The position numbers and the translations under genes are program-made. The notes beneath the pieces are model-generated. The model was not told the DNA's origin and did no database searches. It saw only the letters and a list, made by a program, of their open reading frames with translations. A stretch of DNA of 64,000 nt from Bacillota bacterium. Lineage in GTDB: Bacteria > Bacillota > Clostridia > Saccharofermentanales > DTU023. Of this stretch, positions 1 to 64,000 are shown piece after piece (the stretch's first letter is position 1; each line of letters begins with the position of its first letter). Location of the stretch: positions 1,637-65,636 of the forward strand of contig JAFAAL010000030.1 in assembly GCA_023426575.1 (NCBI GenBank). The letters run 5' to 3'.

Positions 1-195
1 AAGAATATTCTGGCCTCGGTACAGCACCTCTCCAGCCGTCGGCATGCTGGCTGCCGCGATCATATTGATCAGGGTCGTCTTGCCTGCTCCGTTCGGCCCT
101 AAGAGTCCATAGATGCCACGATCAAAACGATAGTTGAGCTCATGGATGATTTTGTTTTTACCATAAGATTTTTCGAGATGGTTCAGCTCTAACAT
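1..195 (-). CDS. ABC transporter ATP-binding protein, N-terminal 65 codons (gene runs off the left edge)
   Basis: Not in the ORF track. Reverse translation from the ATG at 193-195 gives MLELNHLEKSYGKNKIIHELNYRFDRGIYGLLGPNGAGKTTLINMIAAASMPTAGEVLYRGQNI, with Walker A GPNGAGKT. An AAGGAG RBS overlaps the upstream stop. About 38 of 64 residues are identical by eye to the N-terminus of the island ATPase 40592..41449. Confidence 0.85.
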   Translation of the reverse strand, partial: MLELNHLEKSYGKNKIIHELNYRFDRGIYGLLGPNGAGKTTLINMIAAASMPTAGEVLYRGQNIL

Positions 196-205
196 AATGT
201 GCTCC

Positions 206-1292
206 TTAGATCTCCCATTTTAGAAAAGCTCGGCGGCTCAAGAGGGAATTGACAAAGATGACAAGCAGAGGAATTCCACTCATCTTGATCATATGTAGTA
301 AGTAGCCCTGTCCTGCCAATTGTTCGCTCAGATCCAAGTGATAGATACGATCAAAGGATCCCATGATATTGGTGGGGAAGATCATTGGTCTCAGATCTAC
401 AGCTGCCAGGGTCAGCGGCAGAGCAATCAGGAGGAGGAGCGAGATGAATAGTGCCTGGATATTGTTCTGACTGAGTGTCGAAATCAAGACGAGGAATGAC
501 GTAAGAACCATCATGGCCACGAGCCAGAAAGAAAAGTTTGTCAGTACGACAGTGAAGAGGCTGTGGTCGAATTGATAGATGCCCATCATGGCGACAGAGA
601 GCTTGAGACTCAAATGTGAGAGTTGATAAGAGCGACCGATGATCAGGTAGAAGGAGATCAAATAGATGAGAAAGCCCATGCTCATCGTCATAATGGTGCA
701 GGCACGGATCTTTGAGCGGCTGAGACCCAAGAGACCCATTCTCGTATTTTTGATGATCTTCAATGTTTTGAAGGAGCGCTCGATACTACTGATGGCAAAG
801 CAGAAGGCGATGAGACCCGTGACAACAATATAGGGAATATATGAATTGCTACTTGAAAATTCTGAGAAAAAATCGGACCAGCGCGTGGTCAGATAAAACT
901 GAGGATGATCGAGGAGTTCTTGTCTCTTCTCAATCTCTGCTGTGATCCCCGCAGAGAGCGGTTTCTCTGCCAGCTCTTGAATTTCTCTTTGCAGTCGCTC
1001 TCGTCCATAGACATATTATTCACAGTAGACTCTCTAGTCTCCTCTGACCCTCATCTGGAGACTTATAGTCATAGTCCGAGACGGATTCTTGCAAATTAAC
1101 ACTGTTCTGAAATTGCGCTAAACGTATCGAATCGTAGGGTCCTTCCAGAGCTTTAACCTTTTCTCGAGGGAGCGCGTAATCGAAGACATGGCTAATCTCG
1201 CTTGCGAGAAATAAACAAAGCATCGTGCATAAGATGAGAACTATGAAACCAGGCCTGTTCAAGAAGAGGAGCTTCAACTCTTTACGTGTCAT
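206..1292 (-). pseudogene. ABC-2-like permease, paralog of 41452..42558, split into two reading frames
   Basis: The N-terminal ORF (ATG 1292, GGAGG RBS, MTRKELKLLFLNRPGF...) stops at TGA 1020-1022. The C-terminal frame opens right after TAA 1016-1018 and runs to 206 with no ATG/GTG/TTG until 763. The combined length of ~362 codons matches the 368-aa island paralog. Shared motifs are TTRWSDFF/STRWETFF, IERSFKTLKIIKNTR/VERTMRMKKILSNTR and IFPTNIMG/VFPSNLMA. Confidence 0.6.
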
Positions 1293-1479
1293 AACGCAGC
1301 CTCCAGACTCTCCCGTCTCAATGTCCAGGAGCAAGCATCTCCATGATATATGCTCCCATATGCAAAGTCTAGTGTTTATTTCATTTCAATAGCCTTCGAG
1401 GCAGGAAAATGTCACAGCGGATATCGCCAACTCTCTCCCCTGTGTATAATCAAGGCAAGCATTACAATTTCAGGAGGAG

Positions 1480-2460
1480 ATGATGCAAGGAAAAAGTCTC
1501 AAACACCACGCAGGAGCCTATATCGCCAACTTTAAGACCAAGCGCTTTTGGATCGGTGTCTTCTATCTCTTGGCGGGCAGTGTGCTCTCGGCCTTTGCCC
1601 TCAATATTTTCTTTGTTCCGACAAAGTTTACAATGGGTGGCGTCTCGGGCGCAGCCTCTATCATCTATCAGCTGACGGGACAGGGCGAGTTCTTAAACTT
1701 CGGAACGCTCGTCATCCTCCTGAACATTCCGCTTCTCATCCTCGGCTGGGTGAAGATCGGCTTCTCCTTTGTCTGGCGCTCAATTGTCGGAACTTTTGTC
1801 TATTCGCTGGTCCTCGACCTCCTCCGTCCGCTGACCGAGGGCTGGTTCGACCGCTACTTCAACGTGGCTCTCGAGAGTGGCCACCACCCCGACCCCCTGA
1901 TCTTTGCACTCTTTGGCGGCATTCTCTTCGGCATCTCTATGGGGCTCATTCTCCGCGGCGGCTATACGACGGGCGGCACGGATGTCCTCGCTGTCGTCCT
2001 CCACCGTCGTTGGCCGAATCTTACGATCGGCAATCTCCTAATGGCTCTGGATGTGGTCATCGTGACCTCGACCCTCTTCTTCTATCGTGACGAAGGTAAT
2101 CACGCGATTCTCCTCGCCATGTACTCTTTTATCGCCATGTGGTTTACCGCAAGATTTACCGACATCACGATTTCAGGACTCGACTTCTCCCGCGCGGTCT
2201 ACATCATCTCGGAGCACAAGGAGGAGATCTCAGAGGCCGTCTTTGCCGAGCTCGATCGCTCGGTGACTCTGGTCCCCGCCCGTGGCATGTATACGGGCGC
2301 TGAGCGCGACATGCTCTACTGTGTCGTCTCCTCGCGCCAGGCCCCAAAGCTCAAGGCGATTGTCAAGGAGATCGACCCCCGTGCCTTCATCGTCGTCCAC
2401 GACGTCAGCGAGGTCGTGGGGGAGGGCTTCGAGCGCAGTGGCGCCGACTTCCTGGCCTAG
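1480..2460 (+). CDS. YitT-family membrane protein (DUF161 repeats plus C-terminal DUF2179-like domain)
   Basis: 326-aa ORF preceded by an AGGAGGAG RBS. Multiple TM helices and the GGYTTGGTDVLA motif typical of YitT/YpjC-type proteins. Soluble C-terminal domain. Confidence 0.75.
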   Translation: MMQGKSLKHHAGAYIANFKTKRFWIGVFYLLAGSVLSAFALNIFFVPTKFTMGGVSGAASIIYQLTGQGEFLNFGTLVILLNIPLLILGWVKIGFSFVWRSIVGTFVYSLVLDLLRPLTEGWFDRYFNVALESGHHPDPLIFALFGGILFGISMGLILRGGYTTGGTDVLAVVLHRRWPNLTIGNLLMALDVVIVTSTLFFYRDEGNHAILLAMYSFIAMWFTARFTDITISGLDFSRAVYIISEHKEEISEAVFAELDRSVTLVPARGMYTGAERDMLYCVVSSRQAPKLKAIVKEIDPRAFIVVHDVSEVVGEGFERSGADFLA

Positions 2461-3381
2461 GTGATGCAACATCTGCGTCTACAAATCTTCTCACCGGCCA
2501 AGCTCAACCTGAGTCTGAAAGTTTCCGCAAAGCTTCGTGCCGACGGCTATCACGAGATCGACAGTCTCATGCAGATGATCGATCTTGGCGACAGCCTGCA
2601 GCTCACGGTGAGCCCTGGCTCAGGTGAGAGTCTCGAGCTTCGCTTCCTCGCCCCCTGCCAGTCCCTCCTCGCACAGCAAGGCGAGATCACGCATCTCGAA
2701 AGCGAGCTCAAATCAGAGAATAATCTCCTCCTCCGGGCGCAGCGCCTCTGGAGCGAGCGATTTTTACCCTCAACGGCCCGCTATGCCTGGCACTGGCATC
2801 TGGCAAAAGCCACCCCCACGGGCGCTGGTCTCGGGGGCGGGAGTTCTAACGCGGCGGCGGCTCTGAAAATTCTAGGGAGATGGGCAGTGGCAGAGGGCCT
2901 CTTGAGCCCAGAGACGATTCACTCTGCTTCTTATCAGGCGGAGCTGATGCAGATCGCCGCAGAGCTTGGCTCGGACATTCCTTTCTTTCTCTTAGAGAGC
3001 ACATGCGCGCGAGCGACGGGACGTGGCACAGAGCTCAGTCCTCGCCGTCCCGAAGCAGCTCAATATCTTCTGATCTTCCCGAGAGAGTCCGCCGCGACCG
3101 CAGGGGCCTACGCCCGTCTCGATGCCTATCGCCAGACGCTCCCCGAGGCTCTCTGGCATTCGACGGCCAATGATTTTTCAATTCTCTACGAGAAGGAGAG
3201 GAAGGAGATTTCTGAGGCTTTTGCCGCATATGCTCAGTATCCGCTCGAGCTCACGGGCAGTGGCTCTGCCTTCTACTTCTGCTGGCCTCAAGCGCAGGAG
3301 GTCAAAAGGCTGGAGCGCGGGGGCTACCTCGCCTGGCCGGCTCGAGCCCTCCTCGAAGTGCCTCAGCCTGTCATGCTCTGA
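2461..3381 (+). CDS. ispE: 4-diphosphocytidyl-2-C-methyl-D-erythritol kinase
   Basis: N-terminal FSPAKLNLSLKV and the GHMP-kinase motif PTGAGLGGGSSNAAAALK. 306 aa. Confidence 0.85.
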   Translation: MMQHLRLQIFSPAKLNLSLKVSAKLRADGYHEIDSLMQMIDLGDSLQLTVSPGSGESLELRFLAPCQSLLAQQGEITHLESELKSENNLLLRAQRLWSERFLPSTARYAWHWHLAKATPTGAGLGGGSSNAAAALKILGRWAVAEGLLSPETIHSASYQAELMQIAAELGSDIPFFLLESTCARATGRGTELSPRRPEAAQYLLIFPRESAATAGAYARLDAYRQTLPEALWHSTANDFSILYEKERKEISEAFAAYAQYPLELTGSGSAFYFCWPQAQEVKRLERGGYLAWPARALLEVPQPVML

Positions 3382-5714
3382 GACTTCGCTCTTGAGGCGG
3401 CGTCGAGATCGAGGACGCGATGCGCGAGATAGCGTGCCTCCTTGGGATCGTGGGTGATCAGGAGGTAGGCGAGTCCCTCTCTCTCCTGTAGCTCGATCAA
3501 GAGGTCCATGATTTCCCTTTTGATCAGGATGTCGAGGGCCGAGAGGGCCTCATCGAGGATTAGGAACTCCGCGCCCATGAGGAGGGCGCGTGCGAGGGCC
3601 AGTCTCTGCGCCTGTCCCCCAGAAAACTGCAAGGGGTATTTATCGAGGCTGCCAGCCTCTAGCTTCACTCTGGCCAGAACTTCTTCGAGCTCTTCTCGAC
3701 TCACGTCACGAGCGCGAACTTTTGCCACTTCTCTCAAAGCCGCCTCGATTTTCTGGCGCGGATCGAAGGAGCTCTGCGGATGCTGGAAAATCATCTGAAT
3801 CTTCTGGCGCTCCTCTCGCGCCAGATCTGCCAGCGGCACGCCGCGCCAGAGGATCTCTCCCGCGCTCTGCGGGGTGAGGCCGACAATGGCACGAGCAGAG
3901 GAGCTCTTGCCCGAGCCTGAGGCGCCGACCAGGGCGAGGCATTCAGCTCTGGCGAGGTCAAAGGAGAGATCTGCCACCGCCGTGAAGCTCTGCTTGCGCC
4001 AGGCTCCCGTGATCTGCTTGCGATAGCTGATCTCGAGATTTAGAACGCTGAGGAGAATATCACCTCGCTTTGTCACTTTTCTCTGGCATACTGTCTCTTG
4101 CGCTGCAAAGAGCGCGCGGGCATAGGGCTGCTCGATCTCTTCGGCCCGAGGATTCGCTCCGACTTCACTGACGATCTCGCCAGCTTCTAAGATGAGGATG
4201 CGCTCGGCAAAGTCCTCTAAGAGCGATAGTTCATGGGTGATGAAGAGAATCCCTATCCCCTGCTCCTGGCTGAGCCGCTGAAAGAGTTCGATCAGTCCTC
4301 GGCGGAGTCGGCTGTCGAGGGCCGAGCTCGGCTCATCCGCGATCAGGAACTGCGCTCCCTGGAGGAGGGCGAGGGCAATGAGGATACGCTGCTTCTGCCC
4401 GCCCGAGAGCTGATGCGGGTAGGATCTCAGAATTCTCTGACTGGGCTCAATTTCCGCAAGACGCAGCGCCTCGTAGATGCGCGCGCGGCGCTCCGCATGG
4501 TTGAGGCCAGGATGCTGCAGCGCCAGGACTTCTTCACAGGCGGCCTCAATGCGCTGGAGGGGATCGAGGGCCGCCGTCGGATCTTGAGGAATGAGGGCAA
4601 TTGTCTGGCCGCGTAGCCTGATCGCCTCGGGACTGCCGAGCGGCATCGCAGTGCCAGCATAGAGAATTTGCCCTGAGTATTCCGCCTCTGGGCTGTCGAT
4701 GAGGCTGAGCGCGAGGCGGGCAAGACTCGACTTGCCACTGCCCGACTCTCCGAGGAGCGCCACGACTTCGCCTGCCGCGATCTCGAGGCTGAGATTCTTG
4801 AGAATCGTCTTCTGACCCTCGGCCGTCGCATAGCTCAAATGCAAGTCTCTGAGCGCAAGAAGATCTTCTGAAAGATCCTCTCCCGGCTCGGACGGCAGTG
4901 ATTTCTTCTGTCGGCCACGCCGCGGGAGCACGCGCTCGGCCCCATAGAAATCGCCGACAGTCGCGAGCGCAAAGAGCAGCGAAAAGATAAAGAAGGCGGG
5001 GATCAGGATGAGTCGTGGTGCCTTCATAAAATCGAGCTTCGCTGCGGCAATGATATTGCCCCAGCTCGGGGTCCTGGCCGCAAGACCCGCCCCGAGAAAG
5101 CTCAGGGCCGCCTCGGAAATGATGACCTCCGAAAAGATGAAGGCAGAGCGGATAAAGAGGCCCTGCCAGAGATTCGGCAGCGCGTGATGCCAGATTTGCC
5201 GCGATCTGCTGGCGCCCGCTATCTGCAGAGCCTCGATATAGGCTTCGCTGCGGATGGGCATGGCCGTCGCTCGCGCCAGGCGGGCGACACTCGGCGTGTA
5301 GACCAGGGTCAGAGCTAGGATGATATTGCCAGCTGAGGCCGAAAAGAGGGTCATCAGCGCAATCGCCAAGAGGATCGCTGGAATGGCCATCATGGCGTCG
5401 ACGAGGCGCATGATCAGCTTGTCAAAACGTGGGTAGAAGGCGGCGTAGAGTCCAATCGTCGTTCCGATGCCAAGCGAGAGCAGCGTCGTCACAGCTGCAA
5501 GACTCAGGGAGACCCGTCCCCCATAGATAATCTGGGCAAAGAGATCGCGGCCATAGCGATCGGCACCGAAGGGTAGGTCGAGACTGATCGGCGCGAGGCG
5601 CCGCGTCGGATCCATGCGAACGGGGTCGAGCTCTAGGAAGAGAGGCAGGAGAAAGCAGAGGAGCGTGAGTCCTAAGAGATAGTAGAGGGCCAGGGAATGT
5701 CGTCTTCTCTTCAT
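3363..5714 (-). CDS. Peptide/nickel ABC transporter, fused permease (DppC/OppC-like) plus two ATPase domains (DppD/DppF-like)
   Basis: Single 783-aa frame. The N-terminal ~270 aa is polytopic (FGADRYGRDLFAQIIYGGRVSL). It is followed by GESGSGKSS...LSGGQKQRILIA...ADEPSSALD and then GASGSGKSS...FSGGQAQRLALA...LDEALSALD. Confidence 0.8.
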   Translation of the reverse strand: MKRRRHSLALYYLLGLTLLCFLLPLFLELDPVRMDPTRRLAPISLDLPFGADRYGRDLFAQIIYGGRVSLSLAAVTTLLSLGIGTTIGLYAAFYPRFDKLIMRLVDAMMAIPAILLAIALMTLFSASAGNIILALTLVYTPSVARLARATAMPIRSEAYIEALQIAGASRSRQIWHHALPNLWQGLFIRSAFIFSEVIISEAALSFLGAGLAARTPSWGNIIAAAKLDFMKAPRLILIPAFFIFSLLFALATVGDFYGAERVLPRRGRQKKSLPSEPGEDLSEDLLALRDLHLSYATAEGQKTILKNLSLEIAAGEVVALLGESGSGKSSLARLALSLIDSPEAEYSGQILYAGTAMPLGSPEAIRLRGQTIALIPQDPTAALDPLQRIEAACEEVLALQHPGLNHAERRARIYEALRLAEIEPSQRILRSYPHQLSGGQKQRILIALALLQGAQFLIADEPSSALDSRLRRGLIELFQRLSQEQGIGILFITHELSLLEDFAERILILEAGEIVSEVGANPRAEEIEQPYARALFAAQETVCQRKVTKRGDILLSVLNLEISYRKQITGAWRKQSFTAVADLSFDLARAECLALVGASGSGKSSSARAIVGLTPQSAGEILWRGVPLADLAREERQKIQMIFQHPQSSFDPRQKIEAALREVAKVRARDVSREELEEVLARVKLEAGSLDKYPLQFSGGQAQRLALARALLMGAEFLILDEALSALDILIKREIMDLLIELQEREGLAYLLITHDPKEARYLAHRVLDLDAASRAKSQSMTG

Positions 5715-6671
5715 CTACTGCTCCTGCTCCAAGTGGATTCTCGGATCGATGAGGGCATAGAGGATGTCGAGGATAAGATTGACGCCGAGATAGATGAGAC
5801 TCGTCAAGAGGACGACGCCCTGGATGAGGAAGATGTCGCGGCGCGAAATGGCGTTCATGACGAGCAGGCCAAGGCCTGGAATCGTAAAGATGGTCTCGAC
5901 AATGACAGCGCCAGCGAGGATGGAGGCAAAGTATTCGCCGCTGAGCGTGAGGATCGGGAGCGCCGCATTTTTGAGGAGATGTCGGCGCATGATCTGAGCC
6001 TCGGAGAGGCCCCGCGCCCGCAATTGCTCGACAAAGGGCCGGGCTCGCAGCTCCTCGAGTTTCTGCCTGGAGAGGCGAAAGAGGACCGCGGCCTGGCCGA
6101 GCGCGAGAGCGGTCGCGGGGAGGATCAAATAGCGAAAGTGTGGCCAGAAGCCCGCGCTGATCTCCTGGTAGCCCGCAGCTGGCAGAGCTTTGAGGGCGAC
6201 GGCAAAAATCAGGATGAGGAGGAGACTGAGGACAAAGGAGGGCAGCGCTGGCAGTGCCGTCGCCAGCGTGGTCAAGAGGCGATCGATGAGCGAACCCCGC
6301 TTAGAGGCGGCAAGAAGTGCCAGGGGCAGGGCTAATGAGAGCGCGAGAAGCTGGGCGATCAGGGCGAGCTCAAGACTCGTCCAGAACTTATCTTTTAAAA
6401 TTGAAGCGACAGAATCATTTAAAAAAAGCGAGGGGCCGAGATCTCCTCGGAGCGCCCGCCCGAGCCACTCGGGATACTGTTGCCAGAAGGGGCGGTCGAA
6501 GCCGAGCTTTAGATTGAGTGCGGCAATGGCCTCGGGCTCTGCCTCCATGCCGAGAATGGCCGCCGCTGGCGATCCCCCCGCCAGATAGAGGAGCGAGAAG
6601 ACGATGAGACTTAGAATCAGTAGCGTCGGCAGCATCGCCAGAATGCGTTTTAAGATATAGCGAAGAGACAT
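5715..6671 (-). CDS. Peptide/nickel ABC transporter permease (DppB/OppB-like)
   Basis: MSLRYILKRILAMLPTLLILSLIVF... polytopic protein, adjacent to and co-oriented with the fused subunit. The start is uncertain: ATG 6671 lacks an SD, and the ORF track gives an alternative start at 6704. Confidence 0.75.
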   Translation of the reverse strand: MSLRYILKRILAMLPTLLILSLIVFSLLYLAGGSPAAAILGMEAEPEAIAALNLKLGFDRPFWQQYPEWLGRALRGDLGPSLFLNDSVASILKDKFWTSLELALIAQLLALSLALPLALLAASKRGSLIDRLLTTLATALPALPSFVLSLLLILIFAVALKALPAAGYQEISAGFWPHFRYLILPATALALGQAAVLFRLSRQKLEELRARPFVEQLRARGLSEAQIMRRHLLKNAALPILTLSGEYFASILAGAVIVETIFTIPGLGLLVMNAISRRDIFLIQGVVLLTSLIYLGVNLILDILYALIDPRIHLEQEQ

Positions 6672-6672
6672 A

Positions 6673-6700
6673 GGAAAAGCTCGGGGCCGCAGCCCCGAGC
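6673..6700 (-). terminator. Intercistronic hairpin plus short U-run between the SBP and permease genes (partial terminator/attenuator candidate)
   Basis: 9-bp GC-rich stem GCTCGGGGC/GCCCCGAGC (6679-6687 / 6692-6700) with a 4-nt loop, followed on the minus strand by TTTTCC. Confidence 0.35.
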
Positions 6701-6707
6701 TCAAAAC

Positions 6708-8384
6708 TTATTTTTTTACTCTGATGTTCCAGACGAGCGGAGCCTGCTGGAACTGATAGTTTTCAATCCGCTTCGTCACGGCGATCAGATCCTTGTACTG
6801 ACCGACGGCCGAGGAGGAGAGATAGTCGTAGAGGAAGCCCTGGAGCTCGGCCCAGCGCTCACTCGCCTCTTCGGGCGTCTTGGCCTGGCGGATCGCGAGC
6901 GAAAGCTCGGAGATCTTCGGGTCATTTGCCCCGGCCCAGTCTTCATTGAGGACGAGGAGTTGCGGCGGCGTCTGCTGGTAGGAGTTCGTCGTGACGAAGA
7001 GATCCCAGCTCTTTCGATCCTGGCGCTTCTCCATAAAGGTCGGGAAGTCAAATTCTAAGAAATCAGTCTTGAAACCTGCAGCTTCGAGTTGGTCGACGAT
7101 GAAGAGGCAGGTGTCGTACATATCCTTGTAGTCAGGCGTCGTCAGGATACGAATAGGCTCACCCTTATAACCCGCTTCTTCCATCAGTTTTTTGGCCTTG
7201 GCCACATCGTTCTGATTGTAGATCTCGGCGCCGGCATCCGTGCCCCACTGCGCAGAGTTCGGATTCATATAGCCTGGGGCGAGGGTATAGAGCTCGGGCT
7301 CGATATAGGCACCCGCCATGATCAGGTCAAAGTTCAGAGCCGCCTGCACCGCATGACGCATCTTCGGATCGGCGAGGATGCCCTCCTGCACATTGTAAAA
7401 GAGCGTGGTCGTGCCGCCCTCATCGGTCAGCAACGTGATGTCGTCGCGCTGGGCGAGATCGGCATAATTCTCATTAGGGACGCTGTCGATGATGTCGTAG
7501 TTCCCTGCGAGGAGGCCTGCAATACGCGTCGCCGCATCCGTGACGAAATAGTAGACAACCTTTTCAGTCAAGGCCTCACGTCGGCCACTGAAGCCAGAGG
7601 GTTCTTCCGTTCTGGGGGCGTAGTCAGGGTTGGCCTCGAGTTCAATGGAGACATCTGGCGTCCACTTGACGAACTTATAGGGGCCGGTGCCGATGTATTC
7701 GGAGATGCCCTTCTCAGGATCGTAGTTCTTGAGGACACGCGCGGGCATGATCGCAGGATAGCAGGTCTGCGCCGCCATCAGGGTCAGTAGATCCGTGGCA
7801 GGCTCGGGCAGGGTCACTTGGACGGTCAGCTCATCGATGGCCTCCCACTTCCCCTCACCAAAGAGCTTCTTAGCGCGGCCATTGACCTCGTTCCAATGAG
7901 CCATCGAGACGGCGACGTCCTCGGCGGTGACAGCACTGCCATCGTGGAACTTCAAGTCGGGGCGGAGCTTAAAGCTGTAGACCGTCATCTCCTCATTGAC
8001 CTCATAGGACTCGGCGAGCATCGGCTGGGGATTCAGTTCGGCGTCCGTCGTAAAGAGCGGTTCAAAGATATTCTGGCTGATGTCCCAGACGATTTGCGAG
8101 GAACTTGTCGCAGGATCGAGCGTCGGAGGCGCTGCGGGGAGCGCAACGTGAATGACGTCTCGATACTCTGCCTCAGCCGTCTCCTCCGTCTCTGATTCGC
8201 TCTTCTCTTTTGTTTCAGCAGCGGTGGCATCAGATTCAGCTTCGGTCTCCGCTTCAGGGCTCGTCGCATCACTCGCTTCGAGCTCGACCTCAGAGGTCTC
8301 TGTCTTGCCAGCCATAGAGTCGCAGCCGCTCATCGCCAGGATGAAAAAGAGGGCGAGAGCCAGGCTCATAAATTTTTTCAGCAT
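6708..8384 (-). CDS. ABC substrate-binding lipoprotein, family 5 (peptide/nickel), with acidic Ser/Thr/Glu-rich linker
   Basis: AAGGAGA RBS, signal peptide MLKKFMSLALALFFILAMSGC (lipobox), then a ~55-aa E/T/A/S-rich linker and a large SBP body. First gene of the peptide ABC operon. Confidence 0.8.
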   Translation of the reverse strand: MLKKFMSLALALFFILAMSGCDSMAGKTETSEVELEASDATSPEAETEAESDATAAETKEKSESETEETAEAEYRDVIHVALPAAPPTLDPATSSSQIVWDISQNIFEPLFTTDAELNPQPMLAESYEVNEEMTVYSFKLRPDLKFHDGSAVTAEDVAVSMAHWNEVNGRAKKLFGEGKWEAIDELTVQVTLPEPATDLLTLMAAQTCYPAIMPARVLKNYDPEKGISEYIGTGPYKFVKWTPDVSIELEANPDYAPRTEEPSGFSGRREALTEKVVYYFVTDAATRIAGLLAGNYDIIDSVPNENYADLAQRDDITLLTDEGGTTTLFYNVQEGILADPKMRHAVQAALNFDLIMAGAYIEPELYTLAPGYMNPNSAQWGTDAGAEIYNQNDVAKAKKLMEEAGYKGEPIRILTTPDYKDMYDTCLFIVDQLEAAGFKTDFLEFDFPTFMEKRQDRKSWDLFVTTNSYQQTPPQLLVLNEDWAGANDPKISELSLAIRQAKTPEEASERWAELQGFLYDYLSSSAVGQYKDLIAVTKRIENYQFQQAPLVWNIRVKK

Positions 8385-8497
8385 CTGTGTTCTCCTTAAA
8401 GATTTTCCAGCATAGAATGCCGAGAGAACTATAGCAGTCCTCCCCTTTTTGGTCAATATATTATATTTGATTTTATAATACGTTGGGTCATAGATAA

Positions 8498-8517
8498 GGC
8501 CAGCTTATAAGCTGGCC
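8498..8517 (-). terminator. Perfect palindromic hairpin downstream of the FemAB-family gene
   Basis: GGCCAGCTTATAAGCTGGCC lies 9 nt after the stop at 8526. The following U-tract on the minus strand (TTATCTAT) is weak. Confidence 0.35.
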
Positions 8518-8525
8518 CCGATTGA

Positions 8526-9743
8526 TTAATTCTTCCTAAATTTTTGCCTCATGCGCATGAGGAAATCAAATAGACGAGCCCGGAGCGGCGCGAGGGGAAG
8601 ATTGAATTCTCCATAATTTTCTTCAATGCGGGGATTAAAATGCGCCTTGAAGCGACTGAGCCCGTCGTCGAAGTGACCGTCAATGCCCCCGAGATTGAGA
8701 CGCTCAGCCCCGTTCTGAAAGGCATCTTCAATGACGGCATTGTAAATCCCCCAGGAGGCGGGAACATTGAAGTATTTCTCATCCGTTCCGGCATAGGGCA
8801 ATTCGCTGAGGGCGCCAAGGTGGACGAGGAGTCCTGCAGCTATGGTCTCACGGCCTACCTCGCCAAGTTCCCGAAAGAATAGGGCCATCTTCTCGGCAGA
8901 GCTCAGCTGTTCCTCGAGCTGCCGCCGCTTCTTCTGCGCGTGCTCGGGACAGTTTTGAACTTCGGCCGCGAGACGCTCGAGCTCGGCCTCTGCCTTCTGG
9001 CGACCCTCTGGGGCGTCGATTTCGGCCAAAAAGATTTGAGCGCTCTCTGGATAGGCGGCGAGGAAGCGCTGGAAATATTCCTTGTCTCGCAAATTGATGG
9101 CCTGGCGTGCCTCCGTACATTCAATGCAGCGCAGGAAGAGCTCGAGTTCAGAAGGATCTGCCTTGCGGACAGAGACCTCACGTCGCTCGAGCTGGCGGAG
9201 ATTGTAACGCAGCTTGGCATACTGATCGGCCTGCCAGTCCTCGCGGTAGATGACCGCCTGATAGCGAGGCTGAATCGTGCTGGCCAGATCTCTCTCGAGA
9301 CCCGTATGGACGAATCCAAGCTCTCGCATCTCAGAGAGGAAAGCATGATCACGCGCCTCGTCAGCCTCTGGCTCCTCCTCGCCGAGCGGGAAGACTTTGC
9401 GGAGGACGGGCGGCTGTACCTTGAAGAGAAAGCAGCCACGGTCTCGCTTGAGCTCCGTGGCCAGCGCGGCAAGACAGGCCAGTCGATCGCCCTCCTCCCC
9501 TACTGACAGAAGCATGGGCCCGAGTGCAAGGTAGGCCAGTTTCTGGCCGAGGGGAAAAGGTCTGAGGAGTAGCTGCGCGAGCGCCCGTGGCCTCCCCTCG
9601 CGCTCATAGACAAAGCGCCGCGGCGCCCAGTCCCGCTTGATCTCGGGCCAGGCTGGCGATTGCAGGAGCGAGGGTTCACGGCTCTCTTTAAAGAGCGTGG
9701 AATATTCTTCCCGAGAAATCTCTCTCAATAAATCTGCTTGCAA
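8526..9743 (-). CDS. FemAB-family peptidoglycan interpeptide-bridge aminoacyltransferase
   Basis: 405 aa with a TTG start 4 nt after AGGAGG. It has a central coiled-coil insertion (EAELERLAAEVQNCPEHAQKKRRQLEEQL) between two GNAT-like halves and a C-terminal YAGTDEKY...LNLGGI. This architecture is typical of FemX/FemA/MurM. Confidence 0.65.
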   Translation of the reverse strand: MQADLLREISREEYSTLFKESREPSLLQSPAWPEIKRDWAPRRFVYEREGRPRALAQLLLRPFPLGQKLAYLALGPMLLSVGEEGDRLACLAALATELKRDRGCFLFKVQPPVLRKVFPLGEEEPEADEARDHAFLSEMRELGFVHTGLERDLASTIQPRYQAVIYREDWQADQYAKLRYNLRQLERREVSVRKADPSELELFLRCIECTEARQAINLRDKEYFQRFLAAYPESAQIFLAEIDAPEGRQKAEAELERLAAEVQNCPEHAQKKRRQLEEQLSSAEKMALFFRELGEVGRETIAAGLLVHLGALSELPYAGTDEKYFNVPASWGIYNAVIEDAFQNGAERLNLGGIDGHFDDGLSRFKAHFNPRIEENYGEFNLPLAPLRARLFDFLMRMRQKFRKN

Positions 9744-9751
9744 AGCTCCTC

Positions 9752-10537
9752 CTAAAAGTCTTTAATTTCGCGCCTCATAATGAGGTGATAAGGCGTGGCG
9801 ACAAAGAGCGCCCCCCCGATGATATTGCCGATAGTGACGAAGAGAAGACTCTTCAAGAGCGAGATCAGAGGAATCGTCTGGCCGATGAGAGCGACTTGTG
9901 CCCCAGATTTTAAGACGGCATAGCTAAAGATAAACATATTGGCGACGACGTGTTCGAAGCCAAGGAAGACAAAGGCCGAGATCAGCGCATAGCAGATGGC
10001 AATCTTAGCTCCCTCAGACTGGAGGGCATAGGCAATCCAGATGGCGAGGCAGACGAAGATATTGCAGAGGATTCCCCGGAAAATCATCTCGGGGATGGTG
10101 AGGGAGGCTTTTGCCGAGACGGAATTCAAAATGGTCTCGTCGAGTGCCGTGCCGCCCGTCCGACTGAAATATAAGAGGACGGCGAGGATAAAGGATCCGA
10201 TGAAATTCCCGAGCCAGGCGGCGAGGCCGAGTTTCAGTCCGGCGAGCCGGGAGTTTTGCTTCTGAAAGCGGTCGAGGCTGATCGAGAGGACGATGCCCGT
10301 GAAGAGATCTGAACCGGCAAAGATGACCATGACCAGGCCGACCGGAAAGAGCAGGGCTGCGACGAGCGCTCCCATGGGATGACCCGCCAGGGCTGACTTA
10401 GCGTACTGAGAGAGCAAGAAGCCGAGACCGATATAGAAGCCGGCAAGAGCCGCTGAGACATAGAAGCCGAGGGGATTCTCTCTGAGGCGCTTGACGCGCG
10501 CCATGTTGGCAGCCAATTGTTTCTGATACTTATCCAT
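9752..10537 (-). CDS. Formate/nitrite transporter family protein
   Basis: FAGSDLFTG and GFEHVVANMF signature segments of the FNT family. 261 aa with 6 TM helices. Confidence 0.85.
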   Translation of the reverse strand: MDKYQKQLAANMARVKRLRENPLGFYVSAALAGFYIGLGFLLSQYAKSALAGHPMGALVAALLFPVGLVMVIFAGSDLFTGIVLSISLDRFQKQNSRLAGLKLGLAAWLGNFIGSFILAVLLYFSRTGGTALDETILNSVSAKASLTIPEMIFRGILCNIFVCLAIWIAYALQSEGAKIAICYALISAFVFLGFEHVVANMFIFSYAVLKSGAQVALIGQTIPLISLLKSLLFVTIGNIIGGALFVATPYHLIMRREIKDF

Positions 10538-10621
10538 GCATCTCCTCCTAGACGAAGCTATGGGTTATTCTCGCTTATCAGTGAGAATAAGTCCAGCCAA
10601 GTAGGCTCAGGCAGAGCGGGA

Positions 10622-12001
10622 TTACTCGTTTCTTAGAGCCTCGAGTGCCGAGAGACGCATCGCGCGGCGGGCGGGCATGAGTCCCGAGAGCATGCCAATC
10701 ATGATGGCAAAGAAGAGAGCGAGTGGAATCAGCCAGAGCGGGATATAGGAGATGGTTGTGGACTCACCGCCCATCATCCCAGGACCCCCTGCTATGAGCG
10801 CGCCGCCATAGCGATTGAGGAAGAAAGAGCCGAGAAGACTGAAGCTGATGCCGATGATGCCGCCGAAGAAGCCGATGAAGCCCGCCTCGGCGAGGAAGAG
10901 GTTTCGGATGTTGTGGAGACTGCAGCCGAGCACCTTGAAGACGCCAATCTCCTTGGTCCGCTCGTAGATCGACATCATCATCGTATTGGCGATGCCGATG
11001 GCGGCGACGATCAGGGAGACGCCGCCGATGGCGCCGAGGATCATCTGCGAGCGCTTGCTCTCCTTCTCCATCGCCTCGATGTATTCAACAGGGGAATTGC
11101 CCTGGAGGCCGAGCTCCTTGATGGCAAAGAGGGCGTCCTTGGTCTGATCATAGGAATGGGAGATCGCGACGAGCTTGTTGTAGACGATCTCGCCTGTGTG
11201 CTTGCCGTTCTTTCGGCGAGGTTGCCCAGGCCAGGCCTTGCCCTTAAATACTCTATGTAGCTCCTCCTTGAGGTCCTCTAGGGGGACGAACACCTCGTAG
11301 TTGTAGGGGCTCCACTGTTCTTGCTTGTCGGTGCCAATGATCGCCGCTGCGCGCATGGGATAACGCTTCGGCTTCGAAACTCCAGAGGCAGGGTCTTGGG
11401 AGGCATAGAGGGCCTGCACATCCCAGATGACAAAGAAGTCCTCATTGATCAGGTCGACTTGGGGACCCGCCTCACGAATGGCCTCCCAGTCAAAATGGTC
11501 ATGTCTTGCGTTGGGATCGCTAAAGTTAAAGAGACGGTCGTAGCCCACATAAAGAGCGAGAAAATTCGAACTTTTCTTGCCCTGGACAATCGGCAAGTCA
11601 ATGCGATCTAGGTAAGCCCGCGGCACCCCATTGATATTAGACCACATCTCTCGCTTTCCCTGCTTGAAGAGGCAGTCGATAGAGAGGTAGGGGACGACCT
11701 CCTTGATCTGCGGGAGGTCCTCGATTTGCTTCACGATCTCATCTGTCAGTGGCTTCTCATCAGGATTGCCATATTTCGTCCCGTCGGGGTTATAGCCCAC
11801 ATTGCTGTGGATCTCGATATTCGTCAGTCCTCCCTCCCGATTGACAGCTTCGAGGAAGGAGCGCCGCTGGCCGAAGCCGATGGAGAGCATCAGGAGGACG
11901 GAGGTGGTCCCAATGACCACCCCGAGAATAGTCAAAAGACTCCTGAGCTTCCTACGCCAGAGGTTTCTGAGGCTGATGCCGATGAGGTCCGTAAAGCGCA
12001 T
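10622..12001 (-). CDS. ABC transporter permease, FtsX/MacB type
   Basis: N-terminus MRFTDLIGISLRNLWRRKLRSLLTILGVVIGTTSV, a large periplasmic-type domain, and a C-terminal FtsX-like 3-TM bundle. Confidence 0.8.
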   Translation of the reverse strand: MRFTDLIGISLRNLWRRKLRSLLTILGVVIGTTSVLLMLSIGFGQRRSFLEAVNREGGLTNIEIHSNVGYNPDGTKYGNPDEKPLTDEIVKQIEDLPQIKEVVPYLSIDCLFKQGKREMWSNINGVPRAYLDRIDLPIVQGKKSSNFLALYVGYDRLFNFSDPNARHDHFDWEAIREAGPQVDLINEDFFVIWDVQALYASQDPASGVSKPKRYPMRAAAIIGTDKQEQWSPYNYEVFVPLEDLKEELHRVFKGKAWPGQPRRKNGKHTGEIVYNKLVAISHSYDQTKDALFAIKELGLQGNSPVEYIEAMEKESKRSQMILGAIGGVSLIVAAIGIANTMMMSIYERTKEIGVFKVLGCSLHNIRNLFLAEAGFIGFFGGIIGISFSLLGSFFLNRYGGALIAGGPGMMGGESTTISYIPLWLIPLALFFAIMIGMLSGLMPARRAMRLSALEALRNE

Positions 12002-12010
12002 ACTGCGTTC

Positions 12011-14242
12011 TTATCTCCGCCGAGGCGCCTGTCGATCAGATTTTGCAGGGCCGACAGAGCCGCCGCCAGGACGGGATCCGTTGCCATTTGACGATTTCGA
12101 TCCATTGCCATTCGACGCCTTAGGCGTGTTAGCATTTTGCGCCTTGGAGCCATGGCCGTTCTGCCCGTTGGGCGAGGTCTTGGGACTCGCGCCAGGATTT
12201 CTATTCTGTCGTTCTTCCTCGAGCTGGCGGAAGAATTCCGCATCTTCCTCTGCTTGTTTTTGCCGTCTGCGCTTGCGCATCAGGGCTGTGAGGACAGCGA
12301 TGAGAGCGATCAAGAGGGCGAGAATAATGAGAATCCAGGCCCAGATGGGGAACTTGCTGCCACCCTCGTCATCTCCGCCGGGGAATTCTCCAGGCTCGCC
12401 TGGGAACTCTCCCTCGGGGGGATACATATCGTCTGGAGGCATGGCCTCGACGACTTCGAGGCTCAATTCCTCTTCAATAATCTTTGGCTGGCCGTTGCTA
12501 TCCTCATAGTGAATTTGGATCTTGATCTTTTCTCCATTTGTGGGGTTCTCAGGCATAATTGAGATGTCGACATCCTTGGCGGCACCTGGGTCAATATTGC
12601 CGAGAAAGACCTCTGGAGCACTGACGGCCCCACCCTCTGGGAAGGTGATGGAGGCATTGTTCAGCTTGTTCTTACCCTTGTTGAGAATGGAGAAGGTGAG
12701 GTTTCCCTCCTGCCCGACGCTGAGCTGAGCCGGATAGGCCTCGACACCCGAGATACCGACGCGCGTCTCCTGATGAAGCTGGAGAGAGAGGGTCTCTTCG
12801 GCATTGTAGACCTTGGCCGCGTAGTCCTCGTATTCCATCTTGAGGTTCAGAGGATAAATCTTCTCCTCGAGATTGGCCGAGGCCTGGAGGTCCAAGATCA
12901 GCTCGTACTGGCCCCCCGCAGCGATGTAGTCGATGTACTTGGTCGTGGCACCGTCGGTCGGCAAGAAGGGGGCGCCTTCTCCCGAGTCAAAGCTCAGGCG
13001 GACGTTTTGCACCGCCGTCACAGTGGAGGTATTTTCCAGCGTCAGGCGGAGCCTGAACTTATCGCCGCCCATGATCTGCTCGGGCGTCGTCGTGAAGCCC
13101 TTGGAAATCAGGCGCGGTGTGGGAATTTTAACTTCTTCTGTCGGCTTCTCTTCGCCGACACCATTGACATAGAAAATGAGGGAGAGGGTTACCTCAGAAA
13201 ATTCTTCTGGCAGTGTGATTTTATAGCCCTCATGACTGTAGTAGAGACCCTCGTACTCGTTGTAGTAGATGATGTCCTTCTTCGTCATAAAGTCTTGATA
13301 TTTGACGAGGAAGTCGACCTTGTAATAGCCCTTCTTCAGATCGGACTTGACGTACATGGGGCCAAAATCAATGGAGGCATCGACGCAAGTGCCATATAGG
13401 TCGAGGCCGAGTGCCCCCTGGGGGGCCAGCAGCAATTCGAGCTGCTTTGTATAGTCAGATTTTAATATTTCAAAGGGAAAGTTCTCATCGAGGGGTGTCT
13501 GCGGCTGAATATTGACAATACGGACGTACTGATCCCCACGGTTGATAATGGGCAGGACCAGATTGATCTCTTGCCCGAGCTCGAGCCGGGGCACATCCCC
13601 TTCCTTGACCATCAGCATCGACTTGCGATTGACGGGATCTGGCAGGGCGGGTTTCTCGACGCCCTCCCCTGGTGGCTTGTTGGGATCGCGGGTTGGCTTG
13701 GTCTCACCCTCATCCTTGTCGGGAGGCGCGACAACCTCGTCAGAGCTCCCTATCTGTACACGGTAGTCGAGCTCTTGTTTCTTGGCCTGAGGCTGACCAT
13801 TGACAGTCTCTTCATATGTGACGATCAGGCGGATGTAGTAGATGCCGTCCTTAGCCTCGGGATTGACAGTATACTCGCCAAAGCTGACGACGACATCTTC
13901 GATATCGGGGTGCTGGGTGATGGTCGCCTGAAAATCAAATTTACTCTCTTCCAGAGGAAATTTCTGAGGATCGCTCGAACTGTGGATCGACACTTGCTTG
14001 ATCTTGATCCCCTGTCGATTGGGTCGCAGGGTAAAGACGATCGGCTTGCTATCGTTGTGCACATAGGTTGTAAGATCTGAGCCAACAATCTTGACGGCGC
14101 TATCGGCCAGAGGATCCGTCGCCTCAGTGGCGAGGACCACGCCTCGGTCAATAGAGGGCCCGATGGGCCATCCCAGACAGAGATTCATCACTAAGATGAG
14201 CAGAAATGGCGTAAAGACTTTCTTCAATTTACTGTGCATCAT
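12011..14242 (-). CDS. Large secreted, membrane-anchored protein of the MacB-type ABC operon (beta-sandwich repeat-like; function unknown)
   Basis: GGGAGG RBS and ATGATG start overlapping the upstream ATPase stop. Signal-like MHSKLKKVFTPFLLILVMNLCLG, a ~640-aa extracytoplasmic body, the TM helix FPIWAWILIILALLIALIAVLTALM, and a basic/N/G/S-rich tail. Confidence 0.6.
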   Translation of the reverse strand: MMHSKLKKVFTPFLLILVMNLCLGWPIGPSIDRGVVLATEATDPLADSAVKIVGSDLTTYVHNDSKPIVFTLRPNRQGIKIKQVSIHSSSDPQKFPLEESKFDFQATITQHPDIEDVVVSFGEYTVNPEAKDGIYYIRLIVTYEETVNGQPQAKKQELDYRVQIGSSDEVVAPPDKDEGETKPTRDPNKPPGEGVEKPALPDPVNRKSMLMVKEGDVPRLELGQEINLVLPIINRGDQYVRIVNIQPQTPLDENFPFEILKSDYTKQLELLLAPQGALGLDLYGTCVDASIDFGPMYVKSDLKKGYYKVDFLVKYQDFMTKKDIIYYNEYEGLYYSHEGYKITLPEEFSEVTLSLIFYVNGVGEEKPTEEVKIPTPRLISKGFTTTPEQIMGGDKFRLRLTLENTSTVTAVQNVRLSFDSGEGAPFLPTDGATTKYIDYIAAGGQYELILDLQASANLEEKIYPLNLKMEYEDYAAKVYNAEETLSLQLHQETRVGISGVEAYPAQLSVGQEGNLTFSILNKGKNKLNNASITFPEGGAVSAPEVFLGNIDPGAAKDVDISIMPENPTNGEKIKIQIHYEDSNGQPKIIEEELSLEVVEAMPPDDMYPPEGEFPGEPGEFPGGDDEGGSKFPIWAWILIILALLIALIAVLTALMRKRRRQKQAEEDAEFFRQLEEERQNRNPGASPKTSPNGQNGHGSKAQNANTPKASNGNGSKSSNGNGSRPGGGSVGPAKSDRQAPRRR

Positions 14243-15065
14243 GACCTCCCATATCCTCCGGCTGATAGCGCTTTGTCCCCAGCTCAATGGCCACGATCCG
14301 ACCATCCACGATGCGGAAGATGCGGTCGGCGTATTGGGCCAAGTTATTATCGTGCGTGACCATGACCATGGTCTGATTCTCTTCCTTGGCGATACGCTGC
14401 AGGAGAGCTAAAATTTCTTCAGTTGTCCGGCTGTCGAGGTTCCCCGTCGGCTCGTCCGCGAAGACGATCTCGGGATTGACAACTAGAGCCCTGGCGATAC
14501 CGACGCGCTGCTGTTCACCGCCCGACATCTCAAAGGGCCGGTGGCGAACCTTCTTCTGCAGCCCCACCGAAAAGAGCATCTGCCGCGCCTTGCGACGCCG
14601 CTTGGAACGACTTTCTCCACGAAAGACCAGAGGTAGTTCCACATTCTCTTCGGCCGTCTGACTCGCAATCAGGTTGAAGCTCTGGAAGATGAAGCCGATG
14701 TGCTGACGACGAAAATTGACGAGCTGCTGCTCACTCATTCGCGTGATGTCCCGCTGATGGATATAGACCTTGCCACGACTCGGTCGCTCGAGGCCCGCCA
14801 GCATGTTGAGCAGCGTGGACTTACCAGAACCGGAGGTCCCCACGATGGCGAGAAACTCACCACGACGGACGTCAAAGCTGACCCCGTTGAGTGCTCTCAC
14901 CGCCGTCGTGCCCAGACGAAAAATCTTCCAGAGATCCCGCACGGAGATGACGATGTCGAGGGCATCAGGCAGCTCCCCCGAGAGGGAGTCCTGCTTCACG
15001 CTAGCCTCAGTCGCTTCGACGGCGAGACTCGCTTGCCCCTGTCTCGTCATTGTTTCATCTGGCAT
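14229..15065 (-). CDS. ABC transporter ATP-binding protein (MacB/LolD-type)
   Basis: GTSGSGKSTLLNMLAG, SGGEQQRVGIARAL and VFADEPTGNLD. The start is placed at ATG 15065 (GAGG 5 nt upstream) rather than the ORF-track alternative start at 15107. Confidence 0.85.
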   Translation of the reverse strand: MPDETMTRQGQASLAVEATEASVKQDSLSGELPDALDIVISVRDLWKIFRLGTTAVRALNGVSFDVRRGEFLAIVGTSGSGKSTLLNMLAGLERPSRGKVYIHQRDITRMSEQQLVNFRRQHIGFIFQSFNLIASQTAEENVELPLVFRGESRSKRRRKARQMLFSVGLQKKVRHRPFEMSGGEQQRVGIARALVVNPEIVFADEPTGNLDSRTTEEILALLQRIAKEENQTMVMVTHDNNLAQYADRIFRIVDGRIVAIELGTKRYQPEDMGGHDAQ

Positions 15066-15095
15066 CTTGACCTCGCTCCATCCTTTCACTATCGC

Positions 15096-15123
15096 TAAGT
15101 TTAACACATTAAGTTTAACACAT
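15096..15123. repeat. Perfect tandem direct repeat, 2 x 14 bp (TAAGTTTAACACAT), in the divergent ABC-operon/tnaA intergenic region
   Basis: Read directly: unit 1 at 15096-15109 and unit 2 at 15110-15123, lying 31-58 nt upstream of the ATPase ATG (15065). Confidence 0.9.
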
Positions 15124-15216
15124 GATGAAGCATCTTCACGCTTGATTGAGAGCTTCGCTTATTAAAAAATTTTTAACTTGAAAAAAGCCTCCGAAGAAGG
15201 ATTTTTTAAGAGTTTT

Positions 15217-15225
15217 TGTTATACT
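15217..15225 (+). promoter_or_regulatory. Extended -10 promoter element (TGtTATACT) 7 nt upstream of the tnaA ATG
   Basis: TG at 15217-15218 and TATACT at 15220-15225, with the ATG at 15232. There is no Shine-Dalgarno sequence between them and no good -35. Confidence 0.35.
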
Positions 15226-15231
15226 TGACGC

Positions 15232-16605
15232 ATGGCTAAATATGTACGTGAACCATTTCGAATCAAGATGATTGAGACGATGCCAACCACGACGAGAACC
15301 GAGCGAGAGCGTTATTTGAAGGAGGCACATTATAATCTCTTCGGTCTGCGCAGTGACTGGGTGGCCATCGATCTCTTGACGGACAGCGGTACGGGGGCGA
15401 TGAGCTCGACCCAGTGGGCCGCCATGCTCCAGGGAGACGAGGCTTACGCCGGAGCTCGGGGCTACTATAAGTTGACAGAGGCTGTCGAAGATATCTTTGG
15501 CTATCAGTTTATGCAGCCCGTCCATCAGGGGCGCGCGGCGGAGAAGGTCCTCTTCCCGATCTTGCTGAAGGCTGGTCAAATATCGATCTCCAATATGCAC
15601 TTTGATACGACGCGGGGTCACGTCGGTCTCGTCGGGGCCGAGGCCGTGGATCTCGTGGATCCTGCGGCCAGAGACACTGAGTCCTATGCCCCCTTCAAGG
15701 GCAACATGGACTGCGAGCGCCTCCGCGCATTCCTCCAGGACAAGGGCGAGCAGGTCGGCGTCATCATCATGACTCTGACCAATAATTCCGCGGGCGGTCA
15801 GCCCGTCTCTCTTGCCAATCTCCGCCAGGTCTCTGAGATTGCCAAGGCCCATCAGATTCCCCTGGTCATCGATGCGGCCCGCTACGCCGAAAATGCCTAC
15901 TTTATTCAAGAGCGCGAGGACGCCTGTCGGGGGATGAGCATCTCTGAAATCGTCCGTGAGTGCTTTAAGCTGGCCGACGCCTTCACCATGTCCGCCAAGA
16001 AGGACGCCATCGTCAACATGGGCGGTCTCATCGGGATTCGGGAGGATCGCGAGCTCTACGAGAAGGTCAAGATCAATACGGTGCCGATGGAGGGATTCAT
16101 CACTTATGGGGGGCTCGCCGGTCGCGATTTGGAAGCGCTCGCCATCGGCCTCTATGAGGGCATCGATCCCAATTTCCTCCACTATCGGATCAAGCAGGTG
16201 GAATACCTCGGCGAGAGACTTCGCGAGATCGGCATCCCCGTACAGTATCCGATCGGCGGCCATGCCGTCTTCGTCGATGCCAAGCGTCTGCTGCCCCAGA
16301 TTCCCTATCATCAGTTCCCGGCCCAGGCGCTCGCCATCGAGCTCTATCTCGAGGCGGGCATTCGCTCTTGTGATGTCGGCTCCTTCATGCTCGACCCAGA
16401 TCCCAAGACGGGAGTGCAGCCGGAGGCTGAAATGGAGTTTACGAGGCTCTGCCTCCCCCGCCGGGTCTATACGCAGGCCCATCTGGAGGAGATTGTTGAG
16501 GCTTTTGCCGCGATTAAAGAACGCGCATCGACGCTTCGAGGCTACGAGATTGTCGAACAGGCACCCGTCCTCCGGCACTTCACAGCCAAGCTCAAACCGC
16601 TCTAG
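15232..16605 (+). CDS. tnaA: Tryptophanase (beta-eliminating lyase family)
   Basis: EPFRIKMIE...[16 protein letters not shown]-lysine motif [24 protein letters not shown] and the C-terminal [11 protein letters not shown]. These resemble E. coli TnaA more than tyrosine phenol-lyase, from memory. Confidence 0.8.
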
Positions 16606-16615
16606 GTTTCCGAAA

Positions 16616-16653
16616 TCAAAAAGAGCCGCCCCGTCTGGAGCGGCTCTTTTTTT
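16616..16653. terminator. Bidirectional intrinsic terminator between tnaA and the DUF1015 gene
   Basis: AAAAAGAGCCGC-cccgtctgga-GCGGCTCTTTTTTTT: an 8-bp stem flanked by an A-run and a T-run. Confidence 0.75.
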
Positions 16654-16663
16654 TGAACATTTT

Positions 16664-17926
16664 CTAGTCGTCGAGGCTGTGGACGAAGAGGCCAGAGCGC
16701 AGCTTCGGCTCGAACCAGGTCGACTTAGGCGGCATGATCTCACCGGCGTCGGCGATGCCGAGCAGTTCATCCATCGCAGTTGGGAAGAGGGCAAAGGCCA
16801 CCTGCATTTCCCCACTATCCACCCGGCGCTCGAGTTCCTCGAGACCGCGGATGCCTCCGACGAAGTCGATGCGCTCATCGACTCGCGGATCACCGATGCC
16901 GAGGATTGGCGCGAGGAGGTTCTGCTGGAGGATCGAGACGTCGAGGCGATCGACGGGATCTGCCTGGGCGAGGAGCTCTGGCTTGGCCTCGAGGGCGTAC
17001 CACTCCCCATCGAGATACATGCTGTAATTCGCCTTCTCACTCGGGCGAATCTGCTCGAGATCTAATCCAGCCTCATACTTTTTCACGCTGAATTTCTCCA
17101 TGATCTCCGTCAGGAACTGCTCCTTGCTGCGGCCGTTGAGGTCGCGGACGACGCGGTTGTAGTCCATGACGTAGAGGTCGCGATCGGCAAAGAGGACTGC
17201 CATGAAGTAGTTGAACTCGGCCTCGGGGCCGCGGTCCGGGAACTCCGCCCGGCGCTGTTCGCCGACTTTGGCGGCAGAGGCTGAGCGGTGGTGACCGTCG
17301 GCGATGTAGAGGGCGTCGAGCTCGGCGAATTCGAGGATGAGTTCGCGGGTCAGATCGGGATCCTGGATGACCCAGCCGACGTGCATGATATGATCCTCAG
17401 TCGTGAAGTTAAAGACCGGCTTGTGGCGCTTGATGTACTCATGCATGATCTCGTCCACGCGCTCGATATGTCGATAAGTGAGGAAGATGGGGGCCGTGTT
17501 GGCATTACAAGTTCCAAAATGCTTGATGCGATCGACTTCCTTGGCAGCGCGGGTCAGCTCGTGCTTCTTGATCTTGCCCGTCTGGTATTCATCGACAGAG
17601 ACACAGGCGACGAGACCCGTCTGGACGCGACCGTCCATAATCTGGCGATAGATGTAGAAGTGGGCCTCGTCATCTTGGACCATGTGGCCCTCACGGATGA
17701 GGCGCTGGAGATTCTCACGCCCCTTGGCGTAGACCTCGTCACTGTACATATCGACATTGTCGGGAAAGTTGATCTCGGCACGGACGACGTTCAGGAAGGA
17801 GAGCGGCTTGCCCTCAGCCATGGCCTGGGCCTCACTGCGGTTCATGACGTCATAGGGCAGGGAGGCAATCTGATCGGCCTTGCCAGGGGCGGGGCGGAGC
17901 GCTCTGAAGGGACGGATGACAGACAT
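16664..17926 (-). CDS. DUF1015 family protein
   Basis: 420 aa. The N-terminus MSVIRPFRALRPAPGKADQIASLPYDV and the overall length match my recollection of DUF1015. Confidence 0.7.
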   Translation of the reverse strand: MSVIRPFRALRPAPGKADQIASLPYDVMNRSEAQAMAEGKPLSFLNVVRAEINFPDNVDMYSDEVYAKGRENLQRLIREGHMVQDDEAHFYIYRQIMDGRVQTGLVACVSVDEYQTGKIKKHELTRAAKEVDRIKHFGTCNANTAPIFLTYRHIERVDEIMHEYIKRHKPVFNFTTEDHIMHVGWVIQDPDLTRELILEFAELDALYIADGHHRSASAAKVGEQRRAEFPDRGPEAEFNYFMAVLFADRDLYVMDYNRVVRDLNGRSKEQFLTEIMEKFSVKKYEAGLDLEQIRPSEKANYSMYLDGEWYALEAKPELLAQADPVDRLDVSILQQNLLAPILGIGDPRVDERIDFVGGIRGLEELERRVDSGEMQVAFALFPTAMDELLGIADAGEIMPPKSTWFEPKLRSGLFVHSLDD

Positions 17927-17940
17927 CGCAAGACTCCTCT

Positions 17941-18855
17941 CTAAATGGGGAAGTGACTGCTGACAATCGAGACGATATTGTCACCAATCCGATCTTGAGC
18001 CTCTTGGGTCGCTGCCCCGATATGCGGAGTCAGGGAGAGGCGATCACAGTTCATCAGTTCGGGCTTGTCCAGGGGCTCGCGTTCGAAGACGTCGAGGGCG
18101 GCGCCTGCGACCTTGCCGCTTTCGATGGCGCGGACGAGGGCCTCTTCATCGATGACGCCCCCACGGGCGGCCTGGATGATATAGACGCCGTCCTTCATCT
18201 TGGCAAAGGTCTCCTCCGTGATCACGGCCTCGCCAGTAAATGGGAGGTGGAGGGAGATATAGTCGGCCTCCGCGAGGACCTCGTCCATCGACTTATAGGC
18301 CCAGCCGTGCTCAGCCTCGCCCTCTTCGAAGCGGAAGAGGTCGAAGTAGATGACCTTCATGCCGAGAGCCTGAGCCTTCTCAGCCAGCGTTCTGCCGATG
18401 CGGCCGAGACCGATGATGCCGAGTGTCTTGCCCATGATTTCCGTGCCGTCATACTGCTTCTTCAGCCACTCACCACGGGCCATTGAGCGATTGGCGCTCG
18501 CAATGTGGCGCGCCAGGCTCAGCATGTGGCCGATGACGAGTTCTGCCACCGCATTGGAAGAGGCGGCGGGCGTATTGGTCACTTCGATGCCGTGCTGCTT
18601 GGCGTAGTCGACGTCGATATTGTCGATGCCGACCCCCGCGCGAATGATCAGTTTGAGTCTGCCGCCCTCAGCCGCCGCATCGATTTCTGGCTGGCGGACC
18701 TTGGTGGCAGAGCGGACGACGAGACAGTCAACCTCCTTGAGGCGCTGGTGAAGAGATTCTCCCTCATATTTCGTCGTGTCGACCTGGTAGCCCAGGCGCT
18801 CGAGTTCCTGCTTTGCAGATTCTGCAATGCCATCGTTGGCTAAAATGATAAACAT
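17941..18855 (-). CDS. D-isomer-specific 2-hydroxyacid dehydrogenase, short phosphoglycerate-dehydrogenase-like (no ACT domain)
   Basis: NAD-binding GIIGLGRIGRTLAEKAQALGMKVIYFD. 304 aa. Sits between the DUF1015 and class-V aminotransferase genes. Confidence 0.75.
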   Translation of the reverse strand: MFIILANDGIAESAKQELERLGYQVDTTKYEGESLHQRLKEVDCLVVRSATKVRQPEIDAAAEGGRLKLIIRAGVGIDNIDVDYAKQHGIEVTNTPAASSNAVAELVIGHMLSLARHIASANRSMARGEWLKKQYDGTEIMGKTLGIIGLGRIGRTLAEKAQALGMKVIYFDLFRFEEGEAEHGWAYKSMDEVLAEADYISLHLPFTGEAVITEETFAKMKDGVYIIQAARGGVIDEEALVRAIESGKVAGAALDVFEREPLDKPELMNCDRLSLTPHIGAATQEAQDRIGDNIVSIVSSHFPI

Positions 18856-18875
18856 CTCTATTTCTCCTTCACAGT

Positions 18876-19952
18876 CTAGGCGTCGAGGCCGAGGATGTCC
18901 TCGATCTCATGGAGCACCTGCTCGAGATCCTCCGGCTTGGCATCGGCCATGTGCGCGATTCTAAAGGTCTTGCCCTTGAAGGGACCGTAGCCATTGGAAA
19001 TCGTGAAACCACGCTTGCCGAGTTCCGTGTTCAGGGCCTTGAAATCAAAGTCTTCAGGATTCTTGATGCAGGTCACGGTCAGGGAGCGGTAGCCCTCCTT
19101 GGCAAAGAGCTCAAAGTGCTTGGCCGCCCATTCCCAGACGCGCTCGGCCATCTTTCTATGGCGCTCAAAACGCGCCTCGAGCCCCTCTTCATTCAGAATG
19201 TAGTCCAGCTGATAGTCGAGGGCAAACATGTGCTCGAGAGAGGGAGTGGAGGGATACTGATAGTCCTTCTTGACGCGCTTGGCGAGTTGCACGAGGTCGA
19301 AGTAGAAACCGCGGTTCTCGACGGTCTCGGCGCGCTCGAGGGCACGCTCAGAAATCGCTGCAATCGACATGCCTGCGGGCAGGCCAAGGCACTTCTGCGT
19401 CGAGGTGACCAAGTAATCGATTCCCCAGGCATCTGTCTCAATTTTGGCGCCGCCGAGAGAGGAGACGGAGTCGACCATGTAGATGACGTCGGGATAGCGC
19501 TTGACGACCTCGCCGATCTCGGCACAGGGATTCATAATCCCCGATGAGGTCTCGTTGTGAGTGACGGTAATCGCATCATATTTGCCCGTCTTGAGTGCTT
19601 CTTCAACCATTTCGGGAGTGGTCGGCTGACCGGGCTCGGATTCGAAGAAATCGGCTTCCTTGCCATTGGAAATCGCCATCTCATACCAGCGCTTGCCGAA
19701 GGCACCGACGGAGAAGCAGGCGATGCGCTTCTTGGAGAGGCAGCGGACACCAGCCTCCATGAGGCCGGAGCCAGAAGAGGTCGAGAGAATGATGAGATTG
19801 TCGGTAAACATGAGCTTTTGCATCTTCTCAGAGATCGACTTCTGCAGTTCTGTCGCCTCTGGAGTGCGGTGACCGATCATCGGTGTCGCCATCTTGGCGA
19901 GGACGTCCTCACGGACATCGACGGGTCCTGGAATAAAGAGTTTCTTATGCAT
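18876..19952 (-). CDS. Class-V aminotransferase (serine-pyruvate / phosphoserine aminotransferase-like)
   Basis: Start taken at MHKKLFIPGPVDVREDVL. PLP-lysine context TSTQKCLGLPAG. The ORF-track N-terminal extension (30 aa) looks non-coding. Confidence 0.75.
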   Translation of the reverse strand: MHKKLFIPGPVDVREDVLAKMATPMIGHRTPEATELQKSISEKMQKLMFTDNLIILSTSSGSGLMEAGVRCLSKKRIACFSVGAFGKRWYEMAISNGKEADFFESEPGQPTTPEMVEEALKTGKYDAITVTHNETSSGIMNPCAEIGEVVKRYPDVIYMVDSVSSLGGAKIETDAWGIDYLVTSTQKCLGLPAGMSIAAISERALERAETVENRGFYFDLVQLAKRVKKDYQYPSTPSLEHMFALDYQLDYILNEEGLEARFERHRKMAERVWEWAAKHFELFAKEGYRSLTVTCIKNPEDFDFKALNTELGKRGFTISNGYGPFKGKTFRIAHMADAKPEDLEQVLHEIEDILGLDA

Positions 19953-20082
19953 GGAATAATCCTCCCTCTGTCTGCCGCGCATATTACCATTTCGGCAAGA
20001 CACATACAGCTCGGATTTTAACAGGCTATACAATAAAATCAAGTTGAGAGAGTTTTATCCAGTGAATTCGCACAAAAATATG

Positions 20083-23000
20083 TCAGTAGACGAGCTCAAT
20101 GCGGCTGCTGCCATCTGCCTCGCTGCGCAGGCGAATCTGCTTTTGTAAGCGCTCGGCCAGCTCTGGAACGTGGGAGATCACCGCGACGACACGGCTCTCA
20201 TCACTGATACTGAGCAGGCATTCATAAGCTGAATTGAGTGAATCAGCATCGAGCGTGCCGAATCCCTCATCGATGAAGAGACAGCCAATCTTCTTGCCCC
20301 CGGCATTGGCCCCCGCCAAATCTGAGAGCGCCAGGGCAAAGGCGAGCGCCGCCTTGAAGCTCTCACCTCCCGAGAGGGTCGATACTGGGCGCACCTTGCC
20401 CGTCCAGCGGTCATAGACGTCGAGGTCGAGGCCCATGCGCTTCCTGAGATCCCAGGCCTCTGTCCGCCGCCTCAGCTCATAGCGCGCCTCCGTCAAGAGC
20501 GAGAAGCGCCGCGCCGCCAGCGCCAGCACCTGCTGAAAGTAAAAAGTCTGAACAAAGGTCTCAAAATCGATCTTGGCACTTTGCGCCATCTGACCCATCG
20601 CCAGCTGCTGCAGATAGCGGTGTGCCTGATAGTCCTCTTCTGCAGCCGCCAATTCAGAGAGCTCTCTCCTTAAGCTGGGCTGAGCCTCCACAAGCGCCGC
20701 CCGATCGGCCGCCAAGACCTGCTGGGTCGCCGCGAGCTGATCTCGCTGAGCTATCGTAGCTGCGAGCTCCTCTTCAACTCTCTCGAGCGCCGCTCGCAGC
20801 TCTTCTTCTGTCTCGAGCCCGAGCGCCAACTGCGCCCACGCCGCCGCATTCTGCGCCCGAGCCTCTCGCAGCGCTCGCGCCTCGAGCTCCGCAGCCTCCA
20901 ACTGGGCTCTGAGCTCTGCCTGCTCTTCAGCCAGGGCCGTGGCAGTCAGGCCAGCCTCATAGAGCGCTGCCGTTTCCAAATCATGGGCACGGGCATAGCT
21001 CAAAATTTCCTCCTGGCTCGCCTCGAGCGCCACGGTCTCTGCCTCCCGCCGCTCTCTCAACTGCCGCTGCAAAATCTTGACATCCTGCTCTTCCCGCTCC
21101 AGCTGCTTCGCCTGCTCCGCCCAGCTCTCCAGCTGCTGCTCCAAGTCAGAGACGCGCCGAGACAGCGCCTCTCTGCGCAGTCCGAGCGAGGCCACAGCCG
21201 TCTCTTCATCAGCCAGCGATTCACCGAACCTCTTGCTCAGTCGCTCCAGACGCTCCCGCAAGAGGATGTCGTACTTCTGGAGGACCGCCCTCGCCCCGTC
21301 GAGAGCCGTCTGACGACTGACCCCCTCGGCCTCCCAAGCCGCCAGCTGTGCCGCATCTGCGAGACGTTCCAGGCTGGCCTCCCAGTTCTTGATCGTGGCC
21401 TCGCCCTCAGCTCGCTGCATTTCTGTCCGAGCCTTCAACTTGGCAAAAGCCTCATGCAGCTGTCCCAGATCCTCCTGATATGCCTCTGCCTCTAAGCTCT
21501 CGGCTTCCTCTGCGGCTGGGAGGTGGAGGACCATGGCTGGGATGGCCGCAAAGACATCATTGAAAAACGGCGTGGCTAGGCTCTCTGGATAGGCCTCCTG
21601 AAATCGCTCTTGCAAGAGCTCTCGACTCTTGTCGTAGCGCTGCTTCTGCTTCCTGATCTCCACCGCCAAGCGCTCCTTCTGAGCGCTGTCATTGGCCAGT
21701 CGTCCCTGCGCCGTGATCAGCGCCAGGCGGAGGGCATCGACCCCCTCGCCCCGCTCGGACTCGTGAGTTCTCGCTGGATCTGGATGCTCAACGCTGCCAC
21801 AGACAGGACAGGGGGTCTCGAGCACGAGTCCCCGCGCCAGATGTGCCGCCCAATACGCATCCTGCTGTTCTGACGCCGCCTGAAGCTCCGCCGCCAGGCG
21901 CTCAATCTCAGCCTCGACCTCAGTCCTCTCTTGCTCGAGTTCTCGCAGCTTCGCCGCCTCTGTCACCCATTCCCCATAGCGCTCCGCGAGGTCTGAACTC
22001 AACTGATGGAGAAGCGCCAGTTGTACATCTTCTTCCTTGAGCTGGCTCTGTCTCCTCTCGACTTCGATGCGACGCCCTTCAAAATCCCGCCGTCTCTCCA
22101 CTTGATCTTGGAGAATTTCATGCTGGCTGCGCCACGCTTGCAGAGCCTTCTGCGCCTCACTTGCAGCAGCTCTGGCCGCTGCCAGCTCGCCCCTCTCTGC
22201 GCGGCTCTCCTCGAGCTCTGTCTGGATATCGTCCAGGCGCGTCTGCTCAGCCCTGAGACTTGCCAATTCCTCTTGCTTGGCGGGCCTCCTCTCGAGAGCC
22301 TCTTCCAGCGCCTTTCGCGCCTCAGTCGAGAGCTTCAGGCGCTCCTCGAGCTCAGATTTTGCATCCGCCAGTCCCTCTAGGACCTCTTGTCTCGTCTGAA
22401 CATCAAAGAGCCTGGTCTGCAATTTCTGGTAGTGGCCGAGCCAGACGAGGCGATCACGCTCTCTCTGCCGCAATTCCTCTGCCGCCACTTCTTCACGCGC
22501 CCGCTCATCGAGCCTGCCTCTCTCGAGGAGGAGAGTCGCTCCCTCCCTGAGACGCAGGAGCTCCGCCTCTTGCCCCTCCCGCCGGGCATTCAAGTCGCCG
22601 AGCTGCGCCTCGCCATGTGAGAGCTCCGTCTCGAGCTTATGGACAGCCAGGGCACAGGCAGGTTCCAAGCGCTCGAGATCATAGTATTGAAGATCCGCTT
22701 GCCATTCTTCCAGGACGGCATCGATCTCGGGCCGTCGCGGCAGTCCAGTAAAGAGGCGATAGAGAGCCTCACGGCCAGACTGAAGCATCTGGCGCCGGCG
22801 CTCACAGTGAAGCTGCAGAGCCTCTTGCAAGTCGCGGGCCTGGTCCGTGGCAAAGAGCGTCCTAAAGATCTCGACACGATCCTTGCTGCTCGCATAGAGC
22901 AATTTCTGAAACTCCCCCTGGGCCAGCAGAGCCGTCTGCTTAAACTGCTTGGCATCGAGGCCAATCAGCTCACGAATCTTCTCTGAGACCTCGTTGATCT

Positions 23001-23400
23001 TATTAATCTGAGTGCCGTCAGGCAGTGTCAAAACGACCTGGGCCGGCAAGTTGACCAGGCGCTGCAGCCGCGGCGACCAGAGCTCCTGCTGAGGCTGGCG
23101 CAGCAGACGATATTGCGTCGTCTTCCCCGCCTCCGTCAGCTCGAAATCGAGGCAGACACGGGTCTCGAGCTCGGGCGGCGCAAAATCAGAGCGCAGTGTC
23201 TTGACCTCGCGGTGTGAGCCAGAACTCTCACCGTAGAGCGCGTAGGCCATCGCATCAAAGATCATCGTCTTGCCAGATCCCGTCGGCCCCGCAATCAAGA
23301 TGGGCCCCGGCGCCTCCAATTCTTGAAAACGCCGAAAATCAATCTCCTGACGCTCTGCAAAAGGGCCAAATGCCTCGAGAATCAATCTCAGTGGCCGCAT
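20083..23400 (-). CDS. sbcC: SbcC/Rad50-family exonuclease ATPase
   Basis: N-terminal Walker A AGPTGSGKTMIFDAMAYALYG, ~800 aa of coiled coil with a central zinc hook CPVCGS, and C-terminal LSGGESFKAALAFALAL...LFIDEGFGTLD. Confidence 0.85.
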   Translation of the reverse strand: MRPLRLILEAFGPFAERQEIDFRRFQELEAPGPILIAGPTGSGKTMIFDAMAYALYGESSGSHREVKTLRSDFAPPELETRVCLDFELTEAGKTTQYRLLRQPQQELWSPRLQRLVNLPAQVVLTLPDGTQINKINEVSEKIRELIGLDAKQFKQTALLAQGEFQKLLYASSKDRVEIFRTLFATDQARDLQEALQLHCERRRQMLQSGREALYRLFTGLPRRPEIDAVLEEWQADLQYYDLERLEPACALAVHKLETELSHGEAQLGDLNARREGQEAELLRLREGATLLLERGRLDERAREEVAAEELRQRERDRLVWLGHYQKLQTRLFDVQTRQEVLEGLADAKSELEERLKLSTEARKALEEALERRPAKQEELASLRAEQTRLDDIQTELEESRAERGELAAARAAASEAQKALQAWRSQHEILQDQVERRRDFEGRRIEVERRQSQLKEEDVQLALLHQLSSDLAERYGEWVTEAAKLRELEQERTEVEAEIERLAAELQAASEQQDAYWAAHLARGLVLETPCPVCGSVEHPDPARTHESERGEGVDALRLALITAQGRLANDSAQKERLAVEIRKQKQRYDKSRELLQERFQEAYPESLATPFFNDVFAAIPAMVLHLPAAEEAESLEAEAYQEDLGQLHEAFAKLKARTEMQRAEGEATIKNWEASLERLADAAQLAAWEAEGVSRQTALDGARAVLQKYDILLRERLERLSKRFGESLADEETAVASLGLRREALSRRVSDLEQQLESWAEQAKQLEREEQDVKILQRQLRERREAETVALEASQEEILSYARAHDLETAALYEAGLTATALAEEQAELRAQLEAAELEARALREARAQNAAAWAQLALGLETEEELRAALERVEEELAATIAQRDQLAATQQVLAADRAALVEAQPSLRRELSELAAAEEDYQAHRYLQQLAMGQMAQSAKIDFETFVQTFYFQQVLALAARRFSLLTEARYELRRRTEAWDLRKRMGLDLDVYDRWTGKVRPVSTLSGGESFKAALAFALALSDLAGANAGGKKIGCLFIDEGFGTLDADSLNSAYECLLSISDESRVVAVISHVPELAERLQKQIRLRSEADGSSRIELVY

Positions 23401-24590
23401 ATCTCTGCTCCCACGATATCGATAATCTTCTCTTCAGCCGCCGTCAGCGCCCGACCGCCCTGCTCCTCGGCAAAGCGCTTGAACAAGGTCGTCATCTCCA
23501 GCTCCGGCTCCTCAAAAATCTGCTCGAGCTCCGTCTTCTCCTCGCGCTCAGCCAGAGTCAATTGAACCAGGCGCGGCAGAAGCTCAGAGATCTGGGCATA
23601 GGCATCTGGCGGCAGCGGGCGATCCGTCAAAATCACCTCACTATAGGCCTCTTTGAGACGAGTAAATTCGAGACTCTCTTCTCGAGCCTCGCGCTTCAAA
23701 TCGGCCAAAGTCCCGCGCCAGCGCCTCAATTCATAGGCCGGGCAGAACGGCAAGAGGCAAAGTCTCGGCCTCTGACCTCGCTCTAGTTCCAGGAGAGGGA
23801 TGCTCCTCTCGATGTCTATTTCGGAGAAGCGGAAGGGCCAGAGCGCCCCAGCATAGCGACAGCGCTCGTCACTGAGCGCCTGAGGGCGATGGATGTGGCC
23901 CAGCGCCACATAGTCATAGGCGCTGAAGAGCTCTGCAGAGACCTCGTCAGTCGCCCCGATGTAGAGGCGCTCCGAACTCGCCAGTTCTGGCCGGATGCCA
24001 GAAGACGTCACCAATTGATGGGCGACGAGCACAGAAAAATCTGCTGCTGGCTCTGTGGCATGGTGCTGGCCAATCTCCCGCAGAGCAGAGGCGACCGCCG
24101 CCTCTGTCGTGCGGGGCAAGACTTCAGGCTCAAAGGCGCTGAGATCAATGCTTCTCAGAAAGGGCAGGAGATCAAAATCGACGCAGAGCCCTGCCCGCTC
24201 AAGGCGCACACGCATGACAAAGGGATCCTCAGTCAGCTTGACTTGATAGGCGGAGATGGACTGGGGAATGTAGATCTCATTTTCACCGAGAATCTCAGAG
24301 AGAAAACTCAGACCCTCCGCAGAGTCATGGTTACCGGGGACCATGAGCGTCGCAATGCCGAGGCGATGCAGGCTTGTCAGGAAGCGGTCGAGGACAGTTC
24401 GCGCCTCGACACTCGGCCGACTGTGATGATAGATATCGCCAGCGATGAGGCAGACATCGACCTGCTCCGCCTCAGCGAGGGCGACGACCCGCTCAAGGTC
24501 GGCCGCCTGCTCGGGGAGAAGGCTCAGTCCCGAGAGCTGATTACCCAGCTTCAGGCCGAGATGCAGGTCCGCAAGATGCAGAATGCGCAT
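23388..24590 (-). CDS. sbcD: SbcD/Mre11-family nuclease
   Basis: MRILHLADLHLG, GDIYHHSRPS, VPGNHDS and ALGHIHRPQ. The stop overlaps the sbcC start by 13 nt. Confidence 0.85.
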   Translation of the reverse strand: MRILHLADLHLGLKLGNQLSGLSLLPEQAADLERVVALAEAEQVDVCLIAGDIYHHSRPSVEARTVLDRFLTSLHRLGIATLMVPGNHDSAEGLSFLSEILGENEIYIPQSISAYQVKLTEDPFVMRVRLERAGLCVDFDLLPFLRSIDLSAFEPEVLPRTTEAAVASALREIGQHHATEPAADFSVLVAHQLVTSSGIRPELASSERLYIGATDEVSAELFSAYDYVALGHIHRPQALSDERCRYAGALWPFRFSEIDIERSIPLLELERGQRPRLCLLPFCPAYELRRWRGTLADLKREAREESLEFTRLKEAYSEVILTDRPLPPDAYAQISELLPRLVQLTLAEREEKTELEQIFEEPELEMTTLFKRFAEEQGGRALTAAEEKIIDIVGAEICGH

Positions 24591-25953
24591 AGACCAATCG
24601 CCTCCGAAAACATTCAAGAGCTATGACCATGACGATGCCCATGAGAATAGATGAGAGGGAGATCGACCACCAGATTCCGACGACACCGAGGCCCAGGGCC
24701 ATCAAGAGGTGGCTGAGGGGAATCCGCATGACCACGCCCGTCAGGACCACGGTAGAAGGCAGGACCGTCCGGCCGAAGCCATTGAAACAGGCCCCCGCAA
24801 CCATTTCAAGGCACATAAAGGCCTGGGAGAGTGCGACAATCTTCAAGTAGCGCGCCCCCTCGGCAAGTGCCGCCGGCTCTTGGATGAAGAGGCCAAAGAT
24901 CGCCCGACTGCCCCCGAAGAGCAGCAGCGTATTGGCAAGTCCGATGCCAAAAATCAGGGCCAGGGCCGTCCGATAACCGCGCTGAGCGCGATCCAACTGG
25001 CCGTTGCCGTGATTTTGCGCAATAAAGCTCGTCACCGCCTGGGCAAATCCCTCTGCCGTCGTCCAGCTAATGGACTCAATCTGCGCGCCGACCTTCTGCG
25101 CCGCAATCGCCGCATCACCAAAGCTGGCAATCAGGCGGGCGACATACATGGAGACCAGCGCAAAGCCCATGTTCTGTAGGGATACGGGGAGTCCCATGCG
25201 AAAGAGGGCGGGCCAAAGTCGTACATTCTCTCGAAGATTAAAGATATCGAGATGCTGAAAGGGCTCGTGCCGCAAGATGGAGAAGGCGAGCAAGACCGCG
25301 ACGACCGCTTGAGAAAAGACAGTCGCCCAGGCAGCTCCTGCAACACCGAGATCGAGTCCAAAGATCAGGAGTGGGTCGAGGATGATATTGAGGATGAGGC
25401 CCGCCGTATTGATCCGAAAGGGCGACTTGCTGTTGCCACAGCTGATGGAAAGAGCCGTCAACTGCCGGCCGAAGTAGGCAAAGAAGACACCGATGGCCGT
25501 AATGCCAAGATAGGTCTCGGCCGCCCGCACTGTCTCTAGGTTCTGGAGGCGAAAGAAGGAGATGAGCGGAGCTCGGAGAAAGTGTAAAAAGAGGGCGACG
25601 AAGAGGCCGAGGCTGAGGGCAAAAGAAAGAGAAGCCGCCGCTTGCCGCCGAGCCTGATCAGGGCGACCCGCCCCGAGCTCGCGAGCCGCAAAGACCTGGC
25701 CACCCACCCGAGAGAGTAAGACGATGCCCTCGGAGAGCCAGAGAAACATCCCAGCCGTTCCAGCCCCGGCCACCTGCGCGACACCGACTTGCGAGACCCA
25801 AAAAGTGTCCGTCAAATTGTAGGCGACTGAGACAAAAGAGGTGGCCATGAGTGGCAGCGCCAGGCGTGCGAGCGCACCCATAATAGAGCCGCTAAGCAGA
25901 TCAACTTGGCGGCTCTTAGGAAGTTTTGAGGGAGATTGTCTTAGACGTCCCAT
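24541..25953 (-). CDS. MATE-family efflux transporter
   Basis: 470 aa with ~12 TM helices. N-terminal LARLALPLMATSFVSVAYNLTDTFWVSQVG is typical of MATE/NorM proteins. Confidence 0.8.
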   Translation of the reverse strand: MGRLRQSPSKLPKSRQVDLLSGSIMGALARLALPLMATSFVSVAYNLTDTFWVSQVGVAQVAGAGTAGMFLWLSEGIVLLSRVGGQVFAARELGAGRPDQARRQAAASLSFALSLGLFVALFLHFLRAPLISFFRLQNLETVRAAETYLGITAIGVFFAYFGRQLTALSISCGNSKSPFRINTAGLILNIILDPLLIFGLDLGVAGAAWATVFSQAVVAVLLAFSILRHEPFQHLDIFNLRENVRLWPALFRMGLPVSLQNMGFALVSMYVARLIASFGDAAIAAQKVGAQIESISWTTAEGFAQAVTSFIAQNHGNGQLDRAQRGYRTALALIFGIGLANTLLLFGGSRAIFGLFIQEPAALAEGARYLKIVALSQAFMCLEMVAGACFNGFGRTVLPSTVVLTGVVMRIPLSHLLMALGLGVVGIWWSISLSSILMGIVMVIALECFRRRLVYAHSASCGPASRPEAG

Positions 25954-25959
25954 TTAAAC

Positions 25960-26940
25960 TTAAAAGGACATCAGCTGCTGGAGTAGGCTCAAGAACAAGA
26001 CCGAAGAGAGGATGAGGAGACTGAGCAGCCAATAGCCAGAGCGCCGATTCTCGCGGTTGAGCTCGTTGAAGCCGAGGGCGATGTTGAAGTAGAGCGGTAG
26101 GAGAGCCCAGGGGGCCAGCGAGAAATAGAGCGGCTTGTACAGCAGTGAGCACAAGAGGATGAGGATCATGGCAACACTGTGCATCAAGCTGGAGATCGAG
26201 AGCGTATTGATGGCCAGCTCAAGCGAGCGAGGCTCGCGTTGCAGGAGGCGGAAGATGAGGAAGAGGCCGGCACCGAGCAAGACGAGGTTGAGACTGCTGT
26301 GGAGGAGATGAGTCCCAAAGATCGACCAGCCCTGCTTGCCGCTCATGAGAGCCTTCAAGTCGGTCCCTTCAGCCAGAGCCTCGCCAAAGAGGGCGGGCAA
26401 GTCAGCACCCATGGCCTGCTTCAAGACGGCGAAACCGATCTTGAGACCTGCCAGCGCAAAGAGGCCAGAGAGGAAAATATTGATGACGAGGAGGAGCGCT
26501 CGGCTGACCCAGGAGAGCTCCGCTCTGAAGACTGACTCTGGACGGACGCCAAAGAGACGCTGCAAGAGATTTCTAAAATCGGCACCCACACGGCGGAGGG
26601 TGTATTGCATGTCGAGACCCTGGGACTGCGACGCTCTCTGGCGCCCAGTTCTCGGGGCATCGGGGCGCTGCCGTCTCTGCGGCGGACGACGCCGTAGCTG
26701 CTCCTGCTGATACTGGCGGCGCTCCGCAGGACTCGGGCCCTCGCCCTTATAGTAATCGAGGGGATTGAAGTCACCCTGCTCATAGTCACGAGGATCGAGG
26801 CGGGGAATCTGACCCGTCAACTGGCCCGTGTAGCGGCCCGCGTACTGACCTGTATACTGTCTCTGACGGGGATCGACTTCGTTCTCATAGCCCTGGGCGT
26901 CAGCATTTCTCTCCTGATAGCGGTCATCGTATCTGTTCAC
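25960..26940 (-). CDS. Hypothetical membrane protein with a Q/R/Y/D-rich disordered N-terminal region
   Basis: GTG start 5 nt after AGGAGG (26940). ~150 aa of low-complexity sequence followed by 4-5 TM helices. No family recognised. Confidence 0.45.
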   Translation of the reverse strand: MNRYDDRYQERNADAQGYENEVDPRQRQYTGQYAGRYTGQLTGQIPRLDPRDYEQGDFNPLDYYKGEGPSPAERRQYQQEQLRRRPPQRRQRPDAPRTGRQRASQSQGLDMQYTLRRVGADFRNLLQRLFGVRPESVFRAELSWVSRALLLVINIFLSGLFALAGLKIGFAVLKQAMGADLPALFGEALAEGTDLKALMSGKQGWSIFGTHLLHSSLNLVLLGAGLFLIFRLLQREPRSLELAINTLSISSLMHSVAMILILLCSLLYKPLYFSLAPWALLPLYFNIALGFNELNRENRRSGYWLLSLLILSSVLFLSLLQQLMSF

Positions 26941-27041
26941 ATGATCCTCCTGGCTTGGGAGCCTCTTGATAGAATTTGAAAGAGAATATATCTCCTTGCC
27001 ATCATAGCACAAAAAAGACGGATAAGGGCTATAATAACGGC

Positions 27042-27830
27042 ATGTCCAGAGAAAAGAACATGGCCTCACAGATCCTGATCACGGGTGCCAGCGGCGGCCT
27101 CGGCGCAGCACTCGCCAGCGCTTGGCTCGCGCCTGGCAAGCACTTGATTCTCCATGGCCGCGACGAGAGGCGACTCGAGGCTCTCAGCAGGGCTCTCTCA
27201 CAAAAAGAGCCTGGGGCCGAGTTGAGCCTCATCGCTAGAGATCTCGCAGGTCCCGACGCTGTCACGGCTCTGGTCTCGGATCTCAGGGAGCGCTCTCTGG
27301 TACCCGATGCCCTGATTCTCAATATCGGCTATTCCTTGACTCGCGCCTTCTCAGATCTCACTATCGCAGAGGTGCAAGATCTCCTGGCGGCCAATCTCAC
27401 AGCTCAAATTATGCTGGCACATCAACTGCTGCCAGAGCTAAGACAGTTAATCGTCATCTCCTCATCAGGCGCCTACCAACCAGGGCCCTATACCAATCTC
27501 TACTATGCCTCCAAGGCAGCTCTAAGCTCCTGGACGACTGCTCTCCAGGCAGAGCGGCCCGATCTTGAAATTCTGCTCGTCTGCCCTGGCGCCATGTGTA
27601 CAGACTTTGCCTGTAAGGCAGGGCGATCGCCTGCACCGCTCGCCCTGAGTCCCATATCTGTCGCAAGCGCCATCAAAAAAGCGGCCGATCGTGGCCGCCA
27701 CTATCTCGCACCAGGTCTCTTCAACAAGCTAGCGATCGCTCTGACGAAGCTCCTCCCCGCGCGCTGGAATGCCCAGCTCATCAAGCGTCTCCAGCTTATG
27801 CAGGCGGAGAGCCCTGACATTCGTCGCTAG
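27042..27830 (+). CDS. Short-chain dehydrogenase/reductase (SDR)
   Basis: ILITGASGGLGAALA (TGxxxGxG) and YYASKAAL (YxxxK). Start taken at ATG 27042. Confidence 0.8.
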   Translation: MSREKNMASQILITGASGGLGAALASAWLAPGKHLILHGRDERRLEALSRALSQKEPGAELSLIARDLAGPDAVTALVSDLRERSLVPDALILNIGYSLTRAFSDLTIAEVQDLLAANLTAQIMLAHQLLPELRQLIVISSSGAYQPGPYTNLYYASKAALSSWTTALQAERPDLEILLVCPGAMCTDFACKAGRSPAPLALSPISVASAIKKAADRGRHYLAPGLFNKLAIALTKLLPARWNAQLIKRLQLMQAESPDIRR

Positions 27831-28868
27831 GACATTGACCGCCGTATATTTTTCAAGACAGTCCGTTGCGGCCTGTTGGGCCTGACGGAGGACCTCTTGA
27901 GCGTTATAGCCATAGATGATCGCCAGGTCGATGTAGAGGAAGACGCCATAGGGCTCCTTGTCCAATTGTAGATGTAAGAGTTGCCAGACCCCTGGCACCT
28001 GCCGTAGCTCAATGTCGAGCATCTGCGCCATCGCCTGATCTGAGATCGAATACGTGCCGAGGGCCGAAAAGGTGGGCCTCACGACTGAGCGCTCGTCGGC
28101 CAGAGCCATCTGCTGTTCCCGACTGGTGCGGTCGAAGCGGCGCTTGAGCCGTAGAATCGGATCGCTGAGATAACCTGAGAACTCGTGCCTGATTTCCATG
28201 GCGGGGACGGGGATGGTGTGCTTGCCCTCGAGGAGGCGCACCGACTTAGCCTTCATCCGCTCGTCTTCAGTCGTCACGTCTTCAATGAGGATAAAGCGCT
28301 TGGGCTGCTCGAGGCCAAGATTCTTGCAGATGCGCTCAATCATCTCGTAAGAGGTCCCGAGGATGAGCAGCTTTTCAGGGGCACTGGCGTAGAGTGCTCG
28401 GCGCATGATCTCGGCCCGTACGGGCTCGGCAAAGAGGGCCTGGCGCACGGACTCGAGCTTGGTCTCTGCCTTCTTGGCCGAGGCTCCCGCGACGATGCGC
28501 GAACCGCGAATAAGAATGCCATCATCGATGATGTCGAAAATATTCTCTTCACGCGCAATTCTCAGAGCTCTGGTCGACTTGCCCGTTCCCGAAGGGCCGA
28601 CAAAGGCGATGACTTCTATCGCTCTGAGCGTCTGCTCCAATCGCTCCTCAGGGCTCAAGTCCTCGCGCGCCTCCTCCGATTTTAAGTTGTGGGCGCTGAC
28701 CAGGCGACCAAAGGGATTAAAGACAGCCGCACTCTCCTCTTCGGCAATCAGTTTGTCCAGCTTGGCCTGGCGAGCGATGCCCTCTTGCACGGTATCCGAA
28801 TGTGTCGGCCGCTTGATGAGCTCTCGTGCGAGCTCCTTTAAGTCTTGAAATAGGTTTAGGCCTGCCAA
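27729..28868 (-). CDS. P-loop NTPase domain fused to an Asp23/Gls24-like C-terminal domain (hypothetical)
   Basis: Walker A FVGPSGTGKST at ~residue 95. The C-terminal ~110 aa (ISDQAMAQMLDIELRQVPGV...VFLYIDLAIIYGYNAQEVLRQAQQAATDCLEKYTAVNVLATNVRALRL) has the Asp23-family pattern. TTG start; the 3' end overlaps the SDR gene by 102 nt. Confidence 0.5.
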   Translation of the reverse strand: MAGLNLFQDLKELARELIKRPTHSDTVQEGIARQAKLDKLIAEEESAAVFNPFGRLVSAHNLKSEEAREDLSPEERLEQTLRAIEVIAFVGPSGTGKSTRALRIAREENIFDIIDDGILIRGSRIVAGASAKKAETKLESVRQALFAEPVRAEIMRRALYASAPEKLLILGTSYEMIERICKNLGLEQPKRFILIEDVTTEDERMKAKSVRLLEGKHTIPVPAMEIRHEFSGYLSDPILRLKRRFDRTSREQQMALADERSVVRPTFSALGTYSISDQAMAQMLDIELRQVPGVWQLLHLQLDKEPYGVFLYIDLAIIYGYNAQEVLRQAQQAATDCLEKYTAVNVLATNVRALRLHKLETLDELGIPARGEELRQSDR

Positions 28869-29578
28869 TTGTGGTAGACGTCCTGCACGTCGTCACAGTC
28901 TTCGAGGTGGGCGATCAGCTTCTCTAGCTGCTCGACCTGCTCAGGATCTGTCACTTCCACTTCCACTTGAGCGACGGGACCGAGGCTCATGTCGAGGAAC
29001 TCATAGTCTTGACTCAGCTGATCACGGACCTCGGCATAGCTCTCGGGTGAGGTCAAGATCTCATAGCCCTCCTCAGAGCTCTGAAAGTCGTCAGCTCCGG
29101 CATCCATGGCAGCCATCAGGACAGAGTCCTCATCGGGATAGCTTTCGCGTTCGAGGATCAGTGATCCCTGGCGCTCGAACTGGAAGCTGACACAGCCACT
29201 CGTTCCGAGATTGCCGCCGAACTTGTCGAAGATATGCCGGACCTCGCCAGCCGTTCGATTGCGATTGTCTGTCAGGCAGCGCACCATGATAGCGACCCCC
29301 GCAGGACCGTAACCCTCATAGAGGACGTCCTCGAGCTGATCCTCGCCACCTGCTCCCTGGGCCTTCTGAATCGAGCGTTCAATGTTGGCATTGGGCATGT
29401 TGTTGGCCTTGGCCCTAGCGATGGCATCCTTTAGGACCGCATTGGTCTCAGGATCGGCTCCGCCCGACTTGACGGCCAGCATGATCTCTCGTCCGAATTT
29501 CGTAAAAATCTTTCCCTTTTGGGCGTCCTGCGCCTCTTTGCGACGCTTGATATTATTCCACTTCGAATGACCTGCCAT
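28856..29578 (-). CDS. yebC: YebC/PmpR-family transcriptional regulator
   Basis: MAGHSKWNNIKRRKEAQDAQKGKIFTKFGREI. 240 aa. Confidence 0.9.
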   Translation of the reverse strand: MAGHSKWNNIKRRKEAQDAQKGKIFTKFGREIMLAVKSGGADPETNAVLKDAIARAKANNMPNANIERSIQKAQGAGGEDQLEDVLYEGYGPAGVAIMVRCLTDNRNRTAGEVRHIFDKFGGNLGTSGCVSFQFERQGSLILERESYPDEDSVLMAAMDAGADDFQSSEEGYEILTSPESYAEVRDQLSQDYEFLDMSLGPVAQVEVEVTDPEQVEQLEKLIAHLEDCDDVQDVYHNWQA

Positions 29579-29592
29579 AAGATCTCCCTCGC

Positions 29593-29919
29593 TTAATTTT
29601 TCTTGACGACGACGCCGGTCCCAGAGACCGTCACCATCAGCATCGAGCCATTGGCCCCGAGGACCTCATAGTCCATCTTGCAGCCGACGACCGCATTACA
29701 GCCGATCTCGGCGACCCGCTGGGCCAATTCGCCGAGTGCCTCGTTACGCGCCTGAATCAGTTCCTCTTCGTAGCCCTGAGATCTGCCACCGAACATATCG
29801 CGGAAGGCAGCGCCCATATCCTTTAAGAAATTGACACCTGTGATCACCTCGCCGAAGACGATGCCACGATATTCATAAATGGTGAATCCCTGCAATTCAT
29901 GCGTCGTTGAAAGTATCAT
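29593..29919 (-). CDS. YbjQ/UPF0145 family protein
   Basis: 108 aa. [36 protein letters not shown]...GCNAVVG. Confidence 0.8.
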
Positions 29920-29952
29920 CTACGAGACCTCCCAGATTGTAAAACCATTCTT

Positions 29953-30585
29953 TCAATCGATCGCCACATAGCGCTCATCAAGCAGTTCTGGCGTCAAGGT
30001 CCCGCAGCTCAGCTCTTGTATCAGCATCTGAGCCTTCTCGACAGCGGCAGGTGGTGGCGCAAATTCCCAGACGACGGACTCACCATAGTCGGGAGAACTC
30101 TGTATCGATTGAAGCTGATCTAATTTATACCACAACTGCTCTCTGAGGTGGTAGGGGGCCTCGAGCCGGTAGAAGGAGCGCCGCTCGTATTGGCAGACCT
30201 CGGCCTCACGGACGGCAGTTGCTGCAGCAGCCGAATAGGCGCGGATCAGTCCCCCAGCTCCGAGCTTGATCCCCCCGAAGTAGCGGACGACAATGATGCC
30301 GCACTCGCTGAGCTCCTCTTGGACGAGGACGTCGAGCACGGGCTTGCCGGCCGTCCCCTGAGGTTCACCGTCATCGGAATAGCGCTGGTAAAAAGTCTCG
30401 AGAGCAAAGCGCCAGGCCGAGACATGGTGCGTGGCCTGGGGGTGGAGAGCACGAATCTCCTCGAGCTTTTCGACCGCGGCCTCTGGATCTTCTAGGGGTC
30501 CTGCATAGCCCAAAAAGCGCGATTTTTTCTCGATGATCTCGATCTCCGCCCATTTTTTCAGTGATTTATAGCTGGAATGAGCCAT
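29953..30585 (-). CDS. YigZ/IMPACT-family protein (UPF0029)
   Basis: EKKSRFLGYA...THHVSAWRF...DDGEPQGTAGKPVLDVL...VVRYFGGIKLGAGGLIRAY. Confidence 0.85.
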   Translation of the reverse strand: MAHSSYKSLKKWAEIEIIEKKSRFLGYAGPLEDPEAAVEKLEEIRALHPQATHHVSAWRFALETFYQRYSDDGEPQGTAGKPVLDVLVQEELSECGIIVVRYFGGIKLGAGGLIRAYSAAAATAVREAEVCQYERRSFYRLEAPYHLREQLWYKLDQLQSIQSSPDYGESVVWEFAPPPAAVEKAQMLIQELSCGTLTPELLDERYVAID

Positions 30586-30618
30586 TTATTGCCCCTTTCT
30601 ACACCAGAGCGCTGAATA

Positions 30619-32106
30619 ATGCTATTATACAGAGGTATGAAGAGACAGCAAAAACAGGCTGCTCCCGGCTCAAAAATCTTCCTGAAAATGCCCAAACCTC
30701 GTTTAGGCCTACTTGATTATCTGAAATTTTTCATTTATTTCCTGCTTTTTCTCATCTTCTGTCTCGTCCTGGCCCTGCTCTGGCGAGATTATGCCCCTCT
30801 TTTAAGGCAGGACGACGAGACCAGTACGGCGAGCGAGCTCGTCGAGACCAGCGCTGCCCCAGGGCCAGATGATCTGGTTCCCGCCGAGATGCTGAGCTGT
30901 CGAGACCCTGACTTGCAGAGGGAGCTCGACCGCTTCTTCGGCCCGCTGCCTCAGACCTATCGCGATCGCTCCTATGAGCGCCATCCCGTCCGTGGTATCT
31001 ACTGTCGCACTCCAGACCCTCAACTCCTCGAACGTTTCATCGACCTCGCCAAGCGTACAGAGATCAACGCCCTGATCATCGACGCCAAGGAGAGCTATGG
31101 TCTGACCTATCCCAGCCAGGTGCCTCTGGCCGTCGAGATTGGCGCAGCGGTCGGCAATCTCAACTGGCAAGAGATCTGTGAGCGCTGTCACGCCGAGGGC
31201 ATCCTGGTCATCGCGCGCGTCGTCGTCTTCAAGGATGAGACGATGGTCCATGGCAAACCTGAACTCTGTATCCAGAATGCCAGGGGGCAGGTCTGTACCT
31301 ACGGCATGGAAGGTGGCGCCTCCTTTGTCAATCCCTATCGCCAGGAGGCCTGGCAGTACATCATCGACATCAGCAAGGAGCTGATCCACTTCGGCGTCGA
31401 TGAGATTCAGTTTGACTACATCCGCTTCCCGACGGGGGCGCCCGATGGAGATCTCCCTGCCCAGTTCTCGCGAGACGGCAATGAAGACGCCCTCCCTGAG
31501 CGGCACTGGGCGATCAATCGCTTTCTCGAGACCGCTCGAATCGAACTCCAAGACAAGCTCAAGGTGCCCGTCGGCGCCGACCTCTTTGCCGCCATCATGG
31601 TCTCGGACATCGACGGCTTCCTCCTCGGGCAGCACTGGCAGACGATCGGTCTCACCGCGATCGACAACATCGGGGTCATGGTCTATCCCTCACACTTTGC
31701 AAATGATTCTTATCATTACACAGGCAATGGAGAGGGCTCACAAATTGGGGACACACTCTTTGCCAAACCAGACCTAGAGCCCTATGGCGTCGTCAAGAAT
31801 ACGATGCTCGAGGGGCTGAACGGCTTTGCCCAGAAGGGCTATTCCATCATGAGGCCCTATCTCCAGGCTTTTACCGCTTCGTATCTGCCTCCGGGCTACT
31901 ATTTGGACTACGGAGCTTCTGAGGTCAGCGCCCAGATGCAAGCTCTCTATGATATCGGCCTGCGCGAGTGGCAGCTCTGGCGCCCCGACCCAGACTACCC
32001 TGAGGGCGCTTTCCGGGGCCCCGAGGCCGAGGGAGAGCTGGCTCTGCCCGAGCCGACGGTCAACCGCCACCAGGTGACGATTCCTCCCGCCACCCTGCCC
32101 GATTAG
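30619..32106 (+). CDS. Putative glycoside-hydrolase-like TIM-barrel protein (COG1306/DUF4015-like) with N-terminal TM anchor
   Basis: TM helix FFIYFLLFLIFCLVLALLW, then RGIY..INALIIDAKE, VVFKD and DEIQFDYIRFP segments that I associate with this family. The family call is from recollection only. Confidence 0.55.
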   Translation: MLLYRGMKRQQKQAAPGSKIFLKMPKPRLGLLDYLKFFIYFLLFLIFCLVLALLWRDYAPLLRQDDETSTASELVETSAAPGPDDLVPAEMLSCRDPDLQRELDRFFGPLPQTYRDRSYERHPVRGIYCRTPDPQLLERFIDLAKRTEINALIIDAKESYGLTYPSQVPLAVEIGAAVGNLNWQEICERCHAEGILVIARVVVFKDETMVHGKPELCIQNARGQVCTYGMEGGASFVNPYRQEAWQYIIDISKELIHFGVDEIQFDYIRFPTGAPDGDLPAQFSRDGNEDALPERHWAINRFLETARIELQDKLKVPVGADLFAAIMVSDIDGFLLGQHWQTIGLTAIDNIGVMVYPSHFANDSYHYTGNGEGSQIGDTLFAKPDLEPYGVVKNTMLEGLNGFAQKGYSIMRPYLQAFTASYLPPGYYLDYGASEVSAQMQALYDIGLREWQLWRPDPDYPEGAFRGPEAEGELALPEPTVNRHQVTIPPATLPD

Positions 32107-32111
32107 TTTCA

Positions 32112-32142
32112 AAGATAAAAACGGCAGGGACTCGCCCTGCCG
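32112..32142 (-). terminator. Intrinsic terminator after serS
   Basis: CGGCAGGG-cgagt-CCCTGCCG followed by TTTTTATCTTT on the minus strand, 22 nt after the serS stop. Confidence 0.7.
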
Positions 32143-32164
32143 CTCTCGTTTCGCATGATTTTTC

Positions 32165-33481
32165 TTAATTCTGCGCTTCGATTTTCTCGAGGCCGCCGAG
32201 ATAGGGGCGGAGGACCTCCGGAATCATGACGCTCCCGTCCGCCAGCTGATTCTGCTCGAGGAGGGCTGGGAAGATACGGCTGGTCGCAAGACCTGAGGCA
32301 TTGAGGGTGTGGACGAATTCGGGCTTCTTGCCGCCCTCGCGGCGGAAGCGAATCTGGCCGCGCCGCGCCTGGTAGTCGCCAGCGCAGGAAGCCGAGGAGA
32401 CTTCCTTATAGTCATTCATCGAGGGGATCCAGATCTCGACGTCGTAGGTCTCCCGCATCGTGTGGCTGACATCTCCAGCCGCTAGGTGGGTCAGGCGATA
32501 GTGCAGGCCGAGTTCCTCGACGAGCTTGCAGGCCTTGTTCACCAGTTCCTGGAGGGCGGCATCTGAGGTCTCGGGCGTCGTGAACTGGAACATCTCAACC
32601 TTGTTGAACTGGTGGCCGCGAATCATGCCGCGCTCCTCTGCGCGATAGGAGCCGGCCTCGCGACGGTAACAAGGGGTATAAGAAAAGTATTTTTTCGGTA
32701 GTTCTCTCTCCTCGAGAATCTCCTCGCGGAAGAGATTGACGAGCGCGGTCTCCGAGGTCGGTAGAAGATAGCGAGAGAAGCTGCGTCCGAGCTCCTTATC
32801 ACGCACGGAGAGGGCATCTGCTCCGCCGAGGACGAAGCTGTCTTCACAGAATTTAGGGAACTGGCCCGCCGTGAAACCGCAGTCGTAGAGCAGAATGTGC
32901 GGGGGCAGAATCATCTCATAGCCGTCCTGGAGATGGCGGTCGATGAAGAAGTTGAGGAGAGCCCATTCGAGCCTGGCGCCGAGGCCCTTATAGAGCCAGA
33001 AGCCATTGCCTGCGAGCTTGACGCCACGTTCATAGTCAATCAGGTCAAGATCCGTCGCAAGGTCGACGTGGTGCTTGGGCTCGAAGTCAAAGGACGGCTT
33101 CTCACCCCAAGTTCTCACCGTCTGATTGTTCTCCTTGCCGCCAGAGACGACGCCTTCAGCCGGGAGATTGGGCAGGCCCGCGACGAATTCCTGCTGCTCT
33201 TGACTGAGCCGCTCGAGCTCCTCATCTTGGACCTTGATCTGCTCGGCCAGCTCCTTCATCTTCTCGAGGAGCTCTGTGACGTCCTCGCCCGTCCGCTTCT
33301 TTTCGGGCACGAGCTTGGACTGGCTGTTGCGCTCTGCCTTGAGCTCTTCTGTCCGATGGATGAGCTCACGCCGCTTCTGATCGAGCGCTAAGAATGCGTC
33401 TAGGTCGAGCTCATAGCCACGCTTGGCCAGGGCCTCTCGGACAGTGTCCGGAGCATTGCGCAGGAGATTGAGATCTAACAT
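32165..33481 (-). CDS. serS: Seryl-tRNA synthetase
   Basis: Start MLDLNLLRNAPDTVREALAKRGY (GGAGG RBS), a coiled-coil arm and class II core motifs (RREAGSYRAEERGMIRGHQFNKVE; TLNASGLATSR). Confidence 0.9.
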   Translation of the reverse strand: MLDLNLLRNAPDTVREALAKRGYELDLDAFLALDQKRRELIHRTEELKAERNSQSKLVPEKKRTGEDVTELLEKMKELAEQIKVQDEELERLSQEQQEFVAGLPNLPAEGVVSGGKENNQTVRTWGEKPSFDFEPKHHVDLATDLDLIDYERGVKLAGNGFWLYKGLGARLEWALLNFFIDRHLQDGYEMILPPHILLYDCGFTAGQFPKFCEDSFVLGGADALSVRDKELGRSFSRYLLPTSETALVNLFREEILEERELPKKYFSYTPCYRREAGSYRAEERGMIRGHQFNKVEMFQFTTPETSDAALQELVNKACKLVEELGLHYRLTHLAAGDVSHTMRETYDVEIWIPSMNDYKEVSSASCAGDYQARRGQIRFRREGGKKPEFVHTLNASGLATSRIFPALLEQNQLADGSVMIPEVLRPYLGGLEKIEAQN

Positions 33482-33678
33482 ATGGCCTCCACTCTCGTCA
33501 CAGGCAAAAAATGCGTCTGATGGCTGCCTGTGGCTTTTGTCATTGGTATATCTTAGCAAAAAGCTCCCCGTCACTCAATTTTTCCGCTATACTATTCCAA
33601 TGTAATAACAGCGCTCGGCGCTAGAAAGGAGTGCGAAGCCTCAAATAAGCTGATAACTTAACGTGCTCGCAAAATGCT

Positions 33679-35487
33679 ATGAAAGAAATCACTGCTCTAT
33701 ACGCTGATGGCCATGTCGCCGTCGCTCCGAATCCCCTCGATGTGGTGCGTCACTCGACGGCCCACCTGATGGCTCAAGCGGTTCAGAGACTCTATCCCAG
33801 CACGAAATTGGCGATCGGTCCTGCGATCGAGAACGGTTTCTACTATGACGTCGAGGCCCCTGTGACGCTGACAGACGAAGATCTGCCACGGATCGAGGCC
33901 GAGATGCAAAAAATTGTCAAGGAGAAGCACGAGGTCACTTGCTTCGAGCTCCCGAGGGACGAGGCCCTGGCCTATGTCGATAAGCAGGGGGAACCCTATA
34001 AGCGCGAACTGATCGAGGACCTGCCAGAAGACAGTCACATCACCTTCTATACTCAGGGGGAATTCACCGACCTCTGTGCGGGCCCCCATATTCAAAATAC
34101 GAAGCAGATTCCTCATTTTAAGCTGATGAGTCTGGCCGGAGCCTACTGGCGCGGCGATGAGAAGAATAAGATGCTGACGCGGATCTACGGCACCGCCTGG
34201 CTGTCCAAGGAGGATCTTAAGAACTACCTCCAGCAGCTCGAGGAGGCCAAGAAGCGCGACCATAGAAAGCTCGGCAAGGAGCTGAAACTCTTTGCCCTGA
34301 TGGATGAGGGACCGGGCTTCCCCTTCTACCTGCCCAATGGCAAGATTCTCTTTAACCGTCTGCAGGAATACATGAGAGAGCTGCTCCAGCGTGAGAACTA
34401 TGTCGAGATCTCGACGCCGACGATGCTCAATCAGGAGCTCTGGGAGCGCTCGGGGCACTGGGCGCACTACAAGGAGAACATGTATCTCTCAGAGATCGAC
34501 GAGACGGCCTATGCCATCAAGCCGATGAACTGCCCAGGCTGCTTCCTCGTCTATAACTACGAGCAGCACTCCTATCGCGATCTGCCACTTCGGATCAGCG
34601 AGATGGGACTCGTCCACCGCTATGAGCTCTCAGGGGCCCTGCACGGTCTGGTCCGTGTCCGCGCCTTCACGCAGGATGATGCCCACATCTTCATGCGCCC
34701 CGATCAGATCTCTGACGAGGTCCTCGCGATCATCCGCCTGATTGCCGAGATCTACGAGAAATTCGGCTTCAGCTATAAGATTGAGCTCTCGACTCGGCCC
34801 GAGGATTCCATGGGCACTGAGGAAGAGTGGGAGATGGCCACCGAGGGCCTGCGCTCCGCGCTCGATCGCTCTGGCTCACCCTATACGATCAATGAGGGCG
34901 ATGGCGCCTTCTACGGGCCCAAGATCGACTTCCACCTGCGCGATGCCATTGGCAGGAGCCATCAGTGCGGTACGATCCAGCTGGATCTGCAGCTGCCCCA
35001 GCGCTTCGATGCCACTTATATTGGCTCTGATGGTGAGAAACACCGACCGATCGTGCTCCACCGAGCCATCTATGGCTCTGTCGACCGCTTCATTTCTATT
35101 CTGATTGAGCACTATGCGGGCAAGTTCCCCTTCTGGCTCGCCCCCGAGCAGATCAAGATCCTGCCGATCTCCGATAAGCTCGAGGCCTATGCCGAGGATG
35201 TCTATCGCCAGCTGAAGCAGGCCGGCTTCCGCGTCTCTGTCGACAAGCGTGACGAGAAACTCGGCTATAAGATCCGCCAGGGCACACAGGAGAAGATCCC
35301 CTTCCTCCTGGTTCTCGGCGAGCGCGAGGCAGCAGATGGCCTCCTGGCCGTCCGCTCGCGCGACGAGGGAGATCTCGGTAGCATGTCGATGGCAGAGTTC
35401 ATGGAGCGCTGCAGAGCCCTCAATGCCGAGGGCCATGGCAAGAAGGAATCCATCGTCGAGGCCATTGCTCACGAAAGACAATCATAG
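33679..35487 (+). CDS. thrS: Threonyl-tRNA synthetase lacking the N-terminal TGS domain
   Basis: HSTAHLMAQA editing-domain motif begins at residue 25. An in-frame TAA at 33646-33648 forbids an upstream extension. Class II core and anticodon-binding domain are present. 602 aa. Confidence 0.9.
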   Translation: MKEITALYADGHVAVAPNPLDVVRHSTAHLMAQAVQRLYPSTKLAIGPAIENGFYYDVEAPVTLTDEDLPRIEAEMQKIVKEKHEVTCFELPRDEALAYVDKQGEPYKRELIEDLPEDSHITFYTQGEFTDLCAGPHIQNTKQIPHFKLMSLAGAYWRGDEKNKMLTRIYGTAWLSKEDLKNYLQQLEEAKKRDHRKLGKELKLFALMDEGPGFPFYLPNGKILFNRLQEYMRELLQRENYVEISTPTMLNQELWERSGHWAHYKENMYLSEIDETAYAIKPMNCPGCFLVYNYEQHSYRDLPLRISEMGLVHRYELSGALHGLVRVRAFTQDDAHIFMRPDQISDEVLAIIRLIAEIYEKFGFSYKIELSTRPEDSMGTEEEWEMATEGLRSALDRSGSPYTINEGDGAFYGPKIDFHLRDAIGRSHQCGTIQLDLQLPQRFDATYIGSDGEKHRPIVLHRAIYGSVDRFISILIEHYAGKFPFWLAPEQIKILPISDKLEAYAEDVYRQLKQAGFRVSVDKRDEKLGYKIRQGTQEKIPFLLVLGEREAADGLLAVRSRDEGDLGSMSMAEFMERCRALNAEGHGKKESIVEAIAHERQS

Positions 35488-35513
35488 ACAAAGCTGTACA
35501 GCATAATTATTGG

Positions 35514-35550
35514 AGGGCCGCTCCCGCTGGGGCGGCCCTTTCTTCTGCTT
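35514..35550 (+). terminator. Intrinsic terminator after thrS
   Basis: AGGGCCGC-10 nt loop-GCGGCCCT followed by TTCTTCTGCTTT. Confidence 0.7.
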
Positions 35551-35700
35551 TGGGAGTCAATTGGTAACACTGGTTGAAGAACTCTTGATTTAATTCTTTT
35601 TATGTTATGATAACCTCATCTCGCAGGCGAAAGTCTTCGAGAGAGGAGACATCGACTTATGATCTGTCTTTTCAACACAATATAAATATAGGAGGAATTT

Positions 35701-35952
35701 ATGGGAATTTTAGCATGGTTACTCGTAGGTGGCGTCGCTGGTTGGCTCGCTGGCCTGATCATGAAAGAAGAACGTGGACTCGTCGGTAGCATCGTCGTCG
35801 GTATCGTCGGCGCATTTATCGGTGGTGCCATCATGAACGGGATCCAGGCGCCCACGGCTGGCTTCACCGGCTTCAACGTCTATTCTGTCCTGACAGCACT
35901 TCTCGGTGCGATTATCCTGATTGCTGTCATGCGCATGATTCGCAGACACTAA
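35701..35952 (+). CDS. GlsB/YeaQ/YmgE-family small membrane protein
   Basis: AGGAGG RBS. MGILAWLLVGGVAGWLAGLIMK...VGIVGAFIGGAIMNG. 83 aa. Confidence 0.85.
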   Translation: MGILAWLLVGGVAGWLAGLIMKEERGLVGSIVVGIVGAFIGGAIMNGIQAPTAGFTGFNVYSVLTALLGAIILIAVMRMIRRH

Positions 35953-35984
35953 GCGCTGCTGGCGAGTCCACTCGAGTTCTCGTC

Positions 35985-36029
35985 GCGATCATTCTGATCG
36001 CCATCATGCGCGTTCGTCGCAGAAACTAA
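35985..36029 (+). pseudogene. Remnant of a second GlsB/YeaQ gene (last ~15 codons only)
   Basis: The segment gcgatcattctgatcgccatcatgcgcgttcgtcgcagaaactaa encodes AIILIAIMRVRRRN*. The intact gene 3' end encodes AIILIAVMRMIRRH*. About 35 of 45 nt are identical by eye. Confidence 0.45.
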
Positions 36030-36068
36030 TAGAGTCAGTAAGCCAGCTGTCGTCATAGGCAGCTTTGA

Positions 36069-36110
36069 GTCAGGGGAGAGGCCACAGGCCCCTCCCCTGA
36101 CTTCCTTCTG
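36069..36110 (+). terminator. Intrinsic terminator marking the left edge of the low-GC island
   Basis: GTCAGGGGAG-12 nt loop-CTCCCCTGAC followed by TTCCTTCTG. Confidence 0.65.
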
Positions 36111-36136
36111 ATTCAGCTCAAAGAGATGCCGCAGTA

Positions 36137-37822
36137 TTGGCAGAATGGAGACATACGCTGAAACTCTTGCTTAATTACATCTTATCACGTTATAAGCGCG
36201 ATCTTTTTATTCGCTCTTTACTGTCAATCATCATTGGCCTAAGTTCTGCTGCACTCGTATATAGTAATAAGTTGCTTTTCGATCACATCGGACGACCTAT
36301 TGTAGCTAAAAAACTATTCTATGATGTATCCATTTTTTGTGTGATACAAGTATCCGCAATACTTATTCAGTCTGTGAATAATAGAGTTAACGACTTGGGC
36401 GCAAGCAAAATAAAAAGTGATTTAGAACAAGTCTTATATCAAAAGCAGCTCAGCCTCTCACTTGAAACACTGGAAACACCTGATACACATACCTCTATCA
36501 TGTTAGCTAGAAACTATGGCATAGATGCAGTATTTTCAACCATAAATAATCTCCTATCTTTATTGAATAGCCTTATTGGCATAACATCTATTCTGTATAT
36601 TTCCATTAGCATAACAACTTCAATGTTATCGGTTATTCTCATAATACCTATTCTTTCATTATATTTGAACACTGTTGTGGATAGGAAACTGGATAAAAAT
36701 CGTGAGACTACGGCTAAACTTAAAAGAGAGCAATCATATATCAATTCTCTGGCCTTGAGTCCACAAAATAGTAGAGAGATAAAAAGTTATCTAGCCGAAG
36801 CTTTCTTCATTAATAAGCTGAGGGCTGTATTATCAAATATATTCGAAAATGAGCGCGAGCAATTTTTAACCCAAGAAAAAATGAGAATTACTCTGGCACT
36901 CTTGGAATTTATAGCTGAATTATACATAATTATGGTAGCAGTAGTACAATCCGTCTCTGATGATATGCCCTTTGGAACAATTACCATGTTTATTGCTGCC
37001 ACTCAAAGCATTAGGGCACATATTAATAGCATCTTCGTCAATTTAAGGGATATAAATCAAAACAGACTGTTCAGTAGATATTTCTTTGATCTTTTACAAC
37101 TTAATTCAGAGCAAGAAACAGGTTCACTATGCCCGCACATCCATTCTATAACGATTGATAATTTAAGTTTTACATACCCAGGAACGACCAAGAAAGTAAT
37201 AAAGAATGTAAATCTAGAACTATTTAGTGGTGACAGAATACTTCTGATCGGACCCAATGGAGTCGGAAAAAGTACTTTAGTTAAACTTTTGGCTGGACTT
37301 TACCATACATACGAGGGCTCAATAAAAATAAACGGTATAGATCTCAGAGATATCTCTATCGAGAGTTACAGAAAGAAAGTCTCTGTGTTCTTCCAGGATT
37401 ATACTAATTTTGATTTAAGCATAGAGGAAAACACATATTTTGACAGTCACATTTCAGAAGCTCAAATGAATAAGATGCGCAACTTACATGCTGAGCTTGA
37501 TCTGCAAAGAAAAATTAAAGAAAAAAACATTAAACACGGCACCCGTTTGGGGTACTGGGATGGAAGCATTGTTTTTTCTGGAGGAGAAGCTCAACGAATA
37601 GCTATAGCACGCTGTTTAGCAAAACAGGCAGACTTTTATATTTTTGATGAGATCACCTCAGCGCAGGACTCAATATCGAGGCGGAATCTCTTTAGATCAG
37701 TTTTAGTTCCTGCAGATGACATAAGGATTATGATAACCCACAATCAAGAGTTAGCATCTAAATACGCGACAAAAGTTTTTAGAATAAAAAATGGTGAGAT
37801 CTTTCCAGATTCTACACCATGA
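36137..37822 (+). CDS. ABC exporter, fused 6-TM domain plus ATPase (no C39 peptidase domain)
   Basis: 561 aa. TMD first (LFIRSLLSIIIGLSSAALVY...), then GPNGVGKSTLVKLLAG, FSGGEAQRIAIARCL and FYIFDE. TTG start; the first in-frame ATG is ~120 codons in. Convergent with the radical SAM operon. Confidence 0.8.
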   Translation: MAEWRHTLKLLLNYILSRYKRDLFIRSLLSIIIGLSSAALVYSNKLLFDHIGRPIVAKKLFYDVSIFCVIQVSAILIQSVNNRVNDLGASKIKSDLEQVLYQKQLSLSLETLETPDTHTSIMLARNYGIDAVFSTINNLLSLLNSLIGITSILYISISITTSMLSVILIIPILSLYLNTVVDRKLDKNRETTAKLKREQSYINSLALSPQNSREIKSYLAEAFFINKLRAVLSNIFENEREQFLTQEKMRITLALLEFIAELYIIMVAVVQSVSDDMPFGTITMFIAATQSIRAHINSIFVNLRDINQNRLFSRYFFDLLQLNSEQETGSLCPHIHSITIDNLSFTYPGTTKKVIKNVNLELFSGDRILLIGPNGVGKSTLVKLLAGLYHTYEGSIKINGIDLRDISIESYRKKVSVFFQDYTNFDLSIEENTYFDSHISEAQMNKMRNLHAELDLQRKIKEKNIKHGTRLGYWDGSIVFSGGEAQRIAIARCLAKQADFYIFDEITSAQDSISRRNLFRSVLVPADDIRIMITHNQELASKYATKVFRIKNGEIFPDSTP

Positions 37823-37903
37823 AGCTGCCCCCTATCGCTAAAATTGCTGAACAAGCCATCTCATACCCAAAATGCTAATGATACCGTGGATGCGGAGGTT
37901 CAT

Positions 37904-39019
37904 TTAGTGCTTAAAACACGCTCTACTTCTGAAATACGATAAAGATAGACCTATACAAATCCAAATCAAAGAAGCAATACCGTGAAAAATTAAAGGATTC
38001 ATATGTCCAGTCCCAAAAATTCTTATCCCTAAAATGCTCCTATCAATATCTAATCCATAGGAAAGCACACCCCCAGGCAAGAACATCATAAGCTGTCTCA
38101 ATCCCAGAAGAAACTTGGGCAAACTGCCTATAAGCCTAAAATACTGTGGCAGGAATATTATAGATAAAGCATAGAATAGAGAAATCGAAGCTGAACTAGC
38201 TGCTTGTGAAAAACATTGCGATAACGCTAGCTGGAAGAATATAAAGGAAAGAAAATCAATGAGCGCAACAAGAACAAACATAAGAATATAATCGATAAGG
38301 GAGGCCTTATAAGAGGCAGTTAAGATATTTATATGCGAGGCTGGATTATCTATATTGTTTAGGCCAATATGACCATAAATCCAGAGAGTAGAAATATATA
38401 CAATAATTGGAAGTATAAAAAATACCAACCCAAAAATCAACTGAGTTAAGAGCTTCACAGGAAAGAGTTTCTGTTTAATCCTTTCTGCCCCGGATAGAAT
38501 TTTCCTGCAATGTATAATATCGTATGTATATCCAGAGGCAAAAACAAATGGTGAAACAATGAACATCCACTTGAGAAGAATGAAGAAGTTCTTTGTAATA
38601 TCTGCCAGCTGTGGATCATGAAACTCGGACAACTCACTAATTCTCTGCTCAAATTTGATCTTGCATTTAGGATCTTTTCTAGATGAGATCGTTTTGTTCT
38701 CCTGGCAGACGCTAGACTTCAACTTATTTAATAGCTGCAGGTCATTAAACTGGTCTATATAAGACGTTAAACAGTAGTATTTACTCCTGTTTTCAGGCCT
38801 CAAATGAAATGCCATATCGTGATTACTAATGTATTCATCCGCCTCCAAGCTTTTCTCAACATTAAGACTTTGGCCTATGTTAGGGCATGGAGCACTATAG
38901 CCTGTAAATTTGATTTCTCTAGAAGTTTTGATGGCAAGATAAGTGGAAATGGCAGAAATCAAAATCAAAAACGCTATTGCGAAATAATTAAATGTCTTCT
39001 TAACTTCTATTAGAAACAT
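37904..39019 (-). CDS. ABC-2-like permease paralog 2 (polytopic membrane protein)
   Basis: 371 aa: N-terminal TM helix, a ~130-aa extracytoplasmic segment, then ~5 TM helices. This is the same architecture as 41452..42558 and shares its KILS..R..K segment (HCRKILSGAERIKQKL vs MRMKKILSNTRRGLKKL). Last gene of the operon, 17 nt after the rSAM stop. Confidence 0.55.
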   Translation of the reverse strand: MFLIEVKKTFNYFAIAFLILISAISTYLAIKTSREIKFTGYSAPCPNIGQSLNVEKSLEADEYISNHDMAFHLRPENRSKYYCLTSYIDQFNDLQLLNKLKSSVCQENKTISSRKDPKCKIKFEQRISELSEFHDPQLADITKNFFILLKWMFIVSPFVFASGYTYDIIHCRKILSGAERIKQKLFPVKLLTQLIFGLVFFILPIIVYISTLWIYGHIGLNNIDNPASHINILTASYKASLIDYILMFVLVALIDFLSFIFFQLALSQCFSQAASSASISLFYALSIIFLPQYFRLIGSLPKFLLGLRQLMMFLPGGVLSYGLDIDRSILGIRIFGTGHMNPLIFHGIASLIWICIGLSLSYFRSRACFKH

Positions 39020-39036
39020 TGTATTCTCGTATCCTT

Positions 39037-40590
39037 CTACGCTCTAATTAAGTTGTTGAGTTTCATCAATTCATCTGGGTTATTCTCCAGGATTTCATGA
39101 TATAACATAAGACATTCTTTGACATGCTCCCTTTCAGAAGTGCAAAAATGTCTTTTTTTATCGAGATTAAATCCTTCATCAGTATATGAAGACGTATAAC
39201 AAATCCCGCATAGTAAGTTTGCCCAACATTTTGAGCAGTCTTCTTTTGAAGCATTTGCATAATCCTGCACGTATTTTTCCCTTATCAACTCGATATCGAA
39301 TCCTCTATCCACATGTCCGATAGAGGGAGAATCTCCGATTCTTTCGCAAACCTTAAAATCCCCATTCACAGTTACGTAAAGACGTCTAACACCAGGCACA
39401 CAACAACCATTAAATGGGATCATATTGCTGACGGAACAATCAAGACATAGTCTGCGATGAATGATATCAAGCATCTGAATCACTGCATTATGGTTTATTG
39501 AATTTATTGAACTTGATATACGAAGCATATCCTGTGATTTAAGCCACTCAGTTATCGGATTTAAGAAGACTGCATTTCCTTCACTATCAATAGTCAAATT
39601 CAAGTCACTAAGAATTTCCTCATCCTCATCCACACTCCCTTCGTTTGGCAGTGTCAAATCGATGCTGCTATTAATTGAAAAAGAAATATTCTTATAGAAC
39701 TCAGCAATTTTTTCCAACGAACTCGTCCGATATGGCGGCGCAAACACACCATTAATTGATATACCCTCTAATCCCTTTTCCCTATATGCATCAGTAATAA
39801 GCTCATAGCCTCGCATACAATCGTCAAAAGAGCCTCTTCCATCACAGTATATTCTCCAGCTGTCATGAATATCACGTGGACCATCTATACTGCATAGGAT
39901 ATTACAATTACCGAGACTCGCAAAGTACTGCGCCATTTCCTCATTCATTAAAGTCAGATTGGTAGTAAATGAATACCTTATGTCCTTGTCATAAATTTTA
40001 GCTTTTGCGTTACAATAGTCGATAATATTTCTCATCAAATTAAATTTGATAAGCGGTTCTCCTCCGTAAAAACTAATAGATAACTCTTTCCCAGAATGTG
40101 CGAATGCAAATTCCACTGCTTTAATAGCAGTTACAAGTAACATTTCTTCATTTCCAAAGTTTCTATTTGATTTGAACTCATCGTGATAAATACAATATTT
40201 GCAGCGCAGATTGCAACTCTCTGTAAGCTCCAAAATAAGTTGGGTAACATTATTCTCTAAAATCGATTCCAATTTCTCATAGTGAGATAGTGAATATAAA
40301 TCCTTTAATCCACCACCTAAGAGTAATCCTTCTTCAACTATAATACTGATAAATCCTCTTTCGAAGAGTCGATCTTTCAAAGTGGTCCAATTAGCGTCGA
40401 TCTTCTGTTCGCCACAACAATAAGCAAAAAACGCGCGCTCGTCATCTTCCTCAATGAGCACAACCTTACCGGAGCCACTATCATAGAAGTAGTCATTAGT
40501 TTTAGTGCTAAATAAAATCCCTTTAGACTTTAACTCCTCATCCGATAAACCTTCAAGTGCTATGAGGAAATGCGCTAGGCATGTATCCAT
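39037..40590 (-). CDS. Radical SAM / SPASM-domain peptide maturase candidate
   Basis: CNLRCKYC (CxxxCxxC, residues 126-133; nt 40192..40215), SFYGGEPL, and a C-terminal auxiliary-cluster region GCCVPGVRRLYVTVNGDFKVC ... CSKCWANLLCGIC ... HFC. A ~115-aa N-terminal extension precedes the core. 517 aa. Confidence 0.85.
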   Translation of the reverse strand: MDTCLAHFLIALEGLSDEELKSKGILFSTKTNDYFYDSGSGKVVLIEEDDERAFFAYCCGEQKIDANWTTLKDRLFERGFISIIVEEGLLLGGGLKDLYSLSHYEKLESILENNVTQLILELTESCNLRCKYCIYHDEFKSNRNFGNEEMLLVTAIKAVEFAFAHSGKELSISFYGGEPLIKFNLMRNIIDYCNAKAKIYDKDIRYSFTTNLTLMNEEMAQYFASLGNCNILCSIDGPRDIHDSWRIYCDGRGSFDDCMRGYELITDAYREKGLEGISINGVFAPPYRTSSLEKIAEFYKNISFSINSSIDLTLPNEGSVDEDEEILSDLNLTIDSEGNAVFLNPITEWLKSQDMLRISSSINSINHNAVIQMLDIIHRRLCLDCSVSNMIPFNGCCVPGVRRLYVTVNGDFKVCERIGDSPSIGHVDRGFDIELIREKYVQDYANASKEDCSKCWANLLCGICYTSSYTDEGFNLDKKRHFCTSEREHVKECLMLYHEILENNPDELMKLNNLIRA

Positions 40591-40591
40591 T

Positions 40592-41449
40592 TCAATTCTC
40601 CATTAAGTATACATACAAGTCTTCTAGGCGAGGGTTAACTTGTGTCGCATTTTTTATAGGCCTTGATGATACAAATCTTACTTTTGCATTGTGTGATTGA
40701 TCATTATAAACAGAGATTATCTTACAAGATTTAGCTAGAGTATCTACCTCTCTAGTATCCAAGCTAATCTCCCATACCATCTTAGAAAGACCTCTAAGGA
40801 GCTCATCTTCATAGCCCGAAGCAAGTATCTCCCCAGATCTGAGAAAGATAATCTGTTCAGCAATCTGCTCTATGTCAGGAACAATATGCGTAGAATATAT
40901 GACAATTCTTTGCTTGGAGAGTTGAGATATTAGATTCCTAAGATTAATCCTTTCCATGGGATCCAATCCAGAAGTTGGCTCATCTAATATAAGCACCTTA
41001 GGGTCATTTAACAGAGCCTGTATAAGACATAGACGTCTTTTCATTCCACCAGAAAACTCACCACACTTCTTATCCAAATGAGCCTTAAGATTACAAATCT
41101 CCGCAAGCATATCAATTCTATCATCCATAGATCTGCGTGATAGACCTTTAAGTTCCGCAAAATATCGCAAATAATCGATCGCCTTTAATTGAGGGTATAT
41201 ACAATCTTCTTGTGGAAGATAGCCCAAGTGCCTATAATACCCTGCACCTGCTTTGGCAATATTCTGCGTTCGCCACCTCACTTCACCCGCACTAGGCGCG
41301 CTAGCTGCAGCTAAAATATTGATAAGACTTGTCTTACCTGCACCATTAGGGCCTAATAAACCATATATACCTGAGACAAAATCAAAGCTGAACTCTTTAA
41401 CAGCTGTATTCTTTCTATATTTCTTAGAAACGTTCACTGCACTAAGCAT
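40592..41449 (-). CDS. ABC transporter ATP-binding protein (ABC-2 / immunity-type)
   Basis: ATG 2 nt after the permease stop, with GGGAGG upstream. GLLGPNGAGKTSLINILA, FSGGMKRRLCLIQAL and LILDEPTSGLD. The stop is 1 nt before the rSAM ATG. Confidence 0.85.
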   Translation of the reverse strand: MLSAVNVSKKYRKNTAVKEFSFDFVSGIYGLLGPNGAGKTSLINILAAASAPSAGEVRWRTQNIAKAGAGYYRHLGYLPQEDCIYPQLKAIDYLRYFAELKGLSRRSMDDRIDMLAEICNLKAHLDKKCGEFSGGMKRRLCLIQALLNDPKVLILDEPTSGLDPMERINLRNLISQLSKQRIVIYSTHIVPDIEQIAEQIIFLRSGEILASGYEDELLRGLSKMVWEISLDTREVDTLAKSCKIISVYNDQSHNAKVRFVSSRPIKNATQVNPRLEDLYVYLMEN

Positions 41450-41451
41450 AG

Positions 41452-42558
41452 TTAATGGACCTCCCATGCCCTAACAACTCTCGTAGTCAGGATAAGATTG
41501 CCTACTATTACAAATATTGCTACTAAAACGTGCTTAACGATCCTCAATATGATGTTGGCATGAGTCGAGATATTGGCACCCGTAAGTTCCTCTGGTATGT
41601 GTTTTACAACGGCCATAAGATTAGAGGGGAAGACTAATGGTAAGAAGTCAAATTGTGCTAAGAAAAATGGAATGATGATGATGATGAGAAGTCCCCCAAA
41701 CAAAGATTGCAGTGAAGAGGAAGAAACGGATGATATCATAACAATCGTTGAAGCAAGTACGAACATAGCAAGAGCATAAAAAAAGAGGGTTAATATAAAC
41801 AGCAATCCCATTGAAGGATCAACAATGTAGGGACGCATCATCACCGTTGATATTTTCTCTTTAAATAGGCTCGACTCATGTGACGAAAGCACATTTTTTA
41901 TGAAGTAAACCGCACAAGGAACGAGTGCACACAAAGAGAATATTCCTGATAGGACAAAAAATTTGTCCCATATAAGTTTCTTCAGTCCCCTCCGGGTATT
42001 ACTCAGTATTTTCTTCATGCGCATTGTTCTTTCTACAGTCATGATTGGAAATGACACAAGGACAAGCGCACCCAAAAGAAGATACATGAGAGGAAATTGG
42101 TTATCACCAAAAATGAGAAAAAAAGTCTCCCACCGTGTAGACGAAAAAAACCTCAAATCCTTGTAAAAATTATCCAGCATGCTGATCCTATCATTTGATA
42201 AGGTGTCAGTATTCGTGCTGTTGATCCCTGATAATTGTATTTCATCATAGATCTTATTACGGATCTGAGATGCCTCTACATATCGTTCAGATTTGATATT
42301 TTTTAATTTATGAATGGCTTCTTCTCTATTTTGTGCATCATTGAAAATCGGTGTAAGAGGATTCTCTTGCCTGATTTCACTTTCCTCATAAGCGCCTTCA
42401 ACCGATAAATAGTCGGACTCTTCAAGTAAATTAACATAATCCAAGTTCGCAAGAGCATGGTAGGCGTAAGCGGCTAAACAAAAGCTCAGTATAAAGAGCA
42501 CAACTCTTATTTTTGAATGAAATAAAATCCATAGCTCTTTTTTTCGACCGATATTCAT
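41452..42558 (-). CDS. ABC-2-like permease paralog 1
   Basis: 368 aa: TM1 (VVLFILSFCLAAYAY), an extracytoplasmic ~130 aa, then ~5 TM helices. Starts 8 nt after the precursor stop. Homologous by eye to the disrupted gene at 206..1292. Confidence 0.6.
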   Translation of the reverse strand: MNIGRKKELWILFHSKIRVVLFILSFCLAAYAYHALANLDYVNLLEESDYLSVEGAYEESEIRQENPLTPIFNDAQNREEAIHKLKNIKSERYVEASQIRNKIYDEIQLSGINSTNTDTLSNDRISMLDNFYKDLRFFSSTRWETFFLIFGDNQFPLMYLLLGALVLVSFPIMTVERTMRMKKILSNTRRGLKKLIWDKFFVLSGIFSLCALVPCAVYFIKNVLSSHESSLFKEKISTVMMRPYIVDPSMGLLFILTLFFYALAMFVLASTIVMISSVSSSSLQSLFGGLLIIIIIPFFLAQFDFLPLVFPSNLMAVVKHIPEELTGANISTHANIILRIVKHVLVAIFVIVGNLILTTRVVRAWEVH

Positions 42559-42566
42559 ATGCTAAT

Positions 42567-42773
42567 TTACTTTTTACGCGCTAAACCTAGATTGGCATCC
42601 TTATTATCGAAATTGCCTTCAAAACACGAACAAAAACAAGTTCCAAAAGTAACTGTAGACTTATTTCGCGTGCCTGAATATGCGCTGTTGGTATTACATA
42701 TACATCTGCACGTCCATATGAGACCTTGTGGTTCATTGTTTTCATTTGTAGCAATAGGTTTTAATATCTTCAT
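42567..42773 (-). CDS. Cys-rich 68-aa peptide, candidate RiPP precursor
   Basis: AGGAGG lies 7 nt upstream of the ATG. I re-translated it codon by codon: MKILKPIATNENNEPQGLIWTCRCICNTNSAYSGTRNKSTVTFGTCFCSCFEGNFDNKDANLGLARKK. Six Cys residues at 22/24/26 and 46/48/50. First gene of the operon containing the rSAM/SPASM enzyme. Confidence 0.65.
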   Translation of the reverse strand: MKILKPIATNENNEPQGLIWTCRCICNTNSAYSGTRNKSTVTFGTCFCSCFEGNFDNKDANLGLARKK

Positions 42774-42801
42774 AATTAAGCCTCCTTACTGAGTTGATTT
42801 G

Positions 42802-42830
42802 AATCTACACGATTTTTAAATATGTGTCAA
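42802..42830 (-). promoter_or_regulatory. Sigma-70-type promoter candidate for the precursor operon
   Basis: On the minus strand: TTGACA (42825-42830), a 17-nt spacer, then TAGATT (42802-42807). The predicted TSS is ~15-20 nt upstream of the RBS. Confidence 0.4.
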
Positions 42831-42894
42831 TATCTGTTGGAATTTCCTCATCATTCACTTCCTTACGATCTCCTTAGCATTTCCTATACTTTAA

Positions 42895-42931
42895 AAGTCA
42901 AAAAAGGGGGAACTGCGAACAGTTCCCCCTT
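42895..42931 (-). terminator. Intrinsic terminator of rplL (right edge of the island)
   Basis: 12-bp stem AAGGGGGAACTG/CAGTTCCCCCTT with a TTCG loop, then TTTTGACTTTT. Lies 24 nt after the rplL stop. Confidence 0.8.
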
Positions 42932-42955
42932 TGCTTCCATAAAAATTGAAAGATC

Positions 42956-43333
42956 TTACTTGAGTTCGACTTCGGCGCCGGCCTCTTCCAGAGCTGCCTT
43001 GATCTCTTCGGCCTCTTCCTTGGAGACGTTTTCCTTGACTTCCTTGGGAGCGGCATCGACGACAGCCTTGGCATCCTTGAGGCCGAGGCCCGTGATCTTC
43101 TGGACGGCCTTGATGACAGGGATCTTGGAGCCGCCGGGGCTCTTGAGGATGACGGTGAACTCGCTCTTCTCTTCTTCAGCGGCACCAGCGGCAGGGGCGG
43201 CGCCAGGGGCGACGGCCATCATGGCAGCGGCGGAGACGCCGAATTCTTCTTCGAGAGCCTTGACGAGGTCATTGAGCTCGAGGACGCTGAGGCTCTTCAC
43301 TTCTTCGATGATATTGGTGATTTTTTCAGACAT
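42956..43333 (-). CDS. rplL: 50S ribosomal protein L7/L12
   Basis: [18 protein letters not shown]...[25 protein letters not shown]...[10 protein letters not shown]. Confidence 0.95.
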
Positions 43334-43358
43334 GTTTGTATCCTTTCAATAAATAGAA

Positions 43359-44090
43359 TTACTCAGCATCGGCCTCGCCATTTTCGGCGGCGGGCTCTTC
43401 TGCTGCGGCAGGAGCAGCTTCTTCTGCTTCTGCGGCGGGGGCACTCTCCTCGGCGGGAGCTTCGGCAGCGGCTTCCTCGGCGGGAGCTTCTGCGGTGGCT
43501 TGCTCGGTGGCAGGCTCTTCTGCACTCTCGGCAGGAGCTGCTTCTTCAGCTGACTTTGAGGCGGCAGCTGCGAGATCGGAGACCTTTTCGAGACCCTTTT
43601 CTTCGCAGGCCTTTGCGGCTGCACCGAGGGTCATGGCGAGTGAAGTGATCGGGAACAGCAAGCTGGAGACCAACTGTCCATAGAGCGTTTCCTGGGTCGG
43701 AATGTTGGACAGCTTATTGATGGTGTCGAGTTCAGCGAGCTGACCTTCGACGACGCCACCCTTGATCTTGATCTTCTTGAACTCGTCGACGTACTTCTTG
43801 ACCATGCGAGGGGCCAAGACGACATCCTGAGTGGAGAAGGCCAGAGCCGTGGGGCCGGTCATCTCATCGCCGACTTCGATACCGATTTCCTTCAGGGCAC
43901 GACGGCTGATATTGTTCTTGATGACGCGATACTCGATGCCTTCTTTGCGGAAAGCAGCACGCATCTCAGTGTCCTGAGCAACCGTGAGACCCTGATAGTC
44001 GGCAAAGACGATGGACTGAGCTTCCTTGAGCTCAGCGGCCAGCTTCTTTACGCGATCCTTCTTCTGCGCCAGAATTTTTTGACTGGGCAT
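43359..44090 (-). CDS. rplJ: 50S ribosomal protein L10 with a ~72-aa Ala/Glu/Pro-rich C-terminal extension
   Basis: L10 body (residues 1-~170, IVFADYQGLTVAQDTEMR...) followed by AAAASKSAEEAAPAESAEEPATEQATAEAPAEEAAAEAPAEESAPAAEAEEAAPAAAEEPAAENGEADAE. 243 aa total. Confidence 0.9.
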   Translation of the reverse strand: MPSQKILAQKKDRVKKLAAELKEAQSIVFADYQGLTVAQDTEMRAAFRKEGIEYRVIKNNISRRALKEIGIEVGDEMTGPTALAFSTQDVVLAPRMVKKYVDEFKKIKIKGGVVEGQLAELDTINKLSNIPTQETLYGQLVSSLLFPITSLAMTLGAAAKACEEKGLEKVSDLAAAASKSAEEAAPAESAEEPATEQATAEAPAEEAAAEAPAEESAPAAEAEEAAPAAAEEPAAENGEADAE

Positions 44091-44240
44091 TGAACTTCCT
44101 CCTATTAATATTTAAATACCCCTCACGCACAAGACGGAGGGGTAGTCGAAATCACTAGCTCCGCCTCGGGTGGCGCATCTGCATTAGACCTTGCGGTACC
44201 ACCTGTCTCTGGCGATAGGGTTATTTACTTCTTGAGCCGC
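44091..44240 (-). promoter_or_regulatory. rplJ leader with terminator-type hairpin (L10-leader-like attenuator candidate)
   Basis: 150-nt untranslated gap between rplA and rplJ. On the minus strand, ACCCCTC-12 nt-GAGGGGT (44118..44143) is followed by ATTTAAATATT and then AGGAGG-ATG. Confidence 0.45.
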
Positions 44241-44933
44241 CTACTTATTGGCGGTGTTGACCTTGATGCCGGGGCCCATAGACGCGGCGATCGTGCAGGA
44301 TCTGACATAGCGACCCTTGGCAGCCGCGGGGCGCGCCTTGACGATGGCATCCATGAGAGCGTCAAAGTTCTCTAAGAGCTGCTCCTCAGAAAAAGAGCAC
44401 TTGCCAATGGGGCAGTGGATGATGTTTGACTTGTCGAGACGATACTCGATCTTACCCGCCTTGGCCTCTTCGACCGCCTTGCCGATCTCCATCGTGACCG
44501 TGCCACTCTTGGGGTTCGGCATCAGGCCCTTGGGACCTAAGACGCGGCCGAGACGACCGACGACACCCATCATATCCGGGGTCGCGACGATGACGTCAAA
44601 TTCAAACCAGTTTTCTTTCTGAATCTTCTCTGCGAGCTCATCAGCACCGACGTAGTCAGCACCAGCGGCCTGAGCCTCATCAGCCTTGGCCCCCTTGGCA
44701 AAAGCCAAGACACGCATCGATTTGCCCGTGCCGTGAGGCAGGACAACGGCGCCTCTGACCTGCTGGTCCGCGTGACGGGAGTCGACGCCGAGGCGGCAGT
44801 GGAATTCGACTGTCTCATCAAATTTGGTGCTGCCCGTCTGCTTGACGAGTTTCACCGCATCTGCGGGCTCATAGACCTGTGTGCGATCGACGAGTTCGGC
44901 GATCTTGCGATAACGCTTACCGTGTTTAGCCAT
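44241..44933 (-). CDS. rplA: 50S ribosomal protein L1
   Basis: Start [16 protein letters not shown] with a [42 protein letters not shown]. Confidence 0.95.
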
Positions 44934-44944
44934 TCCAGACCTCC

Positions 44945-45376
44945 TTACGCATCCATCTTGACGGTGATGCCCATGGAACGAGCCGTCCCAGCGACCATGC
45001 GGGCACAGGCCTCGAGATCTGCTGCGTTGGACTCTTCCAACTTGATCTCGGCGATCTTCAGGCACTCAGACCAGGGAATCTCCGCGACCTTCTTCTTGTT
45101 CGGCTCACCGGAAGCAGATTCCAGATGACAAGCCTTCTTTAAGAGTACGGGCACCGGGGGTTTCTTCGTGATGAAGGTAAAGGAGCGGTCCTGATAGACC
45201 GTGATGACGACGGGGATGATATACCCCATGTCCTTGGCAGTCCGCTCGTTAAAATCCTTGACGAATTGCGCGATGTTTAGACCGTGCGCGCCAAGGGCTG
45301 GTCCCACCGGTGGCGCCGGCGTTGCTTTCCCCGCGGGGATCTGCAACTTGACAATTGCCATTACTTTTTTAGCCAT
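44945..45376 (-). CDS. rplK: 50S ribosomal protein L11
   Basis: [34 protein letters not shown] lies 8 nt upstream of ATG 45376. Confidence 0.95.
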
Positions 45377-45443
45377 TGTGGCCACCTCCCAAATTTATTT
45401 GCAGCTCAGCTTAAGCTCCACTCCTAAGTAAAACACTTCTGGA

Positions 45444-45986
45444 CTAGATGCGCAAGATCTGAGTCAGCTCCAATTCCACAGGTGTCTCGCGGCCAAACAT
45501 CGAAACTTGGACCACGACCTTTTTCTTTTCGCTGTCGATCTCTTGAACCACACCTGTAAAGGACTCAAGAGGACCCTGAATAATTCGGACCGAGTCGCCG
45601 ATGTCGTAGTCGACCACGGGATCGAGGTTCTGGACGAGGCCCATGATCATGAGCTCCTCGTCCGTCAGGGGGACGGGGTGCGTGCTGGACGGCCCGACAA
45701 AGCCCGTCACACCCCGCGTATTGCGGACAATGTACCAAATTTCATCGGTCAGGATGAGCTTGACGAGGACATAGCCAGGGTAGATTTTACGGTCGTAGAT
45801 CTTGCGCTTGCCGTCCTTGATCTCGACGACTTGCTCTGTCGGCACCGAAATCTCCTGGATGTAATCCTCGAGACCGCGGTTCTCCACGATCATCTCCAGC
45901 GTATCTTTCACCTTATTCTCATAGCCCGAGTACGTGTGAATGACGTACCACTTGGCCTCTTGCTCATCATGTCGACCCATTGTCAC
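45444..45986 (-). CDS. nusG: Transcription termination/antitermination factor NusG
   Basis: KWYVIHTYSGYENKVKDTLE (NGN domain) and a C-terminal KOW domain (GDSVRIIQGPLESFTGVVQEID). Confidence 0.9.
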   Translation of the reverse strand: MTMGRHDEQEAKWYVIHTYSGYENKVKDTLEMIVENRGLEDYIQEISVPTEQVVEIKDGKRKIYDRKIYPGYVLVKLILTDEIWYIVRNTRGVTGFVGPSSTHPVPLTDEELMIMGLVQNLDPVVDYDIGDSVRIIQGPLESFTGVVQEIDSEKKKVVVQVSMFGRETPVELELTQILRI

Positions 45987-45997
45987 TCGCCTTTTAA

Positions 45998-46246
45998 CTA
46001 GTGGCCGCTGTAGAAGCCGGTCACGTTGAGGATGCCCTGGATGGCCATGTCAAAGAGCCAGATGCTGACGGCCGCAATCATGATGATGACGAGAACCGTC
46101 GCCGTATTCTGGCGGAGTGTGGGCCAATCGGGCCACGACACACGCTTGATTTCCTGGCCGATACTCTTGAAGAAATTGCGAATGCGCTTCATGAGAGAAG
46201 GCTTGTCGCCCTGAGCACGGACGGGCTTATTGTCACGCGCCTTCAT
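45998..46246 (-). CDS. secE: Preprotein translocase subunit SecE
   Basis: 82 aa. KSIGQEIKRVSWPDWPTLRQNTATVLVIIMIAAVSIWLFD. Confidence 0.85.
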   Translation of the reverse strand: MKARDNKPVRAQGDKPSLMKRIRNFFKSIGQEIKRVSWPDWPTLRQNTATVLVIIMIAAVSIWLFDMAIQGILNVTGFYSGH

Positions 46247-46410
46247 TACTTCGTCTCCCGATGCAGGGTGTGCTTACGGCAGAACGGGCAAAACTTCTTC
46301 ATTTCGAGTTTGTCACCAGAGTTGCGCTTGTTCTTCTTCGTGTCGTAATTTCTCTGCTTGCACTCTGAACAGGCAAAGGTGATTTTAATGCGATCGCCTA
46401 CTTTAGCCAT
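46246..46410 (-). CDS. rpmG: 50S ribosomal protein L33
   Basis: Below the ORF-track size cutoff, so hand-translated: [54 protein letters not shown] (54 aa; CxxC...CxxC). GGAGG RBS. The stop overlaps the secE ATG (TAATG). Confidence 0.9.
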
Positions 46411-46517
46411 CGTGGACCTCCACACTCCAGAAAAACCCCCTCGGAGAGGGGCTCAAACTGAAAGTCTACTAGATTTTTCCGTGCAAAAAAAAAGGCGGTT
46501 GCCCGGAAATCGCTATC

Positions 46518-46545
46518 AGAATACCACAACGACCGTTCATGTCAA
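46518..46545 (-). promoter_or_regulatory. Promoter candidate for rpmG-secE-nusG
   Basis: On the minus strand: TTGACA (46540-46545), a 16-nt spacer, then TATTCT (46518-46523). This gives a ~100-nt 5' UTR. Confidence 0.35.
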
Positions 46546-46557
46546 GCATTTTGCGGT

Positions 46558-47601
46558 ATGATGAGGAAAAGAGGAGGTATTGAGATCTTGACTCTAATTA
46601 CCGTGTCTAGTGAAGTGGCTGCCTACGGCGCTGAATTTTCAGAGCGTCTTGCCGATCGCTACTTTGCTGAGCTACTGCGCCGAGACGATCTGATCGAGCG
46701 TTTTATCCGGCCGATTGCCACAGACAAAGAGCTGCGCCTCCTGGCCGTCAGTCCCAAATACTACCTCTCTGAGAGTGCAGCGGGCATCTCTTTTTACGAC
46801 TATCTGCAGGGAGCCTTGCAAGACCTCGCCACGCGCAGCAATCTCGTCCTCTGTGACCTCGGCGGCCAGTTTTACCTCGAAAATTTCCCCGCCGCTGTCC
46901 ACTTGCGACTCGTTGCCGACGAGAATTTTCGGCGTCAGCGCTTTATCGAGCGCAACCTCGAGCTCATCCGCAAGACGGGGGCAAGCGAGCTGAGCTATCG
47001 CGACTTGACCATCCCGAGCGACTCCGACTTCGGCGATGTCTTCTCCCGAATTGAAAAGCTCGAGCGACGCTTCTTCAACACTGTCTTTAGCGGTCGCCAA
47101 GAGGATAATCCCGTCTACTATGACGCCGTCTTGAACAGTTCGCGCCTCTCTTTTGAGGCCATGCTCAAGCTTGTGGACGAGTTGGTCCTCGAGCGCAATA
47201 TCCAAGAGCAGCTCGACCTCTACGCCCAGGAGAGCAGCCTATCTCCCAATGGTCACTATTTTGAACTCAAAAACGAGAGCGAGCGCGAATTTGCAAGACT
47301 CCTCGATCTCTACGGCATCGAGTGGCGCTACGAGCCCAAGACCTTTCCCGTGGAGTGGGACAGCGAGGGCCGCGTGTCCCTCGCCTTCTCCCCTGATTTT
47401 TACCTGCCACGCTTTGATCTCTTCATTGAGCTGACGACGATGAATCAAAAATATGTGCGCTTGAAAAAGAAAAAAGCCAAGATCCTGAGCGAACTCTACC
47501 CTGGAGTGCGCTGCAAGGTTGTTTATAAGAGGGATTTTGAGGCTTTGTTTAAAAGATTTGAAGCGGAGGCGGATGCCGCCTCGCGAGGAGGGGCAGAATG
47601 A
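46558..47601 (+). CDS. Hypothetical two-domain protein (cytidylate-kinase-like N-terminal half with degenerate P-loop; nuclease-fold-like C-terminal half)
   Basis: 347 aa. The N-terminus LITVSSEVAAYGAEF resembles the ITIxRxxGSGG start of the Cytidylate_kin2 family but lacks GSGG. The C-terminus FARLLDLYGIEWRYEPKTFPV...SPDFYLPRFDLFIELT is of the type seen in PD-(D/E)xK-like domains. Start codon uncertain. Confidence 0.4.
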   Translation: MMRKRGGIEILTLITVSSEVAAYGAEFSERLADRYFAELLRRDDLIERFIRPIATDKELRLLAVSPKYYLSESAAGISFYDYLQGALQDLATRSNLVLCDLGGQFYLENFPAAVHLRLVADENFRRQRFIERNLELIRKTGASELSYRDLTIPSDSDFGDVFSRIEKLERRFFNTVFSGRQEDNPVYYDAVLNSSRLSFEAMLKLVDELVLERNIQEQLDLYAQESSLSPNGHYFELKNESEREFARLLDLYGIEWRYEPKTFPVEWDSEGRVSLAFSPDFYLPRFDLFIELTTMNQKYVRLKKKKAKILSELYPGVRCKVVYKRDFEALFKRFEAEADAASRGGAE

Positions 47602-48155
47602 ATTCGTGCAGGTCTTGCGATTATAAGATTCTCTATGATAGCGCGACGATTCAGAAGAGGGTGCAAGAACTCGGGCGCGAGATCAGTGAGGCCTATCGTG
47701 AGAACCCGCCGGTCCTGGTCGCCATGCTCAAGGGGTCAATCTACTTTATGGCTGATCTGACGCGGGCGATTGAGCTGCCGATTACCTTTGACCTCGTCGG
47801 CATCTCCCAGCTCGGGCGCGCGAGCCGCGAGACTGGGATCGTACGCGTGACGCGTGACCTCACCCTGGACATTGCGGGACGCGAAGTCATCGTCGTCGAA
47901 GAGATCGTCCGCTCAGGACTGACGACGAATTATCTCTTGCAGTATCTCGAGAAGCGGAGGCCCGCAAGTCTCAGCGTCGTTTCACTCCTCTGCAATCCCG
48001 AGGAGCTCCTGATCGACTTGCCCCTGCATTTTTCTGGCTTCCAGATCGACTACCGGCGGGTGGTCGGCTATGGCATGGACTACCGGGAGCAGGATCGCCA
48101 TCTGCCCTTTATCGCAGAACTTGAGCCCGCGCGCTATCAGACGAGAGATCAGTAG
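47598..48155 (+). CDS. hpt: Hypoxanthine phosphoribosyltransferase
   Basis: LVAMLKGSIYFMADLTRAI and the PRPP motif VIVVEEIVRSGLT. ATGA overlap with the upstream gene. Confidence 0.85.
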   Translation: MNSCRSCDYKILYDSATIQKRVQELGREISEAYRENPPVLVAMLKGSIYFMADLTRAIELPITFDLVGISQLGRASRETGIVRVTRDLTLDIAGREVIVVEEIVRSGLTTNYLLQYLEKRRPASLSVVSLLCNPEELLIDLPLHFSGFQIDYRRVVGYGMDYREQDRHLPFIAELEPARYQTRDQ

Positions 48156-48691
48156 ACCGTGTCGGGTCCCGTGATGGACTGGCGGGCCAGGACCTCAGCG
48201 CGATTCAAGTCTATCAGTGCAATCTCATCATCCTGCCAGAGGGCAAAGGAGGGGATGCCGTCGCGCGGGCGACTCGGCGAACCTGGATTGACGACGACGA
48301 TGCCGTCCTGCTTAAAGAGCTCCTTGCGGTGGCTGTGCCCCGAGATGACGATCTCGGCCTGGAGCTCGGCTGCGCGTGCCATGAGCTCACGGCAGTGATA
48401 GCGGTGTCCGTGGTGCATCAGGACGAGGCGTCCTGCAAGCTTAAAGAGGCGTATCTCCTGACTGAGGTCGAGGCCGATTTCAGCAGCGGCGCGGGGGTCG
48501 TCACAATTGCCGCGGACAGCAAAGAGCGCTGGCTGCGCAAGGAGGAGGTCGGCGAGGTCCTGGCTTGCAATGCTGACGCCTGAGAGGACATCGCCAGCAT
48601 GGAGCGTGGCCTCGGCAGCACCCGAGAGACTATAGACGCGCTTGACGGCATTGAGGTCGCCGTGGGTATCACTGATGATGACTATTCTCAT
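48149..48691 (-). CDS. YfcE/MJ0936-family metallophosphoesterase
   Basis: Start MRIVIISDTHGDLNAV. GDVLS, GNCD, MHHGH and ISGHSH motifs. Confidence 0.8.
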   Translation of the reverse strand: MRIVIISDTHGDLNAVKRVYSLSGAAEATLHAGDVLSGVSIASQDLADLLLAQPALFAVRGNCDDPRAAAEIGLDLSQEIRLFKLAGRLVLMHHGHRYHCRELMARAAELQAEIVISGHSHRKELFKQDGIVVVNPGSPSRPRDGIPSFALWQDDEIALIDLNRAEVLARQSITGPDTVY

Positions 48692-48827
48692 AACTCCACC
48701 TAGATAAATGTATATGTATAATACCGCTCTTAGACATTCTTTGGCAATCCCTTTGGTAAGCCTGAACAAAATTTGTTTTGGGGCTTTGTGCAAGATGTAA
48801 AACATGAGAAACCTTGTCTAAAAATGC

Positions 48828-48856
48828 TTGACAGAGAATTTTTATGGCGCCATACT
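48828..48856 (+). promoter_or_regulatory. Sigma-70-type promoter candidate at the head of an ORF-free region
   Basis: TTGACA (48828-48833), a 17-nt spacer, then CATACT (48851-48856). TACTAT is also available with a 19-nt spacer. Confidence 0.35.
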
Positions 48857-48862
48857 ATGGCC

Positions 48863-49491
48863 AAGCTCCGGGGAAAGCAATACCCGAAAAGCGAATGCAA
48901 AGCGAGAAATCGCGAGGGCAGCGAAGCTTGACAAGTAGATATCTGAAGCTAGGAGACTGGTTATGAGACAAGACAAGTCTCGTGCGGAGGGAGCAGCAAG
49001 CACCCCGCAAGTGAAACACCAGCACGATGCCTGAATCAGGATCAATAGTGAAAGATTTAGAAAATTTGAATGACTGGGCCCAACAGCCGTTGAACTGAGA
49101 CAAAAACGGAATATGTCATGTGAGAATGAAGTGAAAATGAAATGATTACATACCATCCCATCCGTTACCTACCATGTTTCGACAACGCACTAGGCAAAGA
49201 TTTGAAAATCAGACGTCAGATGAGTATAAATCATAAAAGTCCAAAAGATTCAGAGATGAGACGAAAGCGCGTTGCAAGTCAGAATGATAAGTAGGCAAAA
49301 TCAATTGGTTTGTGTTCAACGAGAGAGGAAACGATCAGACGTAAACACTGTAAAACGCAAAATGGAAACCAAGATAGGAAAACGGCCAGAGCTTATCATC
49401 TGATACAAAAACTCTTAAAATTGCAAGAGCTAAAACGACAACTTCGCCGGAGCAGAGAGACCCTCGAGAAATCGAGGGTCTCTTCTTTTTG
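48863..49491 (+). ncRNA. Candidate ~630-nt noncoding RNA (family not recognised)
   Basis: Bracketed by the promoter candidate above and a strong plus-strand terminator. The plus strand is purine-rich and has no credible ORF on either strand. Several local hairpins are visible, including GCGA-GAAA-TCGC, GAGAC-7 nt-GTCTC, CCGTT-13 nt-AACGG and CTCTT-8 nt-AAGAG. Confidence 0.3.
49456..49491 (+). terminator. Strong intrinsic terminator (plus-strand orientation)
   Basis: 12-bp stem AGAGACCCTCGA/TCGAGGGTCTCT with a GAAA loop, followed by TCTTTTTG. On the minus strand there is no U-tract after the hairpin. Confidence 0.75.
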
Positions 49492-49530
49492 CCTCTCTTG
49501 AAAAGGCGCTCCTCTCGCCACAGGCCCATT

Positions 49531-50748
49531 TTAGTGGGAAAGGTGGCCGAGTCTCACGAGCTCGGCGCGGAGCGTCTCGAAATCGCAGTCAATGCGCGCT
49601 TGGACAAAGGCCGGCTGACCGCCTCCTCTCAATGACAGATCTTCTTTCAATTGGGCCAGCACAGCCGTCAGGTCAAAATCGACGGGGCTCTCGGGGCTTC
49701 TCGAGGCCGTGATGTTCAGTATGGGGCGGCCACCCTCCTCGCCACGCTGAGCGAGCATGACAAAGTGGGGGAAGTGCTGACTCAGGTCCTTGGCGAGGTC
49801 CTTGGCCGAGCTCTTGTCGAGATCTGAGGCGTCGAGGAGAGCGGCTGCTTCGCCCACGTAGCGAGCGGCCTCCCTCTGTAAGTGCTCGAATGTAAATTCA
49901 CGCAAGGCGAGCCGGGCCTCAGTCAATTTGTCCAGGCGATCCTGGACTGCGGCGACGAGTTTTTCAGGGGGTTCTGAGAGTGTTCTCACCAGCTCGTCGA
50001 GCAGGGCCGACTCCCGCTGCGCCATCTGAAGAGCCCGCCGTCCGCAGTAGGCCTGAATTCTGACCCCTCCACGGTGGCGCTGCATCTGGCGGAGGCGAAT
50101 GAGACCAATCTCTCCTGTCCGTCTGACTTGGGTGCCACAGCAGGCACAGAGATCATAGCCGCCGACCTTGATCAGGCGGAGCCGTTCACCGACGTCTTTC
50201 TTGGAGCGATAGTCCAATCCCTGGGCCTCTTCAGGACTGGGGAAGAGGACCTCTATCTCTTCATTGAGCCAGACGGCGGCATTGGCCTCATCCTCAATCT
50301 GCTGTAATTCAGCGGGCGTCAGCTCCCCATTGAAGTCGATGACCATCGTCTCCTCATTGATGTGGAAGCCGACATTGTCGTAGCCCTTTAAGGCGTGACA
50401 GAGCCCCGAGATCAGGTGTTCTCCCGAGTGCTGTTGCATAAAGTCGAAGCGGCGCTCCCAGTCTATTCTCAGCACTGCCTCTTGACCCGGCTCCGGCCCT
50501 TCCCCTCTGACGAGGTGCAAGATCTCGCCCGCCCGCCTCTGCGTGTCAAGGACCTCATAGCTCAGTGCTGAGGCGATCAGTTCTCCGCGATCTCCAGGCT
50601 GACCCCCGCCCTCCGGATAGAAGCAAGTATCCTTGCAGATGACGGCAGACACACCCTCCTCATAGGGAAAGACCGCCTCGATCTCGGCTCTCATCTCCTC
50701 GAGGTAGGGGTTGAGATAGTAGGCCTCGCTAAAGAGTTCTCGAGCCAT
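49531..50748 (-). CDS. AlaX-L-type alanyl-tRNA editing protein (AlaRS-related)
   Basis: GGGQPGDRG, HSGEHLISG and CACCGTQV (zinc/editing-site motifs of the AlaRS second additional domain). 405 aa. Confidence 0.8.
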   Translation of the reverse strand: MARELFSEAYYLNPYLEEMRAEIEAVFPYEEGVSAVICKDTCFYPEGGGQPGDRGELIASALSYEVLDTQRRAGEILHLVRGEGPEPGQEAVLRIDWERRFDFMQQHSGEHLISGLCHALKGYDNVGFHINEETMVIDFNGELTPAELQQIEDEANAAVWLNEEIEVLFPSPEEAQGLDYRSKKDVGERLRLIKVGGYDLCACCGTQVRRTGEIGLIRLRQMQRHRGGVRIQAYCGRRALQMAQRESALLDELVRTLSEPPEKLVAAVQDRLDKLTEARLALREFTFEHLQREAARYVGEAAALLDASDLDKSSAKDLAKDLSQHFPHFVMLAQRGEEGGRPILNITASRSPESPVDFDLTAVLAQLKEDLSLRGGGQPAFVQARIDCDFETLRAELVRLGHLSH

Positions 50749-51701
50749 TAGCTGACGACCCTAGTCTGGCGGCGTCTGCGGATGAACAAGAAGAGCAGGT
50801 AGAAGGCAGAGAGCGCATAGAGGAGCAAGAGGATCAGGCCATATCGCTCCGCATTGGCATCCGTCAAATTGGCCCCCATATAGGTCGGCAAGAAACCGCC
50901 GAGGAAATTGAAGATCATGTGCATGACAATGGGCACCAGCAAATGGCCACTGAGATAGTAGGCAAAGCTCAAAATCAGACCTGGGACGATGACGTAGGCG
51001 ATCTGCACGAAATTCCCATGGAAGAGCGCAAAGATGAGGGCGGCACAGAGCGCCGCAAAGGCGGGCTTCATCGCCTGCAAAAACTCACCCATGATAATCC
51101 CGCGGCATAAGAGCTCCTCCATGATGGGCACGAGGATGACCACCGAGAGAAAACTCAAGAAAAAGTGGTCGTTCGACGGCAGAATCGTCTGCATGAGCTT
51201 CTCGTGATACTCGAGGCGCTCTGCCACATAGGGCGAAAGCTGCCCGAGCCCATGGAGTCCAAGGATGAGGAGCTGCGTCCCCGCGAGCCCCAGGATGATA
51301 GCAGAGGCCGCAGTCATAAACTTCTGTGCACCGAGCCTCTCTTGGAGATAGGTCATCGGATACATTTTACGGCGCCGGAAAATGTAATAGACAAAGAGCG
51401 GAATCAAGATGAGCGCCATAAAAATCGTCGCAAGTGAGGTGACCAGCGGATCCATCATATACTTCGTCATGTCAATGCCCGTCTCGAGTCCTTGCGACTC
51501 GATAATCTCCGAACCATAGCGCAGGCCAGCAACCAAGGTGACCCCTAGGACCTGAATGAGGACAAAGATCAGCCCAAAGAGCAGAGGCACAAAGACCGTC
51601 CGAGGTCTGAAGCGCCGTTCCCGCACGAGGTTGACAGAGTCCTCCTGGACCTCAGGGCTCGTCTCTTGCTTATTCGTCTCGTAATTTTCCAGCATGATCA
51701 A
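50748..51701 (-). CDS. CPBP-family intramembrane glutamic endopeptidase (CAAX protease-like)
   Basis: PIMEELLCRG (EExxxR), FALFHGN (FxxxH) and HMIFNF (HxxxN). Polytopic. The stop overlaps the AlaX ATG (TAATG). Confidence 0.8.
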   Translation of the reverse strand: MIMLENYETNKQETSPEVQEDSVNLVRERRFRPRTVFVPLLFGLIFVLIQVLGVTLVAGLRYGSEIIESQGLETGIDMTKYMMDPLVTSLATIFMALILIPLFVYYIFRRRKMYPMTYLQERLGAQKFMTAASAIILGLAGTQLLILGLHGLGQLSPYVAERLEYHEKLMQTILPSNDHFFLSFLSVVILVPIMEELLCRGIIMGEFLQAMKPAFAALCAALIFALFHGNFVQIAYVIVPGLILSFAYYLSGHLLVPIVMHMIFNFLGGFLPTYMGANLTDANAERYGLILLLLYALSAFYLLFLFIRRRRQTRVVS

Positions 51702-52666
51702 CTCCTTTTCTGACAGGCCTCATGACAGCGCCCGTCCTTCTGTGGCATCAAAAATGCACGATACTTTCTCAATCGCTTGATGGGATTATAGGACTCCTTG
51801 GCCAAGCGGATACCCTCAATCCCCATGTCCTCTTCCCGATTGACTTCAGAAACCTCGGCAAAAGCCTCCTCCAAAGTCCACTTATTAATAACGGCGTAGA
51901 GATTCTCAAACTCAGGATTCGCCTTCTCGAAGTGGATGATTGCGCGTTTCGGACTCGGCAGCGAGCCGAGCGCAAAGGCGAGGACGATCTCGCCGAGCCT
52001 AATCACCCCACCACGCACATCCAATGCTTCAAAGTGATCGAAGAGATACTTGATCGGCAAGTAGTCAGACTCGTGCAGGTTCAGAGGATCGACGCCCTTC
52101 TCCTCGGCCCACTGGCGGACGAGTCTCAGGACCCTCTCCCCATGTTCGGGAGCGATGGCCTCATAGCGCGCATCGGGGAAGTCTCGCAAGAATTGATTGA
52201 TATGATTGCGTTTCACGCGATAGACCTTCCCCTGCAGCTGTCTTAGGGCCTCTGCGTCATAGACATAATCGCTGTAGTCGTCGTTGTATTCCCAGTCGAT
52301 GACGTAGCCGAGACGGGCTGCCGCCTCGTTGTAGAGCGGGCGGTAGTGCTCATCTATAAACATCGAGCAGAAACAACAAAATTTCGAATCTTGAAAGATC
52401 TCCGCAGCTCTCTCTATGGCGCGCGTCAGATTCTCCACCGTGAGGGCACCGAGGGGTAGACAAAAGTGAGGGCGCGTAAAAATACCGCCATCTGAAATGG
52501 CCGTCAAGACTTGGCCATCGTCAAAATAGTGATACTGATAGCCGAGATTCCAGGCGAGCCTTGAGTTGAGACTGGCATCTGCCAGTTCGCTTGTACTCTG
52601 AGAATAGCGCTTGCGATAAAGTTCGCGCGCTTCAATGTCGAGGATGGGTAATTCATTGATGGTCAT
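51698..52666 (-). CDS. DUF2156 (LPG-synthase C-terminal-like, GNAT-fold) domain protein
   Basis: ~322 aa soluble protein. The N-terminal SELADASLNSRLAWNLGYQYHYFDDGQVL resembles the family's conserved opening. The call is from recollection. Start taken at MTINEL. Confidence 0.45.
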   Translation of the reverse strand: MTINELPILDIEARELYRKRYSQSTSELADASLNSRLAWNLGYQYHYFDDGQVLTAISDGGIFTRPHFCLPLGALTVENLTRAIERAAEIFQDSKFCCFCSMFIDEHYRPLYNEAAARLGYVIDWEYNDDYSDYVYDAEALRQLQGKVYRVKRNHINQFLRDFPDARYEAIAPEHGERVLRLVRQWAEEKGVDPLNLHESDYLPIKYLFDHFEALDVRGGVIRLGEIVLAFALGSLPSPKRAIIHFEKANPEFENLYAVINKWTLEEAFAEVSEVNREEDMGIEGIRLAKESYNPIKRLRKYRAFLMPQKDGRCHEACQKRS

Positions 52667-52976
52667 GTTCACCGTACTGTTCTGAGAAGCGATCGTAAAA
52701 CACTTCAAATATCATCTCTAACTCTTGCTTACTCCGTATCGAGGTGAAGTATCGCGTGCCGTCCTTGGCCCGATAGGCCCTCATCAGAACGATCTCGGGC
52801 GATTTTTCAGCTATAGATTCTGGCTCGTAGTTGTAGACGACGACATACTCCTGATCACGAAAGTCGAAACTGTCGACCAGGGAGACATAATACTCGCGGC
52901 CCGTGTGTTCATCCACGAGGACCGCGAGTGCTTCATCACGTGCAGAAAAACTGAGATCTCCAGAGCCTTGGCGCAT
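52653..52976 (-). CDS. DUF1292 family protein
   Basis: 107 aa, acidic. EYYVSLVDSFDFRDQEYVVVYNYEP is typical of the family. Confidence 0.7.
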   Translation of the reverse strand: MRQGSGDLSFSARDEALAVLVDEHTGREYYVSLVDSFDFRDQEYVVVYNYEPESIAEKSPEIVLMRAYRAKDGTRYFTSIRSKQELEMIFEVFYDRFSEQYGEHDHQ

Positions 52977-52987
52977 ACTGCGATCGC

Positions 52988-53398
52988 TTACTCCGTGACC
53001 TCGTCTTCTTCATCTTCCCACTCTTCCGCCTCGTCGAGGAGCTCCTCGTAGTAGGCGTAAATCGGGGCATCTTCAGTCTCATCGAGTGTTTCTAAATTGA
53101 ACTCTGCATCTTCATCTTCGCGGTCGCGCACGATGAAATAGCCGAGAGGATCATCGGGGGCAATCATGACGAGGAAGTGCTCATCTTTAAAGTCGAATTC
53201 GTCGACGATGTAAAACTCCATCTTCTCACCGTCTTCGGAGATGATCTCAACGAGCTCGGCCTCGGCCAGCATCTCATCGATATCCGCCTGGGTCAAGATC
53301 TCCTCGTGCTCCTCATGGTGACAGCCACAGCCGCAGTCGTGATCATCTGGGGCCATGAAGAATTCTGGTCTGACATTAAGCATTGTCGCATGCCTCAC
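52988..53398 (-). CDS. DUF1292 family protein with Cys/His-rich N-terminal segment
   Basis: DHDCGCGCHHEEHEE followed by EDGEKMEFYIVDEFDFKDEHFLVMIAPDDP. Very acidic C-terminus. Confidence 0.7.
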   Translation of the reverse strand: MRHATMLNVRPEFFMAPDDHDCGCGCHHEEHEEILTQADIDEMLAEAELVEIISEDGEKMEFYIVDEFDFKDEHFLVMIAPDDPLGYFIVRDREDEDAEFNLETLDETEDAPIYAYYEELLDEAEEWEDEEDEVTE

Positions 53399-53882
53399 TT
53401 TCTCTCTGGTCAGTCTCGCTGACCCTCTTTTCGATTATAGCACAGTGTCTGAGATAATCATTCAATAAAATGGCGGCTGCGCGGCCGTCAATTTCCGCCT
53501 TCTTCTGCTTGGGATCCATACCTGGGCGAAAGGTCGACAGGGCAAGACGCGTGGTATAGCGCTCATCGAAATAGTGGATGGGCAATTCTGTGAGCTCAGC
53601 CAAGAGCGCTCCGAAGGTGTGGACCTCATCCAGCCAATCGTGGGGACGCCCATCGGTTCGCGTCGGCTCGCCGATGACAATCTCCTGGACCTCCTCGCGC
53701 TCAATCAGTGCACTGAGCTCGGCGATCAGCTGGCGCGCCTCGGGATCTTGGGCCAGGCGTCGCGGTAAGAAGCCCTGCGGACTCGCCATGATGCGCAGTG
53801 GATCAGACAGCGCAAGGCCCACCCGCTTCTTGCCAAAGTCAATTGCGAGAACTCGGCCAGGGACCTGCTGCGAGCTCGGCAT
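53376..53882 (-). CDS. ruvX: Holliday-junction-resolvase-like nuclease RuvX/YqgF
   Basis: VLAIDFGKKRVGLALSDPLRIMASPQG...DERYTT. Confidence 0.85.
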   Translation of the reverse strand: MPSSQQVPGRVLAIDFGKKRVGLALSDPLRIMASPQGFLPRRLAQDPEARQLIAELSALIEREEVQEIVIGEPTRTDGRPHDWLDEVHTFGALLAELTELPIHYFDERYTTRLALSTFRPGMDPKQKKAEIDGRAAAILLNDYLRHCAIIEKRVSETDQRESEACDNA

Positions 53883-54145
53883 TATTTCAGACGGGCAATA
53901 TAGTCTCGGATGATGACCTCGAGGAGGTCGTCGCGCTCCATCCGTCGAATCGTCGCCCGTGCCCCCTCATAATTGGTGATATAGGTGGGATCTCCAGAGA
54001 GAAAATAGCCGACGAGTTGGGTCGAGGGCTCATAGCCCTTCTCTTCCAGAGCTGCGAGGACCTGTCGCATGATCTTAGCGGCTTCGACATTGCGGTCGAG
54101 ACCCATGACAAAGCGCGTCGTTTCACCTGCTACCATAGTGCACAC
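53882..54145 (-). CDS. IreB/UPF0297 family protein
   Basis: 87 aa. VLAALEEKGYEPSTQLVGYFLSGDPTYITNYEGARATIRRMERDDLLEVIIRDY. Firmicutes-type synteny with ruvX and DUF1292. Confidence 0.8.
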   Translation of the reverse strand: MCTMVAGETTRFVMGLDRNVEAAKIMRQVLAALEEKGYEPSTQLVGYFLSGDPTYITNYEGARATIRRMERDDLLEVIIRDYIARLK

Positions 54146-54257
54146 TCCTTGCGTTCAAAATTACGCTCATTTTAGCATAATATGCGCCAGACTGCTCTCC
54201 CCTCAGCCTGATATAATGAATGAAAAGACGTTTTAAGAAAAAGTTAAGGAGCTGGCC

Positions 54258-56216
54258 ATGCCGATGAATCATCCCGCGACCCCTGGGCCTCGAAGCCTCA
54301 AACAATATCAAGATTTCCTAAATCAGCAGATCGAGACGATAGACAATGCCGCCGAGGCCGAGACGAGGCGCGTTGGCCTCCTCGAGCGCCATGGCGCCAG
54401 AGATGGCCTCGTCACTCTGGATCGGAGACATCCGGTCTACGGCCGAGAGATCTGGATCCCTCACAAGTCTCTTCACGGAGCCCCCTATGGCATGAAGGTT
54501 CTGGTCGAGATCACGGCAGCTGACCCGCCCCGCGGCCAGATCGTGACGGTTCTTGGCGACCCTGAGCGTGAAGACTTGGCCATTATGAGCATCATCCACG
54601 ACTTCGGGCTGAACCCACACTATCCGGAGGAGGCCATGTCCGAGCTTGAGGCTTTTGGCACTGAGTTGACGGCATCTGAGATCCAATCTGAACTCGAGGC
54701 GGGCCGGCGAGATTTGAGAGAGCTCTTTACGATGACGATTGACGGCCTCGATGCCAAGGATCTCGACGACGCGATTTCGATCCGTCGCGAGGGTGAGCTG
54801 ATCCGTCTTTTTGTCCACATCGCGGACGTCAGCCATTATGTGCAGGTGGGGACGGCTCTAGACTTTGAGGCTCTCCAGCGCGGCAATTCAGTCTATCTGG
54901 TCGACCGTGTCTTGCCGATGCTGCCGCCACAGCTGTCGAATGGCCTCTGTTCTTTGAACCCCGGGGTCGACCGCCTGGCCATGACCTCGGAGCTCTTGTT
55001 CAACGCGCGCGGCGAGCGTCTTGAGAGTCAGATATACCCCTCCCTCATCCGCTCGGATCACAGGGGGGATTACACGGAGATCTATGAGGGGACTTATGAC
55101 CCCGCCTATCGAGAAACGGTCGAGCTCATGCGGGAGCTCGCCGAGCAATTGAGTGCCAGACGGCATGAGCGCGGCGCCCTGACCTTTCACTTTCCCGAGA
55201 CGGTCGTGACGCTGAACAGTGAGGGCGAGCCCATAGACATTGCGGCAGAGAGCAGCCATTTTGCCCATGCTCTCATCGAGTCCTTTATGATTGCCGCCAA
55301 CGAGGCCGTGGCTGACTTCTGTCAGCAGCACAAATTGCCTGTCATCTATCGTGTGCACGAGAATCCAGATCCTGAAATGATCGCCGCCCTGAGGGAAGTC
55401 CTGCGCCTGAGGGGCATTCCTGTCAAGATTCCGCAAAAACTCGATCCCAAGGCGCTCCAGACGGTTCTCGAGGCCATTCAGGAGCGCCCCGAGGCCGAAG
55501 CTCTCAACTTCCTCATCTTGCGCTCGCTGGCGAAGGCGGAATACCATGCGGAGAATCTCGGGCACTTTGGTCTCGCGAGCCAGTCATACCTGCACTTTAC
55601 AGCGCCCATCCGCCGCTATGCTGACCTCCACAGCCATCGCGTCATCCGTCGCTATATAAACGACCGCCGCGATCGCAGCAGCGACTTGCGAGCTCTGACG
55701 CGCCCCATCGCCAAGCACATCTCCGAAACCGAGCGCAATGCCATGGATGCTGAGCGCGCCTCTGTCGATCAGAAGATCTGCGAATATTATCAGGATAAGT
55801 TGGGCGAGGTCTACCGCGCCACAGTCTCTGGCCTCAGCCCGATCGCCTTCTACGCCCGAATGGCCAATAGTGTCGAGGGCACCGTCCTCTACAGCGAGCT
55901 GCCAGGCTACTTTCAGTATGATGAGCAGCGCCTCGAGGCCGTCGGCCCGGGCCAACTCGCCATCAAGATCGGTGACAGTCTAGAGATGCAGCTCATCCGC
56001 GTCGATCTGCAGCGGCGCTTCCTCGACTTTCGCCCCGTGCGCTTCCTGACGGGCGATCTTGCGGGTAAGAACTTAGACAGTCAGAGACAGCCGGGCAAGG
56101 ACAAGCTCAAGCGCGGCCGCCAGATCAAAGAGGGCAAGACCCAGCGCAAGCGCAAGGTCAAAGAGCATCGCAAACAGCGCCGCGGCGGGATTCAAAAGTT
56201 TAGGAAGCAGAGGTAG
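54258..56216 (+). CDS. rnr: Ribonuclease R
   Basis: RNB motifs TIDGLDAKDLDDAISI and HFGLASQSYLHFTAPIRRYADLHSHR, an S1-like domain and a Lys/Arg-rich tail. Confidence 0.85.
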   Translation: MPMNHPATPGPRSLKQYQDFLNQQIETIDNAAEAETRRVGLLERHGARDGLVTLDRRHPVYGREIWIPHKSLHGAPYGMKVLVEITAADPPRGQIVTVLGDPEREDLAIMSIIHDFGLNPHYPEEAMSELEAFGTELTASEIQSELEAGRRDLRELFTMTIDGLDAKDLDDAISIRREGELIRLFVHIADVSHYVQVGTALDFEALQRGNSVYLVDRVLPMLPPQLSNGLCSLNPGVDRLAMTSELLFNARGERLESQIYPSLIRSDHRGDYTEIYEGTYDPAYRETVELMRELAEQLSARRHERGALTFHFPETVVTLNSEGEPIDIAAESSHFAHALIESFMIAANEAVADFCQQHKLPVIYRVHENPDPEMIAALREVLRLRGIPVKIPQKLDPKALQTVLEAIQERPEAEALNFLILRSLAKAEYHAENLGHFGLASQSYLHFTAPIRRYADLHSHRVIRRYINDRRDRSSDLRALTRPIAKHISETERNAMDAERASVDQKICEYYQDKLGEVYRATVSGLSPIAFYARMANSVEGTVLYSELPGYFQYDEQRLEAVGPGQLAIKIGDSLEMQLIRVDLQRRFLDFRPVRFLTGDLAGKNLDSQRQPGKDKLKRGRQIKEGKTQRKRKVKEHRKQRRGGIQKFRKQR

Positions 56217-56220
56217 AGCT

Positions 56221-57552
56221 GTGCGCGTTGCCTTGATCACTCTGGGTTGCAAGACCAATCATGCAGAATCGGCAAGCCTTGCCGAGAGGTTTCGCGAGGC
56301 TGGCTTCACAATTGTCGAGGCCAGTGAAGAGGCAGATATCTATATCTTGAATTCTTGCACGGTCACCCATGAGGCCGGTCGAAAATGCGAGCAACAGCTG
56401 CGCCGCCTCCGCCGCCTCCATCCCGAGGCGCGCATCGCCGTCATGGGCTGCCACGCCCAGCTCAAGGATCTCTCGCAAGTGGTCGACTTTCAGCGCGGTG
56501 TCATGGACCGCCTCGACCTCCTCAGCTGGGCCAGAGCCTGTCGAGGCGACGCTCCCTTGTCTCCCTCCCGAGACATCTCCATCGGCCCCGCGCGCCAGCG
56601 CGAATTCGAAAGTCTCGGCCTGCTCTCAGAACCTGGAGCGACCCGCGCCATCGTCAAGATTCAAGACGGCTGTGAACTCTTTTGTTCATACTGTGCCATT
56701 TGTCTGGCTCGCGGGCCTGTCCGCAGTCGCGATCGCGCGGAGATCCTCGCCGAGGTACGCCAACTCGCCGCTCGAGATGTCCAGGAGATTGTCCTGACGG
56801 GGATCCACCTCTGCTCCTTCGAAAAGGAGCGGGGACGTGACAGTCTCGCCCTCGCGGAACTTTGTGCCGAGATCGCAGAGATTCCGGCTGTCCGGCGCAT
56901 CCGTCTCGGCTCTCTCGAGCCCAACAGTATGAGTGATGAGGTCCTCGAGCGCCTCGCCGAGATCCCAGAGCTCTGCCCCCACTTCCACCTCTCCCTGCAG
57001 AGCGGCTCTGACAGCGTTCTCCAGCGCATGCGCCGGCGCTATACCGCCGAAGATTACAGACAGCGCGTCCTGAAGATCCGCGAACTCTTTGTCCGCCCCG
57101 CCCTGACGACCGACCTCATGGTCGGCTTCCCCGAGGAGACCGAGGAGGAGCATCAGGAGAGCCTTGCCTTTGTGCGCGAATTAGAACTCTCCCGCCTCCA
57201 CATCTTCCGCTATTCTCCACGCGCCAAGACTCCCGCGGCTAGCTGGCCCCAACTGCCCCCAGAGCTCAGCAAGGCACGCGCCCAGGAGGCACAGCAGCTG
57301 GCCGACTTCCTACTCCACAAATTTCTCGTGCAAAATCTTCCCTTTCCCCAGGAGATTCTCCTGGAGGAAGAAGTCGACGGTCACTGGGAGGGCTATAGCC
57401 GCAATTATATTCGCTGCCGACTCCTCGGCACGGCTTCTCACTCGCGGCACTCGGGCCAGATCCTGACAGCCCAGCCCGTCGATATCGTCGCTGATCGGCT
57501 CCAGCTGCGAGAGATGAGCGCAGATGCTACAAAATCTGATATGAACTTGTAA
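56221..57552 (+). CDS. mtaB: MiaB-like tRNA methylthiotransferase (MtaB type)
   Basis: GTG start. VALITLGCKTNHAESASL (UPF0004 domain), the radical SAM motif CELFCSYC, and a TRAM-like C-terminus. 443 aa. Confidence 0.75.
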   Translation: MRVALITLGCKTNHAESASLAERFREAGFTIVEASEEADIYILNSCTVTHEAGRKCEQQLRRLRRLHPEARIAVMGCHAQLKDLSQVVDFQRGVMDRLDLLSWARACRGDAPLSPSRDISIGPARQREFESLGLLSEPGATRAIVKIQDGCELFCSYCAICLARGPVRSRDRAEILAEVRQLAARDVQEIVLTGIHLCSFEKERGRDSLALAELCAEIAEIPAVRRIRLGSLEPNSMSDEVLERLAEIPELCPHFHLSLQSGSDSVLQRMRRRYTAEDYRQRVLKIRELFVRPALTTDLMVGFPEETEEEHQESLAFVRELELSRLHIFRYSPRAKTPAASWPQLPPELSKARAQEAQQLADFLLHKFLVQNLPFPQEILLEEEVDGHWEGYSRNYIRCRLLGTASHSRHSGQILTAQPVDIVADRLQLREMSADATKSDMNL

Positions 57553-57648
57553 TTTTACGAAGCTTCTCTAAAATATTCAGTAAGCTGAACTCTTTGCAGA
57601 GAGATAAATTTTTCCCGAGTTCAGAAATTGTGTATTAAGGAGAAAAAT

Positions 57649-59028
57649 ATGCAAGTCAAAAAGATTTTTGTCCTGCTCATGCTCGTCCTCGCGATGAGTC
57701 TGGCCTGGACCGCCTGCGCCCCTAAGCAGGAAACGACAAGCACCAGCCCCGATGCCGAGGCTCCCGCAGATGAGGCTCAGACCCCTGCCGACTCGGCCGA
57801 GACCCCAGCAGATGACGTCGCGGCTGCGATTTCCGTCCAAGTAGAAGAGGCCTGGATGCCCCACTACGAGGCTGCGGCCGCCCGCGTCAAGGATCGCTTC
57901 CCGAACGCTGAGATCAACTTTATTCAGATTGGCGCCTTTGAGCACCTGGAAACCATCGATAGCACCGACGTCATGAACCAGGACGTCGCCGACGTCTATG
58001 CCTATCCTCTGGATCGCTTTGTCGACTTGGTCGAAAAGGATGCTCTGGCGGCTTTTGACGCGCCTGCTATGGCTGGCAAGCTCGGCGGTTTCCCCGACTA
58101 TTCGAAGAGCATCGGCAACGCTCTGATGAAGGAGGGCAGCTATTTCGGCTTCCCCTACAATATCGAGACGCTGATCATCTTTGCCAACGAGAAGAACGCC
58201 GCCGATCAAAAGATCGACCTCTCGCAGCCCGTGGAACTCACCGCGCTCGAGAATCCCAAGACGGCCCTCTTGCCGATCTTTGATGCCTGGTTCGGCGTCG
58301 CCCTGACCAACAGCGCAGATATCGAGCTCCTCGGCCAGGCCGACGGCGCTTTCTTCTCAGACTTCAGCCAGCCCTGGGCCGAGCTCAGTCCTGAGAAGCA
58401 GCAGTTCATCGAGGCCATCTACAAGTATTGGAAGATCAACTTCGACGCCAACTCCGCCCTCTTCGATCCCGACGCAGGTTGGGGCTACATCGATGAGAGC
58501 TTCCGCTCCGGCAACGAGGGCGTCCTCCGCCTCGGTGGTCCATGGGAGACCAACGGCGTTAAAGAGCTGACCAATGACGGCGCCGACCTCGGTATCTACC
58601 CGATCAACCACATCACCGTCAATGGCCATCCCCTCAAGCACTGGCAGGGCGGTTGGGCCCTCGGCATCAACGCGCGCTGCGAAGAAGATGCTGCCAAGAT
58701 GCAGCTTGCCCAGGCCATGATCGAAGAGATCGTCAATCCCGAATTTGCCGTCGACTTGTTCAAGGCCACAGGCAAGATCCTCGAAAACGTCCCTGCGGAT
58801 GTCTACACCAATTCGGACCTCAACGAGATCGACAAAAAGGTCATCGCCGCCGTCATCGAATCCTACAAGATTTCGCAGAACCGTCCGCTCTTCAGAGAGT
58901 GGGGTGAGGTCTGGGATACTTACAAGAACGCGATCCTCTCCTGGAACAGCGTAAAACCCGACAGTGCCGAGGCTGCCTATGAGCAGTTGCAGGCCTCCTT
59001 TGCCTCCCTCTTGGAGCGTCAGAAATAA
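57649..59028 (+). CDS. Sugar ABC substrate-binding lipoprotein (family 1, maltodextrin-like)
   Basis: AAGGAGA RBS. MQVKKIFVLLMLVLAMSLAWTAC lipobox, an acidic A/E/P/T linker and an SBP body. Upstream of the MalF/MalG/MalK-like genes. Confidence 0.75.
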   Translation: MQVKKIFVLLMLVLAMSLAWTACAPKQETTSTSPDAEAPADEAQTPADSAETPADDVAAAISVQVEEAWMPHYEAAAARVKDRFPNAEINFIQIGAFEHLETIDSTDVMNQDVADVYAYPLDRFVDLVEKDALAAFDAPAMAGKLGGFPDYSKSIGNALMKEGSYFGFPYNIETLIIFANEKNAADQKIDLSQPVELTALENPKTALLPIFDAWFGVALTNSADIELLGQADGAFFSDFSQPWAELSPEKQQFIEAIYKYWKINFDANSALFDPDAGWGYIDESFRSGNEGVLRLGGPWETNGVKELTNDGADLGIYPINHITVNGHPLKHWQGGWALGINARCEEDAAKMQLAQAMIEEIVNPEFAVDLFKATGKILENVPADVYTNSDLNEIDKKVIAAVIESYKISQNRPLFREWGEVWDTYKNAILSWNSVKPDSAEAAYEQLQASFASLLERQK

Positions 59029-59079
59029 GTCCTGATTAGAAGACGGGGCGCCAGCAGGCGTCCCGTTTTTATATTAGCT

Positions 59080-59514
59080 ATGAAGATGGTGACATGTGAC
59101 AGACCCGACCGCAGGGCCCTGCTGCTCATCCTGAGTCTCGCCGCGGTATATAGCCTCGCAGCCAGCTGCGAGCTCTTTTGGCTTCTCGGACGCGAGGAAC
59201 TCTTCCTCGCGCAACAGTCTGCTCAGCCGAATTTGAGCTACGGCGACTTCCAGCAATTCTTACTCTTGCGCTTTTGGGGTGGCCTGATCCCCGTCATCAC
59301 CCTCGCTGGCTATGCCTATTGGGGCTGGCCGCGCTTCGGTCTCCGACGATTTGGGACGGGCGTCTTTGTGCTCATCCTGACTTACACCCTCATGACGCAG
59401 CTCCTCGAGCTCCGGCTCGACTCCATCTTCTACTACCTCCGCAGCTTGAGCCTTATCGGCCTGATTCTCACTGTATTAAACGCCCGCCGCCTCAGTCAGA
59501 CGGCGACCAGATGA
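59080..59514 (+). CDS. Small hypothetical membrane protein
   Basis: 144 aa with 3-4 predicted TM helices, sitting between the SBP and permease genes. No family recognised. Confidence 0.4.
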   Translation: MKMVTCDRPDRRALLLILSLAAVYSLAASCELFWLLGREELFLAQQSAQPNLSYGDFQQFLLLRFWGGLIPVITLAGYAYWGWPRFGLRRFGTGVFVLILTYTLMTQLLELRLDSIFYYLRSLSLIGLILTVLNARRLSQTATR

Positions 59515-59526
59515 AGAGGTGACCCT

Positions 59527-61602
59527 ATGGCCTACCAGCCCTATGTCTATGACGAGCTCGGCCGCGAGTACCCCCGCAAGAACTTGTACCTACAAGAGCT
59601 TGCAGACCTCGATGCCGCCCTCCAAGCTGCGAGTCCCCCCGCAGAGCTCAAAGAAAAGCGCCGTGAGCTCGTCCGCCACCGCGCCCAGCATCCCCACATC
59701 CAAGAGCTCGAAGCCGCGCGCGCGGCCGCCAAAAAATTTGAGAGCGAATTGAGAGCGCGACTTAAAAGGGAGCTTCAGCCCAGCGCCTTCAGCTCTCGCC
59801 TGCTCTATCGCTTAAGCTATAGCTTGCGCGAGGCCGAGGCTCGCATCGACTTCTACCAGCCCCTTGCCGGACTCGACTATGACTTCGAGCTCGCCTACCA
59901 GACCGCCGCCATCCAAGCGGCACGCCTCCCCCAGGTCATTGAGCGCCGCAAGAGCCTCGAGGCCCTCGCCGAGTCACTCAAGGCGGAACTCCAGAGCGAG
60001 CGCCAAGCCGAGCACCGCGAGGTCGAAGCCGCGATTGCCAAGAAACAGGCAGAGGTCGACGCAAAGCTCCAAGAGCAAGTGCAAAAGCTCAAGTCCCTGC
60101 GCCGTGATCGTCAGATTTCCGCCCGAGCCTATCGCAATCAGCGCGAACAGCAAAAGCGCGCGGCCCAAGAGGAGAAGACGGCCCTCAAGCTGACTCATCC
60201 CGTCCTCCGCCTCGAGCAAAAGCTCAAAAATGTCAGACATCACCTGAGAGTCGACCCCGAGGCCGAGCAGCGCGTCATCAATTCTGACATCTCAGACATC
60301 CGTCGCAAGACCCCCGTCGAAGTCGAGCAAGAGCGCCCGTACAAGGCCTACCTGACCTTCCTCCTGCCAGGACTCGGCCAGCTCTTAAATGGCCAGAAGG
60401 TCAAGGCCATCGCCTTCTTCCTCCTCTCCCTCCTGATCTACGGCGTCAACTTCCCCTATGTCCTCGGCAAGCACAATTACCGTGGCGACGGCCTCATGGG
60501 CCTCATCACCCTCGCCGCGGGCCGCTCCAGAGTCGACCGCTCGATTATCTTTATGATTGAGGGCATCATCTCCCTCTTCCTCTTGATCTTCGCTCTCGCC
60601 ATCCTCTACCTCTCCTTCCGCGACGTCCTCCATGTCGAGCGCGCGAGAATCCGCGGCATCCGCCCGCACAATCTCTTCGAGACGCGGCAGGAAATTCAGC
60701 GCAAGGGCTTCCCCTATCTCGTCTCCCTGCCCGCCCTGATCCTCATCGTCTTCATCGTCATGGTCCCAATCCTCTCGACGATTCTGATCTCCTTTACCAA
60801 CTACGACCCGCAGCACCAGTCAAAATTTGTCTGGAACGGGCTCAACAATTACAAGGAGATCTTCCTCGGCCAGGGCGTCGCCGGCGGCCCCTTCTGGCAC
60901 ATCCTCGGCTGGACCCTGATCTGGACCCTCGGAGCCACGACCCTGGCCATCTCTGTAGGCTTTGGCCTCTCGCTGCTCGTCCACCAGGAGCGCGTCAAGG
61001 GCAAGAAGATCTTCAGAACCATCTACCTCCTGCCCTGGGCCGTCCCCGCCTTTATCACGATCATGATGTTCTCCATCATGTTCTCGCCCGGCGGCCCGCT
61101 CGCCGAGATTCTCGGCAATCTCATGGGGCACAGCGTCAATATCAAGAATTCGACCGTCGGCACCAGAGTCGTCCTGATCCTCCTCCAGACCTGGCTCGGC
61201 TCCGCCTACGTCTTCATGCTCTCGACGGGCGTCCTCCAGGGTATCCCCTCCGACCTCTACGAAGCCGCACACATGGACGGTGCCACCCCCTTCCAGCAGG
61301 TCACAAAGATTACCATCCCCCTGGTCCTCTACCGCACGGCGCCCCTCCTGATCGGGCAGTACACCTTTAACTTCAACAACTTCTCGATCATCCACCTCTT
61401 CAATGGCGGCGGCCCCTTCAATCCCGTCAAGTACGGCAATATCGCGGGCTCCTCGGACCTCCTGATCTCCTACATCTACAAGCTGACGATTGTTAAACAG
61501 TATCAGGCGATCGGCGCCGCCATCACCATCGTCGTTTCGATCTTCCTGCTCTTCTTGACCTGGATTGGCTACAAGAACAGCAAGGCCTTTAAGGAGAACT
61601 AG
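59527..61602 (+). CDS. Sugar ABC permease (MalF-like) with a ~272-aa charged, coiled-coil-like N-terminal extension
   Basis: The C-terminal ~415 aa is polytopic with the EAA loop EAAHMDGATPFQQVTKITIPL. Residues 1-272 are E/R/K/Q/A-rich with no TM helix. Confidence 0.75.
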   Translation: MAYQPYVYDELGREYPRKNLYLQELADLDAALQAASPPAELKEKRRELVRHRAQHPHIQELEAARAAAKKFESELRARLKRELQPSAFSSRLLYRLSYSLREAEARIDFYQPLAGLDYDFELAYQTAAIQAARLPQVIERRKSLEALAESLKAELQSERQAEHREVEAAIAKKQAEVDAKLQEQVQKLKSLRRDRQISARAYRNQREQQKRAAQEEKTALKLTHPVLRLEQKLKNVRHHLRVDPEAEQRVINSDISDIRRKTPVEVEQERPYKAYLTFLLPGLGQLLNGQKVKAIAFFLLSLLIYGVNFPYVLGKHNYRGDGLMGLITLAAGRSRVDRSIIFMIEGIISLFLLIFALAILYLSFRDVLHVERARIRGIRPHNLFETRQEIQRKGFPYLVSLPALILIVFIVMVPILSTILISFTNYDPQHQSKFVWNGLNNYKEIFLGQGVAGGPFWHILGWTLIWTLGATTLAISVGFGLSLLVHQERVKGKKIFRTIYLLPWAVPAFITIMMFSIMFSPGGPLAEILGNLMGHSVNIKNSTVGTRVVLILLQTWLGSAYVFMLSTGVLQGIPSDLYEAAHMDGATPFQQVTKITIPLVLYRTAPLLIGQYTFNFNNFSIIHLFNGGGPFNPVKYGNIAGSSDLLISYIYKLTIVKQYQAIGAAITIVVSIFLLFLTWIGYKNSKAFKEN

Positions 61603-61603
61603 T

Positions 61604-62530
61604 ATGAAGCAGCAGCAGCAGCAAAAGCCCCCAAAAGAGCCTAAACTCTCCCGCAAGGAGCGCCTCTACCTCTCGGACAAGCCGCCGCTCTCGCCCATTG
61701 GCTACGTCATGCTCGGGATCTCCTATTTGATCTTGATCCTCTGGGCATTCGTCATCCTCTGGCCCCTCATCCAGATGAGCCTTGCAGCTCTGAACGGCGC
61801 CCTCGGCCAGTACATCTCGCTCGGTGGCACTTTTGAGCTCTCCTTGAAGCACTTCCGCTACCTCTTCACCAAGACGCACTTCCTGCTCTGGACAAAGAAC
61901 ACCCTGGTCATCGCCATCTCGACAGCGCTTCTCACTCTGATCGTCGTCTCCTTTACGGGATACGCCTACTCACGCTATCGCTTCTCAGGGCGTCGCGCCT
62001 CCCTGATGGCCATCATGCTGATCCAGACCATCCCCGCCTTCGCTGGGATTACGGCCTACTACACCATTCACTCGATCGTCGCCGCGATCATCCCGAGTTT
62101 TACCCGTCAGATCTGGCTGATCATGATCTACGCGGCAGGCGGAATTGCCGGCAATACCTTCATGCTCAAGGGCTATATCGACGGCATCTCCTCTGAGCTC
62201 GACGATGCGGCAAGAATTGACGGCTGTAGCAATATGCAAGTCTACCGCCTGATCATCATGCCGATCGCCCGCCCGATGCTCGCCATCATCGCCCTCTGGT
62301 CCTTTATCGGGCCATTCCTCGACTTCATGCTGCCGAAGATCCTCCTGACAGATCCCAAGGACTACACCCTGGCCACGGGTCTCTTCACTCTGATCAGCGA
62401 TATGCGTAACATGCACCAGCCCGTCTTCGCCGCCGGGGGGCTCTTGACGGCAGTGCCCATCATCATTCTCTTCATCAGCCTCCAAAAACAGTTGGTCTCT
62501 GGACTGGCACAAGGCTCAGTCAAGGGCTAG
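61604..62530 (+). CDS. Sugar ABC permease (MalG-like)
   Basis: Start MKQQQQQKPPKEPK at ATG 61604. EAA loop DDAARIDGCSNMQVYRLIIMP. Confidence 0.8.
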   Translation: MKQQQQQKPPKEPKLSRKERLYLSDKPPLSPIGYVMLGISYLILILWAFVILWPLIQMSLAALNGALGQYISLGGTFELSLKHFRYLFTKTHFLLWTKNTLVIAISTALLTLIVVSFTGYAYSRYRFSGRRASLMAIMLIQTIPAFAGITAYYTIHSIVAAIIPSFTRQIWLIMIYAAGGIAGNTFMLKGYIDGISSELDDAARIDGCSNMQVYRLIIMPIARPMLAIIALWSFIGPFLDFMLPKILLTDPKDYTLATGLFTLISDMRNMHQPVFAAGGLLTAVPIIILFISLQKQLVSGLAQGSVKG

Positions 62531-62545
62531 AAAGTAAGGTATCCC

Positions 62546-63631
62546 ATGGAAATTAAACTGAAAAATGTTGGTAAAAAATATGAGGGTCGTGAAAACTTCA
62601 CGATTCGCCACATCAATCTCGAGATCGCCGACAAGGACTTTTGCGTCATCCTCGGACCCTCCGGCTGTGGCAAGAGCACACTGCTTCGAATGATTGCCGG
62701 GCTCAACTCCATCACCGAGGGCGAGATGTACTTTGGCCACCGCCTGATCAACAAGGTCGAGCCCAAGGATCGCGACATTGCCATGGTCTTTCAGTCCTAT
62801 GCCCTCTACCCCCACATGACGGTCTACGACAATATGGCCTTCTCTCTGGCGATGCGCAAGGAGCGCAAAGAGGTCATCCACGACCGCGTCATGGAAGCGG
62901 CCGAGATCCTCCAGATCACGGATTACCTCTACTCGCGTCCCTCAGACATCTCCGGCGGCCAGAGGCAAAGAGTCGCCCTCGGCCGAGCCATGGTCAGAAA
63001 GCCGGCCGTCTTCCTGATGGACGAGCCCCTCTCAAACCTCGATGCCAAGCTGCGCGAGCACATGCGAGTCGAACTTGTCCGCCTCCACAAATCACTCCAG
63101 ACGACGACCATCTACGTCACGCACGATCAGACCGAGGCGATGACGATGGCCACGCGCATCGTCCTCCTCGACGGCGGCAAGATTCAGCAAGTGGGCAAGC
63201 CAGAAGACTTCTATAACAGACCTGCCAACCTCTTCGTCGCTGGCTTCATCGGTTCGCCGACGATGAATACCTTCCCTGGCCGTTACGAAAATGGAGAGTT
63301 CATTTCAGACAGCGGTATAATCAGAGTGACACCCAAGCCTGAGGATCAGGCAGCTCTCGCCCCCTATGAGGGCCGGGCCGTCCACCTCGGCATCCGCAGT
63401 GAGCGCTTTATCGCCGGCATCGGCGACGACGGCAAGCTGGCGGCCAATATCGAAGTGGTCGAGATGCTCGGCAAGGAGAAACTCCTCTACTGTGAGCTCC
63501 CCGATGGCACGAACTGCGTCATCTCGCAACCCGGCTACTACGAATACGCCCCCGACGAGGTCCATAACTTCCACCTCGACAAGGACGGCCTCCACTTCTT
63601 CGCCAGTGACACGGGAGAGCGCATCAACTAA
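62546..63631 (+). CDS. Sugar ABC ATPase (MsmX/MalK/UgpC type)
   Basis: GPSGCGKSTLLRMIAGL, SGGQRQRVALGRAMV, FLMDEPLSNLD and a C-terminal TOBE-like regulatory domain. Confidence 0.9.
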   Translation: MEIKLKNVGKKYEGRENFTIRHINLEIADKDFCVILGPSGCGKSTLLRMIAGLNSITEGEMYFGHRLINKVEPKDRDIAMVFQSYALYPHMTVYDNMAFSLAMRKERKEVIHDRVMEAAEILQITDYLYSRPSDISGGQRQRVALGRAMVRKPAVFLMDEPLSNLDAKLREHMRVELVRLHKSLQTTTIYVTHDQTEAMTMATRIVLLDGGKIQQVGKPEDFYNRPANLFVAGFIGSPTMNTFPGRYENGEFISDSGIIRVTPKPEDQAALAPYEGRAVHLGIRSERFIAGIGDDGKLAANIEVVEMLGKEKLLYCELPDGTNCVISQPGYYEYAPDEVHNFHLDKDGLHFFASDTGERIN

Positions 63632-63658
63632 GAGAGGTCACAAGCTCAGAGGTTTAAT

Positions 63659-64000
63659 ATGAAAATCATCTGCACAGCTCTAGTGCTCCTGTTTGCGCTC
63701 TCGGCAATCGCCTGTTCGACAGAGCAAGCGTCTGGCCTCAGCACGACAGCCAAGGAGCAGCTTGAAGAGAGAGAAGGAGTCAATATCATGAATCAGAAAT
63801 CGAGGAGTCAGAACCTACACACGATCTACTTTGCCGGCGGCTGCTTCTGGGGAGTAGAACACTACTTCCAGCAGCTGACTGGGGTCGAGGCGACAGAAGT
63901 CGGCTATGCCAATGGCGACGGCGAGCAGACCTCCTATCAGAAAATCGGCAGCACGGGCCACGCCGAGACGGTCAAGATCGTCTTCGACCGCAACCGCATC
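63659..64000 (+). CDS. msrA: Peptide-methionine (S)-S-oxide reductase with lipoprotein-type signal peptide, 5' part (runs off the right edge)
   Basis: Hand-translated: [20 protein letters not shown]...[18 protein letters not shown]...[16 protein letters not shown] is the active-site motif. Confidence 0.8.

Follow-up and report, generated by a model that had tools for sequence, protein, structure and literature searches.

The small cysteine-rich peptide gene located just downstream of rplL in the analyzed 64-kb stretch of DNA from a Bacillota bacterium (hereafter, the window) encodes, as judged from comparative sequence analysis, what is probably the precursor of a radical SAM (rSAM)-modified RiPP from the RumC/CA_C0660 superfamily of (putative) sactipeptide bacteriocins. 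The gene itself is real and almost certainly specifies the precursor of a radical-SAM cross-linked antimicrobial-type peptide; it is conserved and always linked to a gene for a RumMC-like rSAM/SPASM enzyme. The encoded peptide is a divergent member of a catalogued family related to ruminococcin C (RumC) and not a new kind of peptide.

The precursor gene and its operon

The reconstructed gene cluster comprises the peptide gene, a putative permease gene, an ABC ATPase gene, the rSAM/SPASM enzyme gene and a second putative permease gene, in this order, with a convergent ABC exporter gene beyond them. The following features were assigned:

42802..42830, minus strand: promoter-like TTGACA-17-TAGATT, between the strong rplL terminator hairpin and the ribosome-binding site of the peptide gene
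42781..42786, minus strand: ribosome-binding site AGGAGG, visible in the sequence itself, 7 nt upstream of the ATG
42567..42773, minus strand: precursor peptide gene, 68 aa; putative leader at approximately residues 1-19, core from W20
41452..42558, minus strand: membrane protein of 368 aa in which a loop of ~115 aa separates an N-terminal TM from five further TMs; putative ABC-2-type permease subunit
40592..41467, minus strand: ABC ATPase of the DrrA/ABC-2 type, assigned by family models and relatives
39037..40590, minus strand: RumMC-like rSAM/SPASM peptide maturase, 517 aa, with a predicted N-terminal RRE-like domain
37904..39019, minus strand: 371-aa membrane protein of 1+5 TM topology; putative second ABC-2-type permease subunit
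36137..37822, plus strand: convergent fused ABC exporter (TMD plus NBD), 561 aa, no C39 domain, within the low-GC island
36105..42900: low-GC island of 6.8 kb (34-40% GC vs. 53-60% in the flanks) that holds the whole cluster

Direct translation of the precursor ORF (42567..42773, minus strand) gives the 68-aa product MKILKPIATNENNEPQGLIWTCRCICNTNSAYSGTRNKSTVTFGTCFCSCFEGNFDNKDANLGLARKK, which contains TCRCIC at residues 21-26 and TCFCSC at residues 45-50 (CxCxC proper at 22-26 and 46-50) and ends in ARKK; its stop codon is separated by 8 nt (attagcat) from the ATG of the next ORF at 42558. The length, the ribosome-binding site with its spacer, the intergenic gap, the two cysteine motifs and the C-terminus had all been described in an earlier, sequence-only reading of this DNA and were confirmed here, as was the tight coupling to an rSAM/SPASM enzyme, which is borne out by the gene layout and by the Cys motifs of the enzyme. 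The promoter-like site matches 10 of 12 consensus positions and has the top score in the region; its assignment goes no further than this agreement, because just as many such sites are expected in the shuffled region. Each triad is followed by 18 residues of prospective acceptor sequence, and Asn, Asp and Thr abound in the core. The precursor has neither a Gly-Gly leader motif nor a Pfam match. CxCxC is present in four of the window's 821 stop-to-stop segments with a length of 40 aa or more, and only the precursor ORF has two copies, so the double motif is more than a chance occurrence. An antisense ORF of 77 aa (42559..42792, plus strand) spans the whole precursor gene; nothing was found in its support, and most likely it exists only as a by-product of coding on the opposite strand.

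The two 24-residue halves that open with TCxCxC had been read as a triad duplicated in register at a distance of exactly 24 residues. This description holds for the Cys motif of the window peptide; the offset varies between 24, 25 and 26 in its relatives, and the halves are otherwise unlike each other. Beyond TCxCxC they have one identical residue in common (an Asn), so that they constitute no recognizable sequence duplication, and an internal duplication of 24-residue halves was rejected.

Both membrane proteins lack Pfam matches, and the 368-aa protein also lacks an NCBIfam match; the latter protein is 21-25% identical to the equivalent genes in four related loci (L001, L003, L004, and L006), and the 371-aa protein is homologous to the gene that follows the rSAM gene in L001 and L095 (22.5% identity over ~350 aa, E ~1e-17). 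One N-terminal TM, a large first loop and five TMs make up the customary layout of ABC-2 permeases. The ABC ATPase, which gene callers start at 41449 in the metagenome copies (giving 285 aa), matches the drrA, GldA, and lantibiotic-protection models, all at sub-cut-off scores; it is 48-52% identical to the ATPases of related clusters and 44% identical to that of locus L101, which adjoins permeases with weak PF12698 matches. The convergent fused ABC exporter is the probable peptide exporter and is only 21-28% identical to the exporters in related clusters. A 5' truncation of this gene at the island edge was considered and rejected, as its N-terminus resembles the normal start of a transmembrane domain.

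The low-GC island was acquired horizontally. The host GC content is ~56%, and the island is bounded by the terminator hairpins of a GlsB-like gene (36068..36102) and of rplL (42903..42932); its ends carry neither direct nor inverted repeats. The earlier observation that the cluster combines the absence of a Gly-Gly leader with the absence of a C39 domain or protease proved accurate for the island and for the entire 64-kb window, where we found no C39, C39_2, or M16 peptidases. No regulator was identified in the window, and no Rfam family reached the threshold anywhere in it, ribosomal leaders included.

Several other elements of the window deserve mention. Just left of the island, at 35960..36030, the 3' end of the GlsB/YeaQ-like gene (35701..35952, plus strand) recurs in degenerate form; this second copy reads '...ILIAIMRVRRRN*', follows the gene's own '...ILIAVMRMIRRH*', and may represent a scar of the island insertion. 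The ribosomal protein L10 gene (43359..44090, minus strand) encodes an unusual Ala/Glu/Pro-rich C-terminal tail of ~80 aa. At the left end of the window, tblastn matches to a permease-like protein from locus L095 (461..1292, minus strand; two adjacent pieces, possibly frameshifted) and to an ABC ATPase (4..123, minus strand) suggest a second ABC-2-type transporter.

Distribution and conservation of the double-triad peptides

The double-triad peptides form a rare subfamily. A single-sequence, word-indexed search with the peptide returned nothing beyond one 99% identical copy. An exhaustive HMMER scan of 1.84 billion representatives yielded five true peptide relatives and missed the peptide of locus L101, which was reached via its enzyme only. 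When 5.8 billion proteins were searched with a profile, six clusters emerged, and two scans of the JGI metagenomes with peptide patterns produced no matches. Gene calls on six independent metagenome contigs include the exact window peptide, in each case after rplL and with no nucleotide difference.

Further relatives were reached through the nearest enzymes: double-triad peptides of 64-70 aa adjoin rSAMs sharing 43-45% identity with the window enzyme in loci L003, L006, L095-L097, and L101, and occur at contig ends in two additional loci. The gene orders are as follows:

L003, L006: peptide, ATPase, rSAM, two membrane proteins, C39_2-like protein, exporter
L095-L097: peptide, membrane protein, ATPase, rSAM, membrane protein, exporter
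L101: exporter, rSAM, peptide, M16 peptidase, ATPase, two ABC-2 permeases
L098, L099: double-triad peptides at contig ends, followed by an ATPase in L098 and by a membrane protein in L099

The L095-L097 clusters match the window in gene order and likewise have no protease; transposase and resolvase genes adjoin them. Upstream of the L101 cluster are agrB and a LytTR two-component system. Two related clusters are lower in GC than their flanks, namely L099 (GCA_004556925.1; 37.6 vs. 51%) and L006 (44 vs. 52%); together with the transposase and resolvase genes beside L095-L097, this suggests horizontal movement of the cluster type.

In an alignment of seven peptides with 34-52% identity, the invariant positions are M1, P6, all six Cys, G44, N57, and N61. 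The sequence-only reading had made its case depend on conservation of the small ORF next to orthologous rSAM genes; such peptides were found there in the related loci, and since they adjoin the rSAMs mentioned above and retain all six Cys, the comparison favors the ORF. As a separate observation, two independent samples (L004:2140-2342 and L005:556-747) contain a double-CxCxC precursor that is frameshifted near codon 16; the shifted frame still reads WFGKCNCICHLGTAYEGT...CRCSCYEGNDDNNNANHSLAFNK, and an intact version exists as P0144.

Relationship to the CA_C0660 family

The only model matched by the window peptide is NF035954 (CA_C0660 family putative sactipeptide bacteriocin), with 28.8 bits and an E-value of 9.5e-7; the alignment pairs peptide residues 1-65 with positions 1-61 of the 64-position model. 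This score falls below the curated cut-off of 60 bits, whereas true members reach 92-102 bits. All six closest relatives match NF035954 too, and the set including the window peptide scores 25-37 bits. A profile-profile comparison by hhalign between the peptide family and the true CA_C0660 members gave a probability of 96.8% (E 2.7e-10). By comparison, the RumC peptide model NF035950 was absent from the NCBIfam matches of the peptide at E<=1, and the peptide family profile had no match among PDB chains.

True CA_C0660 members are exemplified by locus L088 of Clostridium felsineum, where six tandem precursors scoring 92-102 bits are accompanied by an exporter, an M16 peptidase, and a two-component system, as in the RumC regulon. 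An alignment of 16 sequences from the window subfamily and CA_C0660 presents a continuum, with a M(I)K-x-x-x-P leader start, a second cluster that is either CxC or CxCxC, and an Asn-rich 'N-x-N-A-N' tail; P6, C22, C24, and C26 are invariant throughout. The window peptide thus has in common with CA_C0660 the MKxxxP leader start and the invariant first CxCxC, and in both cases the adjacent enzyme is RumMC-like at a sub-cut-off score (511 bits in L088). The differences are that most CA_C0660 members have a mere CxC as the second cluster where the window peptide has CxCxC, and that CA_C0660 clusters, unlike the window, contain multiple precursor copies as well as an M16 peptidase and a two-component system.

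The duplicated CxCxC triad had earlier been put down as unrecognized, a view that did not survive this comparison. The first CxCxC is invariant across the NF035954 family, and one bona fide C. felsineum member (L088:3085-3285, 92 bits) has CxCxC at 21-25 and 45-49, that is, with the same 24-residue offset, plus a seventh Cys, so the double CxCxC was already catalogued. CxCxC as a donor motif had likewise been catalogued, as had the superfamily of the precursor and the family of the enzyme.

The rSAM/SPASM maturase

The enzyme encoded in the operon contains the motif set of the RumMC family, namely CX3CX2C at 126-133 (C126/C130/C133) and a seven-Cys SPASM region for two auxiliary clusters; its SPASM-type Cys at 396/397, 415, 452, 455, 461, 464, and 483 are invariant in 12 relatives. 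Its top model is NF035951 (RumMC sactipeptide maturase), with 434.7 bits and residues 15-513 aligned to positions 8-506 of the 510-position model. The score misses the curated cut-off of 720 bits, as do those of the true CA_C0660-cluster enzymes (511 and 535 bits). The next models are CcpM (267.6 bits, cut-off 500), PapB (142 bits), and the SCIFF maturase (125 bits), and sulfatase maturase models reach 60-71 bits only. The earlier proposal of a precursor-type ORF coupled to a thioether-forming (sacti/ranthi) rSAM/SPASM maturase is supported.

The closest solved structure, both by sequence (1.2e-31) and by fold, is CteB, the thioether-forming peptide maturase of the SCIFF system; the fold match extends over the full length (~500 columns). 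In the AlphaFold model of the enzyme, which was built with 12 sequences and has a mean pLDDT of 78, the N-terminal domain consists of strands 24-28, 33-37, and 43-46 followed by helices (pLDDT 83-91), and is predicted to be an RRE-type leader-binding module. A stand-alone 193-aa protein encoded in a related locus (L001:1052-1633) is 40% identical to residues 22-150 of the window enzyme and therefore resembles an N-terminal RRE-like domain that occurs on its own; L001 also encodes a further set of ATPase and permease.

Neither the window subfamily nor CA_C0660 is characterized in the literature that we searched, where the single text match to CA_C0660-type peptides was a transcriptome study and no experimental paper on them was found. 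The thioether chemistry of the window peptide is deduced entirely from enzyme homology. The same enzyme-peptide pair might instead attach the Cys sulfurs to the side chains of Asn, Asp, or Thr at their beta- or gamma-carbons and give a ranthipeptide, which we consider unlikely. Asn, Asp, and Thr are the acceptors in ranthipeptides, and the core is rich in all three, with N57 and N61 invariant. CteB, the best solved relative, comes from the SCIFF system, and the models that match the enzyme include that of the ranthipeptide maturase PapB. Moreover, enzyme similarity separates the two chemistries poorly, as full-length similarity gives no clean division between sactisynthases and ranthisynthases (PMC10288494). 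However, the RumMC sactisynthase model covers the full length of the enzyme and exceeds the PapB and SCIFF scores threefold, the families to which the precursor shows homology are curated as putative sactipeptides, and Asn16 of RumC1 is itself an alpha-carbon acceptor. These arguments favor alpha-carbon linkages and hence the sactipeptide reading of the precursor.

Comparison with characterized and curated systems

The best family match of the window enzyme, at full length, is the RumMC model, which points to the RumC system of Ruminococcus gnavus E1 (precursors RumC1-5, maturases RumMc1/2). We take the window precursor to resemble RumC1 in its size, in a leader of ~19-20 aa, and in an aromatic residue just before the first Cys, and presumably also in the presence of two Cys clusters, each followed by an acceptor stretch, and of an Asn-rich C-terminus with a 'NAN' motif; the AGPAY hinge of RumC is presumably missing. 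Both clusters have ABC immunity-type and exporter genes. In contrast to RumC, which has four Cys arranged as CxC and CxxxC, the window peptide has six (CxCxC twice), and its cluster lacks both an M16 peptidase (RumPc) and a two-component system and encodes just one precursor. The RumC1 core opens with CxC, and its sactionines formed by RumMc1 are C3-N16 and C5-A12 in hairpin one, and C22-K42 and C26-R34 in hairpin two (PMC6760926).

Three other groups of Cys-rich RiPPs were compared. StsA from Streptomyces sparsogenes (CxCxCx4GxGxG) has experimentally proven nested sactionines C2-G15, C4-G13, and C6-G11 in a hairpin (PMC10288494); this established CxCxC substrate for three sactionines, like the CxC that opens the RumC1 core, speaks against the earlier view of the duplicated CxCxC triad as unrecognized. 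The StsA/StsB/StsC system has the CxCxC donor triad in common with the window peptide and differs in its MftC-like enzyme, separate RRE protein, GxGxG acceptors, single triad, and actinobacterial origin; no relationship between StsA and the window peptide was detectable. The SCIFF system (ScfB/CteB) offers six Cys in a short peptide and the closest solved structure, whereas its Cys spacing is unlike that of the window peptide, which had no SCIFF match. The characterized SCIFF linkage is to the gamma-carbon of Thr. Finally, Apre_1838/CLOSPO_01332 (TIGR04067) and CcpM/CLI_3235 (TIGR04068/TIGR04065) represent curated Cys-rich precursors with alternating Cys, such as CxC...CxxCxCxC (TIGR04067) and ACACNCNLCICTSC. 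An enzyme-alignment scan of genome contigs gave relatives of up to 34% identity among the matches listed, with neither the genome of the window nor its close clade among them, and these were used as comparators only; the TIGR04067 and CLI_3235/CcpM-type precursors adjoin enzymes 26-34% identical to that of the window (again among the matches listed). Their precursor models do not match the window peptide and have marginal matches in two of its relatives.

With respect to function, it is improbable that the product is a signaling or regulatory RiPP rather than a bacteriocin, with the ABC systems serving for export only. The window contains neither a regulator nor a dedicated immunity protein besides the ABC-2 set, and the agrB and LytTR genes next to the L101 cluster would fit such a role; but an ABC-2 ATPase with two permeases is the typical self-protection set of bacteriocin clusters, the curated families are named as bacteriocins, though putatively, and RumC, the only characterized relative, is a potent anti-Gram-positive antibiotic (PMC6760926).

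The weakest alternative, a chance or decayed ORF beside an enzyme that acts on another substrate such as a sulfatase or a cofactor, could draw on the missing Pfam match, the frameshifted copy in L004/L005, and database entries that call some homologous enzymes 'anaerobic sulfatase-maturating enzyme', but it is highly improbable given the strong ribosome-binding site, the sole occurrence of two CxCxC motifs in this window ORF, the low scores of sulfatase maturase models relative to RumMC, and the predicted RRE-like domain of the enzyme, and both a spurious ORF and a non-peptide substrate are effectively excluded by the co-conservation of the peptide, with its six invariant Cys, and the adjacent enzyme.

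Proposed maturation and structure of the product

For the precursor of a RumC-like sactipeptide, we propose the following maturation route. The leader (approximately residues 1-19, with the conserved MKxxxP start) would dock onto the RRE-like domain of the enzyme, whose 5'-deoxyadenosyl radicals would abstract hydrogen from the acceptor residues, to which the six Cys sulfurs would then be joined. Up to six thioethers may result, most likely to alpha-carbons as in RumC, and the bridges would form two successive hairpins with three nested bridges in each. The ATPase and the two permeases may provide self-protection of the producer and/or peptide export, and the convergent exporter (36137..37822) would secrete the peptide. 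Leader removal, if any, might fall to a protease from the environment or to one whose gene lies elsewhere. Host trypsin performs the final activating cleavage of RumC, which thus serves as a precedent for an outside leader protease. Some related clusters encode M16 (L101) or C39_2-like (L003, L006) proteins, while the clusters with the closest architecture (L095-L097) encode neither.

A tentative map of hairpin 2 connects C50 to N57, C48 to N61, and C46 to A65, which would reproduce the +7/+13 geometry of RumC1 hairpin 1 with one extra rung. The mapped acceptors are invariant or near-invariant non-Cys positions, and seven of the nine peptides of the double-triad subfamily have N/N/A there (+7 from the third Cys of triad 2, +13 from the second, and +19 from the first); the exceptions are P0128 (N/N/V) and L101 (N/N/D). 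The CA_C0660 member L088a does not fit, and the spacing of the conserved Asn is off by one in L103-type relatives. In hairpin 1, the same geometry would select S33, N37, and V41, which are less conserved positions. This bridge map is a tentative extrapolation from RumC1. The complete picture, in which the mature product carries six sactionines in two three-rung hairpins and derives from a minimal, protease-free mobile cluster with a leader that is either cleaved outside or retained, is possible, though we would not regard it as the expected outcome.

Implications for the ruminococcin C scaffold

RumC is a clinically interesting anti-clostridial antibiotic scaffold. To our knowledge, characterized sactipeptides have four bridges at most, and a six-sactionine product would, if real, be the most densely cross-linked sactipeptide. 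The window peptide adds no new principle. If the prediction holds, it and its few relatives would carry six thioether staples on the ruminococcin C scaffold instead of four, and the peptide would offer a compact one-peptide/one-enzyme substrate for studying the order in which one sactisynthase makes six ring closures on alternating cysteines.
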